A stretch of DNA of 64,000 nt from a virus: IMG/VR virus record IMGVR_UViG_3300027917_000034, positions 1 through 64,000 of that record. One strand, 5' to 3'. Made by a program: the position numbers and the translations under genes. Of the stretch, positions 1 to 64,000 are shown piece after piece (positions within the stretch are counted from its first letter, which is position 1; the number at the start of each line of letters is the position of its first letter). Under the pieces are notes generated by a model. That model was not told the origin of the DNA. It made no database searches and saw only the letters and a program-made list of their open reading frames with translations.

Positions 1-85
1 CTTGGAACAGCATCGTGACGGCCCTCTGCCAGGACACGATCCTGTGAGGCTGGTAGCCGAGGTCCAGAACCAGTGTCCTAGACAT
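1..85 (-). CDS. HNH endonuclease (McrA-like), N-terminal fragment; runs off the window edge
   Basis: ATG at 85 follows a GAAAGGAGG RBS. Translation MSRTLVLDLGYQPHRIVSWQRAVTMLFQ matches the typical 'vLvLn.sYeP..vv.w.rAv.ll' N-terminus of this HNH family. Confidence 0.7.
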   Translation of the reverse strand, partial: MSRTLVLDLGYQPHRIVSWQRAVTMLFQ

Positions 86-120
86 GACCGCCTCCTTTCG
101 TGGTCAGAAAACTCTACCAG

Positions 121-203
121 TGCGAGCGAGAGGAGTCGAACCTCCACGCCCTCTCGGGCACCTGGGTTTGAGCCAGGCGTGTCTGCCGTTTCACCACGCT
201 CGC
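121..203 (-). tRNA. tRNA-Leu(CAA)
   Basis: Cloverleaf with long variable arm; anticodon arm CCTGG-CT CAA AC-CCAGG. Confidence 0.93.
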
Positions 204-204
204 G

Positions 205-284
205 TACCCGCTGCGGGACTCGAACCCGCACGCACGAGGCGCCGGGGTTTAGGCCCGGTGTGTCTGCCGTTCCACCAAGCGGGC
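205..284 (-). tRNA. tRNA-Leu(TAA), with C33
   Basis: Cloverleaf with long variable arm; CCGGG-CC TAA AC-CCCGG. Confidence 0.88.
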
Positions 285-288
285 TCGG

Positions 289-373
289 TGCTACGGAGAG
301 GAGTCGAACCTCCACGGGGACTATGCCCCACCAGCCCCTCAAGCTGGCGTGTCTACCATTTCACCACCGTAGC
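289..373 (-). tRNA. tRNA-Leu(GAG)
   Basis: CCAGC-TT GAG GG-GCTGG; long variable arm. Confidence 0.93.
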
Positions 374-377
374 GTAG

Positions 378-460
378 TGCCAGGGAGAGGAGTCGAACCT
401 CCACGACCTTTCGGCCACTCGGTTCTGAGCCGAGCGCGTCTACCATTTCACCACCCTGGC
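378..460 (-). tRNA. tRNA-Leu(CAG)
   Basis: CTCGG-CT CAG AA-CCGAG; long variable arm. Confidence 0.93.
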
Positions 461-464
461 ATAG

Positions 465-535
465 TGGGCACAGAGGGACTCGAACCCCCGACTCTTGGGT
501 GTAGGCCAAGAATGATCCCATTTCACCATGCGCCC
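465..535 (-). tRNA. tRNA-Val(TAC), with C33
   Basis: CTTGG-CC TAC AC-CCAAG; T arm GGTTCGAGTCC. Confidence 0.85.
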
Positions 536-545
536 ATGAAAACTC

Positions 546-622
546 TGGTCGGGCAGAAGGGATTTGAACCCCCGACCTCCGCGTCCCGAACGCGGCGTGC
601 TCCCAGACTGCACCACTGCCCG
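546..622 (-). tRNA. tRNA-Pro(CGG)
   Basis: CCGCG-TT CGG GA-CGCGG; C1:G72; encoded CCA. Confidence 0.93.
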
Positions 623-683
623 ATGTTGATCGGCTGGTAGGGCGTGGCCCTCTCTACCGCCGCACTTTGGACCGGCCGATCGG

Positions 684-754
684 TGGCAACGGAGGGAATC
701 GAACCCTCTTGATCGCGGATATGAGCCGCGTCCCCTAGCCCGTAGGTCGCTGCC
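684..754 (-). tRNA. tRNA with CAT anticodon (Met or Ile2), atypical D arm
   Basis: CGCGG-CT CAT AT-CCGCG; good acceptor and T arms; D arm is non-canonical. Confidence 0.72.
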
Positions 755-755
755 G

Positions 756-831
756 AGGCGGGGGCTGGATTTGAACCAGCGATCTCTTGGTTATGAGCCA
801 AGTGGGGACGACCAGGCTCCCCTACCCCGCA
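756..831 (-). tRNA. tRNA-Met(CAT), initiator-like
   Basis: TGCGGGG...CCCCGCC with a 1:72 mismatch; CTTGG-CT CAT AA-CCAAG; overall fMet-like body. Confidence 0.85.
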
Positions 832-905
832 GGCGCGCTCGCCGGGACTCGAACCCGGATTCCTGGCTTCGGAGGCCAGTGCCCTATCCTTTGGACGACG
901 AGCGC
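832..905 (-). tRNA. tRNA-Arg(CCG)
   Basis: CTGGC-CT CCG AA-GCCAG. Confidence 0.92.
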
Positions 906-1111
906 TTGATCTGATCGGCCAACGCATCCGCCTCTCTCGCGGCCTTGCGGTAGTGCTCTACGCCACGGCGTAGACACTCCTCGCAGTTGACCTCTGCCAA
1001 GCGTTTCAGCCCGGCCAACTCGACTCCTTTCCGTGTGTAGATCTCGTGACCCTCCACCCCGCAGAAAGCTCCACGGTAAGGGCTCACGAGATGAACCACT
1101 GACGGTTCCAT
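884..1111 (-). CDS. small putative Zn-binding protein inside the tRNA array
   Basis: RBS GGGAGGG before ATG 1111; VH..CG...VNCEECL motif, similar to ORF 13025-13273; the stop codon lies inside tRNA-Arg(CCG). Confidence 0.55.
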   Translation of the reverse strand: MEPSVVHLVSPYRGAFCGVEGHEIYTRKGVELAGLKRLAEVNCEECLRRGVEHYRKAAREADALADQIKRSSSKG

Positions 1112-1125
1112 GACGCCCTCCCTTC

Positions 1126-1199
1126 GGAGACCCCGGCCGGACTCGAACCGGCATTCCAAGGTTCGTAGCCTTGTGCCCTATCCTTTGGACGACGGGGCC
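1126..1199 (-). tRNA. tRNA-Arg(ACG)
   Basis: CAAGG-CT ACG AA-CCTTG. Confidence 0.92.
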
Positions 1200-1201
1200 A
1201 G

Positions 1202-1273
1202 CGCTCCCACGAGGACTCGAACCCCGATCCACGGGTTAGAAGCCCGGTGCCCTATCCGTTGGACGATGGGAGC
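1202..1273 (-). tRNA. tRNA-Arg(TCT)
   Basis: CGGG-CT TCT AA-CCCG. Confidence 0.9.
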
Positions 1274-1274
1274 G

Positions 1275-1348
1275 TGGAGGCGCAGGGCGGAGTCGAACCG
1301 CCGACTGGAGGGTTGCAACCTCCCGTCTTTCCGTTTGACCACTGCGCC
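1275..1348 (-). tRNA. tRNA-Cys(GCA)
   Basis: GGAGG-TT GCA AC-CCTCC; U73; encoded CCA. Confidence 0.93.
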
Positions 1349-1351
1349 AGA

Positions 1352-1484
1352 GGCCGACAAGGGATTGCGAGAGACGTTTACGTGCTCTGCCACTGAGCTA
1401 CCGCCTCCATAGAGGGGAGGCGGACGGGGATCGAACCCGCGACCACGCGCTTACAAGGCGATGTACTCCCACGAGCATTCGGCC
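1352..1484 (-). ncRNA. Y RNA 1 (YrlA-like; T arm, closed acceptor, D arm order)
   Basis: GGCCGAATGC...CTTGTCGGCC terminal stem with GNCGAANG motif; internal T arm GGTTCGATCCC, acceptor hairpin CCGCCTCC/GGAGGCGG, D arm TAGCTCAGTGGCAGAGC; close to the TROVE gene. Confidence 0.88.
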
Positions 1485-1558
1485 GGAGCCGGCTACGGGA
1501 CTCGAACCCGTTTCTCGGGCTTGGGAAGCCCGCGCCTCACCTGTTTGGCCTAGCCGGC
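1485..1558 (-). tRNA. tRNA-Gly(CCC)
   Basis: CGGGC-TT CCC AA-GCCCG; U73; abuts Y RNA 1. Confidence 0.9.
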
Positions 1559-1605
1559 AGTTGGGCGCCCCCGGGGGACAGGGGCGCCCGTTCGATCAAG
1601 TGGGG

Positions 1606-3234
1606 TTAGTTGGTAGCCAGGTCGATGCCGTCGATGATCTCCAGCCACGACCCGGTGTCACCAGCGAGGAAGGAGCTTGCGACCTTGAACACCGCGTCAC
1701 TCCAGCCGGACACTTGCAGGATCTCCGGGTGGTTCCCGTCGATCTGATGCGTGCGCCCGGGGGTGATGTCGATGCACACCAGCTTCGCGTCCCGGTTGCG
1801 GTTCCGCAGCGTCTCCCACTCGTGCATGAGAGCCGTTCCGCTCCCGTAGCCCCAATAGCCCCTGTCGGCCCATGACTCGTAGTCCGAGATGACCACGACG
1901 TGATCGACCTTCAGGCGCCGCTGGTTCACGTGGTTGAACGCAGCGCTCAGAGCCGTTCCACCTCCACCGAATCGGGCGAGCCGATCGGCTTCGGTCAGAA
2001 GCGGGTTCCGAGGCTCCGGACGGTAGCCGGTGTGGACCGACGTATCGACCGGGAGAACGGCTGCGTCACGGTTCTGACGCAGGTACGACGCAGAGAACAG
2101 CGCCGCGACGTCCACGCACCGGACCTTGGTGGCCACCTGCTCCATGCGACCCGTCTTCCGGTTCCGCTTGAAGCCTGTGACCGGGCTCCGCATCGACCCG
2201 GAGACGTCCACGACGATCAGCGTCCGGCCCTCTGCGACCGGGGCGTTCTCGGTGGCAATCTCCATGGCGTCGTGGAGAGCGTCCACGATCTTGCGAGGCA
2301 CGTCCGGGTGGATGTGCTTGTAGGCCGCGAGCAACTGGTACGGCATGACCCGGGCCTTCTGGATCGACTCCCGGTCCCGCAAGCGGTCCGCGATGAAGTC
2401 CTCCATGCCGGGGTCGGCCTTCAGAACCCCGTGCCGCAGAGCGGTGTTGAGGTTCATCCGGATGAAGTGCCACTGCCCGTTGCGGAAGATCTGCGCCCAC
2501 TGCTCGCCCGTGAGGGGCTCTGCCGTGAGCAACTGGAAGTCCACCGGAGGCGATGGCAGGCTCTTGTCTGCCTTCCACTCCTCGTACTGCCGGACGAGCG
2601 GCGGGAGATTCTTCCAGCCCTTCTTCCGCCGATCCTTCTCGCCCTTTCCGATCATGTACCCGAACAGCGCCTCGTGCTCCGGAGAAGCCGGGCTCGGGTG
2701 GACCATCTTCACGATGTCCGCGCCGGATGGGTCTTGACCGACCGACAGTTGACGGAACAGCCAGTTGGGCTTGTTCCTGGAGAAGAAGCCCCGGACGAGG
2801 TTCCGTGGCCCGGTGCCCAGCGACTTCCGACCGAGCTTTCCACTCCGCATCATCTGGACGAAGTTGCGGAGCATCTTCCCGTTGTCGATGACCTGCGGGA
2901 ATGCGGCCTTCAGGGCTGCGCGTCCGTTGTCACCACGAGAGGCCAGGACCGCCATGAGCAAGGCCGGCATGTCCTTCATGTAGCCTTCCTTGCGCGTGAA
3001 GATCGCCAGCTTCGCGATGAAGTCGGAGTCGCACTCCTTCGCCAGAGCGAGCACGCGGTCCAGGTGGTCCTCGGCGTTCACGTAGAACGTGTCCGAGAGG
3101 CACCCTGTCATCGCGTACCGAGCCAGGGCTTGCTTGGAGCCGAGAGCGTATGCCTTGCCCCCGGCTGCGTTCACTGCGTCTGCTGCCTTGACCGTCCGCC
3201 CACGGGACGATCCGAAAAGAGACTTGTTCGCCAT
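1606..3234 (-). CDS. rsr: TROVE-domain Ro60/Rsr RNA-binding protein with C-terminal vWA domain
   Basis: N-terminal 'N.AGG.AY......L..Y..TG.L..TFY' and 'GYMKDMPALL' segments typical of bacterial Ro60; vWA MIDAS 'VDVSGSM', 'GGGT', 'ISDYESW'; RBS GGAAGGGAGG before ATG 3234. Confidence 0.93.
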   Translation of the reverse strand: MANKSLFGSSRGRTVKAADAVNAAGGKAYALGSKQALARYAMTGCLSDTFYVNAEDHLDRVLALAKECDSDFIAKLAIFTRKEGYMKDMPALLMAVLASRGDNGRAALKAAFPQVIDNGKMLRNFVQMMRSGKLGRKSLGTGPRNLVRGFFSRNKPNWLFRQLSVGQDPSGADIVKMVHPSPASPEHEALFGYMIGKGEKDRRKKGWKNLPPLVRQYEEWKADKSLPSPPVDFQLLTAEPLTGEQWAQIFRNGQWHFIRMNLNTALRHGVLKADPGMEDFIADRLRDRESIQKARVMPYQLLAAYKHIHPDVPRKIVDALHDAMEIATENAPVAEGRTLIVVDVSGSMRSPVTGFKRNRKTGRMEQVATKVRCVDVAALFSASYLRQNRDAAVLPVDTSVHTGYRPEPRNPLLTEADRLARFGGGGTALSAAFNHVNQRRLKVDHVVVISDYESWADRGYWGYGSGTALMHEWETLRNRNRDAKLVCIDITPGRTHQIDGNHPEILQVSGWSDAVFKVASSFLAGDTGSWLEIIDGIDLATN

Positions 3235-3347
3235 GATCGACCTCCCTTCCGCCAACAGTGCGGCGCTTTCATGGCTGCCTTCCCCACCTACAGGCGTGGG
3301 GTGGCAATCTCCTATCGCTACCAGGTAGCGATTGGATAGTCAAGAGT

Positions 3348-3500
3348 GCCCTGACAAGTGAGCGCGAGAGCGTTTTTTTCAGCTTCCGGCCCATGATTCA
3401 GGCTCCGAGGAGCCGGCGGGCCGGGACAGGATTTGAACCTGCAACCTTTGATTTAGGAGATCAATGCTGTACCGATGTACTCCCACTAGGCATTCAGGGC
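3348..3500 (-). ncRNA. Y RNA 2 (tRNA domain opened in the D-loop; intact Arg-CCT-like anticodon arm)
   Basis: GCCCTGAATGC...CTTGTCAGGGC; internal GGTA-CAGC, TTGAT-CTCCTAA-ATCAA, T arm, acceptor CCGGCCC/GGGCCGG, then GCTG. Confidence 0.85.
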
Positions 3501-3573
3501 GGTGCTGGTAGGGGGAGTCGAACCCCCATCTTCAGGGTGGAAACCTGACGTCCTGCCGTTGAACGACACCAGC
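3501..3573 (-). tRNA. tRNA-Gly(TCC)
   Basis: TCAGG-TT TCC AC-CCTGA. Confidence 0.88.
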
Positions 3574-3576
3574 AAA

Positions 3577-3699
3577 GGCCGACAAGAGATGGTCGAGATA
3601 AGCGCCCCCGAAGGGCACCCGCCACAGAGCGGCCCCCGAAGGGGCCTTGGCGGCGGGCAAAGGATTTGAACCAATGTAATCCCGTCCGAGCATTCGGCC
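3577..3699 (-). ncRNA. Y RNA 3 (T loop, acceptor-like stem and UUCG hairpins)
   Basis: GGCCGAATGC..GGGATTACAT..ATCTC..CTTGTCGGCC; GGTTCAAATCC; two TTCG-capped hairpins. Confidence 0.82.
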
Positions 3700-3774
3700 G
3701 GAGCCCCGAGCGGGAATCGAACCCGCCATCTCCGCCATACCAAGGCGGCGAATCACCGTTGATTCATCCGGGGC
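3700..3774 (-). tRNA. tRNA-Thr(GGT)
   Basis: CCGCC-TT GGT AT-GGCGG. Confidence 0.85.
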
Positions 3775-3777
3775 AGA

Positions 3778-3905
3778 GGATCGACAAGGTGGGCGCGAGG
3801 CTATGCCTTTACCAAGGTTAGGCTACCTGGCCATGGAAAGCTCCGAGGAGCGGTGGCCAGGGGTGGATTTGAACCATCAAAGTAGTCCCGCAAGGCATTC
3901 GATCC
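3778..3905 (-). ncRNA. Y RNA 4 (YrlA-like)
   Basis: GGATCGAATGC...CTTGTCGATCC (compensatory stem); T arm TGGTTCAAATCCA, acceptor CCTGGCCA/TGGCCAGG, D arm TAGCCT..AGGC. Confidence 0.86.
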
Positions 3906-3907
3906 AG

Positions 3908-3978
3908 TGGAGCCGGGGGGAATCGAACCCCCATCCCCTGGGTGCAAACCAGGTGCTCTCCCGTTGAGCTACGGTCCC
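3908..3978 (-). tRNA. tRNA-Ala(TGC)
   Basis: CCTGG-TT TGC AC-CCAGG; G3:U70. Confidence 0.92.
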
Positions 3979-3981
3979 ATT

Positions 3982-4124
3982 GCGGCGACAAGGGTTGCAG
4001 AGATCGTACCTCCGGGGGTGTTCGCCCCGGCGCTCTGATTGAGCTATAGGCGCAGGACTGCACGGTGTTACCCGCCGCCCCTGCTGGAGCACCTAACGAT
4101 GTATTCCCCGCCTGCATTCGCCGC
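3982..4124 (-). ncRNA. Y RNA 5 (tRNA domain opened in the T-loop)
   Basis: GCGGCGAATGC...CTTGTCGCCGC; ATCGT-TAGGTGC-TCCA...GCGCCTA-TAGCTCAATCAGAGC-G-CCGGGG/CCCCGG-AGGT-ACGAT. Confidence 0.85.
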
Positions 4125-4127
4125 GTA

Positions 4128-4204
4128 GGAGACTGACCAGGGGTCGAACCTGGAAGCGCACGAGCCGATCGGTCTCCCGCACGCCGTCCGTCTCTTCAAT
4201 CTCC
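4128..4204 (-). ncRNA. tRNA-like RNA lacking a D stem, with an extended anticodon-position helix
   Basis: GGAGATTGA/TCAGTCTCC acceptor-like stem, T arm CCAGG-TTCGACC-CCTGG, helix GCGTGCGGG/CTCGTGCGC; no 7-nt anticodon loop. Confidence 0.6.
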
Positions 4205-4206
4205 GG

Positions 4207-4280
4207 TGGATCGTGCCGGGGTCGAACCGGCGACCTCCGCGATGCGAACGCGGCGCTCTCCCACACTGAGCTAACGACCC
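4207..4280 (-). tRNA. tRNA-Ala(CGC)
   Basis: CCGCG-TT CGC AT-CGCGG; G3:U70. Confidence 0.92.
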
Positions 4281-4284
4281 ATGA

Positions 4285-4352
4285 GGCCGACAAGGAACGG
4301 TGAGACGACGGTTTTTCTCCAACGAAAATGTAGTCCCTCCAAGCATTCGGCC
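4285..4352 (-). ncRNA. Y RNA 6 (minimal, Ro-binding module only)
   Basis: GGCCGAATGC TTGGA GGGACTACAT...GTCTC...CTTGTCGGCC; 68 nt, no tRNA arms. Confidence 0.8.
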
Positions 4353-4354
4353 GG

Positions 4355-4427
4355 TGGAGTCGGAGGGGCTTGAACCCTCGGCCTTCGGTCTGCCAGACCG
4401 ACGCTCTCCCAACTGAGCTACGACCCC
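4355..4427 (-). tRNA. tRNA-Ala(GGC)
   Basis: TCGGT-CT GGC AG-ACCGA; G3:U70. Confidence 0.92.
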
Positions 4428-4495
4428 ATCCACAACCCGTCAGGGGGGCTGCGGCGTATGAGAATGCGACCGGGACAGAACCCTTGTCGTCGCGG

Positions 4496-4567
4496 TGGGC
4501 GTGGAGGGATTTGAACCCCCGATCTTCTGCGCGTCGAGCAGACGTCTTTCCACTTGACCACACGCCC
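4496..4567 (-). tRNA. tRNA-Val(GAC), with C33
   Basis: TCTGC-TC GAC GC-GCAGA. Confidence 0.85.
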
Positions 4568-4569
4568 TC

Positions 4570-4644
4570 TGGTACCCCGCCCCGGACTCGAACCGGGATT
4601 CGCCGGCTTATAAGGCCGGTGCAGTACCCTTGTGCTAGCGGGGC
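4570..4644 (-). tRNA. tRNA-Ile(TAT)
   Basis: CCGGC-CT TAT AA-GCCGG; encoded CCA. Confidence 0.87.
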
Positions 4645-4692
4645 TCCGAGTTTTCGGAGCCCGGTATTCGCCTCATCATTGGAACCCCCTTC

Positions 4693-4767
4693 TGGTGCCC
4701 AGGGACGGAATCGAACCGTCGTTCTCGCACTTATCAGGCGCGCGTCTTGCCACTCGACCACCCGGGC
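4693..4767 (-). tRNA. tRNA-Ile(GAT)
   Basis: CGCGC-CT GAT AA-GTGCG; encoded CCA. Confidence 0.92.
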
Positions 4768-4768
4768 A

Positions 4769-4844
4769 TGGAGCCCCCGGCCGGACTCGAACCGGCATCC
4801 TCTCGGGTAGGAGCCGAGCGCACGTCCTGTCGTGCTACGGGGGC
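4769..4844 (-). tRNA. tRNA-Arg(CCT)
   Basis: CTCGG-CT CCT AC-CCGAG; encoded CCA. Confidence 0.9.
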
Positions 4845-4845
4845 A

Positions 4846-4923
4846 TGGGGTGATCGATGGGACTCGAACCCACTAGGGCCGGGATCACAACCCGGTGCCG
4901 CGACCACTTTGGCTTCGACCACC
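4846..4923 (-). tRNA. tRNA-His(GTG)
   Basis: CCGGG-TT GTG AT-CCCGG; G-1:C73; encoded CCA. Confidence 0.92.
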
Positions 4924-4927
4924 ATGA

Positions 4928-5056
4928 GAGCCGACAAGGAACCGATGAGATCGTGAGTCATTCTATGGGCAGGACTCGAACCTGCTTCTCCGGGATTGCC
5001 CGGCGCTTTTCCTCATAAGCTACCTCAGAGATGTAATCCCGCCGTGCATTCGGCTC
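4928..5056 (-). ncRNA. Y RNA 7 (unpermuted cloverleaf attached through the acceptor stem; 4-nt loop in place of the anticodon)
   Basis: GAGCCGAATGC...CTTGTCGGCTC; D arm TAGCTT..AAGC, CCGGG-CAAT-CCCGG, T arm GCAGGTTCGAGTCCTGC. Confidence 0.85.
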
Positions 5057-5130
5057 GGTACCAGCGCCGGGACTTGAACCCGATCCTCTCGGTCCACAGC
5101 CGAGCGCGCCACCCGTTGCGCCTCGCTGGC
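5057..5130 (-). tRNA. tRNA with GTG anticodon lacking His identity elements
   Basis: CTCGG-CT GTG GA-CCGAG; A73 and no G-1. Confidence 0.75.
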
Positions 5131-5131
5131 A

Positions 5132-5217
5132 TGGTCCCCCGAGAAGGAATCGAACCTCCCTGGCCATACGACGACGGGGTTACAGCCCGCCCACCATCCA
5201 TAGGTGTCTATCGGGGG
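5132..5217 (-). tRNA. tRNA-Tyr(GTA) with C1:G72
   Basis: GCGGG-CT GTA AC-CCCGT; long variable region; acceptor CCCCCGA/TCGGGGG-A-CCA. Confidence 0.85.
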
Positions 5218-5226
5218 AAAACTCAG

Positions 5227-5300
5227 TCCGCGTGGAGGGATTTGAACCCCCGTCTTCCGGCTCCCAAAGCCGGCGCCCGACCAGGCTGGGCCACACGCGG
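5227..5300 (-). tRNA. tRNA-Pro(TGG)
   Basis: CCGGC-TT TGG GA-GCCGG. Confidence 0.92.
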
Positions 5301-5301
5301 A

Positions 5302-5376
5302 TGGTGGAGAGCCCCGGAATCGAACCGAGATTCGCGGATTTTCAGTCCGCTGCTCTACCGATTGAGCTAACTCTCC
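5302..5376 (-). tRNA. tRNA-Phe(GAA)
   Basis: GCGGA-CT GAA AA-TCCGC; encoded CCA. Confidence 0.94.
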
Positions 5377-5377
5377 A

Positions 5378-5455
5378 TGGCGGGGATGACGGGATTTGAA
5401 CCCGCGATCTTCTGCGTGACAGGCAGATGTCCTACCCAGGCTAGACCACATCCCC
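5378..5455 (-). tRNA. tRNA-Asp(GTC)
   Basis: TCTGC-CT GTC AC-GCAGA; G73; encoded CCA. Confidence 0.94.
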
Positions 5456-5459
5456 AAAA

Positions 5460-5568
5460 GGCCGACAAGATCGATGAGAGCTTTTACATGCCGGACTCGA
5501 ACCGGCTAGGTTTGGTTGATAGCCAAATTGTGAACCAATCACGATGTACTCCCACCCGGCATTCGGCC
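5460..5568 (-). ncRNA. Y RNA 8 (unpermuted cloverleaf attached through the acceptor stem; ATC anticodon loop)
   Basis: GGCCGAATGC...CTTGTCGGCC; TACAT/ATGTA stem, GTGA-TTGGT-TCAC, TTTGG-CTATCAA-CCAAA, GCCGGTTCGAGTCCGGC. Confidence 0.85.
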
Positions 5569-5643
5569 TGGCAGGTCACTGAGGAATCGAACCCCACAGA
5601 CGTCCGGGTTTGGAGCCCAGACCGCGTACCCAGCGCGTGACCC
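5569..5643 (-). tRNA. tRNA-Trp(CCA), short D arm
   Basis: CTGGG-CT CCA AA-CCCGG; G73; encoded CCA. Confidence 0.82.
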
Positions 5644-5723
5644 AGAGCGTCTCCGTCCAGGGCGTATCCATGGAACGAGTCGCTTCATGCGTCTCTCGGA
5701 GACGTGGCAGCATCCCGAAGGTC

Positions 5724-5780
5724 GCTGCCCCCACTGGTACCGTTGCTCCCTTTCGGGCCTGGCGGTCCTTGGTGGGCCAG
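5724..5780 (-). ncRNA. SRP RNA (4.5S/helix 8)-like element
   Basis: CCGCCAGGCCC-GAAA-GGGAGCAACGG has the CAGG/GNRA/AGCA signature of SRP domain IV; closed by CCCAC/GTGGG. Confidence 0.72.
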
Positions 5781-5853
5781 CATCGGAGGCAGGGATCGAA
5801 CCTGCACTGACGCGGGGTCAAAGCCCGCCGCTCTACCGTTGAGCTACTCCGAT
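5781..5853 (-). tRNA. tRNA-Gln(TTG)
   Basis: GCGGG-CT TTG AC-CCCGC. Confidence 0.88.
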
Positions 5854-5864
5854 ATGAAAACTGC

Positions 5865-5937
5865 GGCTCGGGCGCGAGGACTCGAACCTCGATTAGCGGG
5901 GCCAGAACCCGCCGTCCTGCCATTAGACGACGCCCGA
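5865..5937 (-). tRNA. tRNA-Gln(CTG)
   Basis: GCGGG-TT CTG GC-CCCGC; U1:A72. Confidence 0.92.
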
Positions 5938-5938
5938 A

Positions 5939-6014
5939 TGGTGGGTCCACCGGGACTCGAACCCAGATCGTCCGATTAAGAGTCGGAGGCGTTGCCAATT
6001 ACGCTCATGGACCC
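5939..6014 (-). tRNA. tRNA-Lys(CTT)
   Basis: TCCGA-CT CTT AA-TCGGA; encoded CCA. Confidence 0.92.
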
Positions 6015-6019
6015 GTGAA

Positions 6020-6094
6020 GGCTGGCCAGGTGGGACTCGAACCCACAACATCCCGGTTAACAGCCGGGCGCTCTACCAGGTGAGCTTCTGGCCA
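6020..6094 (-). tRNA. tRNA-Asn(GTT)
   Basis: CCCGG-CT GTT AA-CCGGG. Confidence 0.92.
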
Positions 6095-6199
6095 ATATGC
6101 CCCGGGGCCGGGTGAGCCCCGGGGCGAAGATGCTCGGTTGTCACAGACCGTTCGGCCGTCGCCGGCAGGTTCACAATCGGAACCTGCTTCTTCGATCGG

Positions 6200-6272
6200 T
6201 GGGGGCAACAGGGCTCGAACCTGCTCAGACCGGATTAAAAGTCCGGTGCCCGTCCTGTCGGGCGCTACCCCC
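6200..6272 (-). tRNA. tRNA-Lys(TTT)
   Basis: CCGGA-CT TTT AA-TCCGG. Confidence 0.88.
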
Positions 6273-6344
6273 GGAGATTGCTGTCTCCGGGTCATTGTTT
6301 GAATCGCCTGGGCATCGCTCCTCGTCTCCTCGAATCCGCCAACG

Positions 6345-6375
6345 AAAAAAGCCGCCTCGGTTTCCCGGGGCGGCT
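6345..6375 (-). terminator. intrinsic terminator/attenuator upstream of the tRNA-Y RNA operon
   Basis: AGCCGCCCCGG-GAAA-CCGAGGCGGCT followed by a U-tract on the minus strand, just before the first tRNA. Confidence 0.75.
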
Positions 6376-6732
6376 CTCGCGTACAGTGCGTGTGCTTTGC
6401 GAGAGCCTACCCGGGGCTACCCTCCTGAAGCGCGATGGCGGCATAAAACACGGTATTGCCGCTATCGGAGGGTAGACACGTCCATGAGGACGGTCGTTTG
6501 ACCTCCGTGCGCTTCAACCGGGTATGGGATTCTTGCCGTTGCATCGTGCTTCTCAGTAGCTCCCGGAAGGTGATGGACCTCCCGCTCGCACTTCTCAGCC
6601 TGTCAAGCGCAAACCATCCCGTCAAGGGAAAAATGCACGCCGAGGCAACTTTTTTGCGGCTCTTTGGAACGTACTGACTGGTACTCCGTTGAGGGGCGGA
6701 GTGATCTCCCTGACGCCCACGGCGACGGCCCC

Positions 6733-6747
6733 GCGACCAGTGGTCGC
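6733..6747. promoter_or_regulatory. palindrome GCGACCAGTGGTCGC, copy 1 of 4
   Basis: Identical intergenic 15-bp inverted repeat at 6733, 20092, 28077 and 37536. Confidence 0.7.
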
Positions 6748-6844
6748 AGAGATGGCTGTGAACGATTGCTCTTGACACCCGTGACAATCTCCTGCTATGT
6801 GGTATGAGTGAGTCGGGGAAGGTCTCCCCGAAGGAGAGCGATCG

Positions 6845-7053
6845 TGGCCCGTTTCAAGCACTCCTTACGCTCCGAGATGAGCGACGACCGCTACTCCGTA
6901 CTGGTGTTGGAGGATGAGCGCTCGACGCACATCCGATGTAGCGTCGATGGCGAGTGGGTCGTGCGCGTGACGGCGCCCCGAAGGCACGATGCGTTCTGCG
7001 CGGCCGAGAAGGCGCTGCTGCTTCTGCGGGAGCTTGTCGAGGAGAGGCCATGA
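6845..7053 (+). CDS. hypothetical protein
   Basis: AGGAG RBS before GTG; stop overlaps the next start (ATGA). Confidence 0.55.
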
Positions 7054-7718
7054 AGAAGCACCTGAAGTACCTGAGCTATGTCATCCGCCACCGCTGGTAC
7101 GTGTTCGTGGAGTGCCTGAAGATGGGCCTCGTCTGGCGCGGGCTCGTGCACGACCTGTCGAAATTTCTGCCCTCGGAGTGGTTCCCCTACGTCAACTACT
7201 TCAACGGCGAGTGGCGCTGCAAGGGGGACGTGCCGCCGGACTACAAGGCCCCGCAGGAGATCAAGGCCGCCTTCGATCTCGCGTGGCTGAAACACCAGCA
7301 CCGCAACCCGCACCACTGGCAATACTGGCGGCTCCGGGAGGACGACGGCGGAACCAAGGTGCTCCCCATGCCGCCCGTGTTCGTGAAGGAGATGCTGGCC
7401 GACTGGCGGGGCGCCGGGAAAGCTCAGGGGCAGACGTCCCTCGGTCCTTGGTATGCCAAGCACTACTGGAAGATCGAAGTGGCGAAGGAGACGCGCGACC
7501 TCTTGCACTCCCTCATGGAGCCCGACGAGCTACCGCCGACCGAGACGGTGACGGTGTTCGACAGGGTGTCGATCGAGAGTGTGTCCATGATGCCGGACGG
7601 CAGCATGCAGGCAGCCGGCAAGGTCGAGGAGTCGCACACCGAGGAGCGAGTCGTAGGCGGCCCGGGACAAGGCGTGTCCATCGGGTCGCGCGGGCGTGTG
7701 GGGGAGGTGAAGAGATGA
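7050..7718 (+). CDS. DUF5662-like HD-domain protein
   Basis: 'H..Y...HRW.V', 'HDLSKF', 'AWLKHQHRNPHHWQYW' and 'EMLADW' motifs. Confidence 0.75.
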   Translation: MKKHLKYLSYVIRHRWYVFVECLKMGLVWRGLVHDLSKFLPSEWFPYVNYFNGEWRCKGDVPPDYKAPQEIKAAFDLAWLKHQHRNPHHWQYWRLREDDGGTKVLPMPPVFVKEMLADWRGAGKAQGQTSLGPWYAKHYWKIEVAKETRDLLHSLMEPDELPPTETVTVFDRVSIESVSMMPDGSMQAAGKVEESHTEERVVGGPGQGVSIGSRGRVGEVKR

Positions 7719-7915
7719 GCAAGGAAGGGGTCGAGAAGCTGGAGGACGCAGCCTTCACCTTCCTGTGCGCGATCGAAGACCTGCGGACCGAGTTGCCTCG
7801 CGATCTGTACGACTGCGCCAAAGGAGTTGCTTGGGGCCTCCGAGGCACGCTCGGGAGCGAGTTGGAGAAGCACGGAGAGCCGCTCCGGCACCCGGGCGGG
7901 AGGAAGAAGAAATGA
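7715..7915 (+). CDS. hypothetical protein
   Basis: Translationally coupled ORF with RBS. Confidence 0.55.
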   Translation: MSKEGVEKLEDAAFTFLCAIEDLRTELPRDLYDCAKGVAWGLRGTLGSELEKHGEPLRHPGGRKKK

Positions 7916-8193
7916 ACCCCCTATGGGAGCGCTGGCAGCGTTGGATCATGTCGTTCGGGTGCACCGATCAGGGGCGGGCGGTGGCGTTGGAGCTTTCGCA
8001 CGACGAGATCGTCCGGCTCGAACCCCTTCTCACCTACGCTCTGATGAACACGATAGACCAGCTACGCATCGACTCCATCAACGGTGAGCCCCTGACCATG
8101 ATGGAGCTACGCAACTACGTGGAGGCGGGCGAGGGCGGGGACAGCCTCACCCTCTGGTACCGCGTCCCGTGGTGGCCGAAACCGGAGGCATGA
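7912..8193 (+). CDS. hypothetical protein
   Basis: Coupled ORF. Confidence 0.55.
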   Translation: MNPLWERWQRWIMSFGCTDQGRAVALELSHDEIVRLEPLLTYALMNTIDQLRIDSINGEPLTMMELRNYVEAGEGGDSLTLWYRVPWWPKPEA

Positions 8194-8194
8194 G

Positions 8195-8908
8195 ATGAGC
8201 ACACCTGGCACCCCCGCATGGCTTCGCGCGATGGCGGAGAGGGAAGAGAAGGCGGCTGACAACCTGCGAGAGATCATCCGGGAGCACCAGGATCTCAAAG
8301 CGCACCAAGAGGAGCTACAGAGTGGCGTGGACGCCCACGTGGCGCTCCGTGAGGGCTTGCTCCGCGCAGCCAACCGTATCGAGCGCCTTCAGGCCGAGCT
8401 AGCGAAGCAGAAGACCGGCGTGGACCCGACACACTGCCCGCCCCCGGCCCCGCGCCGCCCGGCCCCGTCGTTCCCCCGTCAGGTGGAAAGGCCGCAGGTG
8501 CCGATCTACCGTGTGCGGATGCCGGCGTCGGAGTTTGCGACGGACCAGCGCGACTACGAGCGCTTCTTCGATTGGATCAACGGCTCGGAGAACCTCGGGA
8601 TGGGCCTGCTCGACCCGTGCGAGGTATTCGTCCTCGGAGACCCGGACGTGGACGGAGGGACGTGGGATTTCGACACCGTGATCGGCGTGTCCACGCTCAT
8701 GAAAGACAAGCACCCGAAGGGGTTCGTTCGCATCTCCGGCACGAGCCGGAAGGGGCCGTTGAACCTTCTGGCGAAGTCTCTCGGGAGCATCGACCTGAAG
8801 GGGTGCATGGTCCTGGACGTGGAGGCATCGGACGACGAGACGATCATCGAATTCGTGGCGCAGTCTGCGGAGCCGGTGAAGGTGGAGGAAGACGATGAAG
8901 CCGAGTAG
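8195..8908 (+). CDS. hypothetical protein (coiled-coil N-terminus)
   Basis: 237-aa ORF with RBS GGAGG. Confidence 0.7.
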   Translation: MSTPGTPAWLRAMAEREEKAADNLREIIREHQDLKAHQEELQSGVDAHVALREGLLRAANRIERLQAELAKQKTGVDPTHCPPPAPRRPAPSFPRQVERPQVPIYRVRMPASEFATDQRDYERFFDWINGSENLGMGLLDPCEVFVLGDPDVDGGTWDFDTVIGVSTLMKDKHPKGFVRISGTSRKGPLNLLAKSLGSIDLKGCMVLDVEASDDETIIEFVAQSAEPVKVEEDDEAE

Positions 8909-10226
8909 AGAAGAGATCGCCCGTCTGGCCGAGGAGCGTGATCGGGCCATGGAGCGTTGGCGCATGGCAGTCGAGGGCGAAGCCGAAGAAGAGGCACCTC
9001 GCGAGTGCATGCACGGGTTCATGCACGGGTGGTGCCCCGACCCCCGGTGCAGCTACGCCATGAAGGCCGACGAGTACGACGCCGAGATGAAGCGCGACCC
9101 GCTCCACGGAGAGATGTGGGACCGCGACAAGCTCCTGTACCCGAAGGTCCGGATGATCCGAGCCCAGAGGGGTGACGAGTGGGGCTGGGAGGTCAAGTGC
9201 CTCGTGCGCCCGCGCGAGGGCGAGAACGGGGAGGTGGTGTGGGCCGAGGAGCAGCACAGCGCCGAGCACGCACCCTTCGGTCCGACCCGACGTATCCACT
9301 GCGCCTGCGGGATCTCCTACGACGTGACCACCGACATACCGCCAGAGCACGTGCCGGGGCTCTGCCCGCAGTGTGGCGGCGAGCGCTTCCGCTCCACACC
9401 GCTCGTGGAGGTCTACGAGGAGCCCATACCGAACGACGACGATGACGGCGTGGACGACCTCGACTTGCCGGGTTCCCCAGACCATGACGCGGACATCGCG
9501 GACAGCTACCACCGCGCCCGAGACGACGAGCTAGCCCGGCGCGCAGAGCACGCGACCAAGGCCGAGGAGAGGGCTCTCCAAGACTTCACGAGCGCCATGG
9601 AAGAGGTGCGCTGCAAACTCGTAGCGGCCGTGGGCGGCCCGGCGAACATGAAGTGGATGGACCTGGTTCCGGCCGTGGAGAAGCTGGCCACAGACCTGGC
9701 CAACACCAAGGCCAACAGCGCGAACGTCTTCCTGGCCGTCAACATCGTCCGAGAGCACCTGTGGAAGATCCGAGACGTGGCCGCCAAGGCGCTCGGAGAG
9801 GACGTGCCGGACTGGACGACCGGAGACGAGCACACGGCTACTGCCTACGTGGAGCGGATCATCGCTCGCCTGGAGGAGAACGCCGAGGAGCGGAGCCGCA
9901 TGGTCGGCACGATCAACCGCCTGGAAGAGGACGTCAAGGTGCTCCACGAGGGCGACGAGACCGAGGCCGGGACGTGGAAACTCCACTACGTCAGCCTGTG
10001 CCAAGAGATCGGCATTCCGCGTTCGGTCTACGGCGACGTGAAGGCCCCGAAGGTGGACGAGATCGCCCGCTACATGGGGCAGACGTACACGCCCCTGACG
10101 AAGCTGGCCGAGCGCGTGGCCGACATCGAGAACCGGCTTCCGAAGCAACAGGTCTGCGGCCAGTGCGGGGCTCGCTACCCGACCGGGGTGCAATTCTGCC
10201 CGTCCTGCGGAAAGGAGCCATCATGA
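8895..10226 (+). CDS. hypothetical protein with several Zn-ribbon motifs
   Basis: 443 aa; CxxC pairs including C-terminal CGQCG...FCPSCG. Confidence 0.75.
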   Translation: MKPSREEIARLAEERDRAMERWRMAVEGEAEEEAPRECMHGFMHGWCPDPRCSYAMKADEYDAEMKRDPLHGEMWDRDKLLYPKVRMIRAQRGDEWGWEVKCLVRPREGENGEVVWAEEQHSAEHAPFGPTRRIHCACGISYDVTTDIPPEHVPGLCPQCGGERFRSTPLVEVYEEPIPNDDDDGVDDLDLPGSPDHDADIADSYHRARDDELARRAEHATKAEERALQDFTSAMEEVRCKLVAAVGGPANMKWMDLVPAVEKLATDLANTKANSANVFLAVNIVREHLWKIRDVAAKALGEDVPDWTTGDEHTATAYVERIIARLEENAEERSRMVGTINRLEEDVKVLHEGDETEAGTWKLHYVSLCQEIGIPRSVYGDVKAPKVDEIARYMGQTYTPLTKLAERVADIENRLPKQQVCGQCGARYPTGVQFCPSCGKEPS

Positions 10227-10609
10227 GTCACACCTACGAGGACGAGACCGGGATCATCTTCCACTACAATTCGGACCTGTCGGGCGGGGTCACGATCGTC
10301 GTACCCCCGAACAACCCTCACGGGGACGGTACGGAGATTTCGATCGAGGCGGACGTCCTGAGCCGGTTCGTTTTCCACGCCATGATGGACCCCGAGGAGA
10401 CGCTGGCCTGGCTCGACAAGGTGAGGGAGTGGGTCAACCGGCACACGAACGCGGTGACTCAGTACCGGGAGGAGCGAGCGAGAGCCCTCTTCTCGCGGCC
10501 TCCGGAGCAGCGCTGCGAGAGTTGCGAGAACGCCCCGGACGACTGCTACCCGGACCCTCCCGACTCAGGCGGGTGCGACTCCCACAAGCCGAAGGTGCGT
10601 CTGGAGTAG
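10223..10609 (+). CDS. hypothetical protein
   Basis: Coupled ORF with AAGGAG RBS. Confidence 0.65.
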   Translation: MSHTYEDETGIIFHYNSDLSGGVTIVVPPNNPHGDGTEISIEADVLSRFVFHAMMDPEETLAWLDKVREWVNRHTNAVTQYREERARALFSRPPEQRCESCENAPDDCYPDPPDSGGCDSHKPKVRLE

Positions 10610-10611
10610 CC

Positions 10612-11007
10612 GTGGACTGGAGAGAGCTACGAGAGGAGCGGCTGGACCGGGTGAACGAATTCCTGGCGGTCATGGGCTCCCACGGGAGGAAGTTTTTCTG
10701 CCACGAGGGAGTGGTGTCCTGGCTCGAACAAGACGAGCGGGGACGCATCTGGTTCGTGGACTCTTGGCAGGGAACACGGGTCTACACGCACCGGGAAGGG
10801 CGCTGGCGGGGCTTCCACCACGGCGGGACTCTGAAGGGGCTCGTGAAGGCCCTGAAGAGGTACGTGATGGAAGGCACGATGCTGTCTCCCCGGGCCTTGT
10901 GGTGGCCGGAGTGGTACTGCGCTGGAGACCTCTGGGGGTACGGGGAGGCCATGCACCCGGTCCGCGAGGCCGCCTTGCGGCTTGGGCTTGTGGTGTCTGG
11001 AGAGTAA
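10612..11007 (+). CDS. hypothetical phage protein
   Basis: GGAG RBS before GTG; Trp-rich globular sequence. Confidence 0.65.
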   Translation: MDWRELREERLDRVNEFLAVMGSHGRKFFCHEGVVSWLEQDERGRIWFVDSWQGTRVYTHREGRWRGFHHGGTLKGLVKALKRYVMEGTMLSPRALWWPEWYCAGDLWGYGEAMHPVREAALRLGLVVSGE

Positions 11008-11680
11008 GATCGTCGGCATGGGGTGTATTACCGTGATCCGAGATGAAAAGATCGTCACGCTCGACGTGACGTGGACCGACGACGTGGTGGTCGAGTGGGC
11101 CGAGGACGATGGAGTTTGCATCGTGCGAGCCGCGCTGGACTACGCAGAGGCCGACGCGCGGATCATCCTCCGGCGTGGACCGAGCGAGATGGTCCTGGCT
11201 TCCGGGCTTGGCCGAGAGATGAGCTACTCCGGCAAGCACGCGGTTGCCAAGGGTGATGAGGTCGTGCTTCAGTGGCGCGCTCTCGTGCCCTCGGAGCCGG
11301 GTGTGTCCGAGGTGGCCGAGGTGACGCTGGAGGCCATGCAGGACCAATTCGAGGCCGAGGAGACGAAATCATGAGCTACGGCGCGGCGGTGAAGGCCGAA
11401 CGCAAGCTCGCAGTAGATGAAGATCAGATGTGCTCCTACTGCACCGGGTTCCTGCACATGGGGGACGCCTACGTGGAAGTCACTTCCGAGGTGGCTCCGG
11501 ACCCAGAGACAGGGAACGACGAGATGGTGTCGGTCATCTGCGAGACGTGCGCGAAGAAGATCGGGGCGGCGGTGAGGGGGAGATGAGGACGGTGTTGGAT
11601 GGCGGCGATGGTGGTGGTGATCGTCTTGGCCCTCGCGGTCTATGACGTGACGGAGTGGCTCAGAACCAGGGACGACAGGT

Positions 11681-12121
11681 GTGGATATGGACTGGCGAGA
11701 AAAGGCCGAAGAGATCGTCGGCGCCCGCCCAGCGGAGTTTGATCCTGAGTGGCATGAGGCGAAGATCCGCCTCATCGAAGGGCACCTACAGAGAGCCTAC
11801 GAGGAAGGCGTGAAGGTGGCCGAGGAAGGCGCCTACGAGATCGTGGAGTGGGAGGAATTGGTCGATGGCGAGACCATGACCCACTTCACGGAGGACGACA
11901 ACCGCAGCCGATTCGAGGTCCGAGGGCCTCTTGGCAACGTCATGGTCGTCGTCCCGGACTCGCGTGTCCTGGAAGAGGGCGGCCCGGTGGTCATGGCCGA
12001 GAAAGCCGAGGCCATCCTGAAGGCGTCCAAGCGGGTGCTGAAAGACACCGGCTGGGATGGAGAGGTCATCCTGGTCCCGTCCGACATCAAACTCATGCGA
12101 CTCCGAAGGCGGCCCTTCTGA
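11681..12121 (+). CDS. hypothetical protein
   Basis: ORF with host-like codon usage. Confidence 0.6.
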   Translation: MDMDWREKAEEIVGARPAEFDPEWHEAKIRLIEGHLQRAYEEGVKVAEEGAYEIVEWEELVDGETMTHFTEDDNRSRFEVRGPLGNVMVVVPDSRVLEEGGPVVMAEKAEAILKASKRVLKDTGWDGEVILVPSDIKLMRLRRRPF

Positions 12122-12387
12122 TGGGCTGGGCCTTCTGCGGCACGAACAACCACGGCCAAGAGATGGGCTACGGGGTGGAGGCGACCTGCGACGAGCCCGG
12201 CTGTGATGAGGTGATAGACAGAGGACTCGCGCACGTGTGCGGACGCATGCACGAGGACGACGAGACCTGCCACAAATACTACTGCGGGCGGCATCTGTTC
12301 GTGGCCAACGTCGGGCCTGGCGGCGGCCTGTGCTCACGGTGCCTGGACGAGTGGGAGAGGCGGGGACTGTTGGAGGACGCCGGATGA
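12121..12387 (+). CDS. Cys/His-rich small phage protein
   Basis: MGW..CG....GYGVEATCD.PGC...IDRGL..VCG. Confidence 0.7.
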   Translation: MGWAFCGTNNHGQEMGYGVEATCDEPGCDEVIDRGLAHVCGRMHEDDETCHKYYCGRHLFVANVGPGGGLCSRCLDEWERRGLLEDAG

Positions 12388-13028
12388 AGATGCCAACGCA
12401 GAAACAGATCGAAGAGATGGGCGCAAGCCTGGAAGAGATGGCCCGGGAGACGGAGGGACTCGGACCGCCGGAACCGGAGATGCTGAAAGACTGCGGTGAC
12501 GGTGAGGTCCGACCGATCCTGGTCTACCCGAGCCCGAGACTACGCGACGACACGGCGGACGTGCTGGACTTCGATGACCGGCTCCGCAAACTCGTGGCCG
12601 ACCTGACGACCACGATGTATACGGTCGGCGGCATCGGGCTCGCAGCGACACAGATCGGGGAGACGGACCGGGTGTTCGTGATCGACCTCATGAACGGGCA
12701 GCCACCACAGAAGGGGAGGCCGCCGAGCCAGCTACTCGTCGCGGTGAATCCGAAGGTGTGGTTCATCCCTGGCAAGACGAAACGGGACGCCGAGAGGTGC
12801 CTCTCCTTCCCTGACGCCGTGGAGAACATCACCCGGCCGCACCAGATCGTCATGAAGGCGTTCAACCACCGTGGCAAGCCCTACGCGCTAGGCTGCGCTG
12901 CCGACCTCGCACGCGCGATCCAGCACGAGTACGACCATCTGGAGGGGGTGCTGCTCATCGACCACATGCCGAAGAAGAAGGCCCGCGATCTCAGGGCTCG
13001 CATTCAGCGGAGCGGCAGGCGGCGGTGA
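12384..13028 (+). CDS. def: peptide deformylase
   Basis: Motifs GIGLAATQIG, E(R)CLS and QHEYDHLEG. Confidence 0.92.
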   Translation: MKMPTQKQIEEMGASLEEMARETEGLGPPEPEMLKDCGDGEVRPILVYPSPRLRDDTADVLDFDDRLRKLVADLTTTMYTVGGIGLAATQIGETDRVFVIDLMNGQPPQKGRPPSQLLVAVNPKVWFIPGKTKRDAERCLSFPDAVENITRPHQIVMKAFNHRGKPYALGCAADLARAIQHEYDHLEGVLLIDHMPKKKARDLRARIQRSGRRR

Positions 13029-13273
13029 GCGACTACTCGGACCGAAAGCTCCCCCGCGAGGGGGCCGAGCCCGAGCGCGTGGTCCACATCCTCGACAGCG
13101 GCTTCGCCCTGTGCGGGATGGGGGAGGGGCTGTTCCCGGGTGAGTGGCCGACAGGGCATCTCTGGACCTACGAGTGGGACCGCGACAACGTGACCTGCGA
13201 GGCGTGTCTCAGAGAAGCGGGTCGCCTTTCCCGCCGGGCAGCGGGGCCATCACGGCAGGGGCCGGACAGGTAG
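13025..13273 (+). CDS. small putative Zn-binding protein
   Basis: VH.....ALCG...VTCEACL. Confidence 0.55.
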   Translation: MSDYSDRKLPREGAEPERVVHILDSGFALCGMGEGLFPGEWPTGHLWTYEWDRDNVTCEACLREAGRLSRRAAGPSRQGPDR

Positions 13274-13754
13274 GGCACTGAGGGCAATTGCAGGCTGGAC
13301 ATTCACATGCCCCGTAGCGCTCCTCACACTCTTCGTGGGACCAGTCCTGGCAGGGGGGACAGACTTCGATGATCTCGATTCCGTTGTCGGTCTGGACCGG
13401 CATCTTCACCGGCTCTCGCGGCTTCTCCTCGCCAAAGAATTCACCGACCTCTTGCAGTGCTTCCGGGTCGGCTGAGAAGACCAGATAGAAGCACGTCGGG
13501 ACCATGATCACCAGCGCACAGATGAGGGTGCACAGGATGACCATGACCGAGCGATTCGTGCCTGGGAATTTCGCCTCGAACCCCGGGAATTTCAGATCGA
13601 CCAGGCCCTTGGACTCACCGCGTTCCAGGAACGGCTTCTTTGGAGTTTTCCCAGGATCGAGGGTCGGGCAGTCGTCGCACTTCGCCTTCTTCCGATCTTT
13701 CCTCGATTGGCGCTTCGGTGCCCCCTTCGGCGGCTTCTTCCGACCTCGGGCCAT
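13209..13754 (-). CDS. membrane protein with basic N-terminus and Cys/Pro-rich C-terminus
   Basis: One hydrophobic helix (VMVILCTLICALVIMV); CPxC repeats; the only clear minus-strand CDS after 6.6 kb. Confidence 0.6.
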   Translation of the reverse strand: MARGRKKPPKGAPKRQSRKDRKKAKCDDCPTLDPGKTPKKPFLERGESKGLVDLKFPGFEAKFPGTNRSVMVILCTLICALVIMVPTCFYLVFSADPEALQEVGEFFGEEKPREPVKMPVQTDNGIEIIEVCPPCQDWSHEECEERYGACECPACNCPQCPTCPAPAVMAPLPGGKGDPLL

Positions 13755-13776
13755 GAGGTATCCTACCACTTTCGGC

Positions 13777-13805
13777 TTGACATTTTCGCGTCAATAGCAT
13801 ACATT
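13777..13805 (+). promoter_or_regulatory. sigma70-like promoter
   Basis: TTGACA-17-TACATT. Confidence 0.65.
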
Positions 13806-13849
13806 AGCAGGGACGAGTGGGATGTGTCCCGCTAGGAGAGGATCGCACG

Positions 13850-14482
13850 ATGACACCAGCGGCCTACAACCTGTTCGAGAGCCTTGTCCGCGCGACGATC
13901 ACGATCGCGGAGAGTGCTCTTTCAAAAGACAAGGCTGACGATCTTCGCGGAGACCTAACCGGAAAGCTCACATCCTTGAAGGTCGTCATGCAACGCGAAG
14001 AGGCTGAATCCCTTATACAGCCGATGGCGCAGTTGGTCCTGGCCCTGGGGAAGCACGTTCTCGGCCGACCCGTCAAGGTGAGCGACGGCGACGTCAGCAA
14101 GCGCGACCTGGAAGGCATCGTCAACGACCTGGAGAGGCGCCACGAGCACGACAGCGCGGTCAGGGAGGCCACGCTTCACCCGACCGGCCGATGCACGTGC
14201 GCGGGTGAGGGCACGTGCGAGTGGTGCAAGACGCACTGTGCGGACTGCGGGGCGCCGATCCGAGAGGACGGGACGTGCCCGAGAAGCCATATGGAGCCCG
14301 GGGAAGAAGTCGAGGCCGACGCAGCGGGGCTCGACCCGCTACGGTGGCGCCTGCTCAAAGACGAGGCCGGCGACCCCGTTCTGGCGCTCTACTTCAACGG
14401 GCGCAAGGACTCCCTCTCGCAGGAGCAGGTGGAGGAGATTGAAGAGGCCGTGCTCCCGATCATTCGCGGGTGGGGCCGATGA
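13850..14482 (+). CDS. hypothetical protein with Cys cluster
   Basis: AGGAGAGG RBS. Confidence 0.65.
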   Translation: MTPAAYNLFESLVRATITIAESALSKDKADDLRGDLTGKLTSLKVVMQREEAESLIQPMAQLVLALGKHVLGRPVKVSDGDVSKRDLEGIVNDLERRHEHDSAVREATLHPTGRCTCAGEGTCEWCKTHCADCGAPIREDGTCPRSHMEPGEEVEADAAGLDPLRWRLLKDEAGDPVLALYFNGRKDSLSQEQVEEIEEAVLPIIRGWGR

Positions 14483-14605
14483 GAGACGACGAGAGGCCGT
14501 GGGATTGGATGCTGGACGGCGTGGCGCCCTTCCTTGGGTGGTACATCGCCATCGTGCTCTGGCTCGCGGTCACGGACTGCCTTGGGTAGGCAGTAGGAGA
14601 ACGAC

Positions 14606-15793
14606 ATGGCGAAGATCCTAGTCACGGGCGGCCCCGTGCACGCGAAGCTGGACGCAGTGAAGATCGTGACCAACCGCTTCCGGGGTGGGCGCATCGTGCG
14701 GATGGCACGGCTCCTGGCCCAGAAGGGGCACGACCTCACCTATCTGTGCTCCAAGGACGCCGCGCATCCGAATACCCTTGTTCCGAGAGTCAAGCACGTC
14801 GAGATGGGGCTGGTTCATCACGACGGGTTCATCGACTACATGGAGAAGGTGCCGGAGCTTGCCCGGGAGCACGACATGGTGATCCTGGGGGCAGCGGTGG
14901 CGAACCTCATCCCGGAGCCTCCGTGGGGCACGGACCAGAAATTCCCCTCGCACGACTACCAGGAAGGCGACAAGGTGATGGTGCCCTTCCGCGTGGCCCC
15001 GCGCGTGATCAACGAGGTGAAGCAGGCCAACCCGCGATGCACGCTCGTCGGGTTCAAGTTGCTCTCCGGCGTGAGTGACGAGGAGCTACTCCGGGCAGCC
15101 TACACGATCATCCTGGACGCGAAGGCGGACCTCGTGGTGGCGAACGACTCGACCAACCTCAACCGAAAGCTACTGGTTACGAAAGAGCGCTCGGTCATCG
15201 AAGCCTACGAGGAAGGCTACACCGGGCTCGACACTGAAGTCGGCTCGCTCCTGATCCTCGTGGACTTCCTCTCCGAGATGGCCAACGACGAGCACTACGC
15301 CACGGTGTGGAGGGACAGCGGTGTCCCTGGAGTCCCGGACGCGCTGGACAGCTACTTCGCCGTCATGCGGGAGCACGGACCGCGTATCGAGGAATTCGGC
15401 ACTGTCGGAGACCTCGTGTTCGGGTGCGTGGCTGTCCGCGTGCCCGGTGGTGGTTTCCTCTGCTCCCCGAGGGGCAAGAACACGATCCATGAAGACCCCG
15501 TGTACGTCCACACCGTCCATCACGGAGTGCGTCACGTCATGGTGGGGCGGTCCGCCTACCTGGACACCGATGAGTACCTGAAGGCCAGCCTCAACGCCCC
15601 GCTGCTCGCTCGCATGTTCGAGGCGGACCCCCGTATCCAGGCCATCGTCCACACGCACCAGACAGATACGGGCCTGTCGGTGCTCCCCTACGCTCCTCCA
15701 GGCACCGTGCGGGACTCCCAGCGCAAGCTCCTCGATGAGGACTTCGAGATCGAACACCACGGGACGTTCACCCGGGTCATGGAGGCATCATGA
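14606..15793 (+). CDS. CoaB/DFP-like (phosphopantothenate-cysteine ligase fold) domain fused to a class II aldolase/adducin-like domain
   Basis: N-terminus 'KILVTGGP....D.VK.VTNR', 'AAVAN', 'LVGFKL', 'DLVVAND'; C-terminus 'AIVHTH...HHG'. Confidence 0.75.
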   Translation: MAKILVTGGPVHAKLDAVKIVTNRFRGGRIVRMARLLAQKGHDLTYLCSKDAAHPNTLVPRVKHVEMGLVHHDGFIDYMEKVPELAREHDMVILGAAVANLIPEPPWGTDQKFPSHDYQEGDKVMVPFRVAPRVINEVKQANPRCTLVGFKLLSGVSDEELLRAAYTIILDAKADLVVANDSTNLNRKLLVTKERSVIEAYEEGYTGLDTEVGSLLILVDFLSEMANDEHYATVWRDSGVPGVPDALDSYFAVMREHGPRIEEFGTVGDLVFGCVAVRVPGGGFLCSPRGKNTIHEDPVYVHTVHHGVRHVMVGRSAYLDTDEYLKASLNAPLLARMFEADPRIQAIVHTHQTDTGLSVLPYAPPGTVRDSQRKLLDEDFEIEHHGTFTRVMEAS

Positions 15794-16491
15794 ACGACTA
15801 CAAGCATCTGATGGGAGAGGACTACGAGCGCCTGTACGCGAAGTACCTCATCCGGCCGAGCCGGCTCCTCGTCGCGCCGGACCCTGCCGTCGCCCTGGAC
15901 AAGGACACACGGCTTCTGGACCTGTGCTCAGGCTCCGGCGCCGTCGTGAAGGCTGCCATGGAGATGGGCGTGGCTCCGGCGAACATCGTGGCAGTCGAGG
16001 AGTCGCAGGCCATGTCGTTCGGATTGCACCGGCACGGACCGATCCACGTGGTCCACGGGCACCTGGAGTACCTGGGGCTCTACGACATGCTGGCCAAGCA
16101 TGGCCCCTACGACCTCATCACATGCAGGCAAGCGGTAAACTACTGGTGGCACCGGGACATCGTGGAGGCCATCGTCGGGCTCCTGGACGTGAGCGGCTGC
16201 CTCGTGTTCAACACGTTCAACACCAAGCCGGCCGAGGTGCCACAGGCGAAGCAGTACGTCCACGGTGAGGCCCAATTCGCTGAGATCGCCTACCTCGTCG
16301 GAGACGTCGTGCAGCACGTCCAGGCCCGAGAGGGCATGGGCATGCACATGACCACGTTCCGGTGGATCGAACCAGAGACGTTCGCTGGCGTGCTGGACGA
16401 GCTATCCGACGAGCACGCCTTCGCCACGTGGACGCGCATCCGGGAGGACACGACCGACACCTACGTCGTCCGGCAGATCGATCATCCTTGA
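15790..16491 (+). CDS. class I SAM-dependent methyltransferase
   Basis: Motif I LLDLCSGSG; acidic residue after strand 2 (VAVEES); YDLI. Confidence 0.85.
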   Translation: MNDYKHLMGEDYERLYAKYLIRPSRLLVAPDPAVALDKDTRLLDLCSGSGAVVKAAMEMGVAPANIVAVEESQAMSFGLHRHGPIHVVHGHLEYLGLYDMLAKHGPYDLITCRQAVNYWWHRDIVEAIVGLLDVSGCLVFNTFNTKPAEVPQAKQYVHGEAQFAEIAYLVGDVVQHVQAREGMGMHMTTFRWIEPETFAGVLDELSDEHAFATWTRIREDTTDTYVVRQIDHP

Positions 16492-16516
16492 CAATCGCCG
16501 GGCTATGTGGTACAAG
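16488..16516 (+). promoter_or_regulatory. sigma70-like promoter
   Basis: TTGACA-17-TACAAG with extended -10 TGG. Confidence 0.65.
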
Positions 16517-16979
16517 GGGGGAAGATTGAAGTTGGAGCGGGATGGTTTCTCGCTAGGAAGCAGGTTCCATGACCGATTCTGTCACCGACGCATTCGATCC
16601 TGAAGACTGTGCCGTACAGATCGCACAGGACTTCTTTCGAGGCTACGGCAACGACGCCGAGGACCGGGCGAACCTCGTTCGGAACCTTCGGCGCATGGCC
16701 GACTGGATAGAAGCGGGCGGTCGGCGCCCGGAGAACGTCGTTCTTGCGCTGCCGACCGGCTACCGCATCGGGTAGGGTCAACATGGCGAAGACAATCACG
16801 TGCGCGTGCGGGGAGACGGTGGAGTGCCACGCCTTCACCAATACCTGCGAGTGTGGGCGCGACTACAACTGGTCTGGGCAACTGCTCGCTCCTCGATCCC
16901 AATGGGGAGAGGAGACGGGTGAGCACTGGTCCGAGTGCATCGGGCCGTTCGACGCGGACGACCTGGAAGGAGATTGGTG

Positions 16980-18311
16980 ATGTTCGTACTTCCGATCAAG
17001 AGCACCTACGTTCCGAGTTGGGGCACGTTCGAGTGCCTACGAGAGGTGCTTCAGAACGCCAAGGATGAAGAGGACGAGCACGGCCACAAGATGGGCGTGA
17101 AGTACGATCGCGGGTGGCTTCGCGTGTCGAACCACGGGGCCACGATCACTCGCAAGGCGCTGCTCATCGGGGAGACCAGCAAGGCTCACCGGGGCGACCT
17201 TCGCGGTCAATTCGGAGAGGGGCTGGACCTGGCTCTCCTCGTCGGCGTGCGCGGCGGATACGAGATGCGCGTCTACACCCGCACGGAGGTCTGGACCCCG
17301 ACCATCGAGCACGTGGAGAAGTTTGATGCCGAGGTGCTGGTCGTTCGGACCCGAGCCCTGAAGGTGGAGACGTCCGGGGTCGAGGTGCGGATCAAGATGC
17401 CGCTGGAGGACTGGCTGGAGGCCCGGAAGCTGTTCCGCTTCCTCGTGGACGACGAGGATGAATTCCTGGTCAAGGTGCGGAAGGGCACCATCATGCTCCA
17501 CCCGGACCGGAAGGGTCACGTCTACGTGAAGGGGATCTACTGCACGACGATCCCAGACCTGGCCTACGGCTACGACCTCAACGACGTGAAGCTGGACCGC
17601 GATCGTCGCATGGTGGACATCTGGGATCTGCGCTGGGAATTGGCTGAGATGCTCCGCGAAGGCGTGCAGGTGGAGCCCGACAAGCTCGCTCCCCAGGTCT
17701 ACCGGATGCTGCGCTCCAAGGCCGAGGACGTGCAGAGCATGAAGTACGGCACGACTCCGGACGAATTCGCGGAGAAGATGGCCGAGCACTTCCGGGCCGA
17801 GCACGGTGCGGACGCGGTGCCTGTCGAGGGCATGGCCGAAAGCCAGCGACTCGACCACGTGGGGGCCAAGGGCGTCGTCGTCTCCGACACCCTGAAGAAG
17901 GTGCTGGAGAAGAAGGTCCGGAGCGCCCAAGAGGTGCATCAGGAGCTTGCCACGGCCGTCGATCGGGAGTGGTCCTGGCACGACCTGGAGGACGAGGAGC
18001 AGGCCACTCTGAGCGAGATGGTCACGCTCGTCCACGAGGCCACGACGGAGTGGCGCGGCATGTACGACGTCCCGATGCTTCTGGACAGGCTCGTCGTCGT
18101 GGACTTCAAGAAAGAGACCATGCTGGGGACGTGCGACCGGAAGACCGGGCAGGTGAAGATCACCAGACGCCTGCTCGTCTCCCCAGAGGACGCGCTCACG
18201 ACGCTCGTGCACGAGGAAGCGCACGCGCTCTCGGCCGCAAGCGACGGGGCGAAGCAGCACATAGCGATGATCGAAGCCATCTGGTCCCGGCTGTACTTCT
18301 CGAAAAGTTGA
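16980..18311 (+). CDS. GHKL/HATPase-domain protein with C-terminal HExxH motif
   Basis: 'LREVLQNAKDE' N-box, 'GQFGEGL' G-box, and 'LVHEEAH'. Confidence 0.8.
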   Translation: MFVLPIKSTYVPSWGTFECLREVLQNAKDEEDEHGHKMGVKYDRGWLRVSNHGATITRKALLIGETSKAHRGDLRGQFGEGLDLALLVGVRGGYEMRVYTRTEVWTPTIEHVEKFDAEVLVVRTRALKVETSGVEVRIKMPLEDWLEARKLFRFLVDDEDEFLVKVRKGTIMLHPDRKGHVYVKGIYCTTIPDLAYGYDLNDVKLDRDRRMVDIWDLRWELAEMLREGVQVEPDKLAPQVYRMLRSKAEDVQSMKYGTTPDEFAEKMAEHFRAEHGADAVPVEGMAESQRLDHVGAKGVVVSDTLKKVLEKKVRSAQEVHQELATAVDREWSWHDLEDEEQATLSEMVTLVHEATTEWRGMYDVPMLLDRLVVVDFKKETMLGTCDRKTGQVKITRRLLVSPEDALTTLVHEEAHALSAASDGAKQHIAMIEAIWSRLYFSKS

Positions 18312-18342
18312 CTATCGCCGGGCTTTATGGGAAGGGTGGTCC

Positions 18343-18594
18343 ATGGCTGACGAGAAGACCCTGCAAGACGAAGTGTCCGAGACCACGGACCAGGAGCGCC
18401 GCATGCGCGCCCTGAAGCTGATCCGCCTCATGAAGGGCGACATCGTGACGTGCATGCAGACCGGAGCCCCGCTCGTCGTGGAAGGGGAGGGTCCGCTGAA
18501 AGCTCTCATGACCGTGGTAGAGGTGGCCGAGCACGCGACCCTGAAGGAGATGGCCCCGGTTCTCGGAGCAGACGGGAAGGTCGTGAAGCTGTAA
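18343..18594 (+). CDS. hypothetical protein
   Basis: ORF downstream of a promoter-like TTGACT. Confidence 0.6.
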   Translation: MADEKTLQDEVSETTDQERRMRALKLIRLMKGDIVTCMQTGAPLVVEGEGPLKALMTVVEVAEHATLKEMAPVLGADGKVVKL

Positions 18595-19229
18595 TGGGCG
18601 ACGTGGTGGAGATGAAGAGGAAGGTCCGGGCGCAGGTGGCCCGGTTCGGCCATACGTTCCGTGCCGAGTACCAGGCCGGAGGGCACCCGTCACAGGCGGA
18701 CCCGCAGGCGGCCCTGTACGTGGACGGCGCCTTCTTCGCATGGCTCGCCGTGGGCTTCCACGTCCTCGACTGGAAGGCCCTGTACCTGGACCTGGACGAC
18801 GACCACGTGCTGGTCCCTCCGGACATGGTGGGCATGAGCCCGACGACCGAGGACACCAAGGACCACCGCTTCCTGTTGGAGGCCGAGGACTACATCCTGG
18901 CCCTACTCACAGAGGGGCTCGTGCGGGCGCTGGGAGCCTCCGAGACGGGCGGAGAGGAGCCCCAAGGAACGGTGGACCCCCGGAACCTTCACCCGCGCGA
19001 GAGGGCCTCCAGAGCCGTTGCCATCTGGCACGACCACGGCAAGGACGAGGAGCGGCTCCCGGACCTCATCGCCATAGAGATTTACGACGCGCTGGACGGG
19101 ATGGGCATGACCCTGGCCGACGCCGTGGACGAGCACATCGAAGAAGGCGGCGAGCGGACGGAGTGTGGCGACCTGATCCGCGCTCTCGTGGACGACACCC
19201 TTCAAGCGTGGCGTGGAGGTGAGTCATGA
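18594..19229 (+). CDS. hypothetical protein
   Basis: Coupled ORF. Confidence 0.65.
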   Translation: MGDVVEMKRKVRAQVARFGHTFRAEYQAGGHPSQADPQAALYVDGAFFAWLAVGFHVLDWKALYLDLDDDHVLVPPDMVGMSPTTEDTKDHRFLLEAEDYILALLTEGLVRALGASETGGEEPQGTVDPRNLHPRERASRAVAIWHDHGKDEERLPDLIAIEIYDALDGMGMTLADAVDEHIEEGGERTECGDLIRALVDDTLQAWRGGES

Positions 19230-19435
19230 AGCAGTGGACGACGGAGAATCTGATCGTCGCGGTCTTCTTCGCGGTCATCCTGTCGTTCGCCGTGTTCGGC
19301 GTCGTCGGGTCGTGTCGCGTGCGGGAGGCACAGGCGCAGGTCGGACAGACGCACGAGGAGAGGCAGACGATCGCGCTCGAAAAGATCGCGAACGAGCTAG
19401 GGAGGATGAGGCGAGATGGGATCAAGTGCCGATAG
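19226..19435 (+). CDS. small membrane protein
   Basis: One transmembrane helix; GGAGG RBS. Confidence 0.6.
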   Translation: MKQWTTENLIVAVFFAVILSFAVFGVVGSCRVREAQAQVGQTHEERQTIALEKIANELGRMRRDGIKCR

Positions 19436-19588
19436 GGAGAAGGCGATGACGGTGGCCGGGCGACTGGCCCCGCAATTCTTCGCGGAAGGTCACGAGCGCG
19501 TCTACGTGGCGTGGTGCTGCGGTCGCGTGATCGTCAAGCCCGCCGAGGTGAAGGCGTGCAAGACGTGTGAGAAGGTGCCGGAGGGAGA

Positions 19589-19933
19589 GTGGCTGACGCC
19601 CGACAATCTCCACTCGACGGTCGGGTAGTAGCTCGACCCTGTATCGGCTGCGGCTTCTGCTGCATGAAGGCCCCCTGCGCCATCTTCACAGAGGCGATGA
19701 AGAAAGCCACGCAGGACGGGTGGCCGAGCGGCTGCCCCGAGTTGGCTTTCGAGGAAGGGAGGCACTGGTGCGGCGTACTCAAGAGCATGAAGACGGCCAA
19801 GAGCCGGAACCTCGTGAAGGGGGTTCTGAGCATCGGGGAGGGGTGTTGCTCCGGCCTCAACAGTTGGCGCCGCGAGCCGATCAAGGACCGCAGGTCCGGC
19901 CAGAGCTACTCCTCCGATTCGTCCAAGCGCTGA
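19589..19933 (+). CDS. Cys-cluster (YkgJ-like Fe-S/Zn) protein; start uncertain
   Basis: C..CG.CC...PC...CP.L......C. Confidence 0.6.
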   Translation: MADARQSPLDGRVVARPCIGCGFCCMKAPCAIFTEAMKKATQDGWPSGCPELAFEEGRHWCGVLKSMKTAKSRNLVKGVLSIGEGCCSGLNSWRREPIKDRRSGQSYSSDSSKR

Positions 19934-20091
19934 TCCGGAACACGTTCAACGGCGATGCCATTCGGCTCGCTCTCATGTGGGCTCAGTCCGAGTCCGGGGC
20001 CTCCGATGAAGAGGTCCAGCTACTCGTCCAGGCTATCCGAAACGAGCACCCCGGCTGCAACGCCGGGGGCGGCATGTTCGAGCCCTTCTGA

Positions 20092-20106
20092 GCGACCAGT
20101 GGTCGC
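20092..20106. promoter_or_regulatory. palindrome GCGACCAGTGGTCGC, copy 2
   Basis: Identical intergenic palindrome. Confidence 0.7.
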
Positions 20107-20156
20107 AGGCGATCTGCCTGACATTCCGTGCTATTCTGGAAAACTCAGGAGGCACC

Positions 20157-21029
20157 ATGTACGACCTGGACAACACCAGCCTCGGGCTCTGGGTAGACCT
20201 GCCGAGGCGGATGGTTCTCACCCCTGACTTCTTCCGCTGGTTCGCTGAGACGCTCCGGTTCGACCTCATGTCGATCATGATCGATGACGCGGACCCAGCG
20301 GTGGAGTTTTCTTGGACTGAGAAGGATGTCGAGCGAGCCCTCAAGATGGCCGACCCTTACGCCATCGAGATCGCGCTCACGACCTGGCCGTACCCGGACG
20401 TGAACCTGCTTCGCCTCATGGAGCAGAAGATGGACGCGCTGCTCGGCGTTGGGCCGGTGGGCGAGTGGGAGACGGACCAGGAATTCAACTGGCAAGAGGA
20501 CGACGTGAACGGCTTCGCCAACCTCGACAAGGCGGGCGATGCGTTGGTCGATATCAAGGGCCGGCTCTGCGACAAGCACGGCTGCCGGAACACGATGACG
20601 ACCTTCACCTACCATCGGGAGAACAGCCCGAAGGCTGACACCGCGCAGCACATGGACCGTGTGATGGTCCAGGCGTATGCGACCGACGAGCGGGACGGCA
20701 AGCCGGTCACGTGGGACCACCGCTTCGGCCCTGGCCGTATGCAAACTCTCACCCTCAACCGCACGATGAAGGTGCCAGGTGTCGCGGCCGGCGTGGTCGA
20801 GCTAGGTGTGGGTCATGCGGCGTGGAATCAAGACGGCTTCCGGCGCCGGGTGGACGGAGAGTGGGTCGTCATGCCGGCCAACGACGCGATGGTGGCATCG
20901 TTCGAGGCATCGCTCCACTACAAGCCCGTGGCGCACAACTGGTGGAGCGCGAAATTCTGCTACCCACAGAGCCGCCGGTTCCTGTCCTACGCCGAGACCT
21001 TCCTCGTCGGGCTCCGGGAAGCCGCCTAG
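20157..21029 (+). CDS. hypothetical protein (possible TIM-barrel/glycoside hydrolase-like)
   Basis: AGGAGG RBS; 290 aa with alternating alpha/beta pattern; the fold is only a guess. Confidence 0.7.
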   Translation: MYDLDNTSLGLWVDLPRRMVLTPDFFRWFAETLRFDLMSIMIDDADPAVEFSWTEKDVERALKMADPYAIEIALTTWPYPDVNLLRLMEQKMDALLGVGPVGEWETDQEFNWQEDDVNGFANLDKAGDALVDIKGRLCDKHGCRNTMTTFTYHRENSPKADTAQHMDRVMVQAYATDERDGKPVTWDHRFGPGRMQTLTLNRTMKVPGVAAGVVELGVGHAAWNQDGFRRRVDGEWVVMPANDAMVASFEASLHYKPVAHNWWSAKFCYPQSRRFLSYAETFLVGLREAA

Positions 21030-21040
21030 ACCCTTTGCTC

Positions 21041-21069
21041 TTGACGTGAAGGCCCGTTTCTGCTAGGTT
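21041..21069 (+). promoter_or_regulatory. sigma70-like promoter
   Basis: TTGACG-17-TAGGTT with TG extension. Confidence 0.55.
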
Positions 21070-21112
21070 CTAGTCAGATGCGAGAAGTTTTCTCGCAGGG
21101 AGGAAGACGACC

Positions 21113-21781
21113 ATGGAACCGGAGCAGATCACCATCGAAGCCGCCGTGAAGGCCATGGACTGGCCCGTGGAGAAGTGGGAGGGCAACTGCTTCGCGGTCG
21201 CCACTCAACTTGTCAAGAGCGGGCTCGTGAAAGGCGAGGCGGTCTACGGCGCCTGGTACGGGGAGATCAACCCCCTCGGTTATTGGGGAGGCCGGGCCGG
21301 CGGGATGTTCGTCCGGCACGGTTGGGTGCTCCTGCCGGACGGACGCATCCTGGACCCGACGCGGTGGTCGTTCGAGGGTGTGGAGCCCTACATCTGGATC
21401 GGCTCTGGGGATGCCAAGGAGTACGACCACGGCAACAACCGGCTCCAAGAGATGGTGATCAACCGGACCCCGTGGCCGCACTTCGATGACGGTACCGGAG
21501 AGTACCTGTTCGAGCTACTCCCCGAGATCGTGGACGACCTGGAGAACGGCGGGGCGGTGCTCCGTGACCCGTTCGACCCGGAGCAGATGGAACGTGACCC
21601 GCTGGACTTCTCCCACTACCGGCTGACGCTCACGCGAGAGCAGGTGTTCTGGATCGCAAACTTCCCCCTGACGCGGTTCTCCACCAAGCAACACGCCCGG
21701 GAGGTCTACATTCAGATCGGGGAGCACAAGTTGGATGCGTACATCCCGATCGACAACCGACGAGCGGTGCTCGGCAAATGA
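21113..21781 (+). CDS. putative transglutaminase/papain-like Cys-His-Asp protein
   Basis: 'GNCFAVA', 'RHGWV' and 'ILDPT' in triad spacing. Confidence 0.6.
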   Translation: MEPEQITIEAAVKAMDWPVEKWEGNCFAVATQLVKSGLVKGEAVYGAWYGEINPLGYWGGRAGGMFVRHGWVLLPDGRILDPTRWSFEGVEPYIWIGSGDAKEYDHGNNRLQEMVINRTPWPHFDDGTGEYLFELLPEIVDDLENGGAVLRDPFDPEQMERDPLDFSHYRLTLTREQVFWIANFPLTRFSTKQHAREVYIQIGEHKLDAYIPIDNRRAVLGK

Positions 21782-22458
21782 GGTGGGAGTGGATATGGTC
21801 GTGTCCCTACCCGGATGAGGTCTGGAGGCAGTGGATGGATGAGAACATCGGCAAGGTGGCCCTACAGACGACCTGGGAGCAGAAGGTCAAGGACTGCACC
21901 CGCTGTCGTCTCCACGAGGGCCGGAACCAGATCGTCTACGGCATCGGGAACGCCGAGGCCCCGGACTTCCTATTCATCGGAGAGGGGCCAGGAGCCCACG
22001 AGGACCAGGAAGGGGAGCCGTTCGTCGGCCCGGCCGGGAAACTCCTGGACACGATCCTGAAGCACATGGGCTACACTCGGGAGGACGTCTACATCTGCAA
22101 CGTGGTCTCCTGCCGGCCACCGGGCAACCGTGACCCGAAGCCCGACGAGCTAGAGGCGTGCATGCCGGTCTGGACGTCTCAGGTCGTCGCCGTCCGGCCG
22201 AAGATGATCATCGCGCTCGGCAAGATCGCTGGGAACGTGCTTCTGGGCACCAAGGGACAGGCCATCGTCCAGATGCGGAAGAAGATCCACACGTGGAACA
22301 AGACACCCGTGCAGATCACCTACCACCCGGCCGGGATGCTGCGGAACGAGCAGTACAAGCAACCGGCATGGGACGACCTGCGGAAGGCCATGGCGCACGT
22401 GAAGGCGATGAAGGAGCGCGCACAGGACGCCGGGCCGCTGTTCGGAGGTGAGGCATGA
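21778..22458 (+). CDS. uracil-DNA glycosylase family 4
   Basis: C..C.L; GEGPG..ED..G.PFVG.AG; N.V.CRPP.NR.P; YHPA. Confidence 0.93.
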   Translation: MRWEWIWSCPYPDEVWRQWMDENIGKVALQTTWEQKVKDCTRCRLHEGRNQIVYGIGNAEAPDFLFIGEGPGAHEDQEGEPFVGPAGKLLDTILKHMGYTREDVYICNVVSCRPPGNRDPKPDELEACMPVWTSQVVAVRPKMIIALGKIAGNVLLGTKGQAIVQMRKKIHTWNKTPVQITYHPAGMLRNEQYKQPAWDDLRKAMAHVKAMKERAQDAGPLFGGEA

Positions 22459-23132
22459 ACGAGGTGGAACCCATCCTCATGGACGCGGACGGGAACCGGG
22501 TGCTGCCCAAGGATCGCGTGATGGTGCTCCGTGGGAAGCACAAGGGGGAGCTTGCGATCGTCACACGCATCGGCCTGAAAGACTGGAAGGGCCAGAGTGG
22601 ACGAACGCCACGGACCTGCGCCGTCGTAGACGTTGTTGGGAACAGATGGGGGCCGTTCGGCATCCTCGGGGATGGCGTCCGGCTCCTAGAAAGACACGAG
22701 GACAACATGGTCAAGGCGAACACGGTGCCGGCGTGGCTCCACGTCTACAGGTTCAACCTGCGTTTCTACTTCACGAGCGCGATGAGCCATCTGGACTACG
22801 ACACCAAGGATGTGGGCGCGATGGTCGCGGCAGTCACGTCGCGCGGGTTCGAGTTGTGGCGCGGCATCGTGCCGGGCAAGAACCTGCTTCAAGAGATCGG
22901 GGAGGCGGACAAGGTGACGGCGACCCTGATGGACCAGGAAGGCGAAGCCGGTCGCTGTGTCGTCATGAAGATCGCGGACCCGGACTACCTGCCTTTCGGC
23001 ATCGGCATCGAGCTAGGTGGGCAGCGTGTCGGCAGGCTAGACGCCACGGACTCGGAGATTGCGCTGGAGGGCGTCGTCTTCCGCACCTGCGAGGTGATCG
23101 GAGTCGAGGACGACGTGCCCGGCGATGACTGA
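22455..23132 (+). CDS. hypothetical protein (KOW-like N-terminus)
   Basis: 'DRVMVLRGKHKG'. Confidence 0.6.
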   Translation: MNEVEPILMDADGNRVLPKDRVMVLRGKHKGELAIVTRIGLKDWKGQSGRTPRTCAVVDVVGNRWGPFGILGDGVRLLERHEDNMVKANTVPAWLHVYRFNLRFYFTSAMSHLDYDTKDVGAMVAAVTSRGFELWRGIVPGKNLLQEIGEADKVTATLMDQEGEAGRCVVMKIADPDYLPFGIGIELGGQRVGRLDATDSEIALEGVVFRTCEVIGVEDDVPGDD

Positions 23133-23825
23133 CGACGGGAAAGACCTCGGCCCTTTCGACCGAAAGGCGATGCTGGCCAAGTTGCCTTCGGATGCGAAGG
23201 TGATCGACCGGGCGAACGTGGAGCAGGTAGCGCGCATCTGCGGTCCGTCCTCGCACGCGGCTCAGGCGCTCGCACGCGCGGACGCACACGGCGGACCTGT
23301 CCGGTTCTGGCACTCGGCCGAGTTGGGCATGCTGTGGTTGGAATTGCCCGAGGACAAGAGGCATTAGTTGTGACTACCAGCAAACTTCTCTATAGTCAGG
23401 AGCGTGAACGCGAAAGACCAGAGCCGCTGCGTCGTCTGCGGCAAGCCCATCGAAGGCAAGGGAGTCCGCATCGCGAAGGGCACGCTCCGCAACGGCGAGT
23501 GGCGGCAACGCTCCGTCTTCGGAGACGCCCACGAGACGTGCTTCGCCTCGGCAGTCGAGTCCCCCAAGATGGTGGTGGACGAGTTGCGGAGGGCCGCTCG
23601 TGAGCCGTGTACTGGACAACCTGCGCGTTGAGCTAGAGGCCGCTGGCCTGAAACCGGGATCGCCTCCGTTCGAGAAGGAGTTTCGATCCCGGAAGGTACA
23701 GCTATGCAAAGAGGCCAAGCGGATCGGCTCATGTTGGGACTGCGACTACTTCGACCACTGCGAATTGGTGAAGGCACACCTTCGCGATCTCTACAAGGTC
23801 GAGCAGGGGGAGAAAGGAGGGCCAG

Positions 23826-24092
23826 GTGGAGGCTCGACCTCAACACGCTCTTGAGGACCGGGCGCTCCTGGCGGAGATTGCCAGGGCGCTCGTAGATGCG
23901 CCCATTCACGTTCGCGTGGAGGAAGAAGACCAGGGATCGAAGCTGGTCCTCTACCTCTACGTGCTCCCTTCCGACCGGGGGCGGATCATCGGCAAGCGAG
24001 GCCGCACCATCCGCGCCCTGCGTCAACTGTTCTCAGCCATCGGCATGGCAGACGGCCGGCAGGTCGTTGTCGAGGTAGACGAATCCGATTGA
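23826..24092 (+). CDS. KH-domain RNA-binding protein (KhpA-like)
   Basis: 'ALVD.P..V.V', 'DRGRIIGKRGRTIRALR' GxxG loop. Confidence 0.88.
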   Translation: MEARPQHALEDRALLAEIARALVDAPIHVRVEEEDQGSKLVLYLYVLPSDRGRIIGKRGRTIRALRQLFSAIGMADGRQVVVEVDESD

Positions 24093-24117
24093 CAATCGCA
24101 CCCCTTTATGGTACAAA
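24089..24117 (+). promoter_or_regulatory. sigma70-like promoter
   Basis: TTGACA-17-TACAAA with TGG extension. Confidence 0.65.
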
Positions 24118-24187
24118 AGGGATGTGAATCGGGCATTGTGGCCGGGGCACGGTTGCCCCCGCCCGCTGCTAGAAGGAGAGGAAGACC

Positions 24188-24763
24188 ATGACGTTCGATG
24201 AAGCGATCCACACGTATGTCGAGTCCCTGTTGACGGGCGACCTCATGACCGCCGACGCGGAGACGGCCAACGTCGAGTCCGTGGTCCAGGCATGGGTTCT
24301 CCTGAAGTACACCCAGGACCGTATCGAGGCTCGCCTGAAGGGCCTGCGGAACGTGCTTCTGGACCGCGCCGAGGAATTCGGCAAGTCCACCGAGAAGGGA
24401 GGGAACAAGCTCTCGGTCGATGGCACCGTCGTCCTGCGGGAGAAGCGGGTCGCGGCGCTCCCCGAGGAGAAGGGGCTCCGGGCTCTCCTAGAGGACCGAG
24501 GGATCAAGCCGACTGAGGCGTTCTCCAAGGTCACGAAAGTCGTCCTGGACGCCTCCAAGGTCCAGGCGCTCGTGGACCTGGGGAAGTTGCCCGAGGACAA
24601 GGTGCAGGCGCTCAAGAAGGTCACGTGGGCTCTCCGCGTGAAGGAGTCGTTCGAGTTGGCCGAAGCCCTCGACGCGATCGTCGGTGAAGCCGGCGAAGAG
24701 ATCGTGGAGAAGGCCCCCCGCGCCAAGCGCTCCAAGCCGTCCGGCTCTCGAAAGGGGGAGTGA
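24188..24763 (+). CDS. hypothetical phage protein
   Basis: Strong RBS; 191 aa. Confidence 0.7.
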   Translation: MTFDEAIHTYVESLLTGDLMTADAETANVESVVQAWVLLKYTQDRIEARLKGLRNVLLDRAEEFGKSTEKGGNKLSVDGTVVLREKRVAALPEEKGLRALLEDRGIKPTEAFSKVTKVVLDASKVQALVDLGKLPEDKVQALKKVTWALRVKESFELAEALDAIVGEAGEEIVEKAPRAKRSKPSGSRKGE

Positions 24764-24764
24764 C

Positions 24765-25604
24765 ATGGGCGACATGACCGTCGAGAGGCTTCCGAGCAGC
24801 GCGTTCGCACCGAAGACCGACCTCGTGTACGAGGATGTGAACAAGCTCCTCCCACTGTTCGACCAGATCGCCTTCAAGGCCAACCTCATCCTCGTCGGTC
24901 CGAAGGGCGTGGCGAAGACGCTCTCGATCGCCTCGTGGGCCGCGTCCAACGACTGCCCCATCGTCACGTTCGACTGCTCCGAGGACGTGCGCCGGGCACA
25001 CCTGCTCGGCATGTTCACGCTCCGGGGCGACGAGTCGCCATTCGTGCTCGGCCCGCTGCCGACCGCCATCGAAGTCGCGAACGAGGTGGGCCGGTGTGTC
25101 CTCTGCCTGGAGGAGATCAACGCGCTCACTCCCAGCGTCCAGAAGATGCTGAATGCGATCGGAGATTACCGGCGGCGCATCGAGGTGCCCGAGTGCCAGC
25201 GCGTGTTCGAGTTGGACCCGAAGGCGAAACTGTGGCTCTGCGGGACCATGAACACGAGCGTCTACGGCGGCGTCTACGAGTTGAACGAGGACTTGAAGTC
25301 CCGGTTCCGCATGCTGCCGGTCGGCTACCCGGGCAAGGGCGAAGAGACGCGCATCCTGAAGGCGTGCGTCGGCAACGGGGTGAAGAAGGAGACGGTCAAG
25401 GACATCCTCACCCTCGCGCACGAGACGCGCCAGAAGTCGCTGGCCTACTCGCTCTCGCCTCGTGACACGGTGCAGATCTTGGAGGACGTCGGCCACTGCG
25501 GTCTGGAGAGCGCTCTGTTGCTCGCCAGCGGCAAATTCGAGGGCCAGGACAGGGACTTCTTCCTGACCCGCGTGTCGTCGGTCTTCGGCATCACACTGAA
25601 GTAG
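24765..25604 (+). CDS. MoxR/CbbQ/NirQ-family AAA+ ATPase
   Basis: Walker A GPKGVAKT, Walker B LCLEEIN, 'GTMN', 'EDLKSRF', 'SPR'. Confidence 0.88.
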   Translation: MGDMTVERLPSSAFAPKTDLVYEDVNKLLPLFDQIAFKANLILVGPKGVAKTLSIASWAASNDCPIVTFDCSEDVRRAHLLGMFTLRGDESPFVLGPLPTAIEVANEVGRCVLCLEEINALTPSVQKMLNAIGDYRRRIEVPECQRVFELDPKAKLWLCGTMNTSVYGGVYELNEDLKSRFRMLPVGYPGKGEETRILKACVGNGVKKETVKDILTLAHETRQKSLAYSLSPRDTVQILEDVGHCGLESALLLASGKFEGQDRDFFLTRVSSVFGITLK

Positions 25605-25614
25605 CGGGGGCGCC

Positions 25615-27585
25615 ATGTCTGAGATCGACGTTGACGCCCTCATGGGCGCAGAAGTGGAGACCTCTACCAAGGCGCTCTGCTACAAGACGGTTGACGTGTT
25701 CGCCGGGATAGTGGACCGCAAGCTCTGGCTCAAGGACGCCCCGCACGGCCAACCCCAGACGAACGGCTTCCTGATCGAAGTGCCTTTCTCGCACCCCCGC
25801 GCGTACCAGTACACGGAGCACGAGATCAGCCACATCCTCTTCCAGTCCGATTTCCTGGCGAAGCAGAAATTCATCGAAGAGTACAGCCAGAAGATCGGGC
25901 AGGTCGCGAAGAAGGCCGGGGCTCCGATCAACGAACGGATGCTTCGCGCCGGGCTGGACGGGATCATCGGTGTGCTGGACGACGAGCGGGTCATCTCGCT
26001 CTGGGGGCTGCTCTATCGAGGCTCCGAGGCCATCATGCGCCACATGAAGGCCGAGGAAGCAGTGCCCCACATGGGCCGGGCTCACGAGGACTTCATCACC
26101 CTGCTCCTGTGCGTGGCGAGCGGCAACGACGTGCCTCCGGGAAAGCTCGACCGATTCGTCCCGTACATGCTGGAGGCGCTGCGGAAGGTGCACCTGCGGG
26201 ACTACTTCGGCTGCCTCGTGACCGCGAAGTGGCTCATCGTCCAACTGGTCTCCGAGATCATCCGGAAGTCGAGGGGCGAAGACCCTCCCCCGCTGCCCTC
26301 ATTCCAGCCCGGAGCCGGACAGGGCGGGGCCTTCGGGTCTCAGGGTGCCCCTGGGGGCCTCCAGGACGGCTCTGGAGACGAGGAGCCGCCATCTATGCCC
26401 TGGGAGGCGGACGGAGCCTCAGAGGGCTCTGAGGCCCCTTCTGGGGGCCACGGAGAGGCTGCCTGGGAGCCGCCCGAGGTCCAGGCCGGTCTGGAGGACC
26501 GCTCCAAGGCCATGCAGGACGTGATCGATGGGCTCGGCAAGGCACCCTCGAACATCACGAGCGAGGTGGTCGAGGGCAAATTCAAGCGGCGGGGTGAAGA
26601 GGCCGCAGCCAACCGCCGGGCTCGTGCGGCGATCAACGCGGACGTGAAGGATTCGAGCAAGTTGGAGGACGCGCTGGAGATTTCGGCCGGGCAGATGTTC
26701 CGCATCGTGGACAAGGCCCGCCACGCGACCAAGAACGCGCCGAATCACGACGACCGCATCCGGCACGAGAGCTACGCCAAGGTCGTCTTCAAGGACGTGA
26801 ACCCTTCGGAGCACCGCGACCCTCACGCGAAGCTGGACGATGGGAGGGACGACGACACCGTGGCCCGGCTCCGCGCTCTGTTCCACCGGGTCATGGGCCG
26901 GCGTGTCAACGCGCTGGAGGAAGCTGGTTCGCAGATCGACATTCCGGCCTACATCGAACGCCGGATGACGAACGAGCCGCTGCCCGTCTTCCGCGTGGAC
27001 CGCTTCGGCCGTGGGTTCCGCACCCTCATCCTCGTGGACCGCTCCTCGTCCATGTCCGGCCGCCGCACGGCGCAAGCGGAGAGAGCTTGCAGGGTCATCA
27101 CCCGGGCGCTGGACTTCCCGTTCGTCACGCGCTCCGTCTGGGGCTTCCAGTCCTGGAAGGAAGGGCAGGTGGACATCACGCGGTTCCGGGCCGGGCAAGA
27201 GGTGTTCGAGTCGGAGTCGGCAGCAGTCGGCGGCGTCACTCCTCTCCACACGGCCATCCGAGTCGCCCTGAAAGAGTTGGAGGACGGCACGGACCGGAAG
27301 CACCTGTTCGTGATCAGCGATGGCTTCCCCGTCTTCGCTCGAAAGGACGGCGCGCACTTCGGGACCAAGACGCTCATGGGGTTCGTCCGAGGCAACGTCA
27401 TGAGCGCCCGCGCGAAGGGCATGGGCGTCACCGGGGTCATGATTGGACGCGACCTGCCGGCCAAGTCCATGTCGTTCATGTTCGGCCCGTCGAAATACTG
27501 GCGCATCATGGGTGAGGACTCTTTCGGCAACGACCTCGTTCAACTGGTGACGGGCGCCTTTGTCGAGTACCTGAAGTCGAGGTGA
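25615..27585 (+). CDS. vWA-domain partner of the AAA+ ATPase (CobT/NorD-like) with N-terminal HExxH
   Basis: MIDAS DRSSSMS, 'GGVTP', 'ISDG'; 'HEISH'. Confidence 0.85.
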   Translation: MSEIDVDALMGAEVETSTKALCYKTVDVFAGIVDRKLWLKDAPHGQPQTNGFLIEVPFSHPRAYQYTEHEISHILFQSDFLAKQKFIEEYSQKIGQVAKKAGAPINERMLRAGLDGIIGVLDDERVISLWGLLYRGSEAIMRHMKAEEAVPHMGRAHEDFITLLLCVASGNDVPPGKLDRFVPYMLEALRKVHLRDYFGCLVTAKWLIVQLVSEIIRKSRGEDPPPLPSFQPGAGQGGAFGSQGAPGGLQDGSGDEEPPSMPWEADGASEGSEAPSGGHGEAAWEPPEVQAGLEDRSKAMQDVIDGLGKAPSNITSEVVEGKFKRRGEEAAANRRARAAINADVKDSSKLEDALEISAGQMFRIVDKARHATKNAPNHDDRIRHESYAKVVFKDVNPSEHRDPHAKLDDGRDDDTVARLRALFHRVMGRRVNALEEAGSQIDIPAYIERRMTNEPLPVFRVDRFGRGFRTLILVDRSSSMSGRRTAQAERACRVITRALDFPFVTRSVWGFQSWKEGQVDITRFRAGQEVFESESAAVGGVTPLHTAIRVALKELEDGTDRKHLFVISDGFPVFARKDGAHFGTKTLMGFVRGNVMSARAKGMGVTGVMIGRDLPAKSMSFMFGPSKYWRIMGEDSFGNDLVQLVTGAFVEYLKSR

Positions 27586-28073
27586 CGATGGGGCGGGCGA
27601 GGAAAGGGAAGAAACAAGCTCCGGCCAAGGGGCGGACCGTCTACGAGGGGCCTGTGGGCCGCTGTCCGTGCTGCGACAAGCCGACAGAGGTGCGTCTGGG
27701 GAGCACGCTCGGCATGCCGGAGCCGGCAGGCTGGACGGTCCCTGCCGACGTCCTGGCAAGGCTCTACAGGGCCGTGGCGACCCGTATCCAGGAGAAGGGT
27801 GGGAAGCTGTACGTGACCGACCCTTCGGAGTACGACGCCACGCGCCGGGCGAAGCTGTTCTTTGTGGACGGCGACGACGGCATCGCTGGCCCCTTCGGGC
27901 AACTCGGTCTGAAGGTCTTCCTCGGCTCGCACTTCGGGGAGGACCACGCCGACAACATCCATGTCTACGTCGTGACGACGACGCACCGGGCACTGGCTCG
28001 CATCCGAGAGTCGCCCTACGCGAAAGAGCAGGACGACCCCGGTGATCTCGACGGCTCGGCCGACCTGTTCTAG
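27582..28073 (+). CDS. hypothetical protein
   Basis: Coupled ORF with CPCC. Confidence 0.6.
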   Translation: MTMGRARKGKKQAPAKGRTVYEGPVGRCPCCDKPTEVRLGSTLGMPEPAGWTVPADVLARLYRAVATRIQEKGGKLYVTDPSEYDATRRAKLFFVDGDDGIAGPFGQLGLKVFLGSHFGEDHADNIHVYVVTTTHRALARIRESPYAKEQDDPGDLDGSADLF

Positions 28074-28076
28074 GCT

Positions 28077-28091
28077 GCGACCAGTGGTCGC
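28077..28091. promoter_or_regulatory. palindrome GCGACCAGTGGTCGC, copy 3
   Basis: Identical intergenic palindrome, extending to TGCGACCAGTGGTCGCA. Confidence 0.7.
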
Positions 28092-28093
28092 AA

Positions 28094-28810
28094 ATGGAGG
28101 TAGGCATGTCTTGGTTCAAGAAACCGATCAACATCGGCATCACCATCGGAGCAGCCATCCTGGCCGTGGTCGCCATCGTCCTGATCGTCTGGGGAGTGAC
28201 ACATCACACCGAAGGCGGCATGCTAGAAGTTTGCTGGTCCGCCGATGGGCGGGCTCAGTATGTGGCAGGCTCGGAGGATGACGATGGCCCATGTGAGGGG
28301 GCTCAAGAATTTCGTTGGCCGCAGGAGCAGATACCGCTCACCCTCGCGCCCGTCACGTCTGAGGGACAACTGCTGGGAGCGGACGCGCCTCAAGTCCGCG
28401 TGCTCGGACAGGCCGTCACCGACCTCAATCGTCAAGTCGGATTTGAGTTGTTTCGGGTGGGAACCGGACTACAGCCCTCCGACGCGGAAGTCCGATTTGG
28501 TGGAGCGTTTCTTGGCGGTCCGGAGAGAGCCGACTCCCCGCCGCCCGGACACGTCACCCACTTCCGGCTGGGCGGAACATCCACATACCGAGGCCACGTG
28601 TGGATACGGGCAGACGTGGGGTCCGTCGATCGTCTTCTATACCTTGTCCTCGAACACGAATTGCTCCATCTCGCCGGGCTAGCCCACGACGACTTCACAG
28701 CGTCGATCATGTACCCCCTCACGCGCGAGGATTGGGACCAGGAAGTCATGTCCACCGCGCACGTAACCGACCAGGATCGCAGTAATCTCCAACGACTCTA
28801 CCGCCGGTAG
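28094..28810 (+). CDS. membrane-anchored metzincin (matrixin-like) metallopeptidase
   Basis: HELLHLAGLAH zinc motif plus Met-turn SIMYP; N-terminal transmembrane helix. Confidence 0.88.
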   Translation: MEVGMSWFKKPINIGITIGAAILAVVAIVLIVWGVTHHTEGGMLEVCWSADGRAQYVAGSEDDDGPCEGAQEFRWPQEQIPLTLAPVTSEGQLLGADAPQVRVLGQAVTDLNRQVGFELFRVGTGLQPSDAEVRFGGAFLGGPERADSPPPGHVTHFRLGGTSTYRGHVWIRADVGSVDRLLYLVLEHELLHLAGLAHDDFTASIMYPLTREDWDQEVMSTAHVTDQDRSNLQRLYRR

Positions 28811-28857
28811 TGAGTGATCTTGACTAGACACCCGTTAGCTGGTATGGAGGACACCAG

Positions 28858-29184
28858 ATGAAGGCTCTGAGAGGCATGAGCAAGGCCGACACCTTGCGGC
28901 TGGCCGAGATCGAACACTACGTCGCGACGGGCAAGCGCCCGGACGACTTGCACGTGACCGACGAGTGGGTAGACGAGGCCATGAAATTCCTCGCAGGCGA
29001 GCTACGCCCGACCATCGACGCATGGGGTGAGGCCGCCGACGAGCAGGAGCGGGAGGCCATGGTCGCCATGGAGGCTCGGAAGCTGTGCCGGCTGTGGAGA
29101 AAGGGCGTGAACGGGGAGCAACGGGAGGCCGCTTTCAAGAGCCTCGACAAGGCAATCCAGAACGCAGAGGCCGCCCGGAAGTAG
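28858..29184 (+). CDS. hypothetical protein
   Basis: GGAGG RBS. Confidence 0.6.
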   Translation: MKALRGMSKADTLRLAEIEHYVATGKRPDDLHVTDEWVDEAMKFLAGELRPTIDAWGEAADEQEREAMVAMEARKLCRLWRKGVNGEQREAAFKSLDKAIQNAEAARK

Positions 29185-29308
29185 CAAGATCGGCTATCCC
29201 TGTGCTATGTTCTGCGACCGTGATTGAAGCCTTGCACACCGATCTTTCCCCAGACATCGAGTAGCGACGACTGACCCCGGTGTGCCGGGCTCAGAAGGGA
29301 GGTAGCCA

Positions 29309-30394
29309 ATGGCTACGTGGAGCGGCTTGTCGAGAAAACTCAGGGGGGCGGCGGTGATCGGAGCCATCCTGGTCGCTGTTGCGGCTGGGGCGTCCGTGAC
29401 CCCTTTCCTCATCTCCTGCGAAGACACTGCGGAGGCTGGGGAGACCACCTGGGAGGAGCGGCGCCAGAAGGTGAGGGAGAGGCGAGCGAAAGAGGCCGCC
29501 GACTTCCGCCTGCGATGGGAGCAACGCGAACAGGCGTGGGAGGAGCGCCGGGCGAAGCAACTGGCCGAGGACGAGGCGCGGAGAGCGCGGTGGGAGAGGG
29601 AGCTTGCGAAGGCGCCGCCCCAAAAGCGTGTCCGCCGTGTCCGCCGGTTCCGGTGGGAGAGCCCAGCCGAGACGCGGGGCAAGGTCTGGAATGTGCCTGT
29701 CGAGGAGACCGTGGAGTCGCTGGAGACGGCCCTGCTCCGGGTGTGCATAGCCGAGGCCGATGGCAACCCGCAGGACTGCGCCGGCATCTGGCAGGTGATC
29801 AAGAGCAACCGTCGCCGGTCGTGCGACCGAGGGATGATCCGCCGAATCACGGAGTGCGTGGACGGCGAGGGCGAGACCTACCTCTCCGCCATCCGTCGCC
29901 ACCAGCGCCACGTGCTCGGGATGATCAAGGCCCGCAACCAACGCGCGACGTGGGTGAGAAATCTCACCACGGACTGTGAGATGCCAGAGGGGTGGCCCGC
30001 CAGCCGAGAGCGGTGGGACTCGCAGTACGGCACCAAGACCTGCCCGCAGACCGTGGCCGACGTTCGCCGGCTACTCGCCGGGAAGTTGCCCGAGTCGAGG
30101 CCGGGAGCCCGCGTCCGATGGCTGCCAGGCCGCCCCGTGACGTGGGGAGGTCGCTGCGAGACCGGCAGAGGGGCCTGTGACGACCGGATCGCCTGTGCCA
30201 GGGGTCTGGCTCGCATCCCGGGCACGGACACTCTGAATGCCTTCTGGTGCCGTCCAGGACGTGCCGGTTGCCCGGAGGATATCGACCCGATCTGCATTCA
30301 GATGGGGTATCCGAGCCGCCTGAAGGCGCCCGAGCCGGCCGAGACGGTGACGGCGATCGATCCCGTGGAGGAGCCCTCAGACGAAAACTCTTGA
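29309..30394 (+). CDS. secreted/membrane protein with possible SleB-like cell-wall hydrolase domain
   Basis: N-terminal hydrophobic segment; 'LLRVCIAEA.G......IWQVI..NR'; Cys-rich. Confidence 0.55.
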   Translation: MATWSGLSRKLRGAAVIGAILVAVAAGASVTPFLISCEDTAEAGETTWEERRQKVRERRAKEAADFRLRWEQREQAWEERRAKQLAEDEARRARWERELAKAPPQKRVRRVRRFRWESPAETRGKVWNVPVEETVESLETALLRVCIAEADGNPQDCAGIWQVIKSNRRRSCDRGMIRRITECVDGEGETYLSAIRRHQRHVLGMIKARNQRATWVRNLTTDCEMPEGWPASRERWDSQYGTKTCPQTVADVRRLLAGKLPESRPGARVRWLPGRPVTWGGRCETGRGACDDRIACARGLARIPGTDTLNAFWCRPGRAGCPEDIDPICIQMGYPSRLKAPEPAETVTAIDPVEEPSDENS

Positions 30395-30672
30395 CCTCGT
30401 GCTCCGAGGGGAGCAGTATCGTCCTCCGGTCTTGTGGAGGCCCACCACTAGACCGGGGAAAAAGGCATAGCTATGAAGCCTCTATGTGATATAGTCCGTT
30501 TCTGCACGAGCCCGCTTGGAGTACGGGTTCGGGGATTGGCGTTGGCGTAAGCCACGCCCAACGGCGCTCCAAGCGCCGACGTCACAATAGCTATGCGGTC
30601 CCCGTTCTCCGTTGGGCCTCCAAGTGGGCTCGTGCTTTTTTATGTGCGAGCCACAAGGGAGGAAGGTGGTTC

Positions 30673-32067
30673 GTGCGAGTCGGTCCCGAGCAATTCATCT
30701 ACCGCGACTTCGCGTTCATCGACGCGATGATCCTGCCCGTCGTCGGTCCCAAGACCGTCGCCATCTACGACGTCCTCCGTCGCTACATCTGGCGCGCATC
30801 CGACAAGGGGGCGAAGAGGTCGAGAGACGCCTTCAAGAAGGGAAAGCTCTCTGCCTCCATCACCCGTAGCAAGTTGGCCGAGATGTCTGGCGTCTCCGTC
30901 CGAACCGTCCAGCGCCATCTCAACCGGCTCCGGGATATCTCGTGGGTGCGCTGGGAGAGCGGGAACGGGACCGGGGAAACGGTCGTCTACGAGCTAGGCT
31001 TCCGCACCCCGGACGGGGCCGAGGTGTTCTACGCCGACGCCAGCGCCAGGAAGCTGTGGCTCGGCCTGGAAGAGTTGGCCGTGCAGAGTGAGGTGGAGCG
31101 GGTGAACGACCTGCCCTGCGATGTGCGCCTGGCATTCACCCGGGGGTGGTTCGACCCAGAGGGGGGTGGTGACAAAAATGTCACCAGGGAGGTGTCATCG
31201 GTGTCACCAGGGGTGGTGACAGAAATGGCACCTAGTAATAGAGAACCCTTCGGGGAAGAAATAGAGAAGGGTTCCGAATATGCTGGGCGCTCCGCGCCAA
31301 CACAGCCAACCGGCCCCGGACCAAAGCATTGGGACCAGCCCGCCGGACAAGAACGTAGAAGAAGGTCTCGGAAGAAGAAGGATCGAGAAACAAGTGGCGC
31401 CGAGTTTGCTATTGACTCTGCTCTTGACTCCAGGCAGGATGAAGAGGACAGGCTCGAACGCGCGGCGGCGGCCGGGAAGATCGGCAAGTCCAAGGCCGAC
31501 AAGCAACACGAGGCTGACGTGCGGCGGGCGCAGAGGCGGTTGGAGGAGAAGCGGACGGAGCAGGTGGAGAAGGGTCAGGCGAACGAGCAGCGAGCCAAGA
31601 ACCTGAAGGGCGGGACCAAGTACACGCACGCGGTACTGAAGGCGGCTCGTCGTGCGTGGGACGTCTACTCCGACCTGATCAGAAGTGACTTCCCCGGCAT
31701 GCCGGTGGTGAGGTGGAACGCGGATGGCAATGCGAAGGCGCGTGGTCAGATGTGTCGCCTCGTGGATATGTATGGTGGCGATGCCACGGTGCAAGCGATA
31801 CGCTATGTGGTAGGAAATTGGGACGCGATCAACAAGCGCTTCTTCAAAAAAGGGCCGGGGAGCGTTCCAAACTTCGGGCTGCTCCTGTCCATGCACGAGT
31901 CTCTGTTCCGAGAGTCGGCGCTGTGGGGGCAACACCGGGAGGTCGTGGAGGAGTGGGAGGCGTGGCAGCACGAGCACGAGGACGACGACGAGACGCCTCC
32001 CTCCGAGTTGCAGGGGCGCTATGAGCAGGCAAGGACAGCGTTGGAGTCTCTCGGGCTCGGGGGTTGA
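30673..32067 (+). CDS. replication initiator (N-terminal winged HTH)
   Basis: 'ITRSKLAEMSGVSVRTVQRHLNRL'; followed by DnaC-like and DnaB genes; internal iterons. Confidence 0.8.
   Translation: MRVGPEQFIYRDFAFIDAMILPVVGPKTVAIYDVLRRYIWRASDKGAKRSRDAFKKGKLSASITRSKLAEMSGVSVRTVQRHLNRLRDISWVRWESGNGTGETVVYELGFRTPDGAEVFYADASARKLWLGLEELAVQSEVERVNDLPCDVRLAFTRGWFDPEGGGDKNVTREVSSVSPGVVTEMAPSNREPFGEEIEKGSEYAGRSAPTQPTGPGPKHWDQPAGQERRRRSRKKKDRETSGAEFAIDSALDSRQDEEDRLERAAAAGKIGKSKADKQHEADVRRAQRRLEEKRTEQVEKGQANEQRAKNLKGGTKYTHAVLKAARRAWDVYSDLIRSDFPGMPVVRWNADGNAKARGQMCRLVDMYGGDATVQAIRYVVGNWDAINKRFFKKGPGSVPNFGLLLSMHESLFRESALWGQHREVVEEWEAWQHEHEDDDETPPSELQGRYEQARTALESLGLGG
31168..31232. repeat. three 18-bp palindromic iterons (putative origin of replication)
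   Basis: GGTGACAAAAATGTCACC, GGTGTCATCGGTGTCACC and GGTGACAGAAATGGCACC at 23-24 bp spacing, followed by an A-rich tract. Confidence 0.7.
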
Positions 32068-32085
32068 CGATGCCGGGAGGCCAGC

Positions 32086-32694
32086 ATGAGCGGCACCGCG
32101 CAATTCAGACGAAAGCTCGGTCGTGTAGACCTGGAGCGCATGAACCTGCCGGAAGACCTCTGGACGGCCAAGGTGCAGAACGTCAGCGAGGCGGTCCGGG
32201 AGAAGGTCGAGACGTACCTCCGGAACGTGGACGAGGCGGTGGCCAACGGTGCCGGGCTCGTCATCTACGGATCGAAGGGGGTTGGCAAGACGGCTATCGC
32301 TGCTCTCGCAGCGAAAGAGGCCCGGTCCCGGGGTTACACGGCCCTGTTCGTCCGCATCTGGGAGCTACGGGAGATGATCCGCTCCCGCATGGAATTCGAC
32401 ATGGACTCGTCCATGGCCGAGCGTGCCCGGGAGGTGGACGTGCTTGTCCTGGACGACCTTCGGCCGGAAGACGCTGGCGAGAAGTTTTTCACCCTCTCCG
32501 AGATCACAGAGATGGTCCGGTACAGGGCTTCTCGGAGGCGAGTGACGATCATCACGACACGGCTCGACAAGGGGGCGCTCACTGTGCCTCCCATGAATGG
32601 GCTGTTGGACGTCTTGCTCCTGTTCAAGGTGTCAGGCCCCGACCTGCACGACAGCCGGAAGCGAGCACTGAAAGAAGCGGTCCTGGGCAACTGA
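32086..32694 (+). CDS. DnaC/IstB-like ATPase (helicase loader)
   Basis: Walker A GSKGVGKT, Walker B VLVLDDL, 'TIITT'. Confidence 0.85.
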   Translation: MSGTAQFRRKLGRVDLERMNLPEDLWTAKVQNVSEAVREKVETYLRNVDEAVANGAGLVIYGSKGVGKTAIAALAAKEARSRGYTALFVRIWELREMIRSRMEFDMDSSMAERAREVDVLVLDDLRPEDAGEKFFTLSEITEMVRYRASRRRVTIITTRLDKGALTVPPMNGLLDVLLLFKVSGPDLHDSRKRALKEAVLGN

Positions 32695-32715
32695 GATCGT
32701 AGGCGGGGGTAGGGC

Positions 32716-34113
32716 GTGGACCTGGACACCATCTTTGTCGCTAGTGCGCTGAAAGGCGGGCGAGCGGCTGTCAGACTGGCCATCGACAAGGGCGTGGATG
32801 AGGACTGCCTGGCTGGGCAGGGCCTCAAAGCCTGGCGGTTCGTTCTCGACTACCTGAAGCAGTACCACGACGTCCCCGATCCAGCGATGGTACAGGGGAA
32901 GACCGGCGTGAAGCTGGACGACCCTCCCCCCGGCACGCCACCGGAGTTTTACATAGACGAGGTGCTCAACCGCCGGCTCCACAATGCCATCGGGGCGCAA
33001 CTCTCAGAGATCGTCAAGCACTTCAAGGCTCGCGACCCACAGGCGGCCTACGCGGAGTACGAGGATGGGCTCCGGGAGCTACGGAAGCTGGGCACCCACG
33101 CCGCGAGGACGGTGAGCCTCCCCTCACTCGGGTCGGAATTCCTGGACTACTACGACAAACTCAAGGCCGGGTACCGGGGCATCCTCACCCCGTGGCCAAC
33201 GATCAATGAGGCGACTCTCGGCTTCTGGCCCGAGGATTTCGTCCTGTACGTCGCTCGCCTCGGGGTCGGCAAGACGTGGGCGCTGGCGATCATCGCGGAC
33301 AACGTGTGGACGGTACAGAAGAAGCGCGTTCTGTTCGCCACGACAGAGATGGCGCAACTGAAGATCATGCAGCGGTGGGTCGCCATCCACTTCAAGTACC
33401 CGTACAACGATCTTCGGAAGGGCCTTCTCTCCGCGTTCGCGGAACAGAAGATGCGCGACCGTCTGGGAGAGATGGCGAAAGAGGAAGGGCTCTATATCAT
33501 CGGCGGCGATTTCGACTTCAGGATCGAATCCCTGGAGGCGGCGATCGAAGAGGCCGAGCCCGACGTGGTGTTCATGGACGGTGCCTACCTCTTGAAGGTC
33601 AAGGGAGAGGGCCGGACCGAGAAGGCGGCCAACTCGTTCGATGAATTGAAGCGTGTGGCCAAGCGCAACCACCTCCCGCTCGTCGCCTCGACGCAATTCA
33701 ACCGCGAGGTGAAGGGGAACAAACTCTCCTCGGCAGGCCCCGAGAAGATCGCCCTCTCCGACGCGGCCGGATGGAACGCTGATCTCATCTTCGGGCTGGT
33801 GCGGACAGACGACATGAAGCGCGACAAGCGCATGGTCCAGCTACCCCTGAAATTCCGAGAGGGGGAGGGTGAAGAAATCGAGACGCATTGGGACTTCGAT
33901 ACGATGAATTTCGATGAGCTACCAAAGGGCGCTGCGGCGGCCGTAGCGGGCTCTGGAGGCGCCGGAGGCTCTGGGGGTGCCGGAGGCGGTCAGGCGGGCT
34001 CTGGAGGCGGCTCAGGGGCCTCTACGGGCGGTTCTGGACCGGACCCGGACCCCTATGGAACCGGGCTCCTGTTCGGGGACGATGACGATACGAAAGACCA
34101 GGTGCCTTTCTGA
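32716..34113 (+). CDS. dnaB: DnaB-like replicative helicase
   Basis: ARLGVGKT, 'TEM', 'STQFNR', 'ADLI', 'KFREG'. Confidence 0.9.
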   Translation: MDLDTIFVASALKGGRAAVRLAIDKGVDEDCLAGQGLKAWRFVLDYLKQYHDVPDPAMVQGKTGVKLDDPPPGTPPEFYIDEVLNRRLHNAIGAQLSEIVKHFKARDPQAAYAEYEDGLRELRKLGTHAARTVSLPSLGSEFLDYYDKLKAGYRGILTPWPTINEATLGFWPEDFVLYVARLGVGKTWALAIIADNVWTVQKKRVLFATTEMAQLKIMQRWVAIHFKYPYNDLRKGLLSAFAEQKMRDRLGEMAKEEGLYIIGGDFDFRIESLEAAIEEAEPDVVFMDGAYLLKVKGEGRTEKAANSFDELKRVAKRNHLPLVASTQFNREVKGNKLSSAGPEKIALSDAAGWNADLIFGLVRTDDMKRDKRMVQLPLKFREGEGEEIETHWDFDTMNFDELPKGAAAAVAGSGGAGGSGGAGGGQAGSGGGSGASTGGSGPDPDPYGTGLLFGDDDDTKDQVPF

Positions 34114-34574
34114 TGGCCAAAGCCGACATGCCGGTCCTGGTCAAGCACTGTGCGCTGGCGATCTACAAGTCGGGCTACTGCTCTGGCACCAAGGTCGAGA
34201 AGGTCCAGCAAGCGCTCCGAATCGCGGTGAGCCGGCTCGTGGAGTACGGCTTCCTCTGGAAGAATGCCGGCAAGGTGGCACCGGAGAAGATCAAACTCCG
34301 AGCCAAGGGCCAGAAGGCCGAGAGCCGGCACCGCCGAGAGAAGGGCGGGAAGGTCAAGACTGCGGAGTGGGACGCGCTCTACAAGTTGACGCAGGAAGAG
34401 GCAGAAGAGGACGAGGGTGCGGGGGCCACGTCGGACGACGCCGAGCCGGTAGCGGCGGAGCGGTACGAGAGCCGGCCCCAACAGAGACGACGCCGCCTGG
34501 CAAAGGCGGCCCGCTCGTCGGCACGCCGCATGCCCAAGAGGGTGAAGCGAGCCAAGCGAGCAAAGCGACGGTGA
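34113..34574 (+). CDS. basic hypothetical protein
   Basis: Coupled ORF. Confidence 0.65.
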   Translation: MAKADMPVLVKHCALAIYKSGYCSGTKVEKVQQALRIAVSRLVEYGFLWKNAGKVAPEKIKLRAKGQKAESRHRREKGGKVKTAEWDALYKLTQEEAEEDEGAGATSDDAEPVAAERYESRPQQRRRRLAKAARSSARRMPKRVKRAKRAKRR

Positions 34575-34578
34575 GGAC

Positions 34579-35643
34579 ATGGACGTTGGCGAGATCCGAC
34601 AATTCCTGCATGCGCTGGGATGCCAGAAGATTTCGGTCGGGACCAAGTGGGTGCGCTCCACATGCCCTATGGGGCACCTTCACGCGGGCGGAAAAGATCG
34701 GCAGCCCTCGTTCGCCATCTGCATAGACCCTGGCGACGAGAGCAACTGTCGGTGCCAGGCGTGCGGCATTTACGGCGGGCTCATCCCCCTCGTGTGGCGC
34801 ATCTCAGCCGATGGAAGGCGGCCACGGCCTGACCTGTTCGACTTCCTGGTCAAGCACAATCAGATGGACGTGGAGAAGCTGGACCTGGACCCACCGGAGC
34901 CGGCCCCGGACGACCTGGAGGGGCAGATACGAGCGGCGCGGAAGTACGTGCCCAACCCCAAGCGCAAGAGCAAATTCGTCCACCCGGACGACGAGCCCCA
35001 AGCCGAGGTTCCCGAGGACGTCCTACGGCAGATGATCGCGGACATGCCGGACTACGTGCTCGACTACCTGACCAGGAAGCCGGACCCGATCATGGGGGTC
35101 GATGGGAGGGGGTTGGAGCCGCTGACGATCGCGGAGTGGGAATTGGGGTGGCACAAGGTCAACCGGCGCGTCTGCATTCCCATCCGAGATGAGGACGGCA
35201 AACTCGTGGCGATCAGCGGGAGGGCATTCGAGGATCAACAGCCGAAGTACCTCCACAGCCGATTCAAGCGGGACCGCGTACTATTCGGGGAGCACAAGCA
35301 CGATGCGACCGTTCGCTCTGGCTCCCTGTTCGAGGGCTTCTTCCAGACCATCTACACGTGGCAGTACGGCTACGTGAACACCCTTGCTCGGATGGGCACG
35401 CACCTGAGTCGGCAGCAGTCCGAGAAGCTGGTCCGATGGTTCGATCACCTGCTCATCGTACCGGACGGAGATGCGGCCGGACGCAACTCGGCCGAGCAGA
35501 TACGGGACACCCTGGCAGCCCTCGAAATCGACGGTCACAGGATAGAGCAGATCGACATCGCTCCGATGCCGAACAAGAAAGACGCCGACACCCTGAAACC
35601 TGAGAAGTTGATAGAGGTTATGGGGCCTCGAAATAGCGCTTGA
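34579..35643 (+). CDS. dnaG: DNA primase (Zn finger plus TOPRIM)
   Basis: CP..H...PSF...C.AC; 'PKYL', 'EG', 'DGD.AG', 'KD'. Confidence 0.88.
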   Translation: MDVGEIRQFLHALGCQKISVGTKWVRSTCPMGHLHAGGKDRQPSFAICIDPGDESNCRCQACGIYGGLIPLVWRISADGRRPRPDLFDFLVKHNQMDVEKLDLDPPEPAPDDLEGQIRAARKYVPNPKRKSKFVHPDDEPQAEVPEDVLRQMIADMPDYVLDYLTRKPDPIMGVDGRGLEPLTIAEWELGWHKVNRRVCIPIRDEDGKLVAISGRAFEDQQPKYLHSRFKRDRVLFGEHKHDATVRSGSLFEGFFQTIYTWQYGYVNTLARMGTHLSRQQSEKLVRWFDHLLIVPDGDAAGRNSAEQIRDTLAALEIDGHRIEQIDIAPMPNKKDADTLKPEKLIEVMGPRNSA

Positions 35644-35668
35644 CAATCCCGGGGCTACCGGGTAGTTT
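35640..35668 (+). promoter_or_regulatory. sigma70-like promoter
   Basis: TTGACA-17-TAGTTT. Confidence 0.65.
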
Positions 35669-35716
35669 GCAAGATGCCGTGTAGGCAATGAGCGGCCTTG
35701 GGCCGGGAGGTGACAG

Positions 35717-36385
35717 ATGACGATCCGAACGAATTCCGTCCAGCAGTGCGACCGCTGCCTGAAACCATTCAAGGAAGCACACCTGAAAGCAGGGGACGCA
35801 GTGCCCGCTTTCAAACAGAAGGGCCTTGTCGTCACGGAGACGACTGGCACGAACAAGGAAGAGGAGCCGAAGTACACGGTCCTGTTCTCGTTCGATGACC
35901 TGTGCCCTGCCTGTGAGAAGGCGGTGGACGGGCTTCTCAAGAAGCTCCGTCTCGACGGCGCCACCGCGAAGAAGTCTCGGAAGCGACGATCGAAGAAGAA
36001 GACGGAAGAGACTCCGCCCAAGCCGCCGGAGTACACCGAAGATCCTCCGGCCGAGGCCGAGGCCGAGCCTGCCGAGGAGCCCCCGGCGGAGAAGCCGGGA
36101 CCGGATGGCGAGCCTGCCGCCTCCGAGGGCGAGCCCCAGGAGAGCCAGGAGTCCAAGGACACCACGGACGAGGATTTCGAGGAAGCCGCGAAGCAGACCG
36201 ACGCGGATGTGGCGGATGCCGAGGCGACGGAAAGCTCCGATGGTGGCAACGGAGCGGAAGCAGGTTCCGACGACAACCTCGTGGAAGACCCCGCTACCGG
36301 CGACAAGTACGACCCCGAGACCGGGGAAGTCGTGGTGCGAGGAGACAAGGGACAGAACGGGGCGCCGGAAAAGCACCCCTTCTAG
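35717..36385 (+). CDS. hypothetical protein (Zn finger plus acidic tail)
   Basis: CDRC...CPAC; Glu/Pro-rich C-terminal half. Confidence 0.7.
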   Translation: MTIRTNSVQQCDRCLKPFKEAHLKAGDAVPAFKQKGLVVTETTGTNKEEEPKYTVLFSFDDLCPACEKAVDGLLKKLRLDGATAKKSRKRRSKKKTEETPPKPPEYTEDPPAEAEAEPAEEPPAEKPGPDGEPAASEGEPQESQESKDTTDEDFEEAAKQTDADVADAEATESSDGGNGAEAGSDDNLVEDPATGDKYDPETGEVVVRGDKGQNGAPEKHPF

Positions 36386-36429
36386 GCCGGGTGGCCACAT
36401 AGCGATCACTGGATCGAGAGGAGAGAACC

Positions 36430-37233
36430 ATGGGTGACGGATCTTGGTACGAGACTGGTTTCGATGGGATCGGTGACGAGGAGCGGCGTCTGGACGAGGC
36501 GCAAGGCCCGCACCGGCTCTGGATTCCAGGCGGAGCGTCGAAAGACATCGTGTGGTGCGACGACGAGCCCGTGTGCATCCACGAGCACAACCCGAAGATG
36601 AACGGCAACTACCGCAACTGGCTCACCTGCCAGCAGGGAGTTTACGACGAGGTGGTGTGCTGCCAGAAGATCGGTCCGAAGGGCCGCTACTACGTCGGCT
36701 ACCTGACCGGCGTGGACTGCTCCGAGTGGAAGGATCAGCGAGGCAACACGCACCAGTACGAGATGCGGCTGGTTCCGATGAAGCTGCGCTCGCTCAAGAA
36801 ATTCCGCCGGAAGAAGGACGACCGGGGCTCCATGGTCGGGACCATGTGGTCCATGCACCGCGAGGACGACAACGCGGCGTCCATCGGAGACGATTGGGAC
36901 TTCCAGCGCGACGTGGACATGGAGAAGATGTTCGATTACGTCAACTATCGGGGGTCGCTCCTGTCCGAGATGTGGGAGCAGGCCGAAGGCGACCCCGAGC
37001 AGATGGCCCGCGTGCTGCGGATCTTCCAGATCAAGCCGGATGAGGAGGGCAAGCTCCCTCGCATCATCCCGCCGTTCAACTACATGGAGGTCTTGAAGCC
37101 GAAGACCCCGAAGGAGATGCGACTGCTTCTCGGCGCCGTCCAGGACGACGACGAGGACACGGGCAGCCGGCGCTCCTCGGGCTCGTCGGGTGGCGGGGGT
37201 GGGGCCGCGAAGCAGGACGACGTTCCCTTCTAG
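36430..37233 (+). CDS. phage single-stranded DNA-binding protein (gp32-like)
   Basis: Located in the replication block; Gly/Ser linker and acidic C-terminus DDVPF. Confidence 0.65.
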   Translation: MGDGSWYETGFDGIGDEERRLDEAQGPHRLWIPGGASKDIVWCDDEPVCIHEHNPKMNGNYRNWLTCQQGVYDEVVCCQKIGPKGRYYVGYLTGVDCSEWKDQRGNTHQYEMRLVPMKLRSLKKFRRKKDDRGSMVGTMWSMHREDDNAASIGDDWDFQRDVDMEKMFDYVNYRGSLLSEMWEQAEGDPEQMARVLRIFQIKPDEEGKLPRIIPPFNYMEVLKPKTPKEMRLLLGAVQDDDEDTGSRRSSGSSGGGGGAAKQDDVPF

Positions 37234-37266
37234 GCTCCCAAGGACGATGGTGATAGGGGCGTGTCT

Positions 37267-37374
37267 CCCGCGCCTTCCTCGGGTTGGCCATCCGAGGAGA
37301 AGCCGGTTGGCAGGGGGTAGCACAAAGGGCGCAAGCCCCCGCGCCTTCCACGGGTCGGCCAGCCGGGGAGAAGC
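37267..37374 (+). repeat. tandem 37-nt structured direct repeat
   Basis: CCCGCGCCTTCCTCGGGTTGGCCATCCGAGGAGAAGC and CCCGCGCCTTCCACGGGTCGGCCAGCCGGGGAGAAGC, 71 nt apart. Confidence 0.7.
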
Positions 37375-37535
37375 GGGATGCCGCAGGGGGCACTGGATTT
37401 GAAAATCGGGTAGGAGTCGAGGGCGAGGATCAGTGGTGGAGCAACCGCGCCATGGAGCGGCCACTCGGCCACCTCGCTAGCGGGGATTGCTGGGCGACTC
37501 CAGCGGTGGGTCCGGGTGGAGGCACCGCACTCATA

Positions 37536-37550
37536 GCGACCAGTGGTCGC
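37536..37550. promoter_or_regulatory. palindrome GCGACCAGTGGTCGC, copy 4
   Basis: Identical intergenic palindrome. Confidence 0.7.
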
Positions 37551-37561
37551 AGGTGAGAGGC

Positions 37562-37801
37562 ATGGACAAGACACCCAAACTCCAATTCGTTCGCGTGTAC
37601 CTCGGTGAGCAGCGTATGGACGTGGGACTCCACGATCCGACGCTGGACGACCCGCGCAGGCTCGTGAGGTACGAGTGGCACGAGAAGGATGCCACGGACA
37701 CCCCTCCGGAGGACTGGTACGCAACCGTTCTCGGGGAGGTGCAGTACCAACGGGGCCAGGAATTGAAGGCGGCGACGGGGCGTCTGGTACCGAGGGGGTA
37801 G
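37562..37801 (+). CDS. hypothetical protein
   Basis: GAGG RBS. Confidence 0.55.
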   Translation: MDKTPKLQFVRVYLGEQRMDVGLHDPTLDDPRRLVRYEWHEKDATDTPPEDWYATVLGEVQYQRGQELKAATGRLVPRG

Positions 37802-37804
37802 GGA

Positions 37805-39145
37805 GTGGACGTCACTATTGACGGGTGGGCTTGGCTGCCCAAGACCGATCTCACACCAGACCAGATCGTGAACATGGAGCGTATGCTCACGGTCCATCCT
37901 CAGAAGGTCGGGGACTATCCGGGCGACGAGCCCAAGCCGATCCCTCTCTACCAGCACGACGGGAAGCATCGGTTTGGTGTCCCTCGTGAATTCTTCTTCG
38001 CCAACAGGCGCCACGTTCATGATGTGGACCTCCAGGTGACGGAGGGCTCCAAGGACTGGTGGCCGGCGGAGTTTGTCGGCACCCTCCGGCCGGAGCAGAA
38101 GGTCGCCACGAACGAGGTGGTGTCCATGTTCCGGGCCGGGCGTCTCGGCGGCATCGTCCAGGCGAAGCCCGGGTGGGGCAAGACGGTGGCCGCGCTCGCC
38201 ATCGCTGCCGAGTTGGGGTTGCCCACGCTCGTCGTGGTCCACAAGGAATTCCTCATGGACCAGTGGACGGAGCGAATCGAGAAATTCCTTCCGGCGGCGA
38301 AGATCGGGCGTGTCCAACAGAACGAGTGCGACTTCCGAGGTAAGACGGTGGTGATGGGCATGGTTCACTCCCTCGGCGGAGACCAGCCCTACCCGGACGA
38401 CCTGTGGGAGTGGCCGGGACTGCTCATCGTGGACGAGTGCCACCGGATAGGGGCTCGCACGTGGGCGCCCGTGCCTCCGAGGTTCATGTCCAAGTACCGT
38501 CTCGGGTTCACGGCGACCCCGCGCCGCAAGGACGGCGCCGATGACGTCTTCTGGCAGCACATCGGGCCGATCGTGTTCGCCGGAAAAGAGGAGCGGCTAC
38601 GCCCCGTGATCAAGCGGGTGTGGACGAAATTCCGCCTCGTGAAGACGGACAGGTTCAACCCCCACCTGGCCCCGAAAGCTCTCATCACGCGGTTCCTGGT
38701 CAAGAGCCGGCACCGCAATGACCTGATCATCGACCAACTGATCGCTGCTCTGGAAGCCGGAAGGAAGATCCTGGTCCTGAGCGAACGCCTTCAACACCTG
38801 ACGGACCTGGAGGCCCAGCTTCGCAAGATGTGGCCAGCGGTGGCTGGGGCCATCTCAATCGGGCAGTACGTTGGCGGCCGGTCCAAGGCGCAACTCGAAC
38901 GGTCGGCCGAGGCCAAGGTCATCTTCGCGACGATCCAATACGCTGCCGAGGGGCTGGACATTCCGGCCCTGGACACGCTGTTCCTTACAACCCCCATGAG
39001 CGACGTGGAGCAGGCAGTCGGGCGCATACAGCGTCCCTTCCACGGCAAGAAAGACCCGATCGTGGTGGACTTCAGGGACGACGCTATCCCGATGTTCGAG
39101 GCGATGGGTCGGAAGCGGGATCGCTTCTACGTGAGGGTGACTTGA
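37805..39145 (+). CDS. superfamily 2 DEAD/DEAH helicase (UvsW-like)
   Basis: PGWGKT, DECH, TATP, EGLDIP and QAVGRIQR motifs. Confidence 0.92.
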   Translation: MDVTIDGWAWLPKTDLTPDQIVNMERMLTVHPQKVGDYPGDEPKPIPLYQHDGKHRFGVPREFFFANRRHVHDVDLQVTEGSKDWWPAEFVGTLRPEQKVATNEVVSMFRAGRLGGIVQAKPGWGKTVAALAIAAELGLPTLVVVHKEFLMDQWTERIEKFLPAAKIGRVQQNECDFRGKTVVMGMVHSLGGDQPYPDDLWEWPGLLIVDECHRIGARTWAPVPPRFMSKYRLGFTATPRRKDGADDVFWQHIGPIVFAGKEERLRPVIKRVWTKFRLVKTDRFNPHLAPKALITRFLVKSRHRNDLIIDQLIAALEAGRKILVLSERLQHLTDLEAQLRKMWPAVAGAISIGQYVGGRSKAQLERSAEAKVIFATIQYAAEGLDIPALDTLFLTTPMSDVEQAVGRIQRPFHGKKDPIVVDFRDDAIPMFEAMGRKRDRFYVRVT

Positions 39146-39176
39146 CAATCGGGGCCTATTTGGTAGAGGTTGGGGC

Positions 39177-39977
39177 ATGCCGCGCGCCCCGAAAGCTCAG
39201 GACTATTTCCAGGAGTGGTACGACGACAACCGCGAGGACTTGAACGAGCGGCGCCGGGCTCGCTACGCGACGGACCCGGAGTACAGAAGGAAGGTCCAGA
39301 AGTGGAATCGGGAGGCCCGGGAGCGGCGCAGGAAGGAATCCGAGAAAGAGGATCGGAAGGCGAAGCGAGCGGTGAAGATCAAGACGGCAGGGTCATGGAA
39401 GACGGTCGAAATCGAGGTGGATGGCGTCATGGTACGCATGTTCACCATCGGGGCTCTCGCGCGTGCGATAGGCAAGGGCATCTCGACCATCCGCGTCTGG
39501 GAGCGCAACGGCACCCTGCCGGAGACACCGTACCGATCGAAGAAGGGAGACCGTCTCTACACGCTGGAGATGGTCGAGTCGATCCAGAGCGCGCTCCGCA
39601 AGGCAGGAAAACTCGACATCGGTGTCCTCAAAGAGAGGAAGCGACCGGCCTACGTGGAGAAAGACGTCCGGTTCAAGGGGCGGAAGAAGCTGGTCCGGAT
39701 GCGGCTCTACAAGATCGGCACGCTGGCCAGGGCGGTCAACAGGACGGTGGTAGCTCTCACGCAGATGGAGAAGCGTGGTGTGCTGCCGAAGACGCCACTC
39801 GCGGCGTCCTCGCTGGAGTACCGGCTCTACACGCTCGACATGATAGAGGTCGTGCAGTCCGCGTTCGACAAGCGGGGAGGAGTGATCCGAGGGCAGTCCG
39901 AGTGGGAAGATTTCCACGATGAGATCGTGGATGGATGGACGAGGCTAGGAATCATGGACGCGAGGTTGGAAGAATGA
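39177..39977 (+). CDS. MerR-like HTH protein with two HTH repeats
   Basis: 'FTIGALARAIGKGISTIRVWERNG.LP...RLYT' is duplicated. Confidence 0.8.
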   Translation: MPRAPKAQDYFQEWYDDNREDLNERRRARYATDPEYRRKVQKWNREARERRRKESEKEDRKAKRAVKIKTAGSWKTVEIEVDGVMVRMFTIGALARAIGKGISTIRVWERNGTLPETPYRSKKGDRLYTLEMVESIQSALRKAGKLDIGVLKERKRPAYVEKDVRFKGRKKLVRMRLYKIGTLARAVNRTVVALTQMEKRGVLPKTPLAASSLEYRLYTLDMIEVVQSAFDKRGGVIRGQSEWEDFHDEIVDGWTRLGIMDARLEE

Positions 39978-40423
39978 AGGCAAAGCCGGTGAAAGACGAC
40001 CACCCGACCGCTGAAAAGCAGGTCGAACAGGACATGGCCGAGGTCGAGGAAGCGTTGGCCGACGCGGTGAGCGGGACGGTCGAGATGCGGCCGATCGTGC
40101 TTCGCGTGCGCCGCCAGTACAAGCACAGCGGCGATCTCGTCATCGACCCGGAGGAAGAGGTCGAGGAGATCCAGGTGCAGGACTTCCACGTGGACCCGGC
40201 GCATGCTGGCCTGCGTGTGAACCACACCTTGAACCTTGGCAACTTCTGGTCCCTGTCGGTCCAGGTATCGCTCGACGTGCCGTGCTACCGGGAGGAGTAC
40301 GCCGAGGCCATGAAGTTTGTGGCCAAGACGGTCGCGGACCGCCTGGGAACGGAAATCGAGAAGGGTCAGGAACGTGCTTCCGAGCTTCGCAAGTCGCGCG
40401 GCACCGGATCGAAGCTGTTCTAG
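39974..40423 (+). CDS. hypothetical protein
   Basis: Coupled ORF. Confidence 0.65.
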   Translation: MKAKPVKDDHPTAEKQVEQDMAEVEEALADAVSGTVEMRPIVLRVRRQYKHSGDLVIDPEEEVEEIQVQDFHVDPAHAGLRVNHTLNLGNFWSLSVQVSLDVPCYREEYAEAMKFVAKTVADRLGTEIEKGQERASELRKSRGTGSKLF

Positions 40424-40432
40424 GGAGGCACC

Positions 40433-41539
40433 ATGGCCAAGCAAGAGGACCGATTCAAGGCGCTCATGGCGAGCGACCTGATCGCGAAGATCCAGAAGAA
40501 GCACGGCAAGAGCATCCTGACGCCGGCCAGTGACTTCCACATCCGGCACATCCCACGCATCCCCACTGGCGTCTTCTTCCTGGACTACGCGCTCGGAGGT
40601 GGGGGGTTCCCTGCCGGACGCACGAACATCGTCTGGGGCCACAAGAGCACGGGCAAGACGGTCATCTGCCTGCGGGCTATGGGCAATGCTCAGAAGCTCT
40701 GCGCCAACTGCTACACGTTCCCCGACGAGGAGACGGGGAAGTGCCAGTGTGGGGACTTCCGCGAGACCATCTGCTCGTTCCTGGACGTCGAGGGCTCGTG
40801 GGATCAGGAGTGGGCGCAGCTACACGGGGTCAACACGGAGCGAGTGCTGCTCTCCGTCCCCGAGTACGCCGAGCAAACTCTGGACATCGCAGAGGCGCTG
40901 CTCCGGTCCGGAGACGTGGACTTCCTGGTCATCGACTCTCTGGCCTTCATGACCCCGGCGAAGGAGATCGAAGAGAGTGCCGGCAAGGCTCTCCAGGCCG
41001 AACAGGCGCGTGTCCTCGGGAGAGGCATCCGCAAATTCGGCGCCGCCTTGAACCACATGGGCAACGTGACGGGGAGGCGTCCGACGCTCCTGTTCACGAA
41101 CCAGATTCGGATGAAGGTTGGGCTCCTCTTCGGCAACCCGGAGACGCAGCCCGGGGGGTACGCGCCCGGGTTCTCCGCGACGACGGAGACCAAGACCTAC
41201 GGCGGCAAGTACGAGATGGACGACGTGACCGGGCGGCCGATCCATGTGGACATGAGCTACAGGGTCGAGAAAAACAAGTCGTCCGGCGCTAAGATCGAAG
41301 GCGAATGGCGGCTCATGCTCGCGGACACCTCGATCAAGAAGAAGGGCGAGGTCTACGAGGAGCCCGCCATGATAGAGATGGGGATCAAGATCGGGCTCGT
41401 GGAGAAGCAGGGGAATGGCTGGGTATGCCTCGGAGAGAAGTACAAGTCGAAATCTCTCCTGGTCAAGACGATGGTGGAGAACGCGGGCCTGAAGAAGCAG
41501 TACGGGGACACTCTGATGAGCGTCCTGACGGCGGGGTAG
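40433..41539 (+). CDS. recA: RecA/UvsX recombinase with Cys4 insertion
   Basis: IPTG...LD.ALG.GG.P.GR, GHKSTGKT, VIDSLA, NQIRMKVG..FGNPET.PGG, VEKNK. Confidence 0.93.
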   Translation: MAKQEDRFKALMASDLIAKIQKKHGKSILTPASDFHIRHIPRIPTGVFFLDYALGGGGFPAGRTNIVWGHKSTGKTVICLRAMGNAQKLCANCYTFPDEETGKCQCGDFRETICSFLDVEGSWDQEWAQLHGVNTERVLLSVPEYAEQTLDIAEALLRSGDVDFLVIDSLAFMTPAKEIEESAGKALQAEQARVLGRGIRKFGAALNHMGNVTGRRPTLLFTNQIRMKVGLLFGNPETQPGGYAPGFSATTETKTYGGKYEMDDVTGRPIHVDMSYRVEKNKSSGAKIEGEWRLMLADTSIKKKGEVYEEPAMIEMGIKIGLVEKQGNGWVCLGEKYKSKSLLVKTMVENAGLKKQYGDTLMSVLTAG

Positions 41540-41925
41540 ACGGCCCACGGCCGAAGGCGTTCGATCCCAACTATGACCGGGCGAAGAAGTCCACGCGAGA
41601 GGAGCGCAAGGTCGCGAAGCGTCTTGGCGGGCGCACCCACAAGCGATCTGGTGGTCTCCCATGGTCGAGGCACGACCCCACGACGGCGTGCGGCGACGTC
41701 ACTACTCCGGATCTTCACATAGAGCACAAGCGGGCCGAGCCCGACACCAAGTCGATAGGTGTGACTCGGGCCTGGCTCGCCAAGGTGAGCGAGGGAGCCC
41801 GGAGGCGCATGAAGACCCCGGCCATGGTGCTCCACTATGAGGGTGCCAAGGGGCACGCCGAGGACTGGCTCATGATGCCTTTGGACGTGGCGGAGCGGCT
41901 CCTGGCCGTCCTGAAAGAGGACTAG
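41536..41925 (+). CDS. PD-(D/E)XK Holliday-junction resolvase-like protein; start codon uncertain (possibly ATG 41425)
   Basis: 'ERKVAK.LGG....SG.......GDV......IEHK'. Confidence 0.7.
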   Translation, partial: VDGPRPKAFDPNYDRAKKSTREERKVAKRLGGRTHKRSGGLPWSRHDPTTACGDVTTPDLHIEHKRAEPDTKSIGVTRAWLAKVSEGARRRMKTPAMVLHYEGAKGHAEDWLMMPLDVAERLLAVLKED

Positions 41926-42279
41926 ATGACTGGCAAGCCGATGCTCCTGAGAGACCTTGAACGCCTGCGCCCGCACCTGCATGTGCCGGCCTTCGATCGG
42001 GTCCGAGTCCTCATCGCGGGGGACTCCGGCAATCTCCGTCTGGACCTGGAGTGCATTGCGTGTGAGGACTTGCTAGAATGGGACGCCTCCAAGGGATGGT
42101 GGGTCTGTCCAGGCTGTCAACAAGAGACGACAGACCGAGAAGGCGCGGCCCTACTCCGAGCCTGCTACAAGGGCCTCGGAGAGGTGCTGGGCGAGACGAC
42201 GGACGACGGCGAGACCGAGGATGAAGGGAAGGGTATCGGACGATGGGTACAGAAATTCATGGGGATCTCAAACCGCTGA
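41926..42279 (+). CDS. Zn-ribbon protein
   Basis: CIAC...CPGC. Confidence 0.6.
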   Translation: MTGKPMLLRDLERLRPHLHVPAFDRVRVLIAGDSGNLRLDLECIACEDLLEWDASKGWWVCPGCQQETTDREGAALLRACYKGLGEVLGETTDDGETEDEGKGIGRWVQKFMGISNR

Positions 42280-43085
42280 TCCGTAGCGCCATTCCAGAGC
42301 AACGGAAGAAGCCCCCACTCACCAAAGACGACTGGATTCGGGTCTCGGGACTGGCGATGCTCTGCGCCCGGGAGGAAGTGCTCGCCTCTCGTCTCGGGGT
42401 CGTGAGAGACGACAACATCGACGCCGATCTCATGCTCATTTTCGAGCACGGGCACGGGCTCCACTGGGACTTGCAGAACCGTGTTCTCCCGCTGACGAAA
42501 ACTCTCCTCGGTCGCTGGCTCTGCGGGGCCTGTGGGACGTACCACGGCGGGGAGGACACGTGGGAGACGCCGATGGCCGGGTTCGAGGAGTCACAGATCC
42601 TTCGCCCCCTCACCTGCCCCAACTGCGGGGCTCCCATGACGTCGGACAACAGCCTCTACCACGAGCAGTGGATCAAAGACCCTCAGTACCGCCTGGCTGG
42701 CCACCCTGACGGCTTTCTGCGCCTGGAAGGCATGCCAGGGCTCGGAGTCCTGGAGGTGAAGTCGATCAGCCCGAGAGGGGCCTACGAGGTCCGCAACTGC
42801 GCGAAGCTGGACCACGTGACGCAGGCGCAGTGCTATATGTGGATGACCGGCTGCCAGTGGGGCAAGGTGCTCTATTGGGACAAGGGCACGGTCGGCATGA
42901 AGGGCCTCATCGAACACACCATCGAGTACGACGAGGACCACGTGGAGGCCATGCAGAACCTCGTGAGGGACATCTGGTCCGGCATCGAGGGCGGCAAGCT
43001 CCCGGAGCGCATCTGTGCCTCTCCGGACTGCAACCGCGCCGACCTGTGCGCCTGCTCCGAGCCGTGCTTCAAAGAGGCTGCGTGA
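42243..43085 (+). CDS. Cas4-like PD-(D/E)XK exonuclease
   Basis: C at the N-terminus, G..LH, GHPDG, LEVKS, Q.Q.YM, and a C-terminal Cys cluster. Confidence 0.82.
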   Translation: MGTEIHGDLKPLIRSAIPEQRKKPPLTKDDWIRVSGLAMLCAREEVLASRLGVVRDDNIDADLMLIFEHGHGLHWDLQNRVLPLTKTLLGRWLCGACGTYHGGEDTWETPMAGFEESQILRPLTCPNCGAPMTSDNSLYHEQWIKDPQYRLAGHPDGFLRLEGMPGLGVLEVKSISPRGAYEVRNCAKLDHVTQAQCYMWMTGCQWGKVLYWDKGTVGMKGLIEHTIEYDEDHVEAMQNLVRDIWSGIEGGKLPERICASPDCNRADLCACSEPCFKEAA

Positions 43086-43522
43086 TGGACGAGCGCCACA
43101 AGGCTATCGTGGACCACCCGGCCTTCCTGCAACCTGTCCCGAAGGCGGTGTTCTTGGAGCCGAGGTTGCTCCGGCCGCTCCCCCAGGCGCTCTGGGGCAT
43201 GTCCTGTTCGCACTGCGACAAGCGGCAGTCGGTCTGGGAGCACTGGCGTCCGGAAGCACCTTCCAACGCGAAGAAGGGCGACCCCATGTGCTCGCTGTGC
43301 TGGCTCTACGAGTCGGCGTGGGGGAAGGAGAGGCGTGAGGACATAGACGGAATGATCCGCGCCGTGGAGGTGCACACGGGCGAGATCTTCCGCAAGATGG
43401 ACGACGGACGGCTCTGGTCATGCCGAGACGCAGATCGTATTCTGGGCGCTATCGCTGTGACGTCCAGGATCATAGCCCAGAGGGCGACGTTGCAGCGGCT
43501 CGGAGGGGGCGGTGGGACGTGA
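43085..43522 (+). CDS. hypothetical protein
   Basis: Coupled ORF with CxxC pairs. Confidence 0.6.
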   Translation: MDERHKAIVDHPAFLQPVPKAVFLEPRLLRPLPQALWGMSCSHCDKRQSVWEHWRPEAPSNAKKGDPMCSLCWLYESAWGKERREDIDGMIRAVEVHTGEIFRKMDDGRLWSCRDADRILGAIAVTSRIIAQRATLQRLGGGGGT

Positions 43523-44072
43523 AGTTTTCATACTCGGGACGGACCCCGGCTTCGCCTCTTTCGGTCTGAGCGTCGTGCAGTTGTCCCCGACGTCCGAGAT
43601 GGTGATGCACACTGACGTCATCCGGACAAAGAAGTCCCCGAAGAAGCTGAATGTGAAGGCCGCCGACGACAACTTTCGGCGGTCTCAGGCCATCTCGGCG
43701 GTGCTCCACGAGACGGTGAAGAAGTGGCAACCCGTGGCCATCACAGCCGAGGCCATGTCGTTCCCTCGCAACGCGAGTGCGGCGGCCAAGGTCGCCATGA
43801 CGTGGGGTATCCTCTCGGACCTCTGCTACATCTACCAATTGCCGATGGTCCAGGCGACCCCGCAGGAGATCAAGAAAACTCTCTGCGGGAACAAGTCGGC
43901 CACCAAGGCGGATATCCAGAAGGTGCTTGAACACCGCTACCCTAACCAATTCCTGCGGTTCACGCAGACCCTCCCGGCCGGGCAGTGGGAGCACGGGTTC
44001 GACGCGGCGGGCTCCGTTGTGACCTGCCTGGACAGCGACGTCATCCGCATGGCAAGAGGGATGGCAGCATGA
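43512..44072 (+). CDS. ruvC: RuvC Holliday-junction resolvase
   Basis: ILGTDPG...FG, catalytic E, 'P.EIKK...G...ATK' and 'H..DA'. Confidence 0.88.
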   Translation: MGREVFILGTDPGFASFGLSVVQLSPTSEMVMHTDVIRTKKSPKKLNVKAADDNFRRSQAISAVLHETVKKWQPVAITAEAMSFPRNASAAAKVAMTWGILSDLCYIYQLPMVQATPQEIKKTLCGNKSATKADIQKVLEHRYPNQFLRFTQTLPAGQWEHGFDAAGSVVTCLDSDVIRMARGMAA

Positions 44073-44380
44073 GGGGTATCAACAGGACGGTCCTCTCTGG
44101 CAACGTGTCCAGGGAGATCAACTACGACAAGATGCCGGATGGCTCGCCCGTCTTGTCGTTCACGATGGCTTCGGATCGTCCAGCGAACGGAACCGTCGTC
44201 ACAGCGTGGGTGAAGGTGAACGTCTACATCGACACCCTGGTCGAGCAGTGCCGGATGCACCTTGGGTGTGGCGGGTACGTCATCGTGGAAGGTGAGTTGA
44301 TGAACCGCGACGGTCGCCACGGAAAACTGACGGAGGTACGGGCGAAGGAAATCATCTTCGTGAAGGAGGGTCGGAAGTGA
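44069..44380 (+). CDS. ssb: bacterial-type SSB OB-fold, lacking the acidic tail
   Basis: 'MRGINRTVLSGN', 'W..V', 'V.VEGEL', 'TEV.A..I.F'. Confidence 0.82.
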   Translation: MRGINRTVLSGNVSREINYDKMPDGSPVLSFTMASDRPANGTVVTAWVKVNVYIDTLVEQCRMHLGCGGYVIVEGELMNRDGRHGKLTEVRAKEIIFVKEGRK

Positions 44381-45246
44381 ATAGTGCCGCAGCAATCGCT
44401 GAGTTGCCGGGCTCGGAGGCGTGGGGAGCGAAGATCCGGAAGCGGGCTCGGAACCTCGTCAAGTCGATCAACCAAGGCTACATGGAATTGGCCGAGATCA
44501 TCCACACGGTCTGGGCCACCCCGATCAACGGCGAAGCCCACAACGCCTGCGTGACGGTGGCGTGGGGCTACGAGAATTATAAGCAATGGGCCGAAGAGGA
44601 GCTTGGACTCCACGTGCGGAAGGCCGAGCGCCTGAAGGCCATCTGGCACCACCTCCATGTTACGCTGGAGGGGAAGCTGGACCGTCGCATCCGGAAGAAG
44701 ATCATCGCTCTCGGCTGGACCAAGGTGCGAGAGTTGATCCGGGTGATCGACGCGGACAACGCGGAGCAGTGGGTGGAAGTGGCAGAGCACCTCAACTACA
44801 ACGAATTGTGCGAGGTCATCCGTCGAGCCCTGGAGGACCAGGAGAAGCAGGAGCAGGCCAAGGCGGTCGGCACTGCGGATGACGACGATGACGATGAGGA
44901 CTTCCGGGGCACCGCGCCGCCCGACGACATGGACCGCTTCAAGGAATTGAGCTTCCTACTCACTCCGGAGCAGAAGGCCAACGTCGAGATGGCCATCGAG
45001 CGCGCGAAGCAACTGGCAAACTCCGAGAAGCGTGGGCACTGCCTGGACCTCATCTGCACCGACTTCCTCTCGACCAACGACTTCCGCAAGGCTGACGACC
45101 CGACGACCCCGCTACGCTTCCTGGCGAAATTCGAGCGCCTCATGGGCAAGCGGCTCGTCGTCATCGACGCGACGACGTGGGTGATCGAATATGGCATGGA
45201 CGCCCTGTCGAAAGCCGCCGAGGCGCTGGAGGCGAACGATGAGTGA
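44377..45246 (+). CDS. hypothetical protein
   Basis: 289-aa coupled ORF. Confidence 0.7.
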   Translation: MNSAAAIAELPGSEAWGAKIRKRARNLVKSINQGYMELAEIIHTVWATPINGEAHNACVTVAWGYENYKQWAEEELGLHVRKAERLKAIWHHLHVTLEGKLDRRIRKKIIALGWTKVRELIRVIDADNAEQWVEVAEHLNYNELCEVIRRALEDQEKQEQAKAVGTADDDDDDEDFRGTAPPDDMDRFKELSFLLTPEQKANVEMAIERAKQLANSEKRGHCLDLICTDFLSTNDFRKADDPTTPLRFLAKFERLMGKRLVVIDATTWVIEYGMDALSKAAEALEANDE

Positions 45247-45477
45247 CCTGAGCATGACCCTTCCGATCACACCGGACAACCTGCACACCGAATTGGAGCA
45301 CGTCGAGGCCATCGTGAGGAAGTGGCGCGAATTCATCGGCAACAAGGGTATCCCCGGGATCGACGCCCCGGCCCAAGATGCCGAGGCGAAGCTGGACGCC
45401 TTCATTCGGCAATTCACGGGCGAGATGTTCTACGTCGCCGGCAAGTGCCAGAACGTCGCCGTGGTGATGTCCGAGCG

Positions 45478-46284
45478 ATGACGAAGAAGAAGGCCAGGAC
45501 CAAGTTGGAGAGGCTGTCTCCGACTCTCATGGACCCGAATCCATGGAACCCAAACACCATGGACCAGGACGACTACGATCGTCTCGTGAAGGAGATTGAT
45601 GAGGTCGGATTCATAGAGGCTGTCCAAGTCATCCCTCTCGAAGACGGACGGTACAGGATCATAGGGGGAGAGCATCGGGTGGCAGCGGCATGCGACCTGC
45701 GCCTGAAGACGATCCCGGCCATGGTGCTGGACGGGCCGCGCTGGAAGGACGAGGAGCTACAACAGCTTGTCACGGTCCGTCTGAATGTCCTGTCCGGGCG
45801 TATCAACCCAGAGAAGATGGCGATCCTCTACAACCGCTACGCGAAGAAGTACGGTGAGGACGCCCTTCAAAACCTGTTCGCGTTCACCAATCAGGATGCG
45901 TGGAAGAAGCTGGTCAGCGGGGTCAAGCAAGGGCTCTCCAAGGCCGCCATCCCGAAGGAGAAGCAGCAAGAGTTTGCCGACAAGGCGAAGGAAGCCAAGA
46001 CCCTCAAAGACCTCGAACGAATCCTGAACGAGCTATGGTCCAGCTACGGCGACACGGTGCAACTCTCGTTCATGATCTTCACCTACGGCAAGAGGGAGCA
46101 CTTCTACGTGGCCATGGACAGCAAGACCCGCAAGGCCGTCAAGCGCATCGGGGAGCACTGCAAGGGCCACGCGAAGGATATCAACACCGTCCTCGGGCCG
46201 GCTCTCCAGGCCCTCGCAGACGTCCTCGACAAAGAGGACAAGCCCACCAAGCAAGCGCCCCGTCAAGATGACGTTGGCTTCTGA
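45478..46284 (+). CDS. ParB/Srx N-terminal domain protein
   Basis: 'PNPWNPN.M......L...I...GF', 'IIGGEHR'. Confidence 0.85.
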   Translation: MTKKKARTKLERLSPTLMDPNPWNPNTMDQDDYDRLVKEIDEVGFIEAVQVIPLEDGRYRIIGGEHRVAAACDLRLKTIPAMVLDGPRWKDEELQQLVTVRLNVLSGRINPEKMAILYNRYAKKYGEDALQNLFAFTNQDAWKKLVSGVKQGLSKAAIPKEKQQEFADKAKEAKTLKDLERILNELWSSYGDTVQLSFMIFTYGKREHFYVAMDSKTRKAVKRIGEHCKGHAKDINTVLGPALQALADVLDKEDKPTKQAPRQDDVGF

Positions 46285-46333
46285 CCTGTGGTACTCATAG
46301 ACTCGACCGAGAGATCGGTAGAGGTAGGGAACC

Positions 46334-49300
46334 ATGGGCATGATGAGCGCGACCGTTCCGACCGAGGCTCGGCCCTCCCTCATGGAGGCGAAAGGGCAGC
46401 CGAACCCGGAGAATTTCGTGCCGGTGTTCGATTGGGACGCCAAGCGGGTGTGGGTGTGGGTGAAGAAGGCTGGTGGGAAGGTCATCGGCCCGACAGAGAT
46501 CCCCCACTCTCAGGTCAAGAAGTACAAGGGAAAGCTCGGCTGGATCGCGAAGAAGGTCCAGATCATCGCGCTCCTCGACCCCTCCACCTACGACGACCCG
46601 GCCTACCTCTACCCGCCGACCTGGAAGCCGGGTGACTCGCTGGACCCAGAACAGTCCCTCGGGAAGCCGATCAAGGCGAAGTTTGAACCCTTCAAGATCG
46701 AGCCCGCAAAGCCGGCGCCGATGGAGCCCCCGGAAGGGTTCGAGCTACCACCCAACTACACGATCAAGAACGTCACCCCGTCCCACGTGATAGCCACCAC
46801 CCCGGAAGGGACGGACGTGAAGTGGATCAAGGTCACGGACCATTGGGTCCACGCGGACGACCCGACCAAGGACCACGAGCCACTCCAGGCTTCCGTTCCG
46901 AAGAAGGCCAAGCCGAAGGCCAAGGCCAAGCCGAAGAAGAAGCCGGCCAAGTCAACCGCAGCGGCGGCGAAGGCGGCGAAGGCTGCGGCCACGGGAACGG
47001 AAGCACCTTCCACACCGAAGGCGAAACCATCCACCGGGAAGCCGAAGGGAAAGAAGGTCGTCTCGAAAGACCCGGAGAAGGCCCCGCACCTGACCAAGTA
47101 CATCGGCCAGGTAGACCCGAACGGGCTACCCCTGGTGGACGAGCAGCCGGAGGGAGATTTCGAGGAAGAGGAAGCGGCCAAGGGGCTGACGCTCCTGCCA
47201 GACGATCGCGTGGCCAGGTGGCGCCCCAAGCACGGGTACTACCTCATCTACGACTACGACCCGCACTACGGATTCATGTTCTCCAAGAGCGGGGAGATGG
47301 TCTACCCCGAAGACGCCAAGCAACTCATGGACGCCCTACACCTGACGGTGAAGAATGGGCGCTACCACAAGTACGACGTGGCCGGAGACGAGAAGGAGCA
47401 GCCCGGCACGTACTCCGCCCCGCTTCCGCCGAATTGCGAGCCCATCGAGGACAAGGACACGAACGGGCTCCCGATGGTGAAGTCGATCCCGTCCGACGAG
47501 TGGGACGACCCGCAAGTCCTGACCCTGCTCCCGAACAGCCGGCTCGGTCGTTGGGATGAGGTCGCGGAGAAGTACCTCTATTTCGAGTGGCGGGACATCC
47601 TGGGGGACTACAACTACTACCCGACGCAGCCTGAGCAATTCGTGGGCCTCAAAGAGGTCCAGAAGATGCAAGCTCAGGGGGCTGCCCCAGCCGTCACCCC
47701 GAAGGCCCCGCCTCCCACCAAGCCGAAGGGCAAGCCGGCGCCGGTCCCTTCAAAGGCGACGACAGCACCGATCCCGGCGAAGAAGCCGGCCTCCCCGCCC
47801 GTGCTCGCGGGCCAGTTGAAGCCCACCGGGGACAAAGACCCGAAGGGGTACGACATCGGCTCCTACAAGGGCAACACCTACTCCATGCTGCCGGACAAGA
47901 AGGTCGGCGTGTGGTCGGCCTCGAACGGGGGCTACATCCTCTACAAGTACGAACCTGTTGGGGATGCGTTCTACAACACTGCGACGGTGTGGACGCCTCC
48001 AGGCCACCACAAGGCGCTCTCCTACGTGCCCATAAGCGGTGTGGATCACGCCCAACTGTCGGACAGCGAGGGAACGGACGTTGTTGTCCTCTCGAACGGG
48101 AAGTTTGCTCGCTACGAGAAGGGCGGCTGGTGGGCCTACAAGGTGGACCCGACGCAGGGCAAGAAATTCGTTCCGACAGGCGAAGAGATCGACACGGACA
48201 CAATGATCGATCTCTCCGAAGACCCTGCTTACAACACGCTCAGTCCGGCTGGCACTGTCGATGAGAACAGCCTCCCGCAGTACAAGGTCACGAGCGGCGC
48301 ATCGAAGGGCAAGGTCTTCACGATGCTCCCCAATGGGGAGATGGCCCACTACAACCCGAAGTCCAAATTCTACCGGCTCATGACGTTCGACCCGGACATC
48401 CAAGGGTGGGAAATCTCCTGGCCGAAGGAGACGTTCACTCTCCAGGATATCGACGCCATGTACCTGAAGGCGGGGGCCACGCCGATCAAACACCCGGAGG
48501 CCCCACCGAAGGCCAAGCCGAAGACGGCCCCGAAGTCCAAGCCGGACACCGGACCTGAGCCGGAGCCGGCGTTCGTCACTCCAGAGGGCACGCTCCCGGA
48601 CCCGAACACCTTGGACGACATGGGTGCCAAGGGCCTGAAGGGCACGACCCCGGGCCGGACGGTCCTGCAAGACCCGAAGACGGGCCAGCGGTACCTGTTC
48701 AAGCCGGCGATCCAGAAATTCGGAGCCGGCAAGTTGCAGCCGTACAAGGCGAAGTCGCAGGAAGGGTTCGCCGCCATCGCGGCCATCGCCCGCCCGGACG
48801 CCCACGTGCCCGTCGAGACGGTGGAGTACAAGGGTCAACTCGGGACGATCCAGCCCATGATGGACGTGGACCCGAACCAGCCAGATCTGAATGGCGTCTC
48901 TCCGAACGACCTCACCGATCAGCAGAAGGTGGACATCGCCTCGGAGCACATGCTCGACTGGCTCATGTCGCAGCACGATTCCTTCGCGTCAAACTTCATC
49001 ATCACCAAGGAAGGGCGCGTCGTCGGCATCGACAAGGAACAGGGCTGGCGATACGTCAACGACAAAGAGCACCCTGATCGGCTGGCGACGGACTACAAGC
49101 CGAACACGGAGATCTACGGCGAGCAGGAGCCGTACTACAACAAATTCTGGCGGGCGTTCGCGCAGGGGAAGATGGACTTCAACCCCGAGCAGATGGCCCC
49201 AGCGCTGGCGAAGCTGGAGGCCATGGACGCGACTAAGCTGGAAGGTGTGCTGGAGGACTACGCGGCCACCGTCACGCGCATGAAGGGGCCGGCGAAGGCA

Positions 49301-51157
49301 TACGAGCGCTACGCATTCGTGAAGCAGATGCTCTCCCGCCGCGCCACGCTCCGCGCGGATTTCGAGAAATTCATCACGCGCCAGTACGAGAAGCGGGAGG
49401 GGACTCCTGGGAAATTCACGTTCGACCAGGGGTGGATTCCGGAGGGAGCGGAGGCACGGGAGAAGACCCACGAGACCTTGACGCTCACGGCTCGCGATTG
49501 GGCGCTCCGGGAGTTTGGATCTTCGGCACTGAAGCCGCACAAGGACTACCCCGAGTACATCCTCGTCCGGGTGACGCGCGACGAGCCCGTCACCAAGGTC
49601 CAGGAATTTCTCGCCAAGATGGGCGTGGAGCCGGTGCAGACGGCTCCCGGTGGAGGCCCGCTGCCGACCACGAACCCAATCATGGGTACCAACTACAACA
49701 GCGTCATCGTGCGTGTGTCGGACCTCGAAAAGACGGTCACGCGCAAGGTGGAGATCAAGCAAGAGAAGGGGCAGAAATTCGCGAACCACAAGGGCGCCCC
49801 GACCTACTTCTCGGCCGCGCTCGCTCCGCCGGCTGCTCCTGGGGACGTCAAGGCGTTGGCCACGGCGCACACGGAGAAGCTGGGCTCCCTCGGCAAGAAT
49901 TTCACCCTGGACGCCGACGCTGTGGAGCAGCAGACGGCCTCGGTCCAGCGGGTCATCTCTCCGGAGGGGGAGACCTACTACACCGTCCATTTCAAGCTCC
50001 GCAAGCCCTACTGGAAGCCGCTCATGAACGCGGGCAAGTCCGGGGCGTACACGTGGCCCCTCGGAGCCTACGACGAGACGCAGGACGCCCTCGTCGCGTC
50101 GTCCTACCAGGGCGGCGCTCACTCGGAGTCGGGGCGAGTGTTCACGTCCGGCAAGCACAAGATGGTCATCCTCGGGGACTCCTCTCAGTGGGCATTCCGT
50201 GGTTCCGTCTACGCGGACATCCACGTCAAGGGGAGCACCAGCGTTCTGTCGGCTCTGACGACGCTCATGAAGATGGCCGGGCTGGACAAGAAGGTGATCA
50301 AAGATCCGACGCCCGAGGACATCGAAGTTTACAACATGACCCAGGCGCTCTGGTCGCTGTCCCCGAAGAAGCACAAGGCCCTGACCGATAGCGACTTGAA
50401 CGTGGAGACGCTGCGGAAGAAGCTGAAAGGCGTCCTCACCAAGGATCAGATCGCGTCCATCCGGCAGGTCAAGGGCACGGTCGGACGCGGTGCTCCGATC
50501 ATTCCGGGGCTGTGGAAGACCCTCGGCGGCGGGACACCGGACAAGCCGGTCGTTCGCTTCCTCTTCTGGACGGTCAACACGACGAGCCCGGCGCGGATTA
50601 TCAAGTCGGCTGCTACGGGCATCCATGAGCGTCTGCGCCTCGGCGTCGGCGTCGGCAAGGGCACCTCGGAGTCGTCAGACATGGCGTCCGGCGGCGCAGA
50701 CGCGACGACGGTGCGGATCGCCACGGTCGGCGGCAAGCATCATGGAGTCAGCAACGTCGGGAGCGTGAGCCGTCCAGTCAAACTCATCATCGCCCCGGAG
50801 ATCCTGGACAGGCTGGACATCCACATCGCCAGCAATGACTCCTACGGGTGCACGAACCCGAACAACTCGAACGCTTCCTACTTCACCGGGCGCAAGGGCC
50901 TGAGCCAGGCGGTGAAGCACTTCAACGATCAGGGCAACTACGGAGGGAGCACGGAGGTCGTCATCCGTCGCGGGGTTCCGCCGGAGATGATCAAGCGTAT
51001 CTGCTGCTCGAACGAGAGCGACCGGAAAGACATTCTGGAGCGCATGGAGAAGGCCGGCGTGACGGAGTGGAACGGCTGCCCCATCGAGGATTTCGTCGTG
51101 GTGGAGAACAACCAGGATGCAATCTATAATAAGTACCTGAAGCCGCTGGGGTACTGA
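46334..51157 (+). CDS. 1607-aa multidomain protein: repeated modules, PI3/PI4-kinase/HipA-like domain, and putative ADP-ribosyltransferase-like C-terminus
   Basis: 'YLFKP', 'LDWLMSQHDSFASNF', 'GIDKEQ'; C-terminal 'SSDMASGGAD...TEVVIRRGVP'. Confidence 0.7.
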   Translation: MGMMSATVPTEARPSLMEAKGQPNPENFVPVFDWDAKRVWVWVKKAGGKVIGPTEIPHSQVKKYKGKLGWIAKKVQIIALLDPSTYDDPAYLYPPTWKPGDSLDPEQSLGKPIKAKFEPFKIEPAKPAPMEPPEGFELPPNYTIKNVTPSHVIATTPEGTDVKWIKVTDHWVHADDPTKDHEPLQASVPKKAKPKAKAKPKKKPAKSTAAAAKAAKAAATGTEAPSTPKAKPSTGKPKGKKVVSKDPEKAPHLTKYIGQVDPNGLPLVDEQPEGDFEEEEAAKGLTLLPDDRVARWRPKHGYYLIYDYDPHYGFMFSKSGEMVYPEDAKQLMDALHLTVKNGRYHKYDVAGDEKEQPGTYSAPLPPNCEPIEDKDTNGLPMVKSIPSDEWDDPQVLTLLPNSRLGRWDEVAEKYLYFEWRDILGDYNYYPTQPEQFVGLKEVQKMQAQGAAPAVTPKAPPPTKPKGKPAPVPSKATTAPIPAKKPASPPVLAGQLKPTGDKDPKGYDIGSYKGNTYSMLPDKKVGVWSASNGGYILYKYEPVGDAFYNTATVWTPPGHHKALSYVPISGVDHAQLSDSEGTDVVVLSNGKFARYEKGGWWAYKVDPTQGKKFVPTGEEIDTDTMIDLSEDPAYNTLSPAGTVDENSLPQYKVTSGASKGKVFTMLPNGEMAHYNPKSKFYRLMTFDPDIQGWEISWPKETFTLQDIDAMYLKAGATPIKHPEAPPKAKPKTAPKSKPDTGPEPEPAFVTPEGTLPDPNTLDDMGAKGLKGTTPGRTVLQDPKTGQRYLFKPAIQKFGAGKLQPYKAKSQEGFAAIAAIARPDAHVPVETVEYKGQLGTIQPMMDVDPNQPDLNGVSPNDLTDQQKVDIASEHMLDWLMSQHDSFASNFIITKEGRVVGIDKEQGWRYVNDKEHPDRLATDYKPNTEIYGEQEPYYNKFWRAFAQGKMDFNPEQMAPALAKLEAMDATKLEGVLEDYAATVTRMKGPAKAYERYAFVKQMLSRRATLRADFEKFITRQYEKREGTPGKFTFDQGWIPEGAEAREKTHETLTLTARDWALREFGSSALKPHKDYPEYILVRVTRDEPVTKVQEFLAKMGVEPVQTAPGGGPLPTTNPIMGTNYNSVIVRVSDLEKTVTRKVEIKQEKGQKFANHKGAPTYFSAALAPPAAPGDVKALATAHTEKLGSLGKNFTLDADAVEQQTASVQRVISPEGETYYTVHFKLRKPYWKPLMNAGKSGAYTWPLGAYDETQDALVASSYQGGAHSESGRVFTSGKHKMVILGDSSQWAFRGSVYADIHVKGSTSVLSALTTLMKMAGLDKKVIKDPTPEDIEVYNMTQALWSLSPKKHKALTDSDLNVETLRKKLKGVLTKDQIASIRQVKGTVGRGAPIIPGLWKTLGGGTPDKPVVRFLFWTVNTTSPARIIKSAATGIHERLRLGVGVGKGTSESSDMASGGADATTVRIATVGGKHHGVSNVGSVSRPVKLIIAPEILDRLDIHIASNDSYGCTNPNNSNASYFTGRKGLSQAVKHFNDQGNYGGSTEVVIRRGVPPEMIKRICCSNESDRKDILERMEKAGVTEWNGCPIEDFVVVENNQDAIYNKYLKPLGY

Positions 51158-51158
51158 G

Positions 51159-51581
51159 ATGGGAATTCCGTTCGAGAGAGTCTACAGGTCAAAGCGGGAT
51201 GGAGACCCGCACTGGTCCATCGTCATGGGCTTGACGCCACTGCCCGGCAGGAAGGGCGTGTGGATGTGGAGGGCGAGCGAGACTCACCCCGAGATCGCCC
51301 TTCGCGGGGAGGTGTTCGAGGGTGAGGACGGCAAACTCGTCCTCGTCGGTCCCGATGGACGCCACACGTTCGAGCCCCTCACGATCGAGACGTGGGAAGA
51401 CATGCGCGATGACGTGGGAGGGTTCGAGGAAATCCGGAAGGCGATCAACACCGACACCTTCCTCCAGTCCTGGTATTGGGACGAATTCGCGCACGACGGG
51501 GCAGGCAATGAGATAGGCCAGGCCGAAGTGCTCGCCCGGCTGACAGAGCGCGAACGTCCCGACGAGCGCGCCGAATCGTGA
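51159..51581 (+). CDS. hypothetical acidic protein
   Basis: Directly coupled to the giant gene. Confidence 0.65.
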   Translation: MGIPFERVYRSKRDGDPHWSIVMGLTPLPGRKGVWMWRASETHPEIALRGEVFEGEDGKLVLVGPDGRHTFEPLTIETWEDMRDDVGGFEEIRKAINTDTFLQSWYWDEFAHDGAGNEIGQAEVLARLTERERPDERAES

Positions 51582-51908
51582 CCCGCACGCTGATCGTCAT
51601 CGTTCCTTCCACGCGCGTCCCGGCGTCGGAGTTTGTGACCATCCTGTCTGCCAACGGCATCGACACTATCAGCCTCGGCACGGGGACTGCGAAGGTACGG
51701 ACAGCGCAGGGCCGTGAGAACAGGGTTGCGGGCGCGCTCGTAGCTGCTATCCTGTCGGCCGATCTGAGGCGTGCCAGAGCGCACGCGAAGCTGTGCGGTG
51801 TGCATCTCTCGACCCTCGAAATAAACGGGTGCCCTTCAAGAGCAAACGTGGTATAGTCCCCCCATGGATGTTGGGAGTGATCGCTCCCATGGATAAGGAG
51901 ATCGGACG

Positions 51909-52379
51909 ATGGCAAACGAGACGTCCCAAGTCGCAGGTGTGGCCGAAGCCGTGAAGAAGGCGAAGGGGAAGCCGGCGAAGAAGCGCAGCAAGGCCAAGGC
52001 GAAGCCCCCGAAGGCGACCAAGGCGCGGAAGAAGAAGGGCGCCACCCCCAGGAAGAAGGCCCCGAAGATGACCTCCGAGAAGACAGCCCCGACGAGCGGG
52101 CAGAGCGGGCCGCCCATAGAGCTTTCCGTGGAGGGCCTCAACACGAAAGAGGCCAAGATCTTCTCCGCGCTCAATGGCTCGGGCTCCGGCGTTCGGACGA
52201 TCATGACGATCACCGAATTGGCGGCGGAGTGCTTCAAGTCGCGCGGGAAGAAGCAGGCCAACTCGTGGACGCGGAATTCGCTTCGGCGCCTCGTGCAGTC
52301 TGGCCTCGTGGAGAAGGTGGAGCGCGGCAAGTACCGCGTGTCGGACGCCGGCCGGAAGAAGCTGGCCCGCGCCGCGTAG
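51909..52379 (+). CDS. Lys/Ala-rich histone-like protein with winged HTH
   Basis: AKKK-rich N-terminus; 'ITELA...RNSLRRLV..GLVEKVERGKY'. Confidence 0.75.
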   Translation: MANETSQVAGVAEAVKKAKGKPAKKRSKAKAKPPKATKARKKKGATPRKKAPKMTSEKTAPTSGQSGPPIELSVEGLNTKEAKIFSALNGSGSGVRTIMTITELAAECFKSRGKKQANSWTRNSLRRLVQSGLVEKVERGKYRVSDAGRKKLARAA

Positions 52380-52385
52380 TCCCAC

Positions 52386-54185
52386 GTGTTGGACTACGAC
52401 TTCATCACGCGGGCGGACGACCTCGACCGCATCGCGCAGGACGTCCTACAGGCGGACGTCGTAGGGCTCGATATCGAGACGACGGCCCTGGACCCGCGCT
52501 TCGGTGACATACGTTTAGTCCAGTTGATCGTGCCTGGCGTGGAGAACGACAGCCGGGGACGCATCTACGTCATCGACCTCTTCCAGACCAAGACGCTCGG
52601 CCCGGTCCTTGCGGCCATGCGGGAGACGAGCGCAATCTTCGTCATCCACAACGCGAAATTCGAGCAGAAGTGGATGTGGTGGAAATTCCGCTTCCGCATG
52701 TGGCCGGTGTTCTGCACCTTCCGGGCGTCGGCCATGACGTACAATGGGAAGAAGGGGATCAAGCACGACCTGGACTCCGTGATCATCCGCGAGTTGGGGG
52801 AGCACCCGGTCAACACCGGGCAGGGAGCCTCTGACTGGTCGAAACCCAACCTCACGCAGGAGCAGAAAGACTACGCGGCCGAGGACGTGCTGCGGCTGCT
52901 CCGCCTCCGTGTCGCCTTGAAGGGCAAGTTGACCGAGTACGGCTTGCTCACAACGGCCCTCGTGGAGTTTGGCGTGGTGTTCGCGGAGGGCCGGACCGAG
53001 TTGAACGGCTTCGCGCTCAATCAGGAGAAGTGGAAGGCGCTGGCCGAGACGAACATAGAGGCCCGCACACGTGCGCGGGAGGAGCTACTCTACGAGCTAC
53101 CTCACCCCAAGGATCAACTCGCCCTGCCCGGGTTCGGCGGACAGTGGAACGTGGACTCTCCACAGCAGATGCTCGCCTCCCTGCAACGGCTCGGCCTCAA
53201 GATCGAGAACACGCCCGAGATCGTGCTGGCGCAGCACGCGGGCAAGTACCCCCTCGTGAAGAAGGTGCTGGACTACCGGCACATCGCCCAGCGCGTCAAG
53301 ACGTTCGGAATGACGTTCCTGCGGCACATCGACGCGGACGGGCGCATCCACCCCGAGTATTTCGGGCTGCTCGTCACAGGGCGCTACAGCGCCAACAAGA
53401 GCATGCAGCAGATACCCCGGGGCGCGGAATTCCGGGACTGTTTCGAGCCCCTGGAGGGGAGGCGCCTGGTAGGTGCGGACTACTCCGGGATCGAGATGCG
53501 CCTGTGCGCGGAAATCTCCGGGGACAAGGCGCTCACGCTGGTCTTCGTGAACGGGGAGGACGCGCACCGGGCGACGGCTGCGGTCATCATGGATATCGAC
53601 CCATCGCAGGTGTCGAAAGGCGACCGCCAGAACGCCAAGCCCGTCAACTTCGGGTTCATCTACGGCATGATGCCCGACAAACTCATCCTCTACGCCATGA
53701 GCAACTACGGCGTGACCCTGACCCCACACCAAGCGAAGACCTATCGGAAGCGCTATTTCGAGCGCTACGAGGGAATCGGCCACTGGCACAAGAGGGTGCT
53801 TCGGGACGGGCAGCGGAACGGCTTCTCCAGGACTCTCTGCGGGCGTATCCGCTACCTGGACCCGAACGAGGCGTTCAACGAATTCTACAACACCCCTGTC
53901 CAGGGTTCCGGGGCGGACGCTCTGAAGACCTCGCTGGCCATCGTGCAGGACGCACTGGACGCGCGGTACGGCATCACCCCAGCCGAGACACCGGATGGCC
54001 CGGTCCAGATCGTCCACCACGTGCACGACGAGATCATCCTGGAGGCGGACGACGACCACGAGATGGTGGCGGACACGGAGCGGTTGCTCCACGACGGGAT
54101 GAAGGAAGGCATGGAGAAATTCGTCAAGACCGTGCCTGTTGTGGTAGACCCGTCCAACGGGCGATCGTGGGCTGAGATACATTGA
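52386..54185 (+). CDS. polA: DNA polymerase family A (3'-5' exonuclease plus polymerase; no 5' nuclease)
   Basis: ExoI DIET, HNAKF, YAAED; motif A DYSGIEMR, motif B R..AK..NFG.IYG, motif C VHDEI. Confidence 0.95.
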   Translation: MLDYDFITRADDLDRIAQDVLQADVVGLDIETTALDPRFGDIRLVQLIVPGVENDSRGRIYVIDLFQTKTLGPVLAAMRETSAIFVIHNAKFEQKWMWWKFRFRMWPVFCTFRASAMTYNGKKGIKHDLDSVIIRELGEHPVNTGQGASDWSKPNLTQEQKDYAAEDVLRLLRLRVALKGKLTEYGLLTTALVEFGVVFAEGRTELNGFALNQEKWKALAETNIEARTRAREELLYELPHPKDQLALPGFGGQWNVDSPQQMLASLQRLGLKIENTPEIVLAQHAGKYPLVKKVLDYRHIAQRVKTFGMTFLRHIDADGRIHPEYFGLLVTGRYSANKSMQQIPRGAEFRDCFEPLEGRRLVGADYSGIEMRLCAEISGDKALTLVFVNGEDAHRATAAVIMDIDPSQVSKGDRQNAKPVNFGFIYGMMPDKLILYAMSNYGVTLTPHQAKTYRKRYFERYEGIGHWHKRVLRDGQRNGFSRTLCGRIRYLDPNEAFNEFYNTPVQGSGADALKTSLAIVQDALDARYGITPAETPDGPVQIVHHVHDEIILEADDDHEMVADTERLLHDGMKEGMEKFVKTVPVVVDPSNGRSWAEIH

Positions 54186-54193
54186 GTTTGCCA

Positions 54194-54222
54194 TTGACTA
54201 TCCCCCGCCTTGCTGGTAGTGT
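54194..54222 (+). promoter_or_regulatory. sigma70-like promoter
   Basis: TTGACT-17-TAGTGT with TGG extension. Confidence 0.6.
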
Positions 54223-54243
54223 GGCGGCTCTGGGAGGGGAACC

Positions 54244-54891
54244 ATGCCAGAGTTGATAGCGCCGCAGTACGTCATCCTGGAGTGCCCAGACAACGCCGCC
54301 CTCAGTATCGAGCGCGCGGCCCGGACCTGCTACAAGAGCGAGGACAAGATCACGGAGGGGTCGGCCGAGAAGCTGACCAAGGGCCTCATCGAACGCGGCC
54401 ACCACGCGATGGTCGAATTCGGCGGATGGATCGTGGTCAAATTCTTCTCCAACCGGGGCTTCACGCACGAGTTGGTCCGGCACCGCATCGCCAGCTTCGC
54501 GCAGGAGAGCACCCGCTACTGCAACTACGGCAAGGGGAAGTTTGGCGGGGCGATCACGTGCATCGACCCTTCGGCTATGCTGGAGGCCAAGATCAAAGAC
54601 CCGGAGAAGCGTGCCGAATACAAGGCACACCTCATCGAAACGTGGGCCATCTGCGAGGAGCGCTACATGGACCTCGTGGGTCGTGGCTGCCCGGCTGAGA
54701 TCGCCCGCGAGGGGCTGCCCATCGGCGTGAAGGCCGAGATCGTGATCGGGGCGACCGTCCGGGAGTGGCGCCACATCTTCTCTCTTCGGTGCTCAAAGAA
54801 GGCCCATCCCCGCATGCGTGAATTGATGATCCCGCTCCGCGATGAGCTACGCGATCGGCTTCCGGTCGTGTTCGATGACCTCGGAGAGTAG
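54244..54891 (+). CDS. thyX: FAD-dependent thymidylate synthase
   Basis: IE.AARTCY.S; ThyX motif RHRIASFAQESTRY; 'LR....AHP'. Confidence 0.95.
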   Translation: MPELIAPQYVILECPDNAALSIERAARTCYKSEDKITEGSAEKLTKGLIERGHHAMVEFGGWIVVKFFSNRGFTHELVRHRIASFAQESTRYCNYGKGKFGGAITCIDPSAMLEAKIKDPEKRAEYKAHLIETWAICEERYMDLVGRGCPAEIAREGLPIGVKAEIVIGATVREWRHIFSLRCSKKAHPRMRELMIPLRDELRDRLPVVFDDLGE

Positions 54892-55170
54892 ATGGACCAG
54901 TACCCGCCGCCCCCTATCGAGCCCGGAGAGCCCTACCGCCGGGAGCACGACACTGTTGTCCTGAAGCCGCTGGAAGTGGTGGTCGTAGATGGTCGGCTGG
55001 ACAAGGCGATCCGAAAACTCAAGAAAAAGATGTCCACCGAGGGCGTCCTGAAGGAATTGAAGCGGCGCCGCCGGGCCACCAAGCCCAGCGATGCAAAGCG
55101 CCGGAAACGGATCGACGCAGCACGTAGACGGCGGAAGCGAGAGCGAGCCGCCGCGAAGAGGAAGGCATGA
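54892..55170 (+). CDS. rpsU: ribosomal protein bS21
   Basis: 'V.V....LDKAIRKLKKK...EGVLKELKRRR...KPS..KRRKR..A.RR'. Confidence 0.85.
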   Translation: MDQYPPPPIEPGEPYRREHDTVVLKPLEVVVVDGRLDKAIRKLKKKMSTEGVLKELKRRRRATKPSDAKRRKRIDAARRRRKRERAAAKRKA

Positions 55171-55652
55171 AAGGGAACGGCAGGAAGGGCAACGACAAGC
55201 GGACTCCCATCGACCATTGGGAGACCTTGAAGGTGCTCCACAGCGACTCCAAGCCGGTCGGCAGGGACGGCGACCTTGGGGTTGTGATCGAAGTCCAGCG
55301 GCCCGTGTTCGAGGGAGGCAGAACAGGGCGCTCCACGATGGGCGTGATCATCCGGCGCGGTGAGCGGATGCTGCGACTGTTCTGCCGCAACGGGGACACG
55401 CACGAAATCTCCGCGCTCCGGGACATGCTGGCGGACCTCCCGGACACGGTGCTGGACGAGTACGCCTCGGAGTACGACACGCTCCGGGCCGAGAACGACC
55501 CTCCCCCGCGCGAGAGGGGCGGTGGTGGTCGGGAACGAGGTTCCGGACCGCGCCCCGGTGAGGTGGGCGGGGGCCTGAGCCGGTTCTCCGGCGAATCCAA
55601 GCGGGACCGCAAGCGGCGGAAGCGCCAGGAGCGGGAGCAGGACCACGGATGA
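55167..55652 (+). CDS. hypothetical protein
   Basis: Coupled ORF. Confidence 0.6.
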   Translation: MKGNGRKGNDKRTPIDHWETLKVLHSDSKPVGRDGDLGVVIEVQRPVFEGGRTGRSTMGVIIRRGERMLRLFCRNGDTHEISALRDMLADLPDTVLDEYASEYDTLRAENDPPPRERGGGGRERGSGPRPGEVGGGLSRFSGESKRDRKRRKRQEREQDHG

Positions 55653-55924
55653 AAGAGCACGACCTCAAGACCTGGCCCAATGAGTTTTCCGCCGTCGCGG
55701 ATGGCAGCAAGCGATTCGAGTGGCGGAGAGACGATGGGCGCGGGTTCGAGGTCGGGGACGTGCTCATCCTGCACGAGTGGGAGCCGACGCCCGGGAAGTA
55801 CACCGGCCGCGTGCTTCGGGCCACGGTGACGTACCTGCTCCGGGGGCCAGCCTTCGATGCGCCGAGCGGCTACGTGATCATGTCCATCCTGCCCGACCCT
55901 CTGGGGGAGCCGTGGAACGTGTGA
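55649..55924 (+). CDS. DUF3850/ASCH (PUA-like) domain protein
   Basis: 'HDLKTWP..F.AV.DG.K.FE.R.DD.R.F.VGD.L.L.EW'. Confidence 0.85.
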   Translation: MKEHDLKTWPNEFSAVADGSKRFEWRRDDGRGFEVGDVLILHEWEPTPGKYTGRVLRATVTYLLRGPAFDAPSGYVIMSILPDPLGEPWNV

Positions 55925-56254
55925 CGCTGGACGTCTCCCCCGAGGAAGCGGCCCGACTCATAGCGGAGCTACGGGAGCGAGTGGAGAAGGCCGAGCGCCG
56001 CGCCGACCGCTGCAAAGAGTTGGCTGAATCCTCGCTCGCCATCGTGCGCCGATACCAGGACGAGCGAGAGAGTTTTCTCGCCCGCGTAGAGGCCGCGCTG
56101 CTCGGAATCGCCTCCACCTCCCAGGACTGACATGCACCTACACTATCCGACAAAAATGCACGGGGGCCAACGTTTGCTCTTGACAGCCCCCGCCGGGGTG
56201 TGCCATGCTGGTCTCATCGGGTCGCGGATGGGTTCCGCGAAGGAAGGAAAGGCC

Positions 56255-56722
56255 ATGACGACCAAGGCGCAACTCAAGAAGCTGGACGACGCAGTGCTCA
56301 CGGGCATGCAGGCGCACGACTGCCACGGCGCGGTGAAGTGGATTCGCTACGCCGCGAACGAGACCGTCACGGGCGAACGATTCGGACGCACGCCTTACTC
56401 GGAGGCGCAGGTGCGCGGCTCCCTGAAGCGCCTGGAGAAGGCCGACAAGGTGGAGAACCACGGTTGGTCCAAGGCGCGCTGGCGCGTCATCACCGACGAG
56501 ATGCGCGCGAAGCGAGAGGCAGCCCGGCAGGAGCGCGCCCGGTGGAACGCAGAGGCGGCGGCGATCCAGAAGGCGCTCGGCCTCGGTATGGGCGGCTTCG
56601 ATGCGGACGGCGACCCGGACGGCGACGAGCACGTGACGCCGACCAAGCACGGCGGGTTGGAATTGTCCCCCCGCGCGGTGGCGGCGCTGGCCGAGATCCT
56701 CAACGTCAACGTGAGCAACTAA
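56255..56722 (+). CDS. hypothetical protein (wHTH-like)
   Basis: ORF downstream of a promoter-like TTGACA at 56180. Confidence 0.6.
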   Translation: MTTKAQLKKLDDAVLTGMQAHDCHGAVKWIRYAANETVTGERFGRTPYSEAQVRGSLKRLEKADKVENHGWSKARWRVITDEMRAKREAARQERARWNAEAAAIQKALGLGMGGFDADGDPDGDEHVTPTKHGGLELSPRAVAALAEILNVNVSN

Positions 56723-56733
56723 GGGGGCGAGTC

Positions 56734-57036
56734 ATGGCATACGAGGCAGAAGGCGAGCGCGTGTGGAACGTGGAGCGACAGGCGGACGGATGGCCGAAGG
56801 GCATGAGCGACGAGAACAAGGCCCGGCTCACGGCGGCGGTCCAGCGCGTCCTGGAGGCGAACCCGGACGGTCTCTCGACCATGCAGATCTACGAGACGAT
56901 CAAGCGCGGTGACAAGGACGGGCGCAAGGCGTTCGTGAGCCCCCTGTGGTCGTGGCTGCTCTGCGCGACCGAGCGCGCCTGTCGTGAAGTGAACGGCACC
57001 CTGCAAGTGTGGGTCGTTCGACCGAATGCGTACTAG
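56734..57036 (+). CDS. hypothetical protein
   Basis: RBS and ORF. Confidence 0.55.
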   Translation: MAYEAEGERVWNVERQADGWPKGMSDENKARLTAAVQRVLEANPDGLSTMQIYETIKRGDKDGRKAFVSPLWSWLLCATERACREVNGTLQVWVVRPNAY

Positions 57037-57072
57037 ATCGGGCACGTCTGCCCGAAGGATAGGAGAGAGGAC

Positions 57073-57732
57073 ATGCCGAGAGTCAACACAGTGAACAAGG
57101 CGCGGAAGGCGCAGGGGACGTGCGGACGGTGCGGGGCCGAGATCAACGTGGGCGACGGCTACCGCTGGATCAAATTCCGGCACGGCGGCAAGCGCATCCG
57201 GTGTCTCGCCTCGGAGTGCAGGTTCCGCGCGTCGGACCTCACGCAGTCCAAGATGAGCGGCGTCTACTCCGCGCAGGAGAACGCCGAGGACAGCATCGGG
57301 GACTGCGAGTCGATCGCAGACCTGAAGGCGCTGGCCGAGGAGACGGCCGAGTCGGTCCGAGAGGTGGCGCAGGAGTACCAGGACAGCGCCGACGCCATCC
57401 ACGAGCACTTCGATACGAGCGACACCGCCGACGAGTGCGAGGAGAAGGCCCAAGAGTTGGAGGGGTGGGCCGACGAGATCGAGAACGCCCTGGACGAATT
57501 CGGGGACGAATTCGAGCCGACCCAGGTGGACGACCCCGAGTGTCCCGAGTGCGGTGGCCCGATGACCGAGCGCGAAGGCGACGACGGGACGTGGGACTGC
57601 AACGACGCGGAGTGCGGCAAGCGCGGCATCACGTTCGAGAACGACCGCGACGACGAGGGACGGACCGAGGACGAGTACCTGGACGCGGCCCGCGAAGCCC
57701 TGGAGAGCGTCATCTCCGAGTGCCCCGTCTAG
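57073..57732 (+). CDS. hypothetical acidic Zn-finger protein
   Basis: AGGAGAG RBS; CGRC and CPEC motifs. Confidence 0.7.
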   Translation: MPRVNTVNKARKAQGTCGRCGAEINVGDGYRWIKFRHGGKRIRCLASECRFRASDLTQSKMSGVYSAQENAEDSIGDCESIADLKALAEETAESVREVAQEYQDSADAIHEHFDTSDTADECEEKAQELEGWADEIENALDEFGDEFEPTQVDDPECPECGGPMTEREGDDGTWDCNDAECGKRGITFENDRDDEGRTEDEYLDAAREALESVISECPV

Positions 57733-57903
57733 CCCCTTCTCCCGCGCGCCCGAGCGACCCCTTCTCCCGAGCCCCCTGACAGCCCCTCAGAGCCCCGAAG
57801 CCCACGGCGGCCCCCAGGTGCCTCCCGAGCCCTACGCGCCCTCAGAGGCCCCTCAGAGCCCCGGGACGGTGCCTCTGGCTGGCCACGCCTGCCAGGTTGC
57901 TCT

Positions 57904-58572
57904 ATGATGGTCAAGATGGGTAGGAAACGATCCAACGGGAAGCCCCCCGGCCGGAGCACCCGGTTCAAGAAGCTGAGAGCCCTCACCTGCTACCAAGAGG
58001 TCTACGAGCGCATCTGCGCGGGCTGGCCGCTGGCGCAGGTGGCGCGCTTCATCCAAGAGGAGCGCCGCGAGTACACCACAATCTCCCGCCACGGGCTCGA
58101 ACAGCAGTTGGCCGACTTCCGGAAGCAGATGCCTCCGGGCGATCTGGTCCAGAAGCGGTTTCCGGATGTGTTCGACAAGGCCAAGGAAGCGGTGGAGCAC
58201 GGCATTGACGAGCTAGCTGAGTTGGAAGAGTTGTACCGAATCCAGATGCACCGCATCGGCGTGGACTTCGCCACGGAGAAGGGGATCGGAAAACTCATGC
58301 CGTCGATGACGGCCGAAATTCGGGAGGCTCGGAACCTGCTCAAGGACATGGCCGAGTTGAAGATGGAGATGGGTGTGCTCGGTCGAGCGCCCAAGGGCGT
58401 GGACGTGAGCGTAGGTGTCGAGGTGGAGGCCACGCTGTCCGAGGACATGATGGCCCGGTTCGGGGACGGCGCGGTCAAGGAAGTGCTCCAAGACCCCGAG
58501 TCACGCCGGAAGGTCATGGGGGTGGTGGAGCGGTTCCTGAAGCTACCGGCGGCCTCCGAGGAAGTCCACTAG
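57904..58572 (+). CDS. putative terminase small subunit
   Basis: Helical protein immediately upstream of the large terminase; the call rests on position. Confidence 0.55.
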   Translation: MMVKMGRKRSNGKPPGRSTRFKKLRALTCYQEVYERICAGWPLAQVARFIQEERREYTTISRHGLEQQLADFRKQMPPGDLVQKRFPDVFDKAKEAVEHGIDELAELEELYRIQMHRIGVDFATEKGIGKLMPSMTAEIREARNLLKDMAELKMEMGVLGRAPKGVDVSVGVEVEATLSEDMMARFGDGAVKEVLQDPESRRKVMGVVERFLKLPAASEEVH

Positions 58573-58579
58573 GCCCGAG

Positions 58580-60598
58580 ATGATCGAATACGAGAACGGC
58601 CACTGGCGGTCAGTACGGACGCCGAAGGAGAGCACCGGGCTTCTGGAGAAAGACCTGGAGACGCTCTCCCCGGCCGAGCGCGAGACGATCGAATTGATCG
58701 TGGCCGAGCTATCGGACCCCTCGGCATCGGCCGGGCTCCTCACGACGATCGGGAACCTGGAATGGATTCGGACTCCGGTGGACATGGAGACGTTCTGCAT
58801 GGACCCCCACTACCTTGGGAACACATGCGACAACCTGTACCCGAAGCTGATGGAAGACCTCACGACCCTCTTCGATGAGGGGTACCGAGAGGCAGTTTTC
58901 ACGGGGGCCATCGGTTGGGGAAAGACGTTCGCCGCGTCCATCGGTATCTGCCGGCTGCTCTACATCCTGTCGTGCATGAGAGACCCGCACCGCTCCTTCG
59001 GCATCGCGGCCAACTCGAACATCTCTATCGTCTGTCTCTCCGTGAACGAGATCCTGGCCACCAAGGTCGCCTACGAGAACATCGCGACCAAGATCGAAGC
59101 CAGCCCGTATTTCCAGGAAAACTTCCCATTCGAGAAGACCAAGAAAGAGCTACGGTTCCCCCGCAAGGTGTGGGTGGCGGCGCGGGCCTCGAACGACGGC
59201 TCCGTCCTCGGTCTCAACGTGATCGGCGGGCTCCTGGACGAGACCAACTTCATGCCCAAGGCCAGCAAGGGGCAAGACCCTCGGTTCAACCTTCAGGATC
59301 GCGCCGAGGTGCTCTACAACGCCATGCAGCGCCGGATGAAGTCCAGGTTCGAGCGCAAGGGGAGGCTGCCGGGCATCCTGTTCGTCGTCTCATCGAAGCA
59401 GACCAACGACGATTTCACGGCCAAGCGGATCAAGGAATCGACGCTCGACCCCACGGTGTTCGTCCGGGACTACGCCCTGTGGGACGTCAAGCCGGACATC
59501 TACTACTCCGGCGACTGGTTCCATGTCGTGGTTGGGAACGAGCAAGCTCCTAGCCGGATCATCGAGTCGGATGAAGACCTGGACGAGGTGAAGGTCACGC
59601 TCCCAGAGGACTGCGTGGTCATCGAAGTGCCGGAGGACTTCCGGGGCGATTTCGAGAACGACCTGGAGGGAGCCATCCGAGACCTGGCAGGGGTGGCCAC
59701 GGTGTCGGTGAGCCCGTACATCCAACGGCGCACCAAGATCATCGACGCCATCCGCCCGGACATGCGGCACCCATTCAGCGTGGAGATTTACGACCCCTCG
59801 CAGCCGGGCAGGTTCTACTGGCACAAGATGTTGCGACCGGCGGCCGACGCCGAGGGAGGAAACAGGCCGATCCTGAGCCCCTACGCTCCACGACACATCC
59901 ACATCGACCCTTCCATGACCGGGGACTCGACCGGCTTTGCCATGGGTCACATCTCGGGCTGGAGGGAGGTGGTGCGCCGCGACGACGATGGGAACAAGTA
60001 CCCTGAGCGTGCTCCGGAAGTTACTTTCGACCTGCTCCTGAAGATCGTCCCGCCCATCGGCGGGGAGATCATCCTGGGAGACGTCCGCAAGCTCGTCTAC
60101 CAGCTATCGAAGCACGGGTACATGATCACCTGCGTCTCCATCGACTCGTGGAATTCGGCCGACGCGATCCAGAAGTTGAACCAGCGCGGGTTCAACGCCA
60201 TCCAACTGTCAGTGGACCGCACGATGGGTCCATACGACCTGCTCAAGACCGGGCTCTACGAGGATCGGGTGTACTACTACGAGTACGAGCCTTTCCTTCA
60301 GGAGCTACGCGAGCTAGAGCACGATCGCGTGAAGCGGAAGGTAGACCACCCCCTTCGGGGCTCCAAGGATGTGGCGGACGCGGCGGCTGGCGTCATGTGG
60401 ACGCTCACTGAAAACTCATCGGCCCTCCCCCTGGCTATCCTCCGCAGCATGCCCGATCACGGGGATGCGTGGATGCTAGAGCACCAGCAAGCGGCGCTGG
60501 CTCGGAGCTACGGGAGCGAGGACGTATCGGATATGTCCGAAGACCTTACGGCTTTGCCTCCATTTCTGGTAGGCTCTGGAAGCGGCTGGGGAGACTGA
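58580..60598 (+). CDS. terminase large subunit
   Basis: Walker A GAIGWGKT, Walker B GLLDE, nuclease 'HIDPS..GD', 'VDH...SKDVADA'. Confidence 0.9.
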   Translation: MIEYENGHWRSVRTPKESTGLLEKDLETLSPAERETIELIVAELSDPSASAGLLTTIGNLEWIRTPVDMETFCMDPHYLGNTCDNLYPKLMEDLTTLFDEGYREAVFTGAIGWGKTFAASIGICRLLYILSCMRDPHRSFGIAANSNISIVCLSVNEILATKVAYENIATKIEASPYFQENFPFEKTKKELRFPRKVWVAARASNDGSVLGLNVIGGLLDETNFMPKASKGQDPRFNLQDRAEVLYNAMQRRMKSRFERKGRLPGILFVVSSKQTNDDFTAKRIKESTLDPTVFVRDYALWDVKPDIYYSGDWFHVVVGNEQAPSRIIESDEDLDEVKVTLPEDCVVIEVPEDFRGDFENDLEGAIRDLAGVATVSVSPYIQRRTKIIDAIRPDMRHPFSVEIYDPSQPGRFYWHKMLRPAADAEGGNRPILSPYAPRHIHIDPSMTGDSTGFAMGHISGWREVVRRDDDGNKYPERAPEVTFDLLLKIVPPIGGEIILGDVRKLVYQLSKHGYMITCVSIDSWNSADAIQKLNQRGFNAIQLSVDRTMGPYDLLKTGLYEDRVYYYEYEPFLQELRELEHDRVKRKVDHPLRGSKDVADAAAGVMWTLTENSSALPLAILRSMPDHGDAWMLEHQQAALARSYGSEDVSDMSEDLTALPPFLVGSGSGWGD

Positions 60599-60637
60599 TC
60601 GGTTTCCACGGTCGGTCGCACGTGGTATTAGAACAGC

Positions 60638-60979
60638 ATGGACAGCGCACTCAAAGAGCAACTCACAGAGGTCTTCGGAGGCGACATGAACGTCGCGCCC
60701 GGGGGCACGGGGGCGGTGCTCACGCGCCCGTCCAAGCTGTCCTTGGAGGTGGCACAGCAAGCCGTCCGGTCCATGCCAATCGACGGCTTGTACCGGGACG
60801 TTGGAGCGGTGGCAGCGCGGGTCTTGGCGGATGAATTGGAGAGCCGATCTCTCCGGCCGGCGGACTACGCTAACCTCCCCGATCTTCCGAAGGTGGTGGC
60901 GAAGAGGATCGTCGGCTACCTTCTGAGGTCTGAGGAGTTTGCTCGGTCGTTCTCCGAGCACCTGGCCGCGAGGGGATAG
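60638..60979 (+). CDS. hypothetical protein
   Basis: ORF between terminase and portal. Confidence 0.6.
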   Translation: MDSALKEQLTEVFGGDMNVAPGGTGAVLTRPSKLSLEVAQQAVRSMPIDGLYRDVGAVAARVLADELESRSLRPADYANLPDLPKVVAKRIVGYLLRSEEFARSFSEHLAARG

Positions 60980-62772
60980 TGGGCGCCGTACAGAACGTCA
61001 TCGACCGCCTCCGTGGCGCGTTCATTGCCGACAAGGAACGAGGGGGACAGCTACTCGCCAAGGGCAGCACATCCCCAACCTATCCGGACTCCGGGTACGA
61101 CCTGCTTCAAGCCTACGGGTACGACGCTCTGTCGGACTACCTTCGGTTGGAGCACGATCTCCTGTCCCGCTACGTGGACTACGAGGAGATGGACGACTAC
61201 CCGGAAATAGCTTCTGCGATTGACATCTACGCCGACGACGCCTCGCAGCCGGACACTCAGCTACAGCGGACGGTCTGGGTATCGAGCCCGGACAAGACCC
61301 TTCAGGGCGTCCTGGACGACCTGTTCCACAAGCGCCTGCGCCTGGACGAGGAGATCTGGGAGATTGTCCGATCGCTGGTGAAGTACGGCAACGACTACGA
61401 GGAGCTACTGGTCAATCAGGACGGCGTGGTCGGCCTGAATTTCCTTCCGGCGCCGACCGTGCGCCGGGTGGAAGGCCCGCGTGGCGAGTTGTACGGGTTC
61501 GTCCAGGACTTCAAGGGACGATTCGGCTACTCCCCACAGGAATTCCAGAAGATCCTGGCCCAGCGGACAGACGCCATCCGCCAGGCCATGCAGCCCGGCT
61601 CGGCCCGGCCCCCTGGGAACATCCTCCAGCGTGTCTCCGCCTTGGAGCCCTGGGAGGTGGCCCACTTCCGGCTGCGTGGGAAGCATCGCCGGAGCGTGTA
61701 CGGCTACTCCGTCCTCGAACCAGCGCGATGGATATGGAAGCGGCTCATGCTCCTGGAAGATGCCGCGATGATCTACCGTCTCCAGCGCGCCCCGGAGCGC
61801 TACGCCTTCTACGTGGATGTGGGCGACCTGCCTCCGGCCGAAGCGTTGGCGTTCGTCAACAAGATCCGGCAGCAGCACAAGAAGAAGCGGTTCGTCAACC
61901 CTTCCACTGGAAAACTCGATCTGAAATTCGAGCCCCTCTCCCAGGACGACGACTTCTGGGTTCCCGTCCGCAAGGGCGTGGAGGGGACTCGGATCGAAGT
62001 GCTCGGCGGCCCGTCCTGGCAGCACATGGAGGACGTAGAGTATTTCCAGACCAAGTTGTTTACCGCAGTGAAGGTGCCCAAGGCGTACCTCGCTCAAGAC
62101 GAGAACACGGCACGGGCGGTTCTATCCAGCGAGGACGTCCGATTCGCTCGCTCGGTCCTCCGTGTCCAGCGTGAGGTCCGGAACGGTCTCCGCAAGGTAG
62201 CGCGCACGCACCTGGCAGCGCTCAACATCGACCCCTACGCGAACGAGTACACCATCCACATGACCGTGCCTTCGGCCATATTCGAGTTGGCCCAACTGGA
62301 GGTGCGGAACGCGAGAGCCGACCTGGCTGCTCGAATGAAAGAGCACGTCTCGCTTCGGTGGGTGCTGGAGAACGTCTACCTGCTCTCGGATGAGGATATC
62401 AAGATCATCATTCAGGAGCGGTCGGAGGACGTCATCCGGGAGGGGAAAGCTCAGGCCGAGGTCGAGAAGATGAGCGCCCAGGCACAGGCGGACGTGGAAC
62501 AGGCGTCGGCTGCGGCCCAAGGTGGCGGCGGCATGGAGTCGCTCGGGCCTCCGTCTGGCATGAAGATCCTCGAACGGAAGCTGGCTGCCTTGCCCCGGCA
62601 GTTGCGGGGAGCCATCACAGAGCGAGAGCTTCTGAGTGGGAGCCGCGAGGCTGAGAAGAGGGCCGAAGGGAAGCTGGACAGCATCATGCGATCCAACGAT
62701 GCCAACACCCGCCGTCTGAGGGAAAGCGTGGCCCTACTCCGAGAGGTCGTGGCGGCGGGCCGGGGGCGGTAG
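60979..62772 (+). CDS. portal protein (T4 gp20-like)
   Basis: 'YEEMD.YPEI..A.DIYADD', 'L.LLEDA..IYR..RAPER..FYVDVG.LP...A', 'DDFW.P.R.G...T.I..L.G'. Confidence 0.92.
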   Translation: MGAVQNVIDRLRGAFIADKERGGQLLAKGSTSPTYPDSGYDLLQAYGYDALSDYLRLEHDLLSRYVDYEEMDDYPEIASAIDIYADDASQPDTQLQRTVWVSSPDKTLQGVLDDLFHKRLRLDEEIWEIVRSLVKYGNDYEELLVNQDGVVGLNFLPAPTVRRVEGPRGELYGFVQDFKGRFGYSPQEFQKILAQRTDAIRQAMQPGSARPPGNILQRVSALEPWEVAHFRLRGKHRRSVYGYSVLEPARWIWKRLMLLEDAAMIYRLQRAPERYAFYVDVGDLPPAEALAFVNKIRQQHKKKRFVNPSTGKLDLKFEPLSQDDDFWVPVRKGVEGTRIEVLGGPSWQHMEDVEYFQTKLFTAVKVPKAYLAQDENTARAVLSSEDVRFARSVLRVQREVRNGLRKVARTHLAALNIDPYANEYTIHMTVPSAIFELAQLEVRNARADLAARMKEHVSLRWVLENVYLLSDEDIKIIIQERSEDVIREGKAQAEVEKMSAQAQADVEQASAAAQGGGGMESLGPPSGMKILERKLAALPRQLRGAITERELLSGSREAEKRAEGKLDSIMRSNDANTRRLRESVALLREVVAAGRGR

Positions 62773-62799
62773 TGCTGACTTTCGTTTGACAGAGGGTTT

Positions 62800-63705
62800 G
62801 TGGAGCAGCTAGTGTCGGCCAAGATGATCGAGAGTCAAAACAAACTCCTCCCAGGCGCCGAGTTGAGGCGGCTGCGTATGGGGAGCTACGAGGCTCGGAT
62901 CGAAGAGATGAGCAGGGTCGTCCACGCGAGCCTTGGTGATGAGCCGTTCGAGATCGTGGCGACACAGGACAGCGGGGCCGTCGTGTACGCAGACGGCCGG
63001 TTCCTTCGGCTGGAATTGACCGAGGACGGTCCGTCGCTCACAGACCTCGACGTGGAGACTTTCGACGCGGCCAGTCTGTACGCTTTCATGGAGCGCGAGG
63101 CTGGTGTAGTGGCCGATCTCTTTCTCCGTGGCTCCGTGAAGTCGGCGGTAGCGCGGTTGGAGAACCTGGTTCCGGCAGTCCCGCTCCCGAGCGGGGCCAC
63201 CGCGAAGATCGAAGCCTTGATTGCTGCTCCGCGACCGTGGAGACGACTGTTCGAGGCTCGCAGAGACTACATCGTCGGCTTCATCGGAGAGGACGCAGAG
63301 GCCCTGGAAGAGGGTCGGTTGCGCCCCAACTTCGGTAAGTTGTATGATGGGTCGATCGAAGAAGGCAAACTCGACAACTACGAGGATCGGGTATCAGAAG
63401 GTCTGGGGATCGTGCTTGACAGGTTGGGACAGATTCGGGACGAGGTTGGGTCTGCGCTCGCGTCAGCGACCGACGCGCTCTCCGAGTCCACAGAGCCTAT
63501 CGCAGCGCTGTTCTCCCGGTTCGCGGATGATCTGTACGCCGATCTTTTCGCCCTCCACGAGTCGGCTTCCCACGCAACAGAAGCAGTAGACGATATCGGG
63601 ACTCGTGGTAAACTCTGCGACACGCTTGCCGAAGGGCTGTACGATCGTGAGGTCGCCAGCCGCTTCGTCGTCGTGGTGGCCGACAAAATGGTCGAGGCCA
63701 GCTAG
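62800..63705 (+). CDS. hypothetical (head module) protein
   Basis: 301-aa ORF after the portal gene. Confidence 0.65.
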   Translation: MEQLVSAKMIESQNKLLPGAELRRLRMGSYEARIEEMSRVVHASLGDEPFEIVATQDSGAVVYADGRFLRLELTEDGPSLTDLDVETFDAASLYAFMEREAGVVADLFLRGSVKSAVARLENLVPAVPLPSGATAKIEALIAAPRPWRRLFEARRDYIVGFIGEDAEALEEGRLRPNFGKLYDGSIEEGKLDNYEDRVSEGLGIVLDRLGQIRDEVGSALASATDALSESTEPIAALFSRFADDLYADLFALHESASHATEAVDDIGTRGKLCDTLAEGLYDREVASRFVVVVADKMVEAS

Positions 63706-63711
63706 GGAGGA

Positions 63712-64000
63712 ATGAAAATGGGTCTGCTACTGAGACACCCGGTTGTGATCACTTCCTTGGAGGAAGACTTCCGGCGCATTGGCCTCATCAAGACCGAAGA
63801 GGCCCGCGACGAGGGAGACGACCTGCAAGAGCACCTCATGGAGTCCACCGAGGACTTCGATGCCGAGGACGAGCCCGAAGAGGGTGAGGACGAGGCCACC
63901 GAGGATGCGGACGAGGACGACGAGGCCATGGCCGAAGCCGTCGCCTTCCACGAGGACGCCATGTCCATGTGGCAGGAGTTTGGCGAGTCTGGCGTCGAGA
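63712..64000 (+). CDS. acidic protein, partial (possible scaffold)
   Basis: GGGAGG RBS; Glu/Asp-rich; runs off the window edge. Confidence 0.6.
   Translation, partial: MKMGLLLRHPVVITSLEEDFRRIGLIKTEEARDEGDDLQEHLMESTEDFDAEDEPEEGEDEATEDADEDDEAMAEAVAFHEDAMSMWQEFGESGVE

What the first reader, a model, noticed from the sequence alone, without database searches (positions are those of the whole stretch)
4928..5568. Y RNAs 7 and 8: whole cloverleafs hung from the Ro stem by the acceptor end, with non-decoding anticodons
Seen: both keep D, anticodon and T arms in normal order, but the acceptor helix runs into the Ro module, so there is no CCA end. Y7 has a 4-nt loop (CAAT). Y8 has a 7-nt loop CT-ATC-AA, an A34 'Asp' anticodon that bacteria do not normally use. 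In Y8 the conserved UACAU itself forms the acceptor helix with AUGUA. Inference: these are unchargeable tRNA mimics that tRNA scanners would miscall as pseudo-tRNAs.
Basis: partly seen in the sequence, partly recalled or inferred. Interest (0 to 1): 0.72.

Follow-up and report, generated by a model that had tools for sequence, protein, structure and literature searches.

The report
Phage Y RNAs carrying unrotated tRNA shapes
Two small RNA genes in a phage tRNA cluster join a docking stem for the phage's own Ro60 protein to a complete, normally ordered tRNA cloverleaf that cannot decode, a layout different from the rotated tRNA mimic described for bacterial Y RNAs.

Summary
On the minus strand, Y7 (4928-5056) and Y8 (5459-5569) each have the Ro-type stem shared by all eight Y modules of this phage. 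That stem encloses a cloverleaf in normal D, anticodon, T order, joined through the acceptor helix.

- **Y7:** 7-bp acceptor, CAAU tetraloop in place of an anticodon loop, Rfam tRNA 45.9 bits, ARAGORN "tRNA-???".
- **Y8:** the conserved UACAU pairs with AUGUA as the only acceptor helix. The 7-nt loop reads AUC.

A syntenic relative (L248) carries both RNAs with many compensatory changes. Its Y8 anticodon is UCU, not AUC. Two more lineages have the same layout. Over six sequences, 95% of cells pair and 21 of 36 pairs change on both sides.

A Ro60 gene lies 1.7 kb away on the same strand. Of the roughly 240 loci retrieved by RNA-motif patterns, 91 also encode Ro60.

Published YrlA RNAs are circularly permuted (T, closed acceptor, D). 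Only Deinococcus Yrn1 has the unrotated order, and only partly. I class this as a new variant of a known kind.

Ro binding, processing and function were not tested. This scan's earlier notes describe similar Ro-handle/tRNA-shaped RNAs on other phage DNA.

The parts
4928..5056 (-). Y7: Y RNA-like gene, Ro-type stem plus an unpermuted cloverleaf joined through the acceptor helix
   Evidence: Own motif finder. Folds. Model R1 150.6 bits. Ortholog in L248 at 564-692.
5047..5054 (-). Y7 GNCGAAN0-1G motif (GCCGAAUG), the presumed Ro60 contact
   Evidence: The motif is defined in PMC4201824.
4961..5029 (-). Y7 cloverleaf core: acceptor, D arm, tetraloop-capped anticodon stem, T arm
   Evidence: Rfam RF00005 45.9 bits. 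ARAGORN tRNA-???.
4990..5003 (-). Y7 anticodon-position stem CCGGG/CCCGG closed by the 4-nt loop CAAU
   Evidence: Identical in the L248 ortholog.
4930..4938 (-). Y7 3' strand of the Ro stem (CUUGUCGGC)
5459..5569 (-). Y8: Y RNA-like gene. Its D-anticodon-T core sits directly on the conserved UACAU/AUGUA helix.
   Evidence: Model R1 55.8 bits with the 7-bp acceptor deleted. Ortholog in L248 at 1717-1830.
5484..5548 (-). Y8 cloverleaf core
   Evidence: Rfam RF00005 23.3 bits, below the cut-off of 29. ARAGORN tRNA-Asp(atc) only at the relaxed threshold.
5511..5527 (-). Y8 anticodon arm UUUGG-CUAUCAA-CCAAA, with the AUC triplet at 5518-5520
   Evidence: The ortholog has ACUGC-CUUCUAA-GCAGU.
1606..3255 (-). 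Phage Ro60 (TROVE plus vWA) gene, the presumed protein partner
   Evidence: Pfam vWA_Ro60 and TROVE above their cut-offs. D. radiodurans Rsr 2nvo E 1e-15 and phage phiLo Ro60 E 1e-10 over nearly the full length. 43.5% identity to the Myxococcus phage Mx1 protein.
5569..5643 (-). tRNA-Trp. Its encoded CCA end abuts the first base of Y8, so its 3' maturation would set the Y8 5' end.
5378..5455 (-). tRNA-Asp, 3 nt downstream of Y8. RNase P cleavage here would set the Y8 3' end.
5057..5130 (-). tRNA-His directly upstream of Y7, with no spacer
4846..4922 (-). Second tRNA-His, 5 nt downstream of Y7
1352..1484 (-). Y1: canonical permuted YrlA-type Y RNA (T arm, closed acceptor hairpin, D arm). It is the in-window reference for the known layout.
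   Evidence: Rfam RF02553 57.1 bits with the structure line shown.
4285..4352 (-). Y6: minimal 68-nt Y module holding only the shared Ro-type parts

Best explanation
Y7 and Y8 are real phage Y RNAs. Each has two modules.

Module 1 is the handle shared by all eight Y RNAs of this phage: a terminal stem with GNCGAAUG on the 5' strand and CUUGUC on the 3' strand, a GGGAN/YCUC helix, and UAC(AU). It most likely docks the phage's own Ro60 ring protein (1606-3255). This docking is inferred.

Module 2 is a complete tRNA-shaped domain in natural order (D, anticodon, variable, T). Its acceptor helix continues into the handle. Ro60 would therefore sit at the acceptor end, and the elbow and anticodon arm would point away.

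The RNAs are probably made from the polycistronic tRNA-array transcript. Their ends would be set by maturation of the abutting tRNAs (inferred).

They do not decode. They most likely act as other Y RNAs do, as a tether or gate that links Ro60 (and perhaps a host exonuclease such as PNPase) to a protein or RNA that recognises the tRNA shape.

Shown here: the structures, their conservation and covariation, and the genomic link to Ro60.
Inferred: Ro binding, processing, and the partner.
For: Structure:
- The minimum-energy folds are the described cloverleafs.
- Rfam tRNA aligns both cores in normal order, at 45.9 and 23.3 bits.
- All core tertiary positions are present in Y7, read from the sequence: U8, A14, G18 G19, G53 U54 U55 C56, A58, C61.

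Selection:
- Syntenic orthologs lie in L248 in the order Trp, Y8'..., Asp, Phe, Pro, Tyr, His, Y7', Arg.
- Y8 against Y8' has wholly different D and anticodon stems that still pair.
- The six-sequence alignment A6 has 95% paired cells and 21 of 36 pairs changed on both sides. None of 500 shuffles reaches this, and slid controls give 37-48%.
- A third variant, found in other sediment runs, adds compensatory pairs in the handle helix, the acceptor and the D stem of Y7.

Link to Ro60:
- A Ro60 gene lies on the same strand, 1.7-2.2 kb away.
- The handle motif is the GNCGAAN0-1G of YrlA.
- Y1, with the same handle, matches RF02553.
- 91 of the roughly 240 loci fetched by RNA-motif patterns encode a Ro60 homolog 39-50% identical to this one.

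Not decoding:
- The 4-nt loop of Y7 is conserved in its ortholog.
- The Y8 anticodon is AUC here and UCU in L248.

Processing and precedent:
- No promoter or terminator consensus site lies inside the array on the minus strand.
- Yrn2, tRNA-Asp and Yrn1 are co-transcribed in D. radiodurans (PMC4201824).
- Thermus phage phiLo Ro60 binds phage Y-like RNAs and host PNPase (PMC12135203).
Against: - There are no expression, end-mapping or Ro-binding data, and no RNA run holds this DNA.
- Alignment A6 was fitted to the model's structure and has only six sequences from about four lineages.
- The other acceptor-joined examples (L173, L176, L248) lie on short stretches with no Ro gene in view.
- The folding z-score of the whole Y7 is weak, at -0.6.
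- Y7 has a 7-bp acceptor. RNase P could therefore cut it, as it cuts M. smegmatis YrlA.
- The partner of the tRNA-like module is unknown even for canonical YrlA.
Confidence: 0.7

Rival explanations
1. They are precursors. RNase P and 3' processing release the cloverleaf as a free tRNA-like RNA, possibly CCA-tailed. The Ro-type stem would then be only a leader/trailer handle for processing or quality control.
For: - Y7 has a 7-bp acceptor, an A at the discriminator position and a canonical T arm.
- M. smegmatis YrlA, with a 7-bp acceptor stem, is cut by RNase P and CCA-tailed in vivo (PMC4201824).
- The genes sit in a tRNA array, where RNase P acts on every neighbour.
Against: - The product could not decode: Y7 has a 4-nt loop, and the Y8 anticodon is not conserved.
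- Y8 has only a 4-5 bp acceptor helix, made of the handle's own UACAU.
- In Y7, leader and trailer pair beyond the acceptor (CAU/AUG).
- The handle is conserved and covaries as strongly as the cloverleaf, which is not expected of a discarded flank.
Confidence: 0.15
2. They are decoys. The exposed anticodon arm and elbow soak up host tRNA-targeting defence enzymes (anticodon nucleases) or tRNA-modifying enzymes, with Ro60 protecting the RNA or degrading what it captures.
For: - The layout exposes the anticodon arm and hides the acceptor end.
- Y8 keeps a canonical 7-nt loop frame (C32 U33 ... A37 A38) while the triplet changes between relatives, as expected of a target mimic that tracks different host enzymes.
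- The phage carries a full tRNA set.
Against: - No nuclease or defence context was identified.
- Y7 and its relatives replace the loop with a 4-5 nt cap, so an anticodon-loop decoy cannot explain them.
- The idea is purely inferential.
Confidence: 0.12
3. They are decaying tRNA pseudogenes that happen to lie between Y-like flanks and have no function of their own.
For: - Y7 is called tRNA-???.
- Y8 scores below the Rfam tRNA cut-off.
- No close tRNA paralog exists in the window.
Against: - Orthologs keep every helix through compensatory changes, including the junction with the handle.
- The same layout recurs in unrelated low-GC contigs (L173, L176).
- The tetraloop is identical in both Y7 orthologs.
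Confidence: 0.03

Closest known systems
YrlA-type bacterial and phage Y RNAs (Rfam RF02553; Chen et al. 2014, PMC4201824; Wang et al. 2018, bioRxiv 10.1101/312249)
   Same: - Terminal stem formed by the 5' and 3' ends.
- GNCGAAN0-1G motif.
- Same strand as a Ro60 gene and within 4 kb of it.
- A tRNA-like effector module with a canonical T arm and D arm.
- No free CCA end.
- Y1 of this same array matches the family model.
   Different: YrlA is a circularly permuted tRNA. Its order is variable region, T arm, closed acceptor hairpin, D arm, with the Ro stem at the anticodon position and no anticodon loop. Y7 and Y8 have the natural order, an anticodon arm, and the Ro stem at the acceptor end. RF02553 gives no hit on Y7 at E up to 10, and only a forced 22.7-bit alignment on Y8.
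Deinococcus radiodurans Yrn1 (Chen et al. 2014)
   Same: The arm order relative to the RNA ends is the unrotated one. A stem-loop at the anticodon position lies between D-like and T elements, with a 5-bp stem and a shortened (6-nt) loop. It is co-transcribed with a tRNA.
   Different: Yrn1 has no full D arm and no variable region, and its Ro-binding helix is of the metazoan type. No sequence relationship to Y7 or Y8 was found here. Y7 and Y8 use the YrlA-type handle and have complete cloverleafs.
Mycobacterium smegmatis YrlA (Chen et al. 2014)
   Same: It has a 7-bp acceptor stem like a real tRNA. [quoted passage not shown]
   Different: Its acceptor is a closed hairpin in a permuted module. 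Cleavage of Y7 would instead sever the handle's 5' strand from the cloverleaf.
Thermus phage phiLo Ro60 with Yrl1 and Yrl2 (PMC12135203)
   Same: A phage-encoded Ro60 with phage-encoded Y-like RNAs next to the gene. The complex recruits host PNPase in vitro.
   Different: In the passages I read, Yrl1 and Yrl2 are described as stem-bulge-stem RNAs with no tRNA-like module. There are two RNAs there, not eight, and they are not described as part of a tRNA array.
Ordinary tRNA and tRNA pseudogene calls (Rfam RF00005, ARAGORN)
   Same: Cloverleaf with canonical T loop, G18 G19 and U8 (Y7). Y7 scores above the Rfam cut-off.
   Different: No free ends at the acceptor, no CCA, a 4-nt loop (Y7) or a 4-5 bp acceptor and a non-conserved anticodon (Y8), and flanks that form a conserved Ro-type stem.

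Membership tests
YrlA (RF02553; Chen et al. 2014) | GNCGAAN0-1G motif near the 5' end, in a stem formed by the RNA's two ends | tested here: met
   GCCGAAUG at 5047-5054 (Y7) and 5560-5567 (Y8), paired with CUUGUCGGC. The stem covaries (helix 1).
YrlA (RF02553; Chen et al. 2014) | Encoded within about 4 kb of a Ro60 ortholog, on the same strand | tested here: met
   The Ro60 gene is at 1606-3255 (-). Y7 lies 1.7 kb and Y8 2.2 kb upstream on the same strand.
YrlA (RF02553; Chen et al. 2014) | tRNA-like module in permuted order: T arm, closed acceptor stem-loop, D arm, with the Ro stem at the anticodon position | tested here: not met
   The order is D, anticodon arm, T, with the acceptor open into the handle. 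Y1 in the same array does show T, acceptor hairpin, D.
YrlA (RF02553; Chen et al. 2014) | Score at or above the Rfam gathering threshold (69 bits) | tested here: not met
   Y7 has no hit at E up to 10. Y8 scores 22.7 bits with mispaired arms. Even the canonical Y1 reaches only 57.1 bits.
Y RNA in the functional sense (RNA bound and stabilised by Ro60) | Physical binding to Ro60 | not testable with these tools
   Only genomic linkage is available: 91 of the roughly 240 loci retrieved by RNA-motif patterns encode Ro60.
Yrn1-type Y RNA (D. radiodurans) | Unrotated order, with an anticodon-position stem-loop between the D-like and T elements | tested here: met
   The Yrn1 description is taken from PMC4201824.
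Yrn1-type Y RNA (D. radiodurans) | Sequence homology to Yrn1, or a metazoan-type Ro helix | tested here: not met
   The Rfam scan at E up to 5-10 shows no Y RNA family other than YrlA on this region. The handle is of the YrlA type.
Functional tRNA (RF00005) | 7-nt anticodon loop, with the anticodon conserved among orthologs | tested here: not met
   The Y7 loop is 4 nt in both orthologs. The Y8 loop is 7 nt, but the triplet is AUC here and UCU in L248.
Functional tRNA (RF00005) | 7-bp acceptor with a free 3' end (CCA encoded or added) | tested here: inconclusive
   Y7 has 7 bp (6 paired) but continues into a further helix, with no CCA. Y8 has 4-5 bp only. Processing in vivo cannot be tested here.

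The most novel reading that the evidence does not exclude
The Ro60 handle is a portable module that has been joined to every arm of the tRNA cloverleaf. By junction geometry, this one phage holds several versions:
- joined at the anticodon arm: Y1, Y3, Y4 (canonical);
- joined at the D-loop: Y2;
- joined at the T-loop: Y5;
- joined at the acceptor: Y7, Y8;
- a bare handle: Y6.

Homologous cores also occur in different circular permutations in other contigs. The Y7 core is 75-80% identical to cores that are broken in the D loop (L208 group) or closed by a 5' acceptor hairpin (L054).

On this reading, the family is a combinatorial set of tRNA-shaped adaptors or decoys. Each places Ro60 at a different face of a tRNA-like body. 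Y7 and Y8 are the members that present the anticodon arm and elbow.
Probability: 0.3. Interest if true: 0.8.

Novelty: new variant of a known kind. Interest (0 to 1): 0.6.

Why it matters
The role of the tRNA-like module of bacterial Y RNAs is an open question, and its partner is unknown. All described YrlA RNAs hide the anticodon end in the Ro stem and show a closed acceptor end. Y7 and Y8 do the opposite while keeping the same handle. So the tRNA body shape, not one particular end, appears to be what selection keeps.

A single phage Ro60 with eight different RNA partners is a natural test set. Pull-downs with each RNA could show which host factors read which tRNA face.

There is also a practical consequence. 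Such genes are annotated as odd tRNAs or pseudo-tRNAs: ARAGORN calls the L248 ortholog of Y8 tRNA-Arg. Phage tRNA counts and codon-usage arguments are inflated as a result.

Tried and rejected
- **RNA evidence:** no RNA holder is listed for this DNA. Contigs laid from four sediment runs give variants but no transcript ends.
- **MAFFT of Y7 with Y8, or of seven type members:** misaligned in the D and acceptor arms. I built model R1 from three alignable sequences and re-aligned the rest to it.
- **Model R1 hits in L147, L013, L012, L022, L059 and L086:** inspection showed ordinary tRNAs with non-Y flanks, so I discarded them.
- **Generic descriptor search for more T-loop-joined modules like Y5:** too noisy, with chance hairpins, so it gives no support beyond Y5 itself.
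- **BLAST of Y2 and Y5 against all held loci:** found no orthologs.
- **Nearest tRNA paralog of the two cores in the window:** none is close, so they are not recent copies of a neighbour.
- **RtcB and CCA-adding enzyme families:** absent from the phage record, which is only about 48% complete. This is not informative.
- **Ro60 search in the records behind L173, L176, L187 and L248:** those records are not held, and the L054 record has no match.
- **Two reviews (PMC10870794, PMC6047535):** not held. I cannot rule out that they mention unrotated phage Y RNAs.
- **Exact-pattern scan for the Y7 D and anticodon arms in viral contigs:** found only L054.

Full report
**Context**

The window is the first 64 kb of an 81.9-kb IMG/VR phage record, estimated about half complete. 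The DNA occurs in marine sediment metagenomes.

The minus strand from 6272 down to 120 carries 35 tRNA genes. It also carries a 549-aa Ro60 homolog at 1606-3255:
- Pfam vWA_Ro60 and TROVE score above their cut-offs.
- D. radiodurans Rsr (2nvo) matches at E 1e-15, and Thermus phage phiLo Ro60 at E 1e-10, both over nearly the full length.
- The protein is 43.5% identical to that of Myxococcus phage Mx1.

Between the tRNAs lie eight RNAs that share one frame: a 5' GNCGAAUGC, a GGGAN helix strand, UAC(AU), a variable insert, YCUC, and a 3' CUUGUCGNC. My regex finder located them at these coordinates:

| RNA | Coordinates |
|---|---|
| Y1 | 1352-1484 |
| Y2 | 3348-3500 |
| Y3 | 3577-3699 |
| Y4 | 3778-3905 |
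| Y5 | 3982-4124 |
| Y6 | 4285-4352 |
| Y7 | 4928-5056 |
| Y8 | 5459-5569 |

Y1 and Y4 match Rfam YrlA (RF02553) at 57.1 and 37.7 bits, below the strict cut-off of 69.

**The observation**

Y7:
- The minimum-energy fold has the Ro stem, the GGGAU/AUCUC helix, a short CAU/AUG extension, and then a full cloverleaf.
- The cloverleaf has a 7-bp acceptor with one A.A mismatch and U8 A9.
- Its D arm is 4 bp with A14, G18 and G19.
- At the anticodon position a 5-bp stem is capped by CAAU.
- A 4-nt variable loop and a canonical T arm complete it.
- Rfam's tRNA model aligns it end to end at 45.9 bits.
- ARAGORN reports tRNA-??? with a two-letter anticodon.

Y8:
- It is shorter. The covariance model built from Y7-type sequences aligns it with the 7-bp acceptor deleted, so its D-anticodon-T core sits directly on the handle's own UACAU paired with AUGUA.
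- The loop CUAUCAA has the canonical C32 U33 ... A37 A38 frame around AUC.
- Rfam tRNA gives 23.3 bits, below the cut-off.
- ARAGORN sees it only at a relaxed threshold.

Neither RNA encodes CCA. Both are packed between tRNAs with 0 nt upstream and 3-5 nt downstream. The encoded CCA of tRNA-Trp abuts the first base of Y8.

**Is it more than chance?**

A pattern scan of metagenome contigs returned L248, a 3.6-kb fragment that is syntenic with window 4268-6505 at 70-88% identity. Its gene order matches: Trp, Y8'..., Asp, Phe, Pro, Tyr, His, Y7', Arg(cct).

- **Y7'.** It keeps the whole cloverleaf, including the CAAU cap and the A.A mismatch. It changes one D-stem pair (U-A to C-G) and one handle pair (U-A to C-G).
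- **Y8'.** It has entirely different D and anticodon stems that still pair, a swapped first T-stem pair, and the loop CUUCUAA in place of CUAUCAA.
- **Other lineages.** Two unrelated low-GC contigs, L173 and L176 (the latter also seen as L202 and L187), carry the same layout with 5-nt caps on the anticodon stem.
- **Six-sequence alignment A6.** 95% of cells pair and 21 of 36 pairs change on both sides. No shuffle of 500 reaches any measure, and sliding the partners drops pairing to 37-48%. The alignment was fitted to the model, which favours the structure. The size of the effect and the pairwise ortholog comparisons do not depend on that.
- **A third variant.** A 2313-nt contig in three further sediment runs, about 87% identical, shows compensatory changes in the Y7 handle helix, acceptor and D stem. 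That table was truncated, so two apparently broken pairs cannot be judged.

**What it is**

The handle is the YrlA handle. The GNCGAAN0-1G motif is the feature Chen et al. (2014) tie to Ro60 recognition, and Y1 with the same handle fits RF02553.

An independent link to Ro60 comes from the loci themselves. Of the roughly 240 loci that I retrieved with RNA-motif patterns, 91 encode a Ro60 homolog 39-50% identical to the window's within the held stretch. These loci hold 381 distinct handle-bearing modules, up to ten per locus.

The insert is what differs:
- Published YrlA RNAs are described as circularly permuted tRNAs: T arm, then a closed acceptor hairpin, then the D arm. The Ro stem stands where the anticodon arm would be, and there is no anticodon loop. 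The Rfam structure line on Y1 shows exactly this.
- Y7 and Y8 have the natural order, and the Ro stem continues the acceptor helix.
- RF02553 does not hit Y7 at all. It aligns Y8 only by mispairing arms.
- In the literature I could read, only D. radiodurans Yrn1 has this orientation. It has no full D arm, a 6-nt loop and a different Ro helix, and its authors regard it as independently evolved.
- By my rough classifier, about 107 of the 381 modules are canonical, 74 are bare handles, about 22 are broken in the D loop, and 6 are acceptor-joined. The metagenome loci were selected for a late T arm, so 6 of 381 probably overstates their frequency.

**How it most likely works**

- Shown: two conserved, covarying modules, and genomic coupling to Ro60.
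- Inferred: the handle docks the phage Ro60.
- Inferred: the RNAs are cut out of the array transcript by maturation of the flanking tRNAs. No promoter or terminator consensus lies inside the array, and Yrn2, tRNA-Asp and Yrn1 are co-transcribed in Deinococcus.
- Inferred: the tRNA-shaped module tethers or gates Ro60 with respect to something that reads tRNA shape. The phiLo phage Ro60, its Y-like RNAs and host PNPase form such a complex in vitro.

Geometry gives the specific prediction. With Ro60 at the acceptor end, the elbow and anticodon arm are exposed, the reverse of YrlA.

Decoding is excluded for Y7, whose 4-nt cap is conserved. It is very unlikely for Y8, which has a 4-5 bp acceptor and a triplet that differs between orthologs.

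Cleavage by RNase P remains possible for Y7, as happens to M. smegmatis YrlA. I give this precursor rival 0.15. A decoy role against tRNA-targeting enzymes is attractive for Y8 but untested, and it does not fit the capped Y7 lineage.

**Wider pattern (followed up only in part)**

By junction geometry, Y2 reads as a cloverleaf whose D loop is replaced by the handle:
- a 4-bp closing stem CAGC/GCUG;
- 1 nt;
- a 5-bp anticodon arm with the 7-nt loop CUCCUAA;
- a 5-nt variable loop;
- a T arm;
- a 7-bp closed acceptor hairpin;
- 2 nt.

Y5 reads as one whose T loop is replaced:
- a 5-bp closing stem AUCGU/ACGAU;
- a 7-bp closed acceptor hairpin with no linker;
- UA;
- a D arm;
- G;
- an anticodon arm;
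- a 4-nt linker.

Other contigs hold further forms:
- D-loop-broken modules occur with GNRA-capped anticodon stems (the L208, L235, L142, L157, L164 and L240 group).
- A further form has a 5' acceptor hairpin followed by D, anticodon and T arms (L054/L165, L167, L190, L219).
- The Y7 core is 75-80% identical to members of both groups. In the L208 group the UAGCUUA half of the D arm sits downstream of the T arm. Homologous cores therefore exist in different circular permutations.

I found no orthologs of Y2 or Y5, so those two readings rest on single sequences.

**Novelty and score**

Phage Ro60 genes with YrlA-like RNAs are known. A tRNA-like module is the hallmark of the family. What is new is this layout: the YrlA handle on an unrotated, complete cloverleaf with a capped or free-running anticodon arm, inside an eight-member Y RNA set interleaved with a tRNA array. 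I found it in none of the papers I could read, but two reviews were not available.

Earlier unchecked notes of this scan describe comparable Ro-handle/tRNA-shaped RNAs in other phages. The theme has therefore been seen before on other DNA within the scan.

I rate it a new variant of a known kind, with interest 0.6.

Noticed in passing
window 3348-3500 (-), Y2: This reads as a cloverleaf joined to the Ro handle through the D stem (CAGC/GCUG). It is followed by an anticodon arm with the 7-nt loop CUCCUAA, a T arm and a closed 7-bp acceptor hairpin. Analogous D-loop-broken modules occur in L095 and the L208/L235/L142 group. No ortholog of Y2 itself was found.
   Followed up: partly
window 3982-4124 (-), Y5: This reads as a cloverleaf joined to the handle through a 5-bp T stem (AUCGU/ACGAU) with no T loop. 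The order is a closed 7-bp acceptor hairpin, UA, a D arm without GG, G, an anticodon arm, and a 4-nt linker. The linker lengths match tRNA junction geometry. It is a single case with no ortholog.
   Followed up: partly
window 5709-5789 (-), in the 136-nt gap between tRNA-Gln and tRNA-Trp: Rfam bacterial small SRP RNA scores 30.4 bits against a cut-off of 40. Only the apical domain-IV-like part aligns with high confidence. It may be a phage SRP-RNA mimic or a chance match.
   Followed up: partly
L054 11494-11624 (-) (= L165), L167 334-470, L190 1063-1195, L219 1847-1977 (-): A further Y RNA layout: a closed acceptor hairpin placed 5' of the D, anticodon and T arms. The hairpin loops begin with N-CCA right after the acceptor 3' strand, as in a permuted tRNA gene with an encoded CCA. 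RNase P cleavage would leave a two-piece tRNA still tied to the handle.
   Followed up: partly
L208 377-515 (-), L235 3978-4118, L142 2819-2942, L157, L164, L240: These modules are 75% identical to the Y7 core but circularly permuted. The UAGCUUA half of the D arm lies downstream of the T arm, and the anticodon stem is capped by a GNRA tetraloop.
   Followed up: partly
All loci fetched by RNA-motif patterns (L011-L250): There are 381 distinct handle-bearing modules in 135 loci, up to ten per locus (L019, L013, the window). Ninety-one loci encode a Ro60 homolog in the held stretch. Multi-copy Y RNA sets are common, whereas the published survey reports 355 YrlAs across 254 bacteria and 22 phages.
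   Followed up: partly
Myxococcus phage Mx1, OR576727.2 45169-45297 (L251 about 1503-1625): An unannotated canonical Y RNA with the same handle (RF02553 32 bits), about 11.6 kb upstream of the Mx1 Ro-like gene. Unannotated tRNA-like hits also lie at L010 383-458 and 11143-11217.
   Followed up: partly
window 4846-4922 and 5057-5130 (-): Two tRNA-His(GTG) genes flank Y7. The L248 relative has only the upstream one.
   Followed up: no
L054 11386-11493 (-): A 108-nt stretch between the Y7-like RNA and tRNA-Gln has a 7-bp acceptor-like closing stem and a D-arm-like start but an atypical interior. It may be another tRNA-shaped RNA.
   Followed up: no
window 906-1125 and 6095-6197 (-): Two gaps in the array fold into long GC-rich hairpins and match no RNA family. 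Their content is unexplained.
   Followed up: no

What the first reader, a model, noticed from the sequence alone, without database searches (positions are those of the whole stretch)
5724..5780. Phage-encoded SRP RNA domain IV mimic inside the tRNA array
Seen: CCGCCAGGCCC-GAAA-GGGAGCAACGG within a roughly 57-nt hairpin directly after tRNA-Gln. Established: CAGG/AGCA flanking a GNRA-capped helix is the Ffh/SRP54 binding site of SRP RNA. Inference: a minimal 4.5S RNA that replaces cleaved host SRP RNA or titrates Ffh. It is shorter than typical 4.5S RNA and may lack the distal GTPase-activating end. It fits with the phage-encoded deformylase as control of the ribosome exit site.
Basis: partly seen in the sequence, partly recalled or inferred. 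Interest (0 to 1): 0.72.

Follow-up and report, generated by a model that had tools for sequence, protein, structure and literature searches.

The report
Phage mini SRP-RNA hairpin in tRNA array
An uncultured marine-sediment phage carries, between two tRNA genes, a 47-base hairpin that copies only the protein-binding tip of the bacterial signal recognition particle (4.5S) RNA; its relatives keep it under selection, so the phage may tamper with how the host sends proteins to the membrane.

Summary
On the minus strand, 3-4 nt after tRNA-Gln(UUG), a 47-nt hairpin (5730-5776) carries CCG-C-CAGG-CCC-GAAA-GGG-AGCA-A-CGG. This 26-mer is identical to the apex of full-length SRP RNAs in 97 bacterial species. 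Rfam RF00169 scores it 30.4 bits, below the gathering score of 40, because about two thirds of the SRP RNA hairpin, including the distal end, is missing and the asymmetric loop is remodelled.

It is not chance and probably not a relic. Two related phage lineages, found through a neighbouring protein and not through the motif, keep a homologous three-hairpin spacer between tRNA-Gln and tRNA-Trp. The apex is 91-95% identical while its stems are 44% identical and covary. A third relative lacks the spacer.

About ten other large phages carry similar truncated hairpins on the tRNA strand of their arrays. None of the ten carrier records searched encodes Ffh or FtsY.

The most likely role is binding host Ffh as a distal-end-less mini SRP RNA. 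Whether it acts as surrogate, modulator or decoy is open, and nothing was tested biochemically. The proposed link to the phage deformylase is not supported.

Earlier agents of this scan noted the same class on other DNA. I found no published description.

The parts
5730..5776 (-). H1: 47-nt SRP-RNA-like hairpin. From base to tip: outer 5-bp stem, 3x1 internal loop CAA/A, 2 bp, bulged A, 4-bp helix ACCG/CGGU, C.A, 4x4 loop, 3-bp helix, GAAA.
   Evidence: MFE and centroid fold; consensus fold with L136 and L215; RF00169 alignment with high posterior over the apex
5740..5765 (-). 26-mer CCGCCAGGCCCGAAAGGGAGCAACGG, identical to the apex of real bacterial SRP RNAs. It holds the symmetric loop CAGG/AGCA (5758-5761 and 5744-5747) and the GAAA tetraloop (5751-5754).
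   Evidence: 97 exact matches in GTDB species genomes; 16 of 18 sampled lie in RF00169 hits of 43-79 bits; model R1 scores 5739-5766 at 46.1 bits
5706..5729 (-). H2: 24-nt UUCG-capped hairpin directly after H1, function unknown
   Evidence: Fold; kept as a hairpin with changed sequence in L136 (GAAA loop) and L215; no Rfam match
5648..5704 (-). H3: 57-nt branched hairpin with conserved UCUCCGAG ... GAUACGCCCUGG-CGGAG, ending 4 nt before tRNA-Trp; function unknown
   Evidence: 60-63% identical to the relatives
5780..5853 (-). tRNA-Gln(UUG), upstream neighbour; no encoded CCA. Its 3' processing would free the 5' end of the spacer RNA.
   Evidence: ARAGORN; Rfam tRNA 62.5 bits
5569..5643 (-). tRNA-Trp(CCA), downstream neighbour. 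RNase P cleavage at its 5' end would free the 3' end of the spacer RNA.
   Evidence: ARAGORN

Best explanation
Window 5730-5776 (minus strand) encodes a phage-borne, truncated copy of the apex of bacterial SRP (4.5S) RNA helix 8/domain IV. It is transcribed as part of the tRNA operon. The enzymes that trim tRNA-Gln and tRNA-Trp probably release it, either alone or as a 136-nt three-hairpin RNA (H1-H2-H3). The phage has no Ffh or FtsY on the held 81.9 kb, so the RNA most likely works by binding the M domain of the host's Ffh through the CAGG/AGCA loop. The GNRA tetraloop would remain able to tether FtsY. The hairpin lacks the distal end of SRP RNA, where the Ffh-FtsY GTPase pair docks to be activated. 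Particles built on it should therefore assemble with the receptor but be poor at GTPase activation. The phage RNA would then act as a modulator or sponge of the host SRP cycle, or as a minimal stand-in that keeps Ffh loaded. Shown here: the sequence, the fold, identity to real SRP apices, selection on the apex, recurrence in other phages, and absence of phage Ffh on the held records. Inferred: processing, expression, Ffh binding and the effect on targeting.
For: The sequence and position match SRP RNA:
- The apex is identical over 26 nt to full-length SRP RNAs of 97 species from several phyla.
- RF00169 gives 30.4 bits, E 1e-4 locally and 7e-6 per record.

Evidence independent of the motif search:
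- Syntenic relatives were found through the neighbouring DUF5662 protein.
- L135/L136 and L215 keep a 136-138-nt spacer between tRNA-Gln(UUG) and tRNA-Trp with the same three hairpins.
- Against the window, the 22-nt apex is 91-95% identical. The H1 stems are 44%, H2 38-71%, H3 60-63%, tRNA-Gln 55% and tRNA-Trp 74%.
- The helix below the loop changes by compensation (ACCG/CGGU, GACG/CGUC, GGCG/CGUC). The tetraloop varies only within GNRA (GAAA/GGAA).

Evidence from the wider class:
- Of 30 IMG/VR hits to CCAGGNCCGNAAGGNAGCA, about 12 lie in or beside tRNA arrays of large phages, all on the tRNA strand.
- Across 12 such hairpins, the 4-bp helix outside the searched pattern is paired in 94% of cells and all 4 of its pairs show compensatory changes. 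For both helices together, 96% of cells pair against 24-45% in slid controls, and 0 of 500 shuffles reach the covariation score.
- None of the 10 other carrier records searched, 4 of them at least 90% complete, nor this contig, encodes an SRP54-type GTPase.

Background from papers: Ffh binds through the symmetric and asymmetric loops and the tetraloop contacts FtsY (PMC5115805). [quoted passage not shown]
Against: - There is no binding or expression data; no RNA run holds the phage.
- The asymmetric loop, which also contributes to Ffh binding, is not canonical. Real SRP RNAs with this apex have 5' (G/C/A)AACC and 3' UA(A/G) directly next to the 3-bp helix. The window has CAA/A two base pairs further out, and some class members have no asymmetric loop at all.
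- Relative L136 has CAGA where CAGG is expected, a change in a loop base that is invariant in the other 11 phage hairpins. It scores only 18.2 bits with RF00169.
- The spacer is absent in relative L216 and in five Ro60-sharing phages, so it is dispensable.
- The same apex forms P12 of an RNase P RNA in L005, so the motif can be a module of another RNA.
- The score is below Rfam's gathering threshold.
Confidence: 0.55

Rival explanations
1. H1 is one structural module of a larger 136-nt spacer RNA (H1-H2-H3) whose job has nothing to do with Ffh. It might be a processing or spacing element of the tRNA operon, or an RNA with an unknown partner. On this reading the SRP-like apex is reused as a folded building block.
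For: All three hairpins are conserved with covariation in L136 and L215. H3 carries its own conserved single-stranded sequence, and part of it is repeated on the other side of tRNA-Trp in L136. An identical apex is displayed as P12 of a full RNase P RNA in L005. The same array holds other non-tRNA RNAs, the YrlA-like modules.
Against: The apex is far better conserved than H2, H3 or the H1 stems. In other phages the SRP-like hairpin occurs without H2/H3-like neighbours. The non-Watson-Crick 4x4 loop is not known to me as a general stability module (own knowledge).
Confidence: 0.15
2. The hairpin is a decoy for something other than Ffh that recognises SRP RNA domain IV. An example would be a host defence nuclease or toxin that attacks 4.5S RNA, by analogy with phage tRNAs that replace tRNAs cut by host anticodon nucleases.
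For: It sits among phage tRNAs, which are thought to compensate for host tRNA depletion or cleavage (own knowledge). Only the apex is kept, as expected for a recognition-site decoy.
Against: I know of no SRP-RNA-targeting nuclease, and my literature searches turned up none. The conserved bases are exactly the Ffh contact surface.
Confidence: 0.12
3. The hairpin is a decaying, functionless remnant of a host ffs gene that was picked up together with a neighbouring tRNA.
For: In bacteria ffs often lies directly beside a tRNA gene (6 of 16 sampled loci; on the same strand wherever the pair is listed). Three phage copies sit beside tRNA-Ser. The module is missing in relative L216. L136 has a change in the conserved loop.
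Against: The apex is 91-95% conserved while surrounding stems and even the flanking tRNA-Gln have diverged to 44-55%. The stems change by compensation. Many unrelated phages have trimmed both strands symmetrically to a closed hairpin, which random decay of a roughly 100-nt gene would not do.
Confidence: 0.1
4. The resemblance to SRP RNA is chance, in an ordinary GC-rich spacer hairpin.
For: The 16-base pattern alone is expected a few tens of times by chance in the whole IMG/VR collection (my estimate). About 9 of the 30 hits lie in coding DNA.
Against: The 26-nt identity to real SRP RNAs, the single hit in the window, the conservation in relatives found through a protein, and the absence of false positives in 1.46 Mb.
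Confidence: 0.03

Closest known systems
Bacterial small SRP RNA (4.5S RNA, ffs; Rfam RF00169)
   Same: GNRA tetraloop, 3-bp helix, 4x4 symmetric loop CAGG/AGCA, C.A and the next 3 bp are identical to real SRP RNAs of 97 species. 'UA' follows the helix on the 3' side as in real ones.
   Different: 47 nt against about 95-115 nt. There is no distal end, which is the GTPase-activating site (PMC4737761). The asymmetric loop is remodelled. It is encoded by a phage inside a tRNA operon and not as a separate host gene. It scores 30.4 bits against a gathering score of 40.
Truncated SRP-like hairpins in tRNA arrays of other large uncultured phages (L006, L010, L012, L013, L014/L019, L025, L027, L029; also L024, about 1 kb from the nearest tRNA gene; earlier scan notes e1-5356631, e1-5874975)
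   Same: The same apex, the same strand as the tRNAs, similar size, and no phage Ffh or FtsY. L025 also places it directly after tRNA-Gln(UUG).
   Different: The stems are unrelated in sequence. Some have a canonical asymmetric loop and pass Rfam's threshold (L014 42.1 bits, L019 40.7 bits), and others have none (L010, L012, L025). Only this lineage has the H2 and H3 companions. This class is not published as far as I could find.
Minimal 4.5S RNA domain IV fragments used in vitro for Ffh M-domain binding and crystallography (own knowledge, about 43-49 nt)
   Same: About the same length and the same apex. Such fragments bind the Ffh M domain tightly (own knowledge, not checked here).
   Different: Those fragments are laboratory constructs with the native asymmetric loop. 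This one is natural and its asymmetric loop is altered.
Phage T4 stable RNAs rnaC and rnaD, and phage-encoded tmRNA and YrlA Y RNAs
   Same: They are non-tRNA small RNAs encoded in or beside phage tRNA clusters and matured with the tRNAs. This window also holds YrlA-like modules and a Ro60 gene.
   Different: These are different RNA families, and none carries the SRP apex. The T4 RNAs have no known function (own knowledge).

Membership tests
Bacterial small SRP RNA (RF00169) | GNRA tetraloop closing helix 8 | tested here: met
   GAAA at 5751-5754. The relatives have GAAA (L136) and GGAA (L215).
Bacterial small SRP RNA (RF00169) | Symmetric 4x4 internal loop 5'-CAGG / AGCA-3', three base pairs below the tetraloop (the main Ffh M-domain site) | tested here: met
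   Exact, and the surrounding 26 nt are identical to SRP RNAs of 97 species. L136 deviates (CAGA).
Bacterial small SRP RNA (RF00169) | Asymmetric internal loop directly below the next 3-bp helix (5' side 4-5 nt such as GAACC, 3' side UA/UAA) | tested here: not met
   Real SRP RNAs with this apex show (G/C/A)AACC | UA(A/G). The window has GGA | UACC, pairing into 2 extra bp with a bulged A, and a 3x1 loop CAA/A further out.
Bacterial small SRP RNA (RF00169) | Long hairpin of about 95-115 nt with a distal end that activates the Ffh-FtsY GTPases | tested here: not met
   The hairpin is 47 nt, bounded by tRNA-Gln 3-4 nt upstream and an independent hairpin H2 directly downstream.
Bacterial small SRP RNA (RF00169) | Score at or above Rfam's gathering threshold (40 bits) | tested here: not met
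   30.4 bits. It is absent from the gathering-threshold scan.
Bacterial small SRP RNA (RF00169) | Binds Ffh/SRP54 and supports SRP function | not testable with these tools
   No RNA-protein binding or complementation tool was available.
Phage tRNA-array mini SRP hairpins (unpublished class, model R1) | 28-nt core (4-bp helix, C.A, 4x4 loop, 3-bp helix, GNRA) on the tRNA strand within a phage tRNA array | tested here: met
   R1 scores 46.1 bits, E 2e-10. The window was one of the 11 training sequences, so the score is partly by construction. The helix covaries across members. The position is between tRNA-Gln and tRNA-Trp.

The most novel reading that the evidence does not exclude
Large phages of many lineages encode a stripped-down SRP RNA consisting of only the Ffh-binding and FtsY-tethering tip, matured from their tRNA operons. 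It would load host Ffh into particles that cannot use the distal GTPase-activation site. The virus would thereby reprogram or throttle co-translational membrane targeting during infection. This would be a new kind of viral mimic of a universal host ribonucleoprotein. The same tip grafted into P12 of an RNase P RNA (L005) would be a second way of delivering it.
Probability: 0.3. Interest if true: 0.85.

Novelty: new variant of a known kind. Interest (0 to 1): 0.65.

Why it matters
SRP RNA is one of the few universally conserved RNAs, and no virus is known (to me, or in the literature I could search) to encode or mimic it. A natural 47-nt version resembles the minimal fragment that biochemists cut out for Ffh binding studies (own knowledge). 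Selection keeps the tip and the distal GTPase-activating end is absent. This offers a ready-made natural experiment on what the tip alone does in a cell. It also points to the SRP pathway as a target of phage takeover, alongside tRNAs, tmRNA and Y RNAs. The test is cheap: a synthetic RNA, purified Ffh and FtsY, and expression in E. coli.

Tried and rejected
- Rfam at gathering threshold found only tRNAs in the window.
- Close DNA relatives in cultured phages: only tRNA-level matches. A search with the 52-nt hairpin listed only weak hits (E 1-4) in coding regions among the 40 of 159 records shown.
- Relatives through the deformylase protein: none.
- Relatives through the Ro60 protein: five phages, none with any RF00169 hit on the whole record.
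The Logan and ENA contigs holding the closest DUF5662 homologues (P0002 81%, P0012 75%) could therefore not be fetched.
- Sequencing runs: no RNA holder is listed. The three full holders are marine-sediment DNA runs that may be the source.
- Laying contigs of four other sediment runs gave only short pieces at 80-95% likeness, mostly tRNA-like. A C-to-A variant at 5737 probably comes from bacterial ffs contigs, so I drew no conclusion from it.
- Promoter and terminator scan of 5300-6600: nothing on the minus strand inside the array.
- The longer pairing in the Rfam alignment (tRNA-Gln 3' strand with the H2 region) was rejected. It would destroy the tRNA acceptor stem, and H2 forms its own conserved hairpin.
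- Host assignment: the apex is shared by too many phyla to name a host. The best extended match, 32 of 33 nt, is to SRP RNAs of a Desulfovibrionaceae MAG and two other MAGs, one labelled only Proteobacteria (L059, L057, L133). This is a lead only.
- Six literature searches found no description of a phage-encoded SRP RNA.

Full report
**What is there**

The window is the first 64 kb of an 81.9-kb IMG/VR virus record, about 48% complete by CheckV and 63% G+C. The DNA occurs in marine-sediment metagenomes. Positions 120-6272 hold 35 tRNA genes, all on the minus strand.

Between tRNA-Gln(UUG) (5780-5853) and tRNA-Trp(CCA) (5569-5643) lies a 136-nt spacer. As minus-strand RNA it folds into three hairpins (-61.4 kcal/mol, z = -3.3):
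- H1, 5730-5776
- H2, 5706-5729
- H3, 5648-5704

H1 reads CCCAC-CAA-GG-ACCG-C-CAGG-CCC-GAAA-GGG-AGCA-A-CGGU-A-CC-A-GUGGG. The hairpin is 47 nt, not about 57.

**Is it SRP-like beyond chance?**

- Rfam at gathering thresholds reports only tRNAs.
- With E-value thresholds, RF00169 (bacterial small SRP RNA) matches 5709-5789 at 30.4 bits. That is E 1e-4 for the 301-nt search and 7e-6 per record, with high posterior only over the apex.
- The generic motif CAGG-N3-GNRA-N3-AGCA occurs once in the window.
- The 26-mer CCGCCAGGCCCGAAAGGGAGCAACGG has 97 exact matches among GTDB species genomes. These include Aquificota, Thermodesulfobacteriota, Desulfovibrionaceae, Verrucomicrobiota and Proteobacteria.
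- In 16 of 18 sampled loci the 26-mer lies inside a full-length RF00169 hit of 43-79 bits.

The apex of H1 is thus letter for letter a real SRP RNA apex: tetraloop, 3-bp helix, 4x4 symmetric loop, C.A and the next 3 bp.

Two things differ from real SRP RNAs:
- In real SRP RNAs with this apex, the helix is flanked by (G/C/A)AACC on the 5' side and UA(A/G) on the 3' side, which form the asymmetric loop. The window keeps CAA and UA but has GGA and CC in between. These pair, leaving a bulged A and a 3x1 loop two base pairs further out.
- The long distal part of the SRP hairpin is missing. tRNA-Gln ends 3-4 nt upstream, and H2 begins at the next base.

**Evidence from relatives found without using the motif**

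The neighbouring DUF5662 protein (6954-7718, plus strand) led to syntenic relatives:
- L135/L136 (IMG/VR, 77% amino-acid identity) and L215 (JGI metagenome, 71%) have the same tRNA order. Both have a 136-138-nt spacer between tRNA-Gln(UUG) and tRNA-Trp.
- L216 (68%) has the two tRNAs 1 nt apart, so the module is absent there.

The three spacers align throughout and share the three-hairpin consensus fold. Eight of its 42 pairs show compensatory changes.
- L215 has C-CAGG-CCC-GGAA-GGG-AGCA-A.
- L136 has U-CAGA-CCC-GAAA-GGG-AGCA-A.
- The helix below the loop is ACCG/CGGU in the window, GACG/CGUC in L215 and GGCG/CGUC in L136.

Identity to the window by segment:

| Segment | Identity to window |
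|---|---|
| 22-nt apex | 91-95% |
| H1 stems | 44% |
| H2 | 38-71% |
| H3 | 60-63% |
| tRNA-Gln | 55% |
| tRNA-Trp | 74% |

The apex is the best-conserved piece of the whole region. This argues for selection on the SRP-like loops and against a decaying relic.

**A recurrent class**

A scan of IMG/VR for CCAGGNCCGNAAGGNAGCA returned 30 loci.
- About 9 hits lie in coding DNA, roughly what chance predicts.
- 7 are ordinary host ffs genes, often beside tRNA-Ser, with RF00169 scores of 61-72 bits where tested.
- 1 lies inside an RNase P RNA.
- About 12 lie in or beside tRNA arrays of large phage records (49-436 kb). All of these are on the same strand as the tRNAs.

The array copies are closed hairpins of roughly 30-50 nt with unrelated stems. 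Their RF00169 scores range from 27 to 42 bits.

The loops of this class are fixed by the search pattern, so their conservation is not independent evidence. The 4-bp helix outside the pattern is independent:
- Across 12 sequences, that helix is paired in 94% of cells, and all four of its pairs show compensatory changes.
- For both helices together, 96% of cells pair, against 24-45% when the partner is slid.
- 0 of 500 shuffles reach the covariation score.

A 28-position covariance model built from 11 members finds only the window, L135/L136 and L215 (all among the sequences it was built from, or identical to one). It gives nothing else above 17 bits in 1.46 Mb of other phage and metagenome loci.

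None of the 10 other carrier records searched, 4 of them at least 90% complete, nor this contig, encodes an SRP54-type GTPase. Any protein partner from the SRP system would therefore have to be the host's.

Earlier agents of this scan reported the same kind of hairpin in other genomes (e1-5356631, e1-5874975, e1-5356621, e1-6018306). Those are unchecked notes. I re-derived the class here from my own searches.

**How it most likely works**

According to the literature:
- Ffh binds SRP RNA through the symmetric and asymmetric loops, and the tetraloop contacts FtsY to stabilise the early targeting complex (PMC5115805).

H1 keeps the first two elements exactly, has a remodelled third, and lacks the last. 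My preferred reading (about 55%) has four steps:
1. The spacer is made with the tRNAs. No promoter or terminator lies within it.
2. tRNA 3' and 5' processing frees it.
3. It binds host Ffh.
4. The resulting particles can meet FtsY but are poorly activated.

Whether the net effect is to sustain, throttle or sponge the host SRP cannot be decided from sequence.

Points against this reading:
- the non-canonical asymmetric loop;
- the G-to-A change in L136;
- loss of the module in L216, and its absence from five Ro60-sharing phages;
- the lack of any expression data.

**Rivals**

- H1 may be a module of a larger 136-nt RNA with another role (about 15%). H2 and H3 are conserved too. In L005 an identical 28-nt apex forms P12 of a full RNase P RNA (272.5 bits). 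That record has no Ffh and no other SRP RNA.
- It may be a decoy for an unknown factor that recognises domain IV (about 12%).
- It may be a relic co-captured with a tRNA (about 10%). Bacterial ffs often adjoins a tRNA, but the conservation pattern argues against this.
- Chance (about 3%).

**The deformylase idea**

The phage does encode a deformylase (12507-12980). Among 10 other mini-SRP carriers, only the close relative has one. Two of 5 non-carriers have one. There is no sign of coupling.

**Known or new**

Six full-text searches found no report of a phage-encoded SRP RNA or SRP mimic. The element fails three defining tests of RF00169 membership: length with distal end, asymmetric loop, and gathering score. 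I therefore file it as a truncated derivative or mimic. It is a new variant of a known kind, not a member of the family.

**Limits**

- Only three homologous spacers are in hand.
- E-values from model R1 are rough.
- Statements about Ffh affinity of minimal fragments and about T4 rnaC/rnaD rest on my own knowledge.

Noticed in passing
window 1606-3255 (-): A 549-aa ORF inside the tRNA array matches Ro60 (TROVE and Ro60 vWA domains). Relatives at 41-48% identity occur in 170-208-kb phages and a 24-kb fragment. In two of them a YrlA Y RNA lies 12 nt (L035) or about 1.5 kb (L034) downstream.
   Followed up: partly
window 5456-5568 (-); also spacers starting at 1484, 3699, 4352 and 5055 (-): Five tRNA-array spacers begin with the YrlA 5' consensus GGCCGAAUGC (0 of 100 shuffles reach the count). 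The 5456-5568 spacer folds as a tRNA-like domain inside a long stem. It hits RF02553 YrlA at 22.7 bits and tRNA at 23.3 bits. ARAGORN's odd 'tRNA-???' at 4961-5029 is probably the tRNA-like part of another. The phage seems to carry several Y-RNA-like genes with its Ro60.
   Followed up: partly
L005 3492-3855 (IMG/VR record of 480 kb, classed as provirus): A full class A RNase P RNA (272.5 bits) has a P12 stem with a 21-nt insertion. The insertion makes P12 an SRP domain IV apex, identical over 28 nt to the window's hairpin and flanked by GAAU/UAG like an asymmetric loop. The record has no Ffh or FtsY and no other SRP RNA. It may be host DNA within a provirus call.
   Followed up: partly
L006 7049-7289: A weak RNase P class A hit (46 bits, E 2e-11) lies inside a 38-tRNA array that also holds a tmRNA and a mini SRP hairpin. 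It may be a reduced phage RNase P RNA.
   Followed up: no
window 5648-5729 (-); L136 6595-6626: Hairpins H2 and H3 after the SRP-like hairpin are conserved with covariation but match no Rfam family. In L136, 32 nt of H3 are repeated exactly on the other side of tRNA-Trp. Between the three relatives the hairpins show mosaic similarity: the H1 stems of L136 and L215 are 96% identical, while H2 of the window and L215 are 71% identical.
   Followed up: partly
window 6095-6197 (-): Another 103-nt GC-rich spacer lies between tRNA-Asn and tRNA-Lys(UUU). It was not analysed.
   Followed up: no
window 12507-12980 (+) and 14606-15793 (+): The phage encodes a peptide deformylase (144 bits) and a protein with a DFP (CoaBC-type flavoprotein) domain fused to a class II aldolase-like domain.
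   Followed up: no
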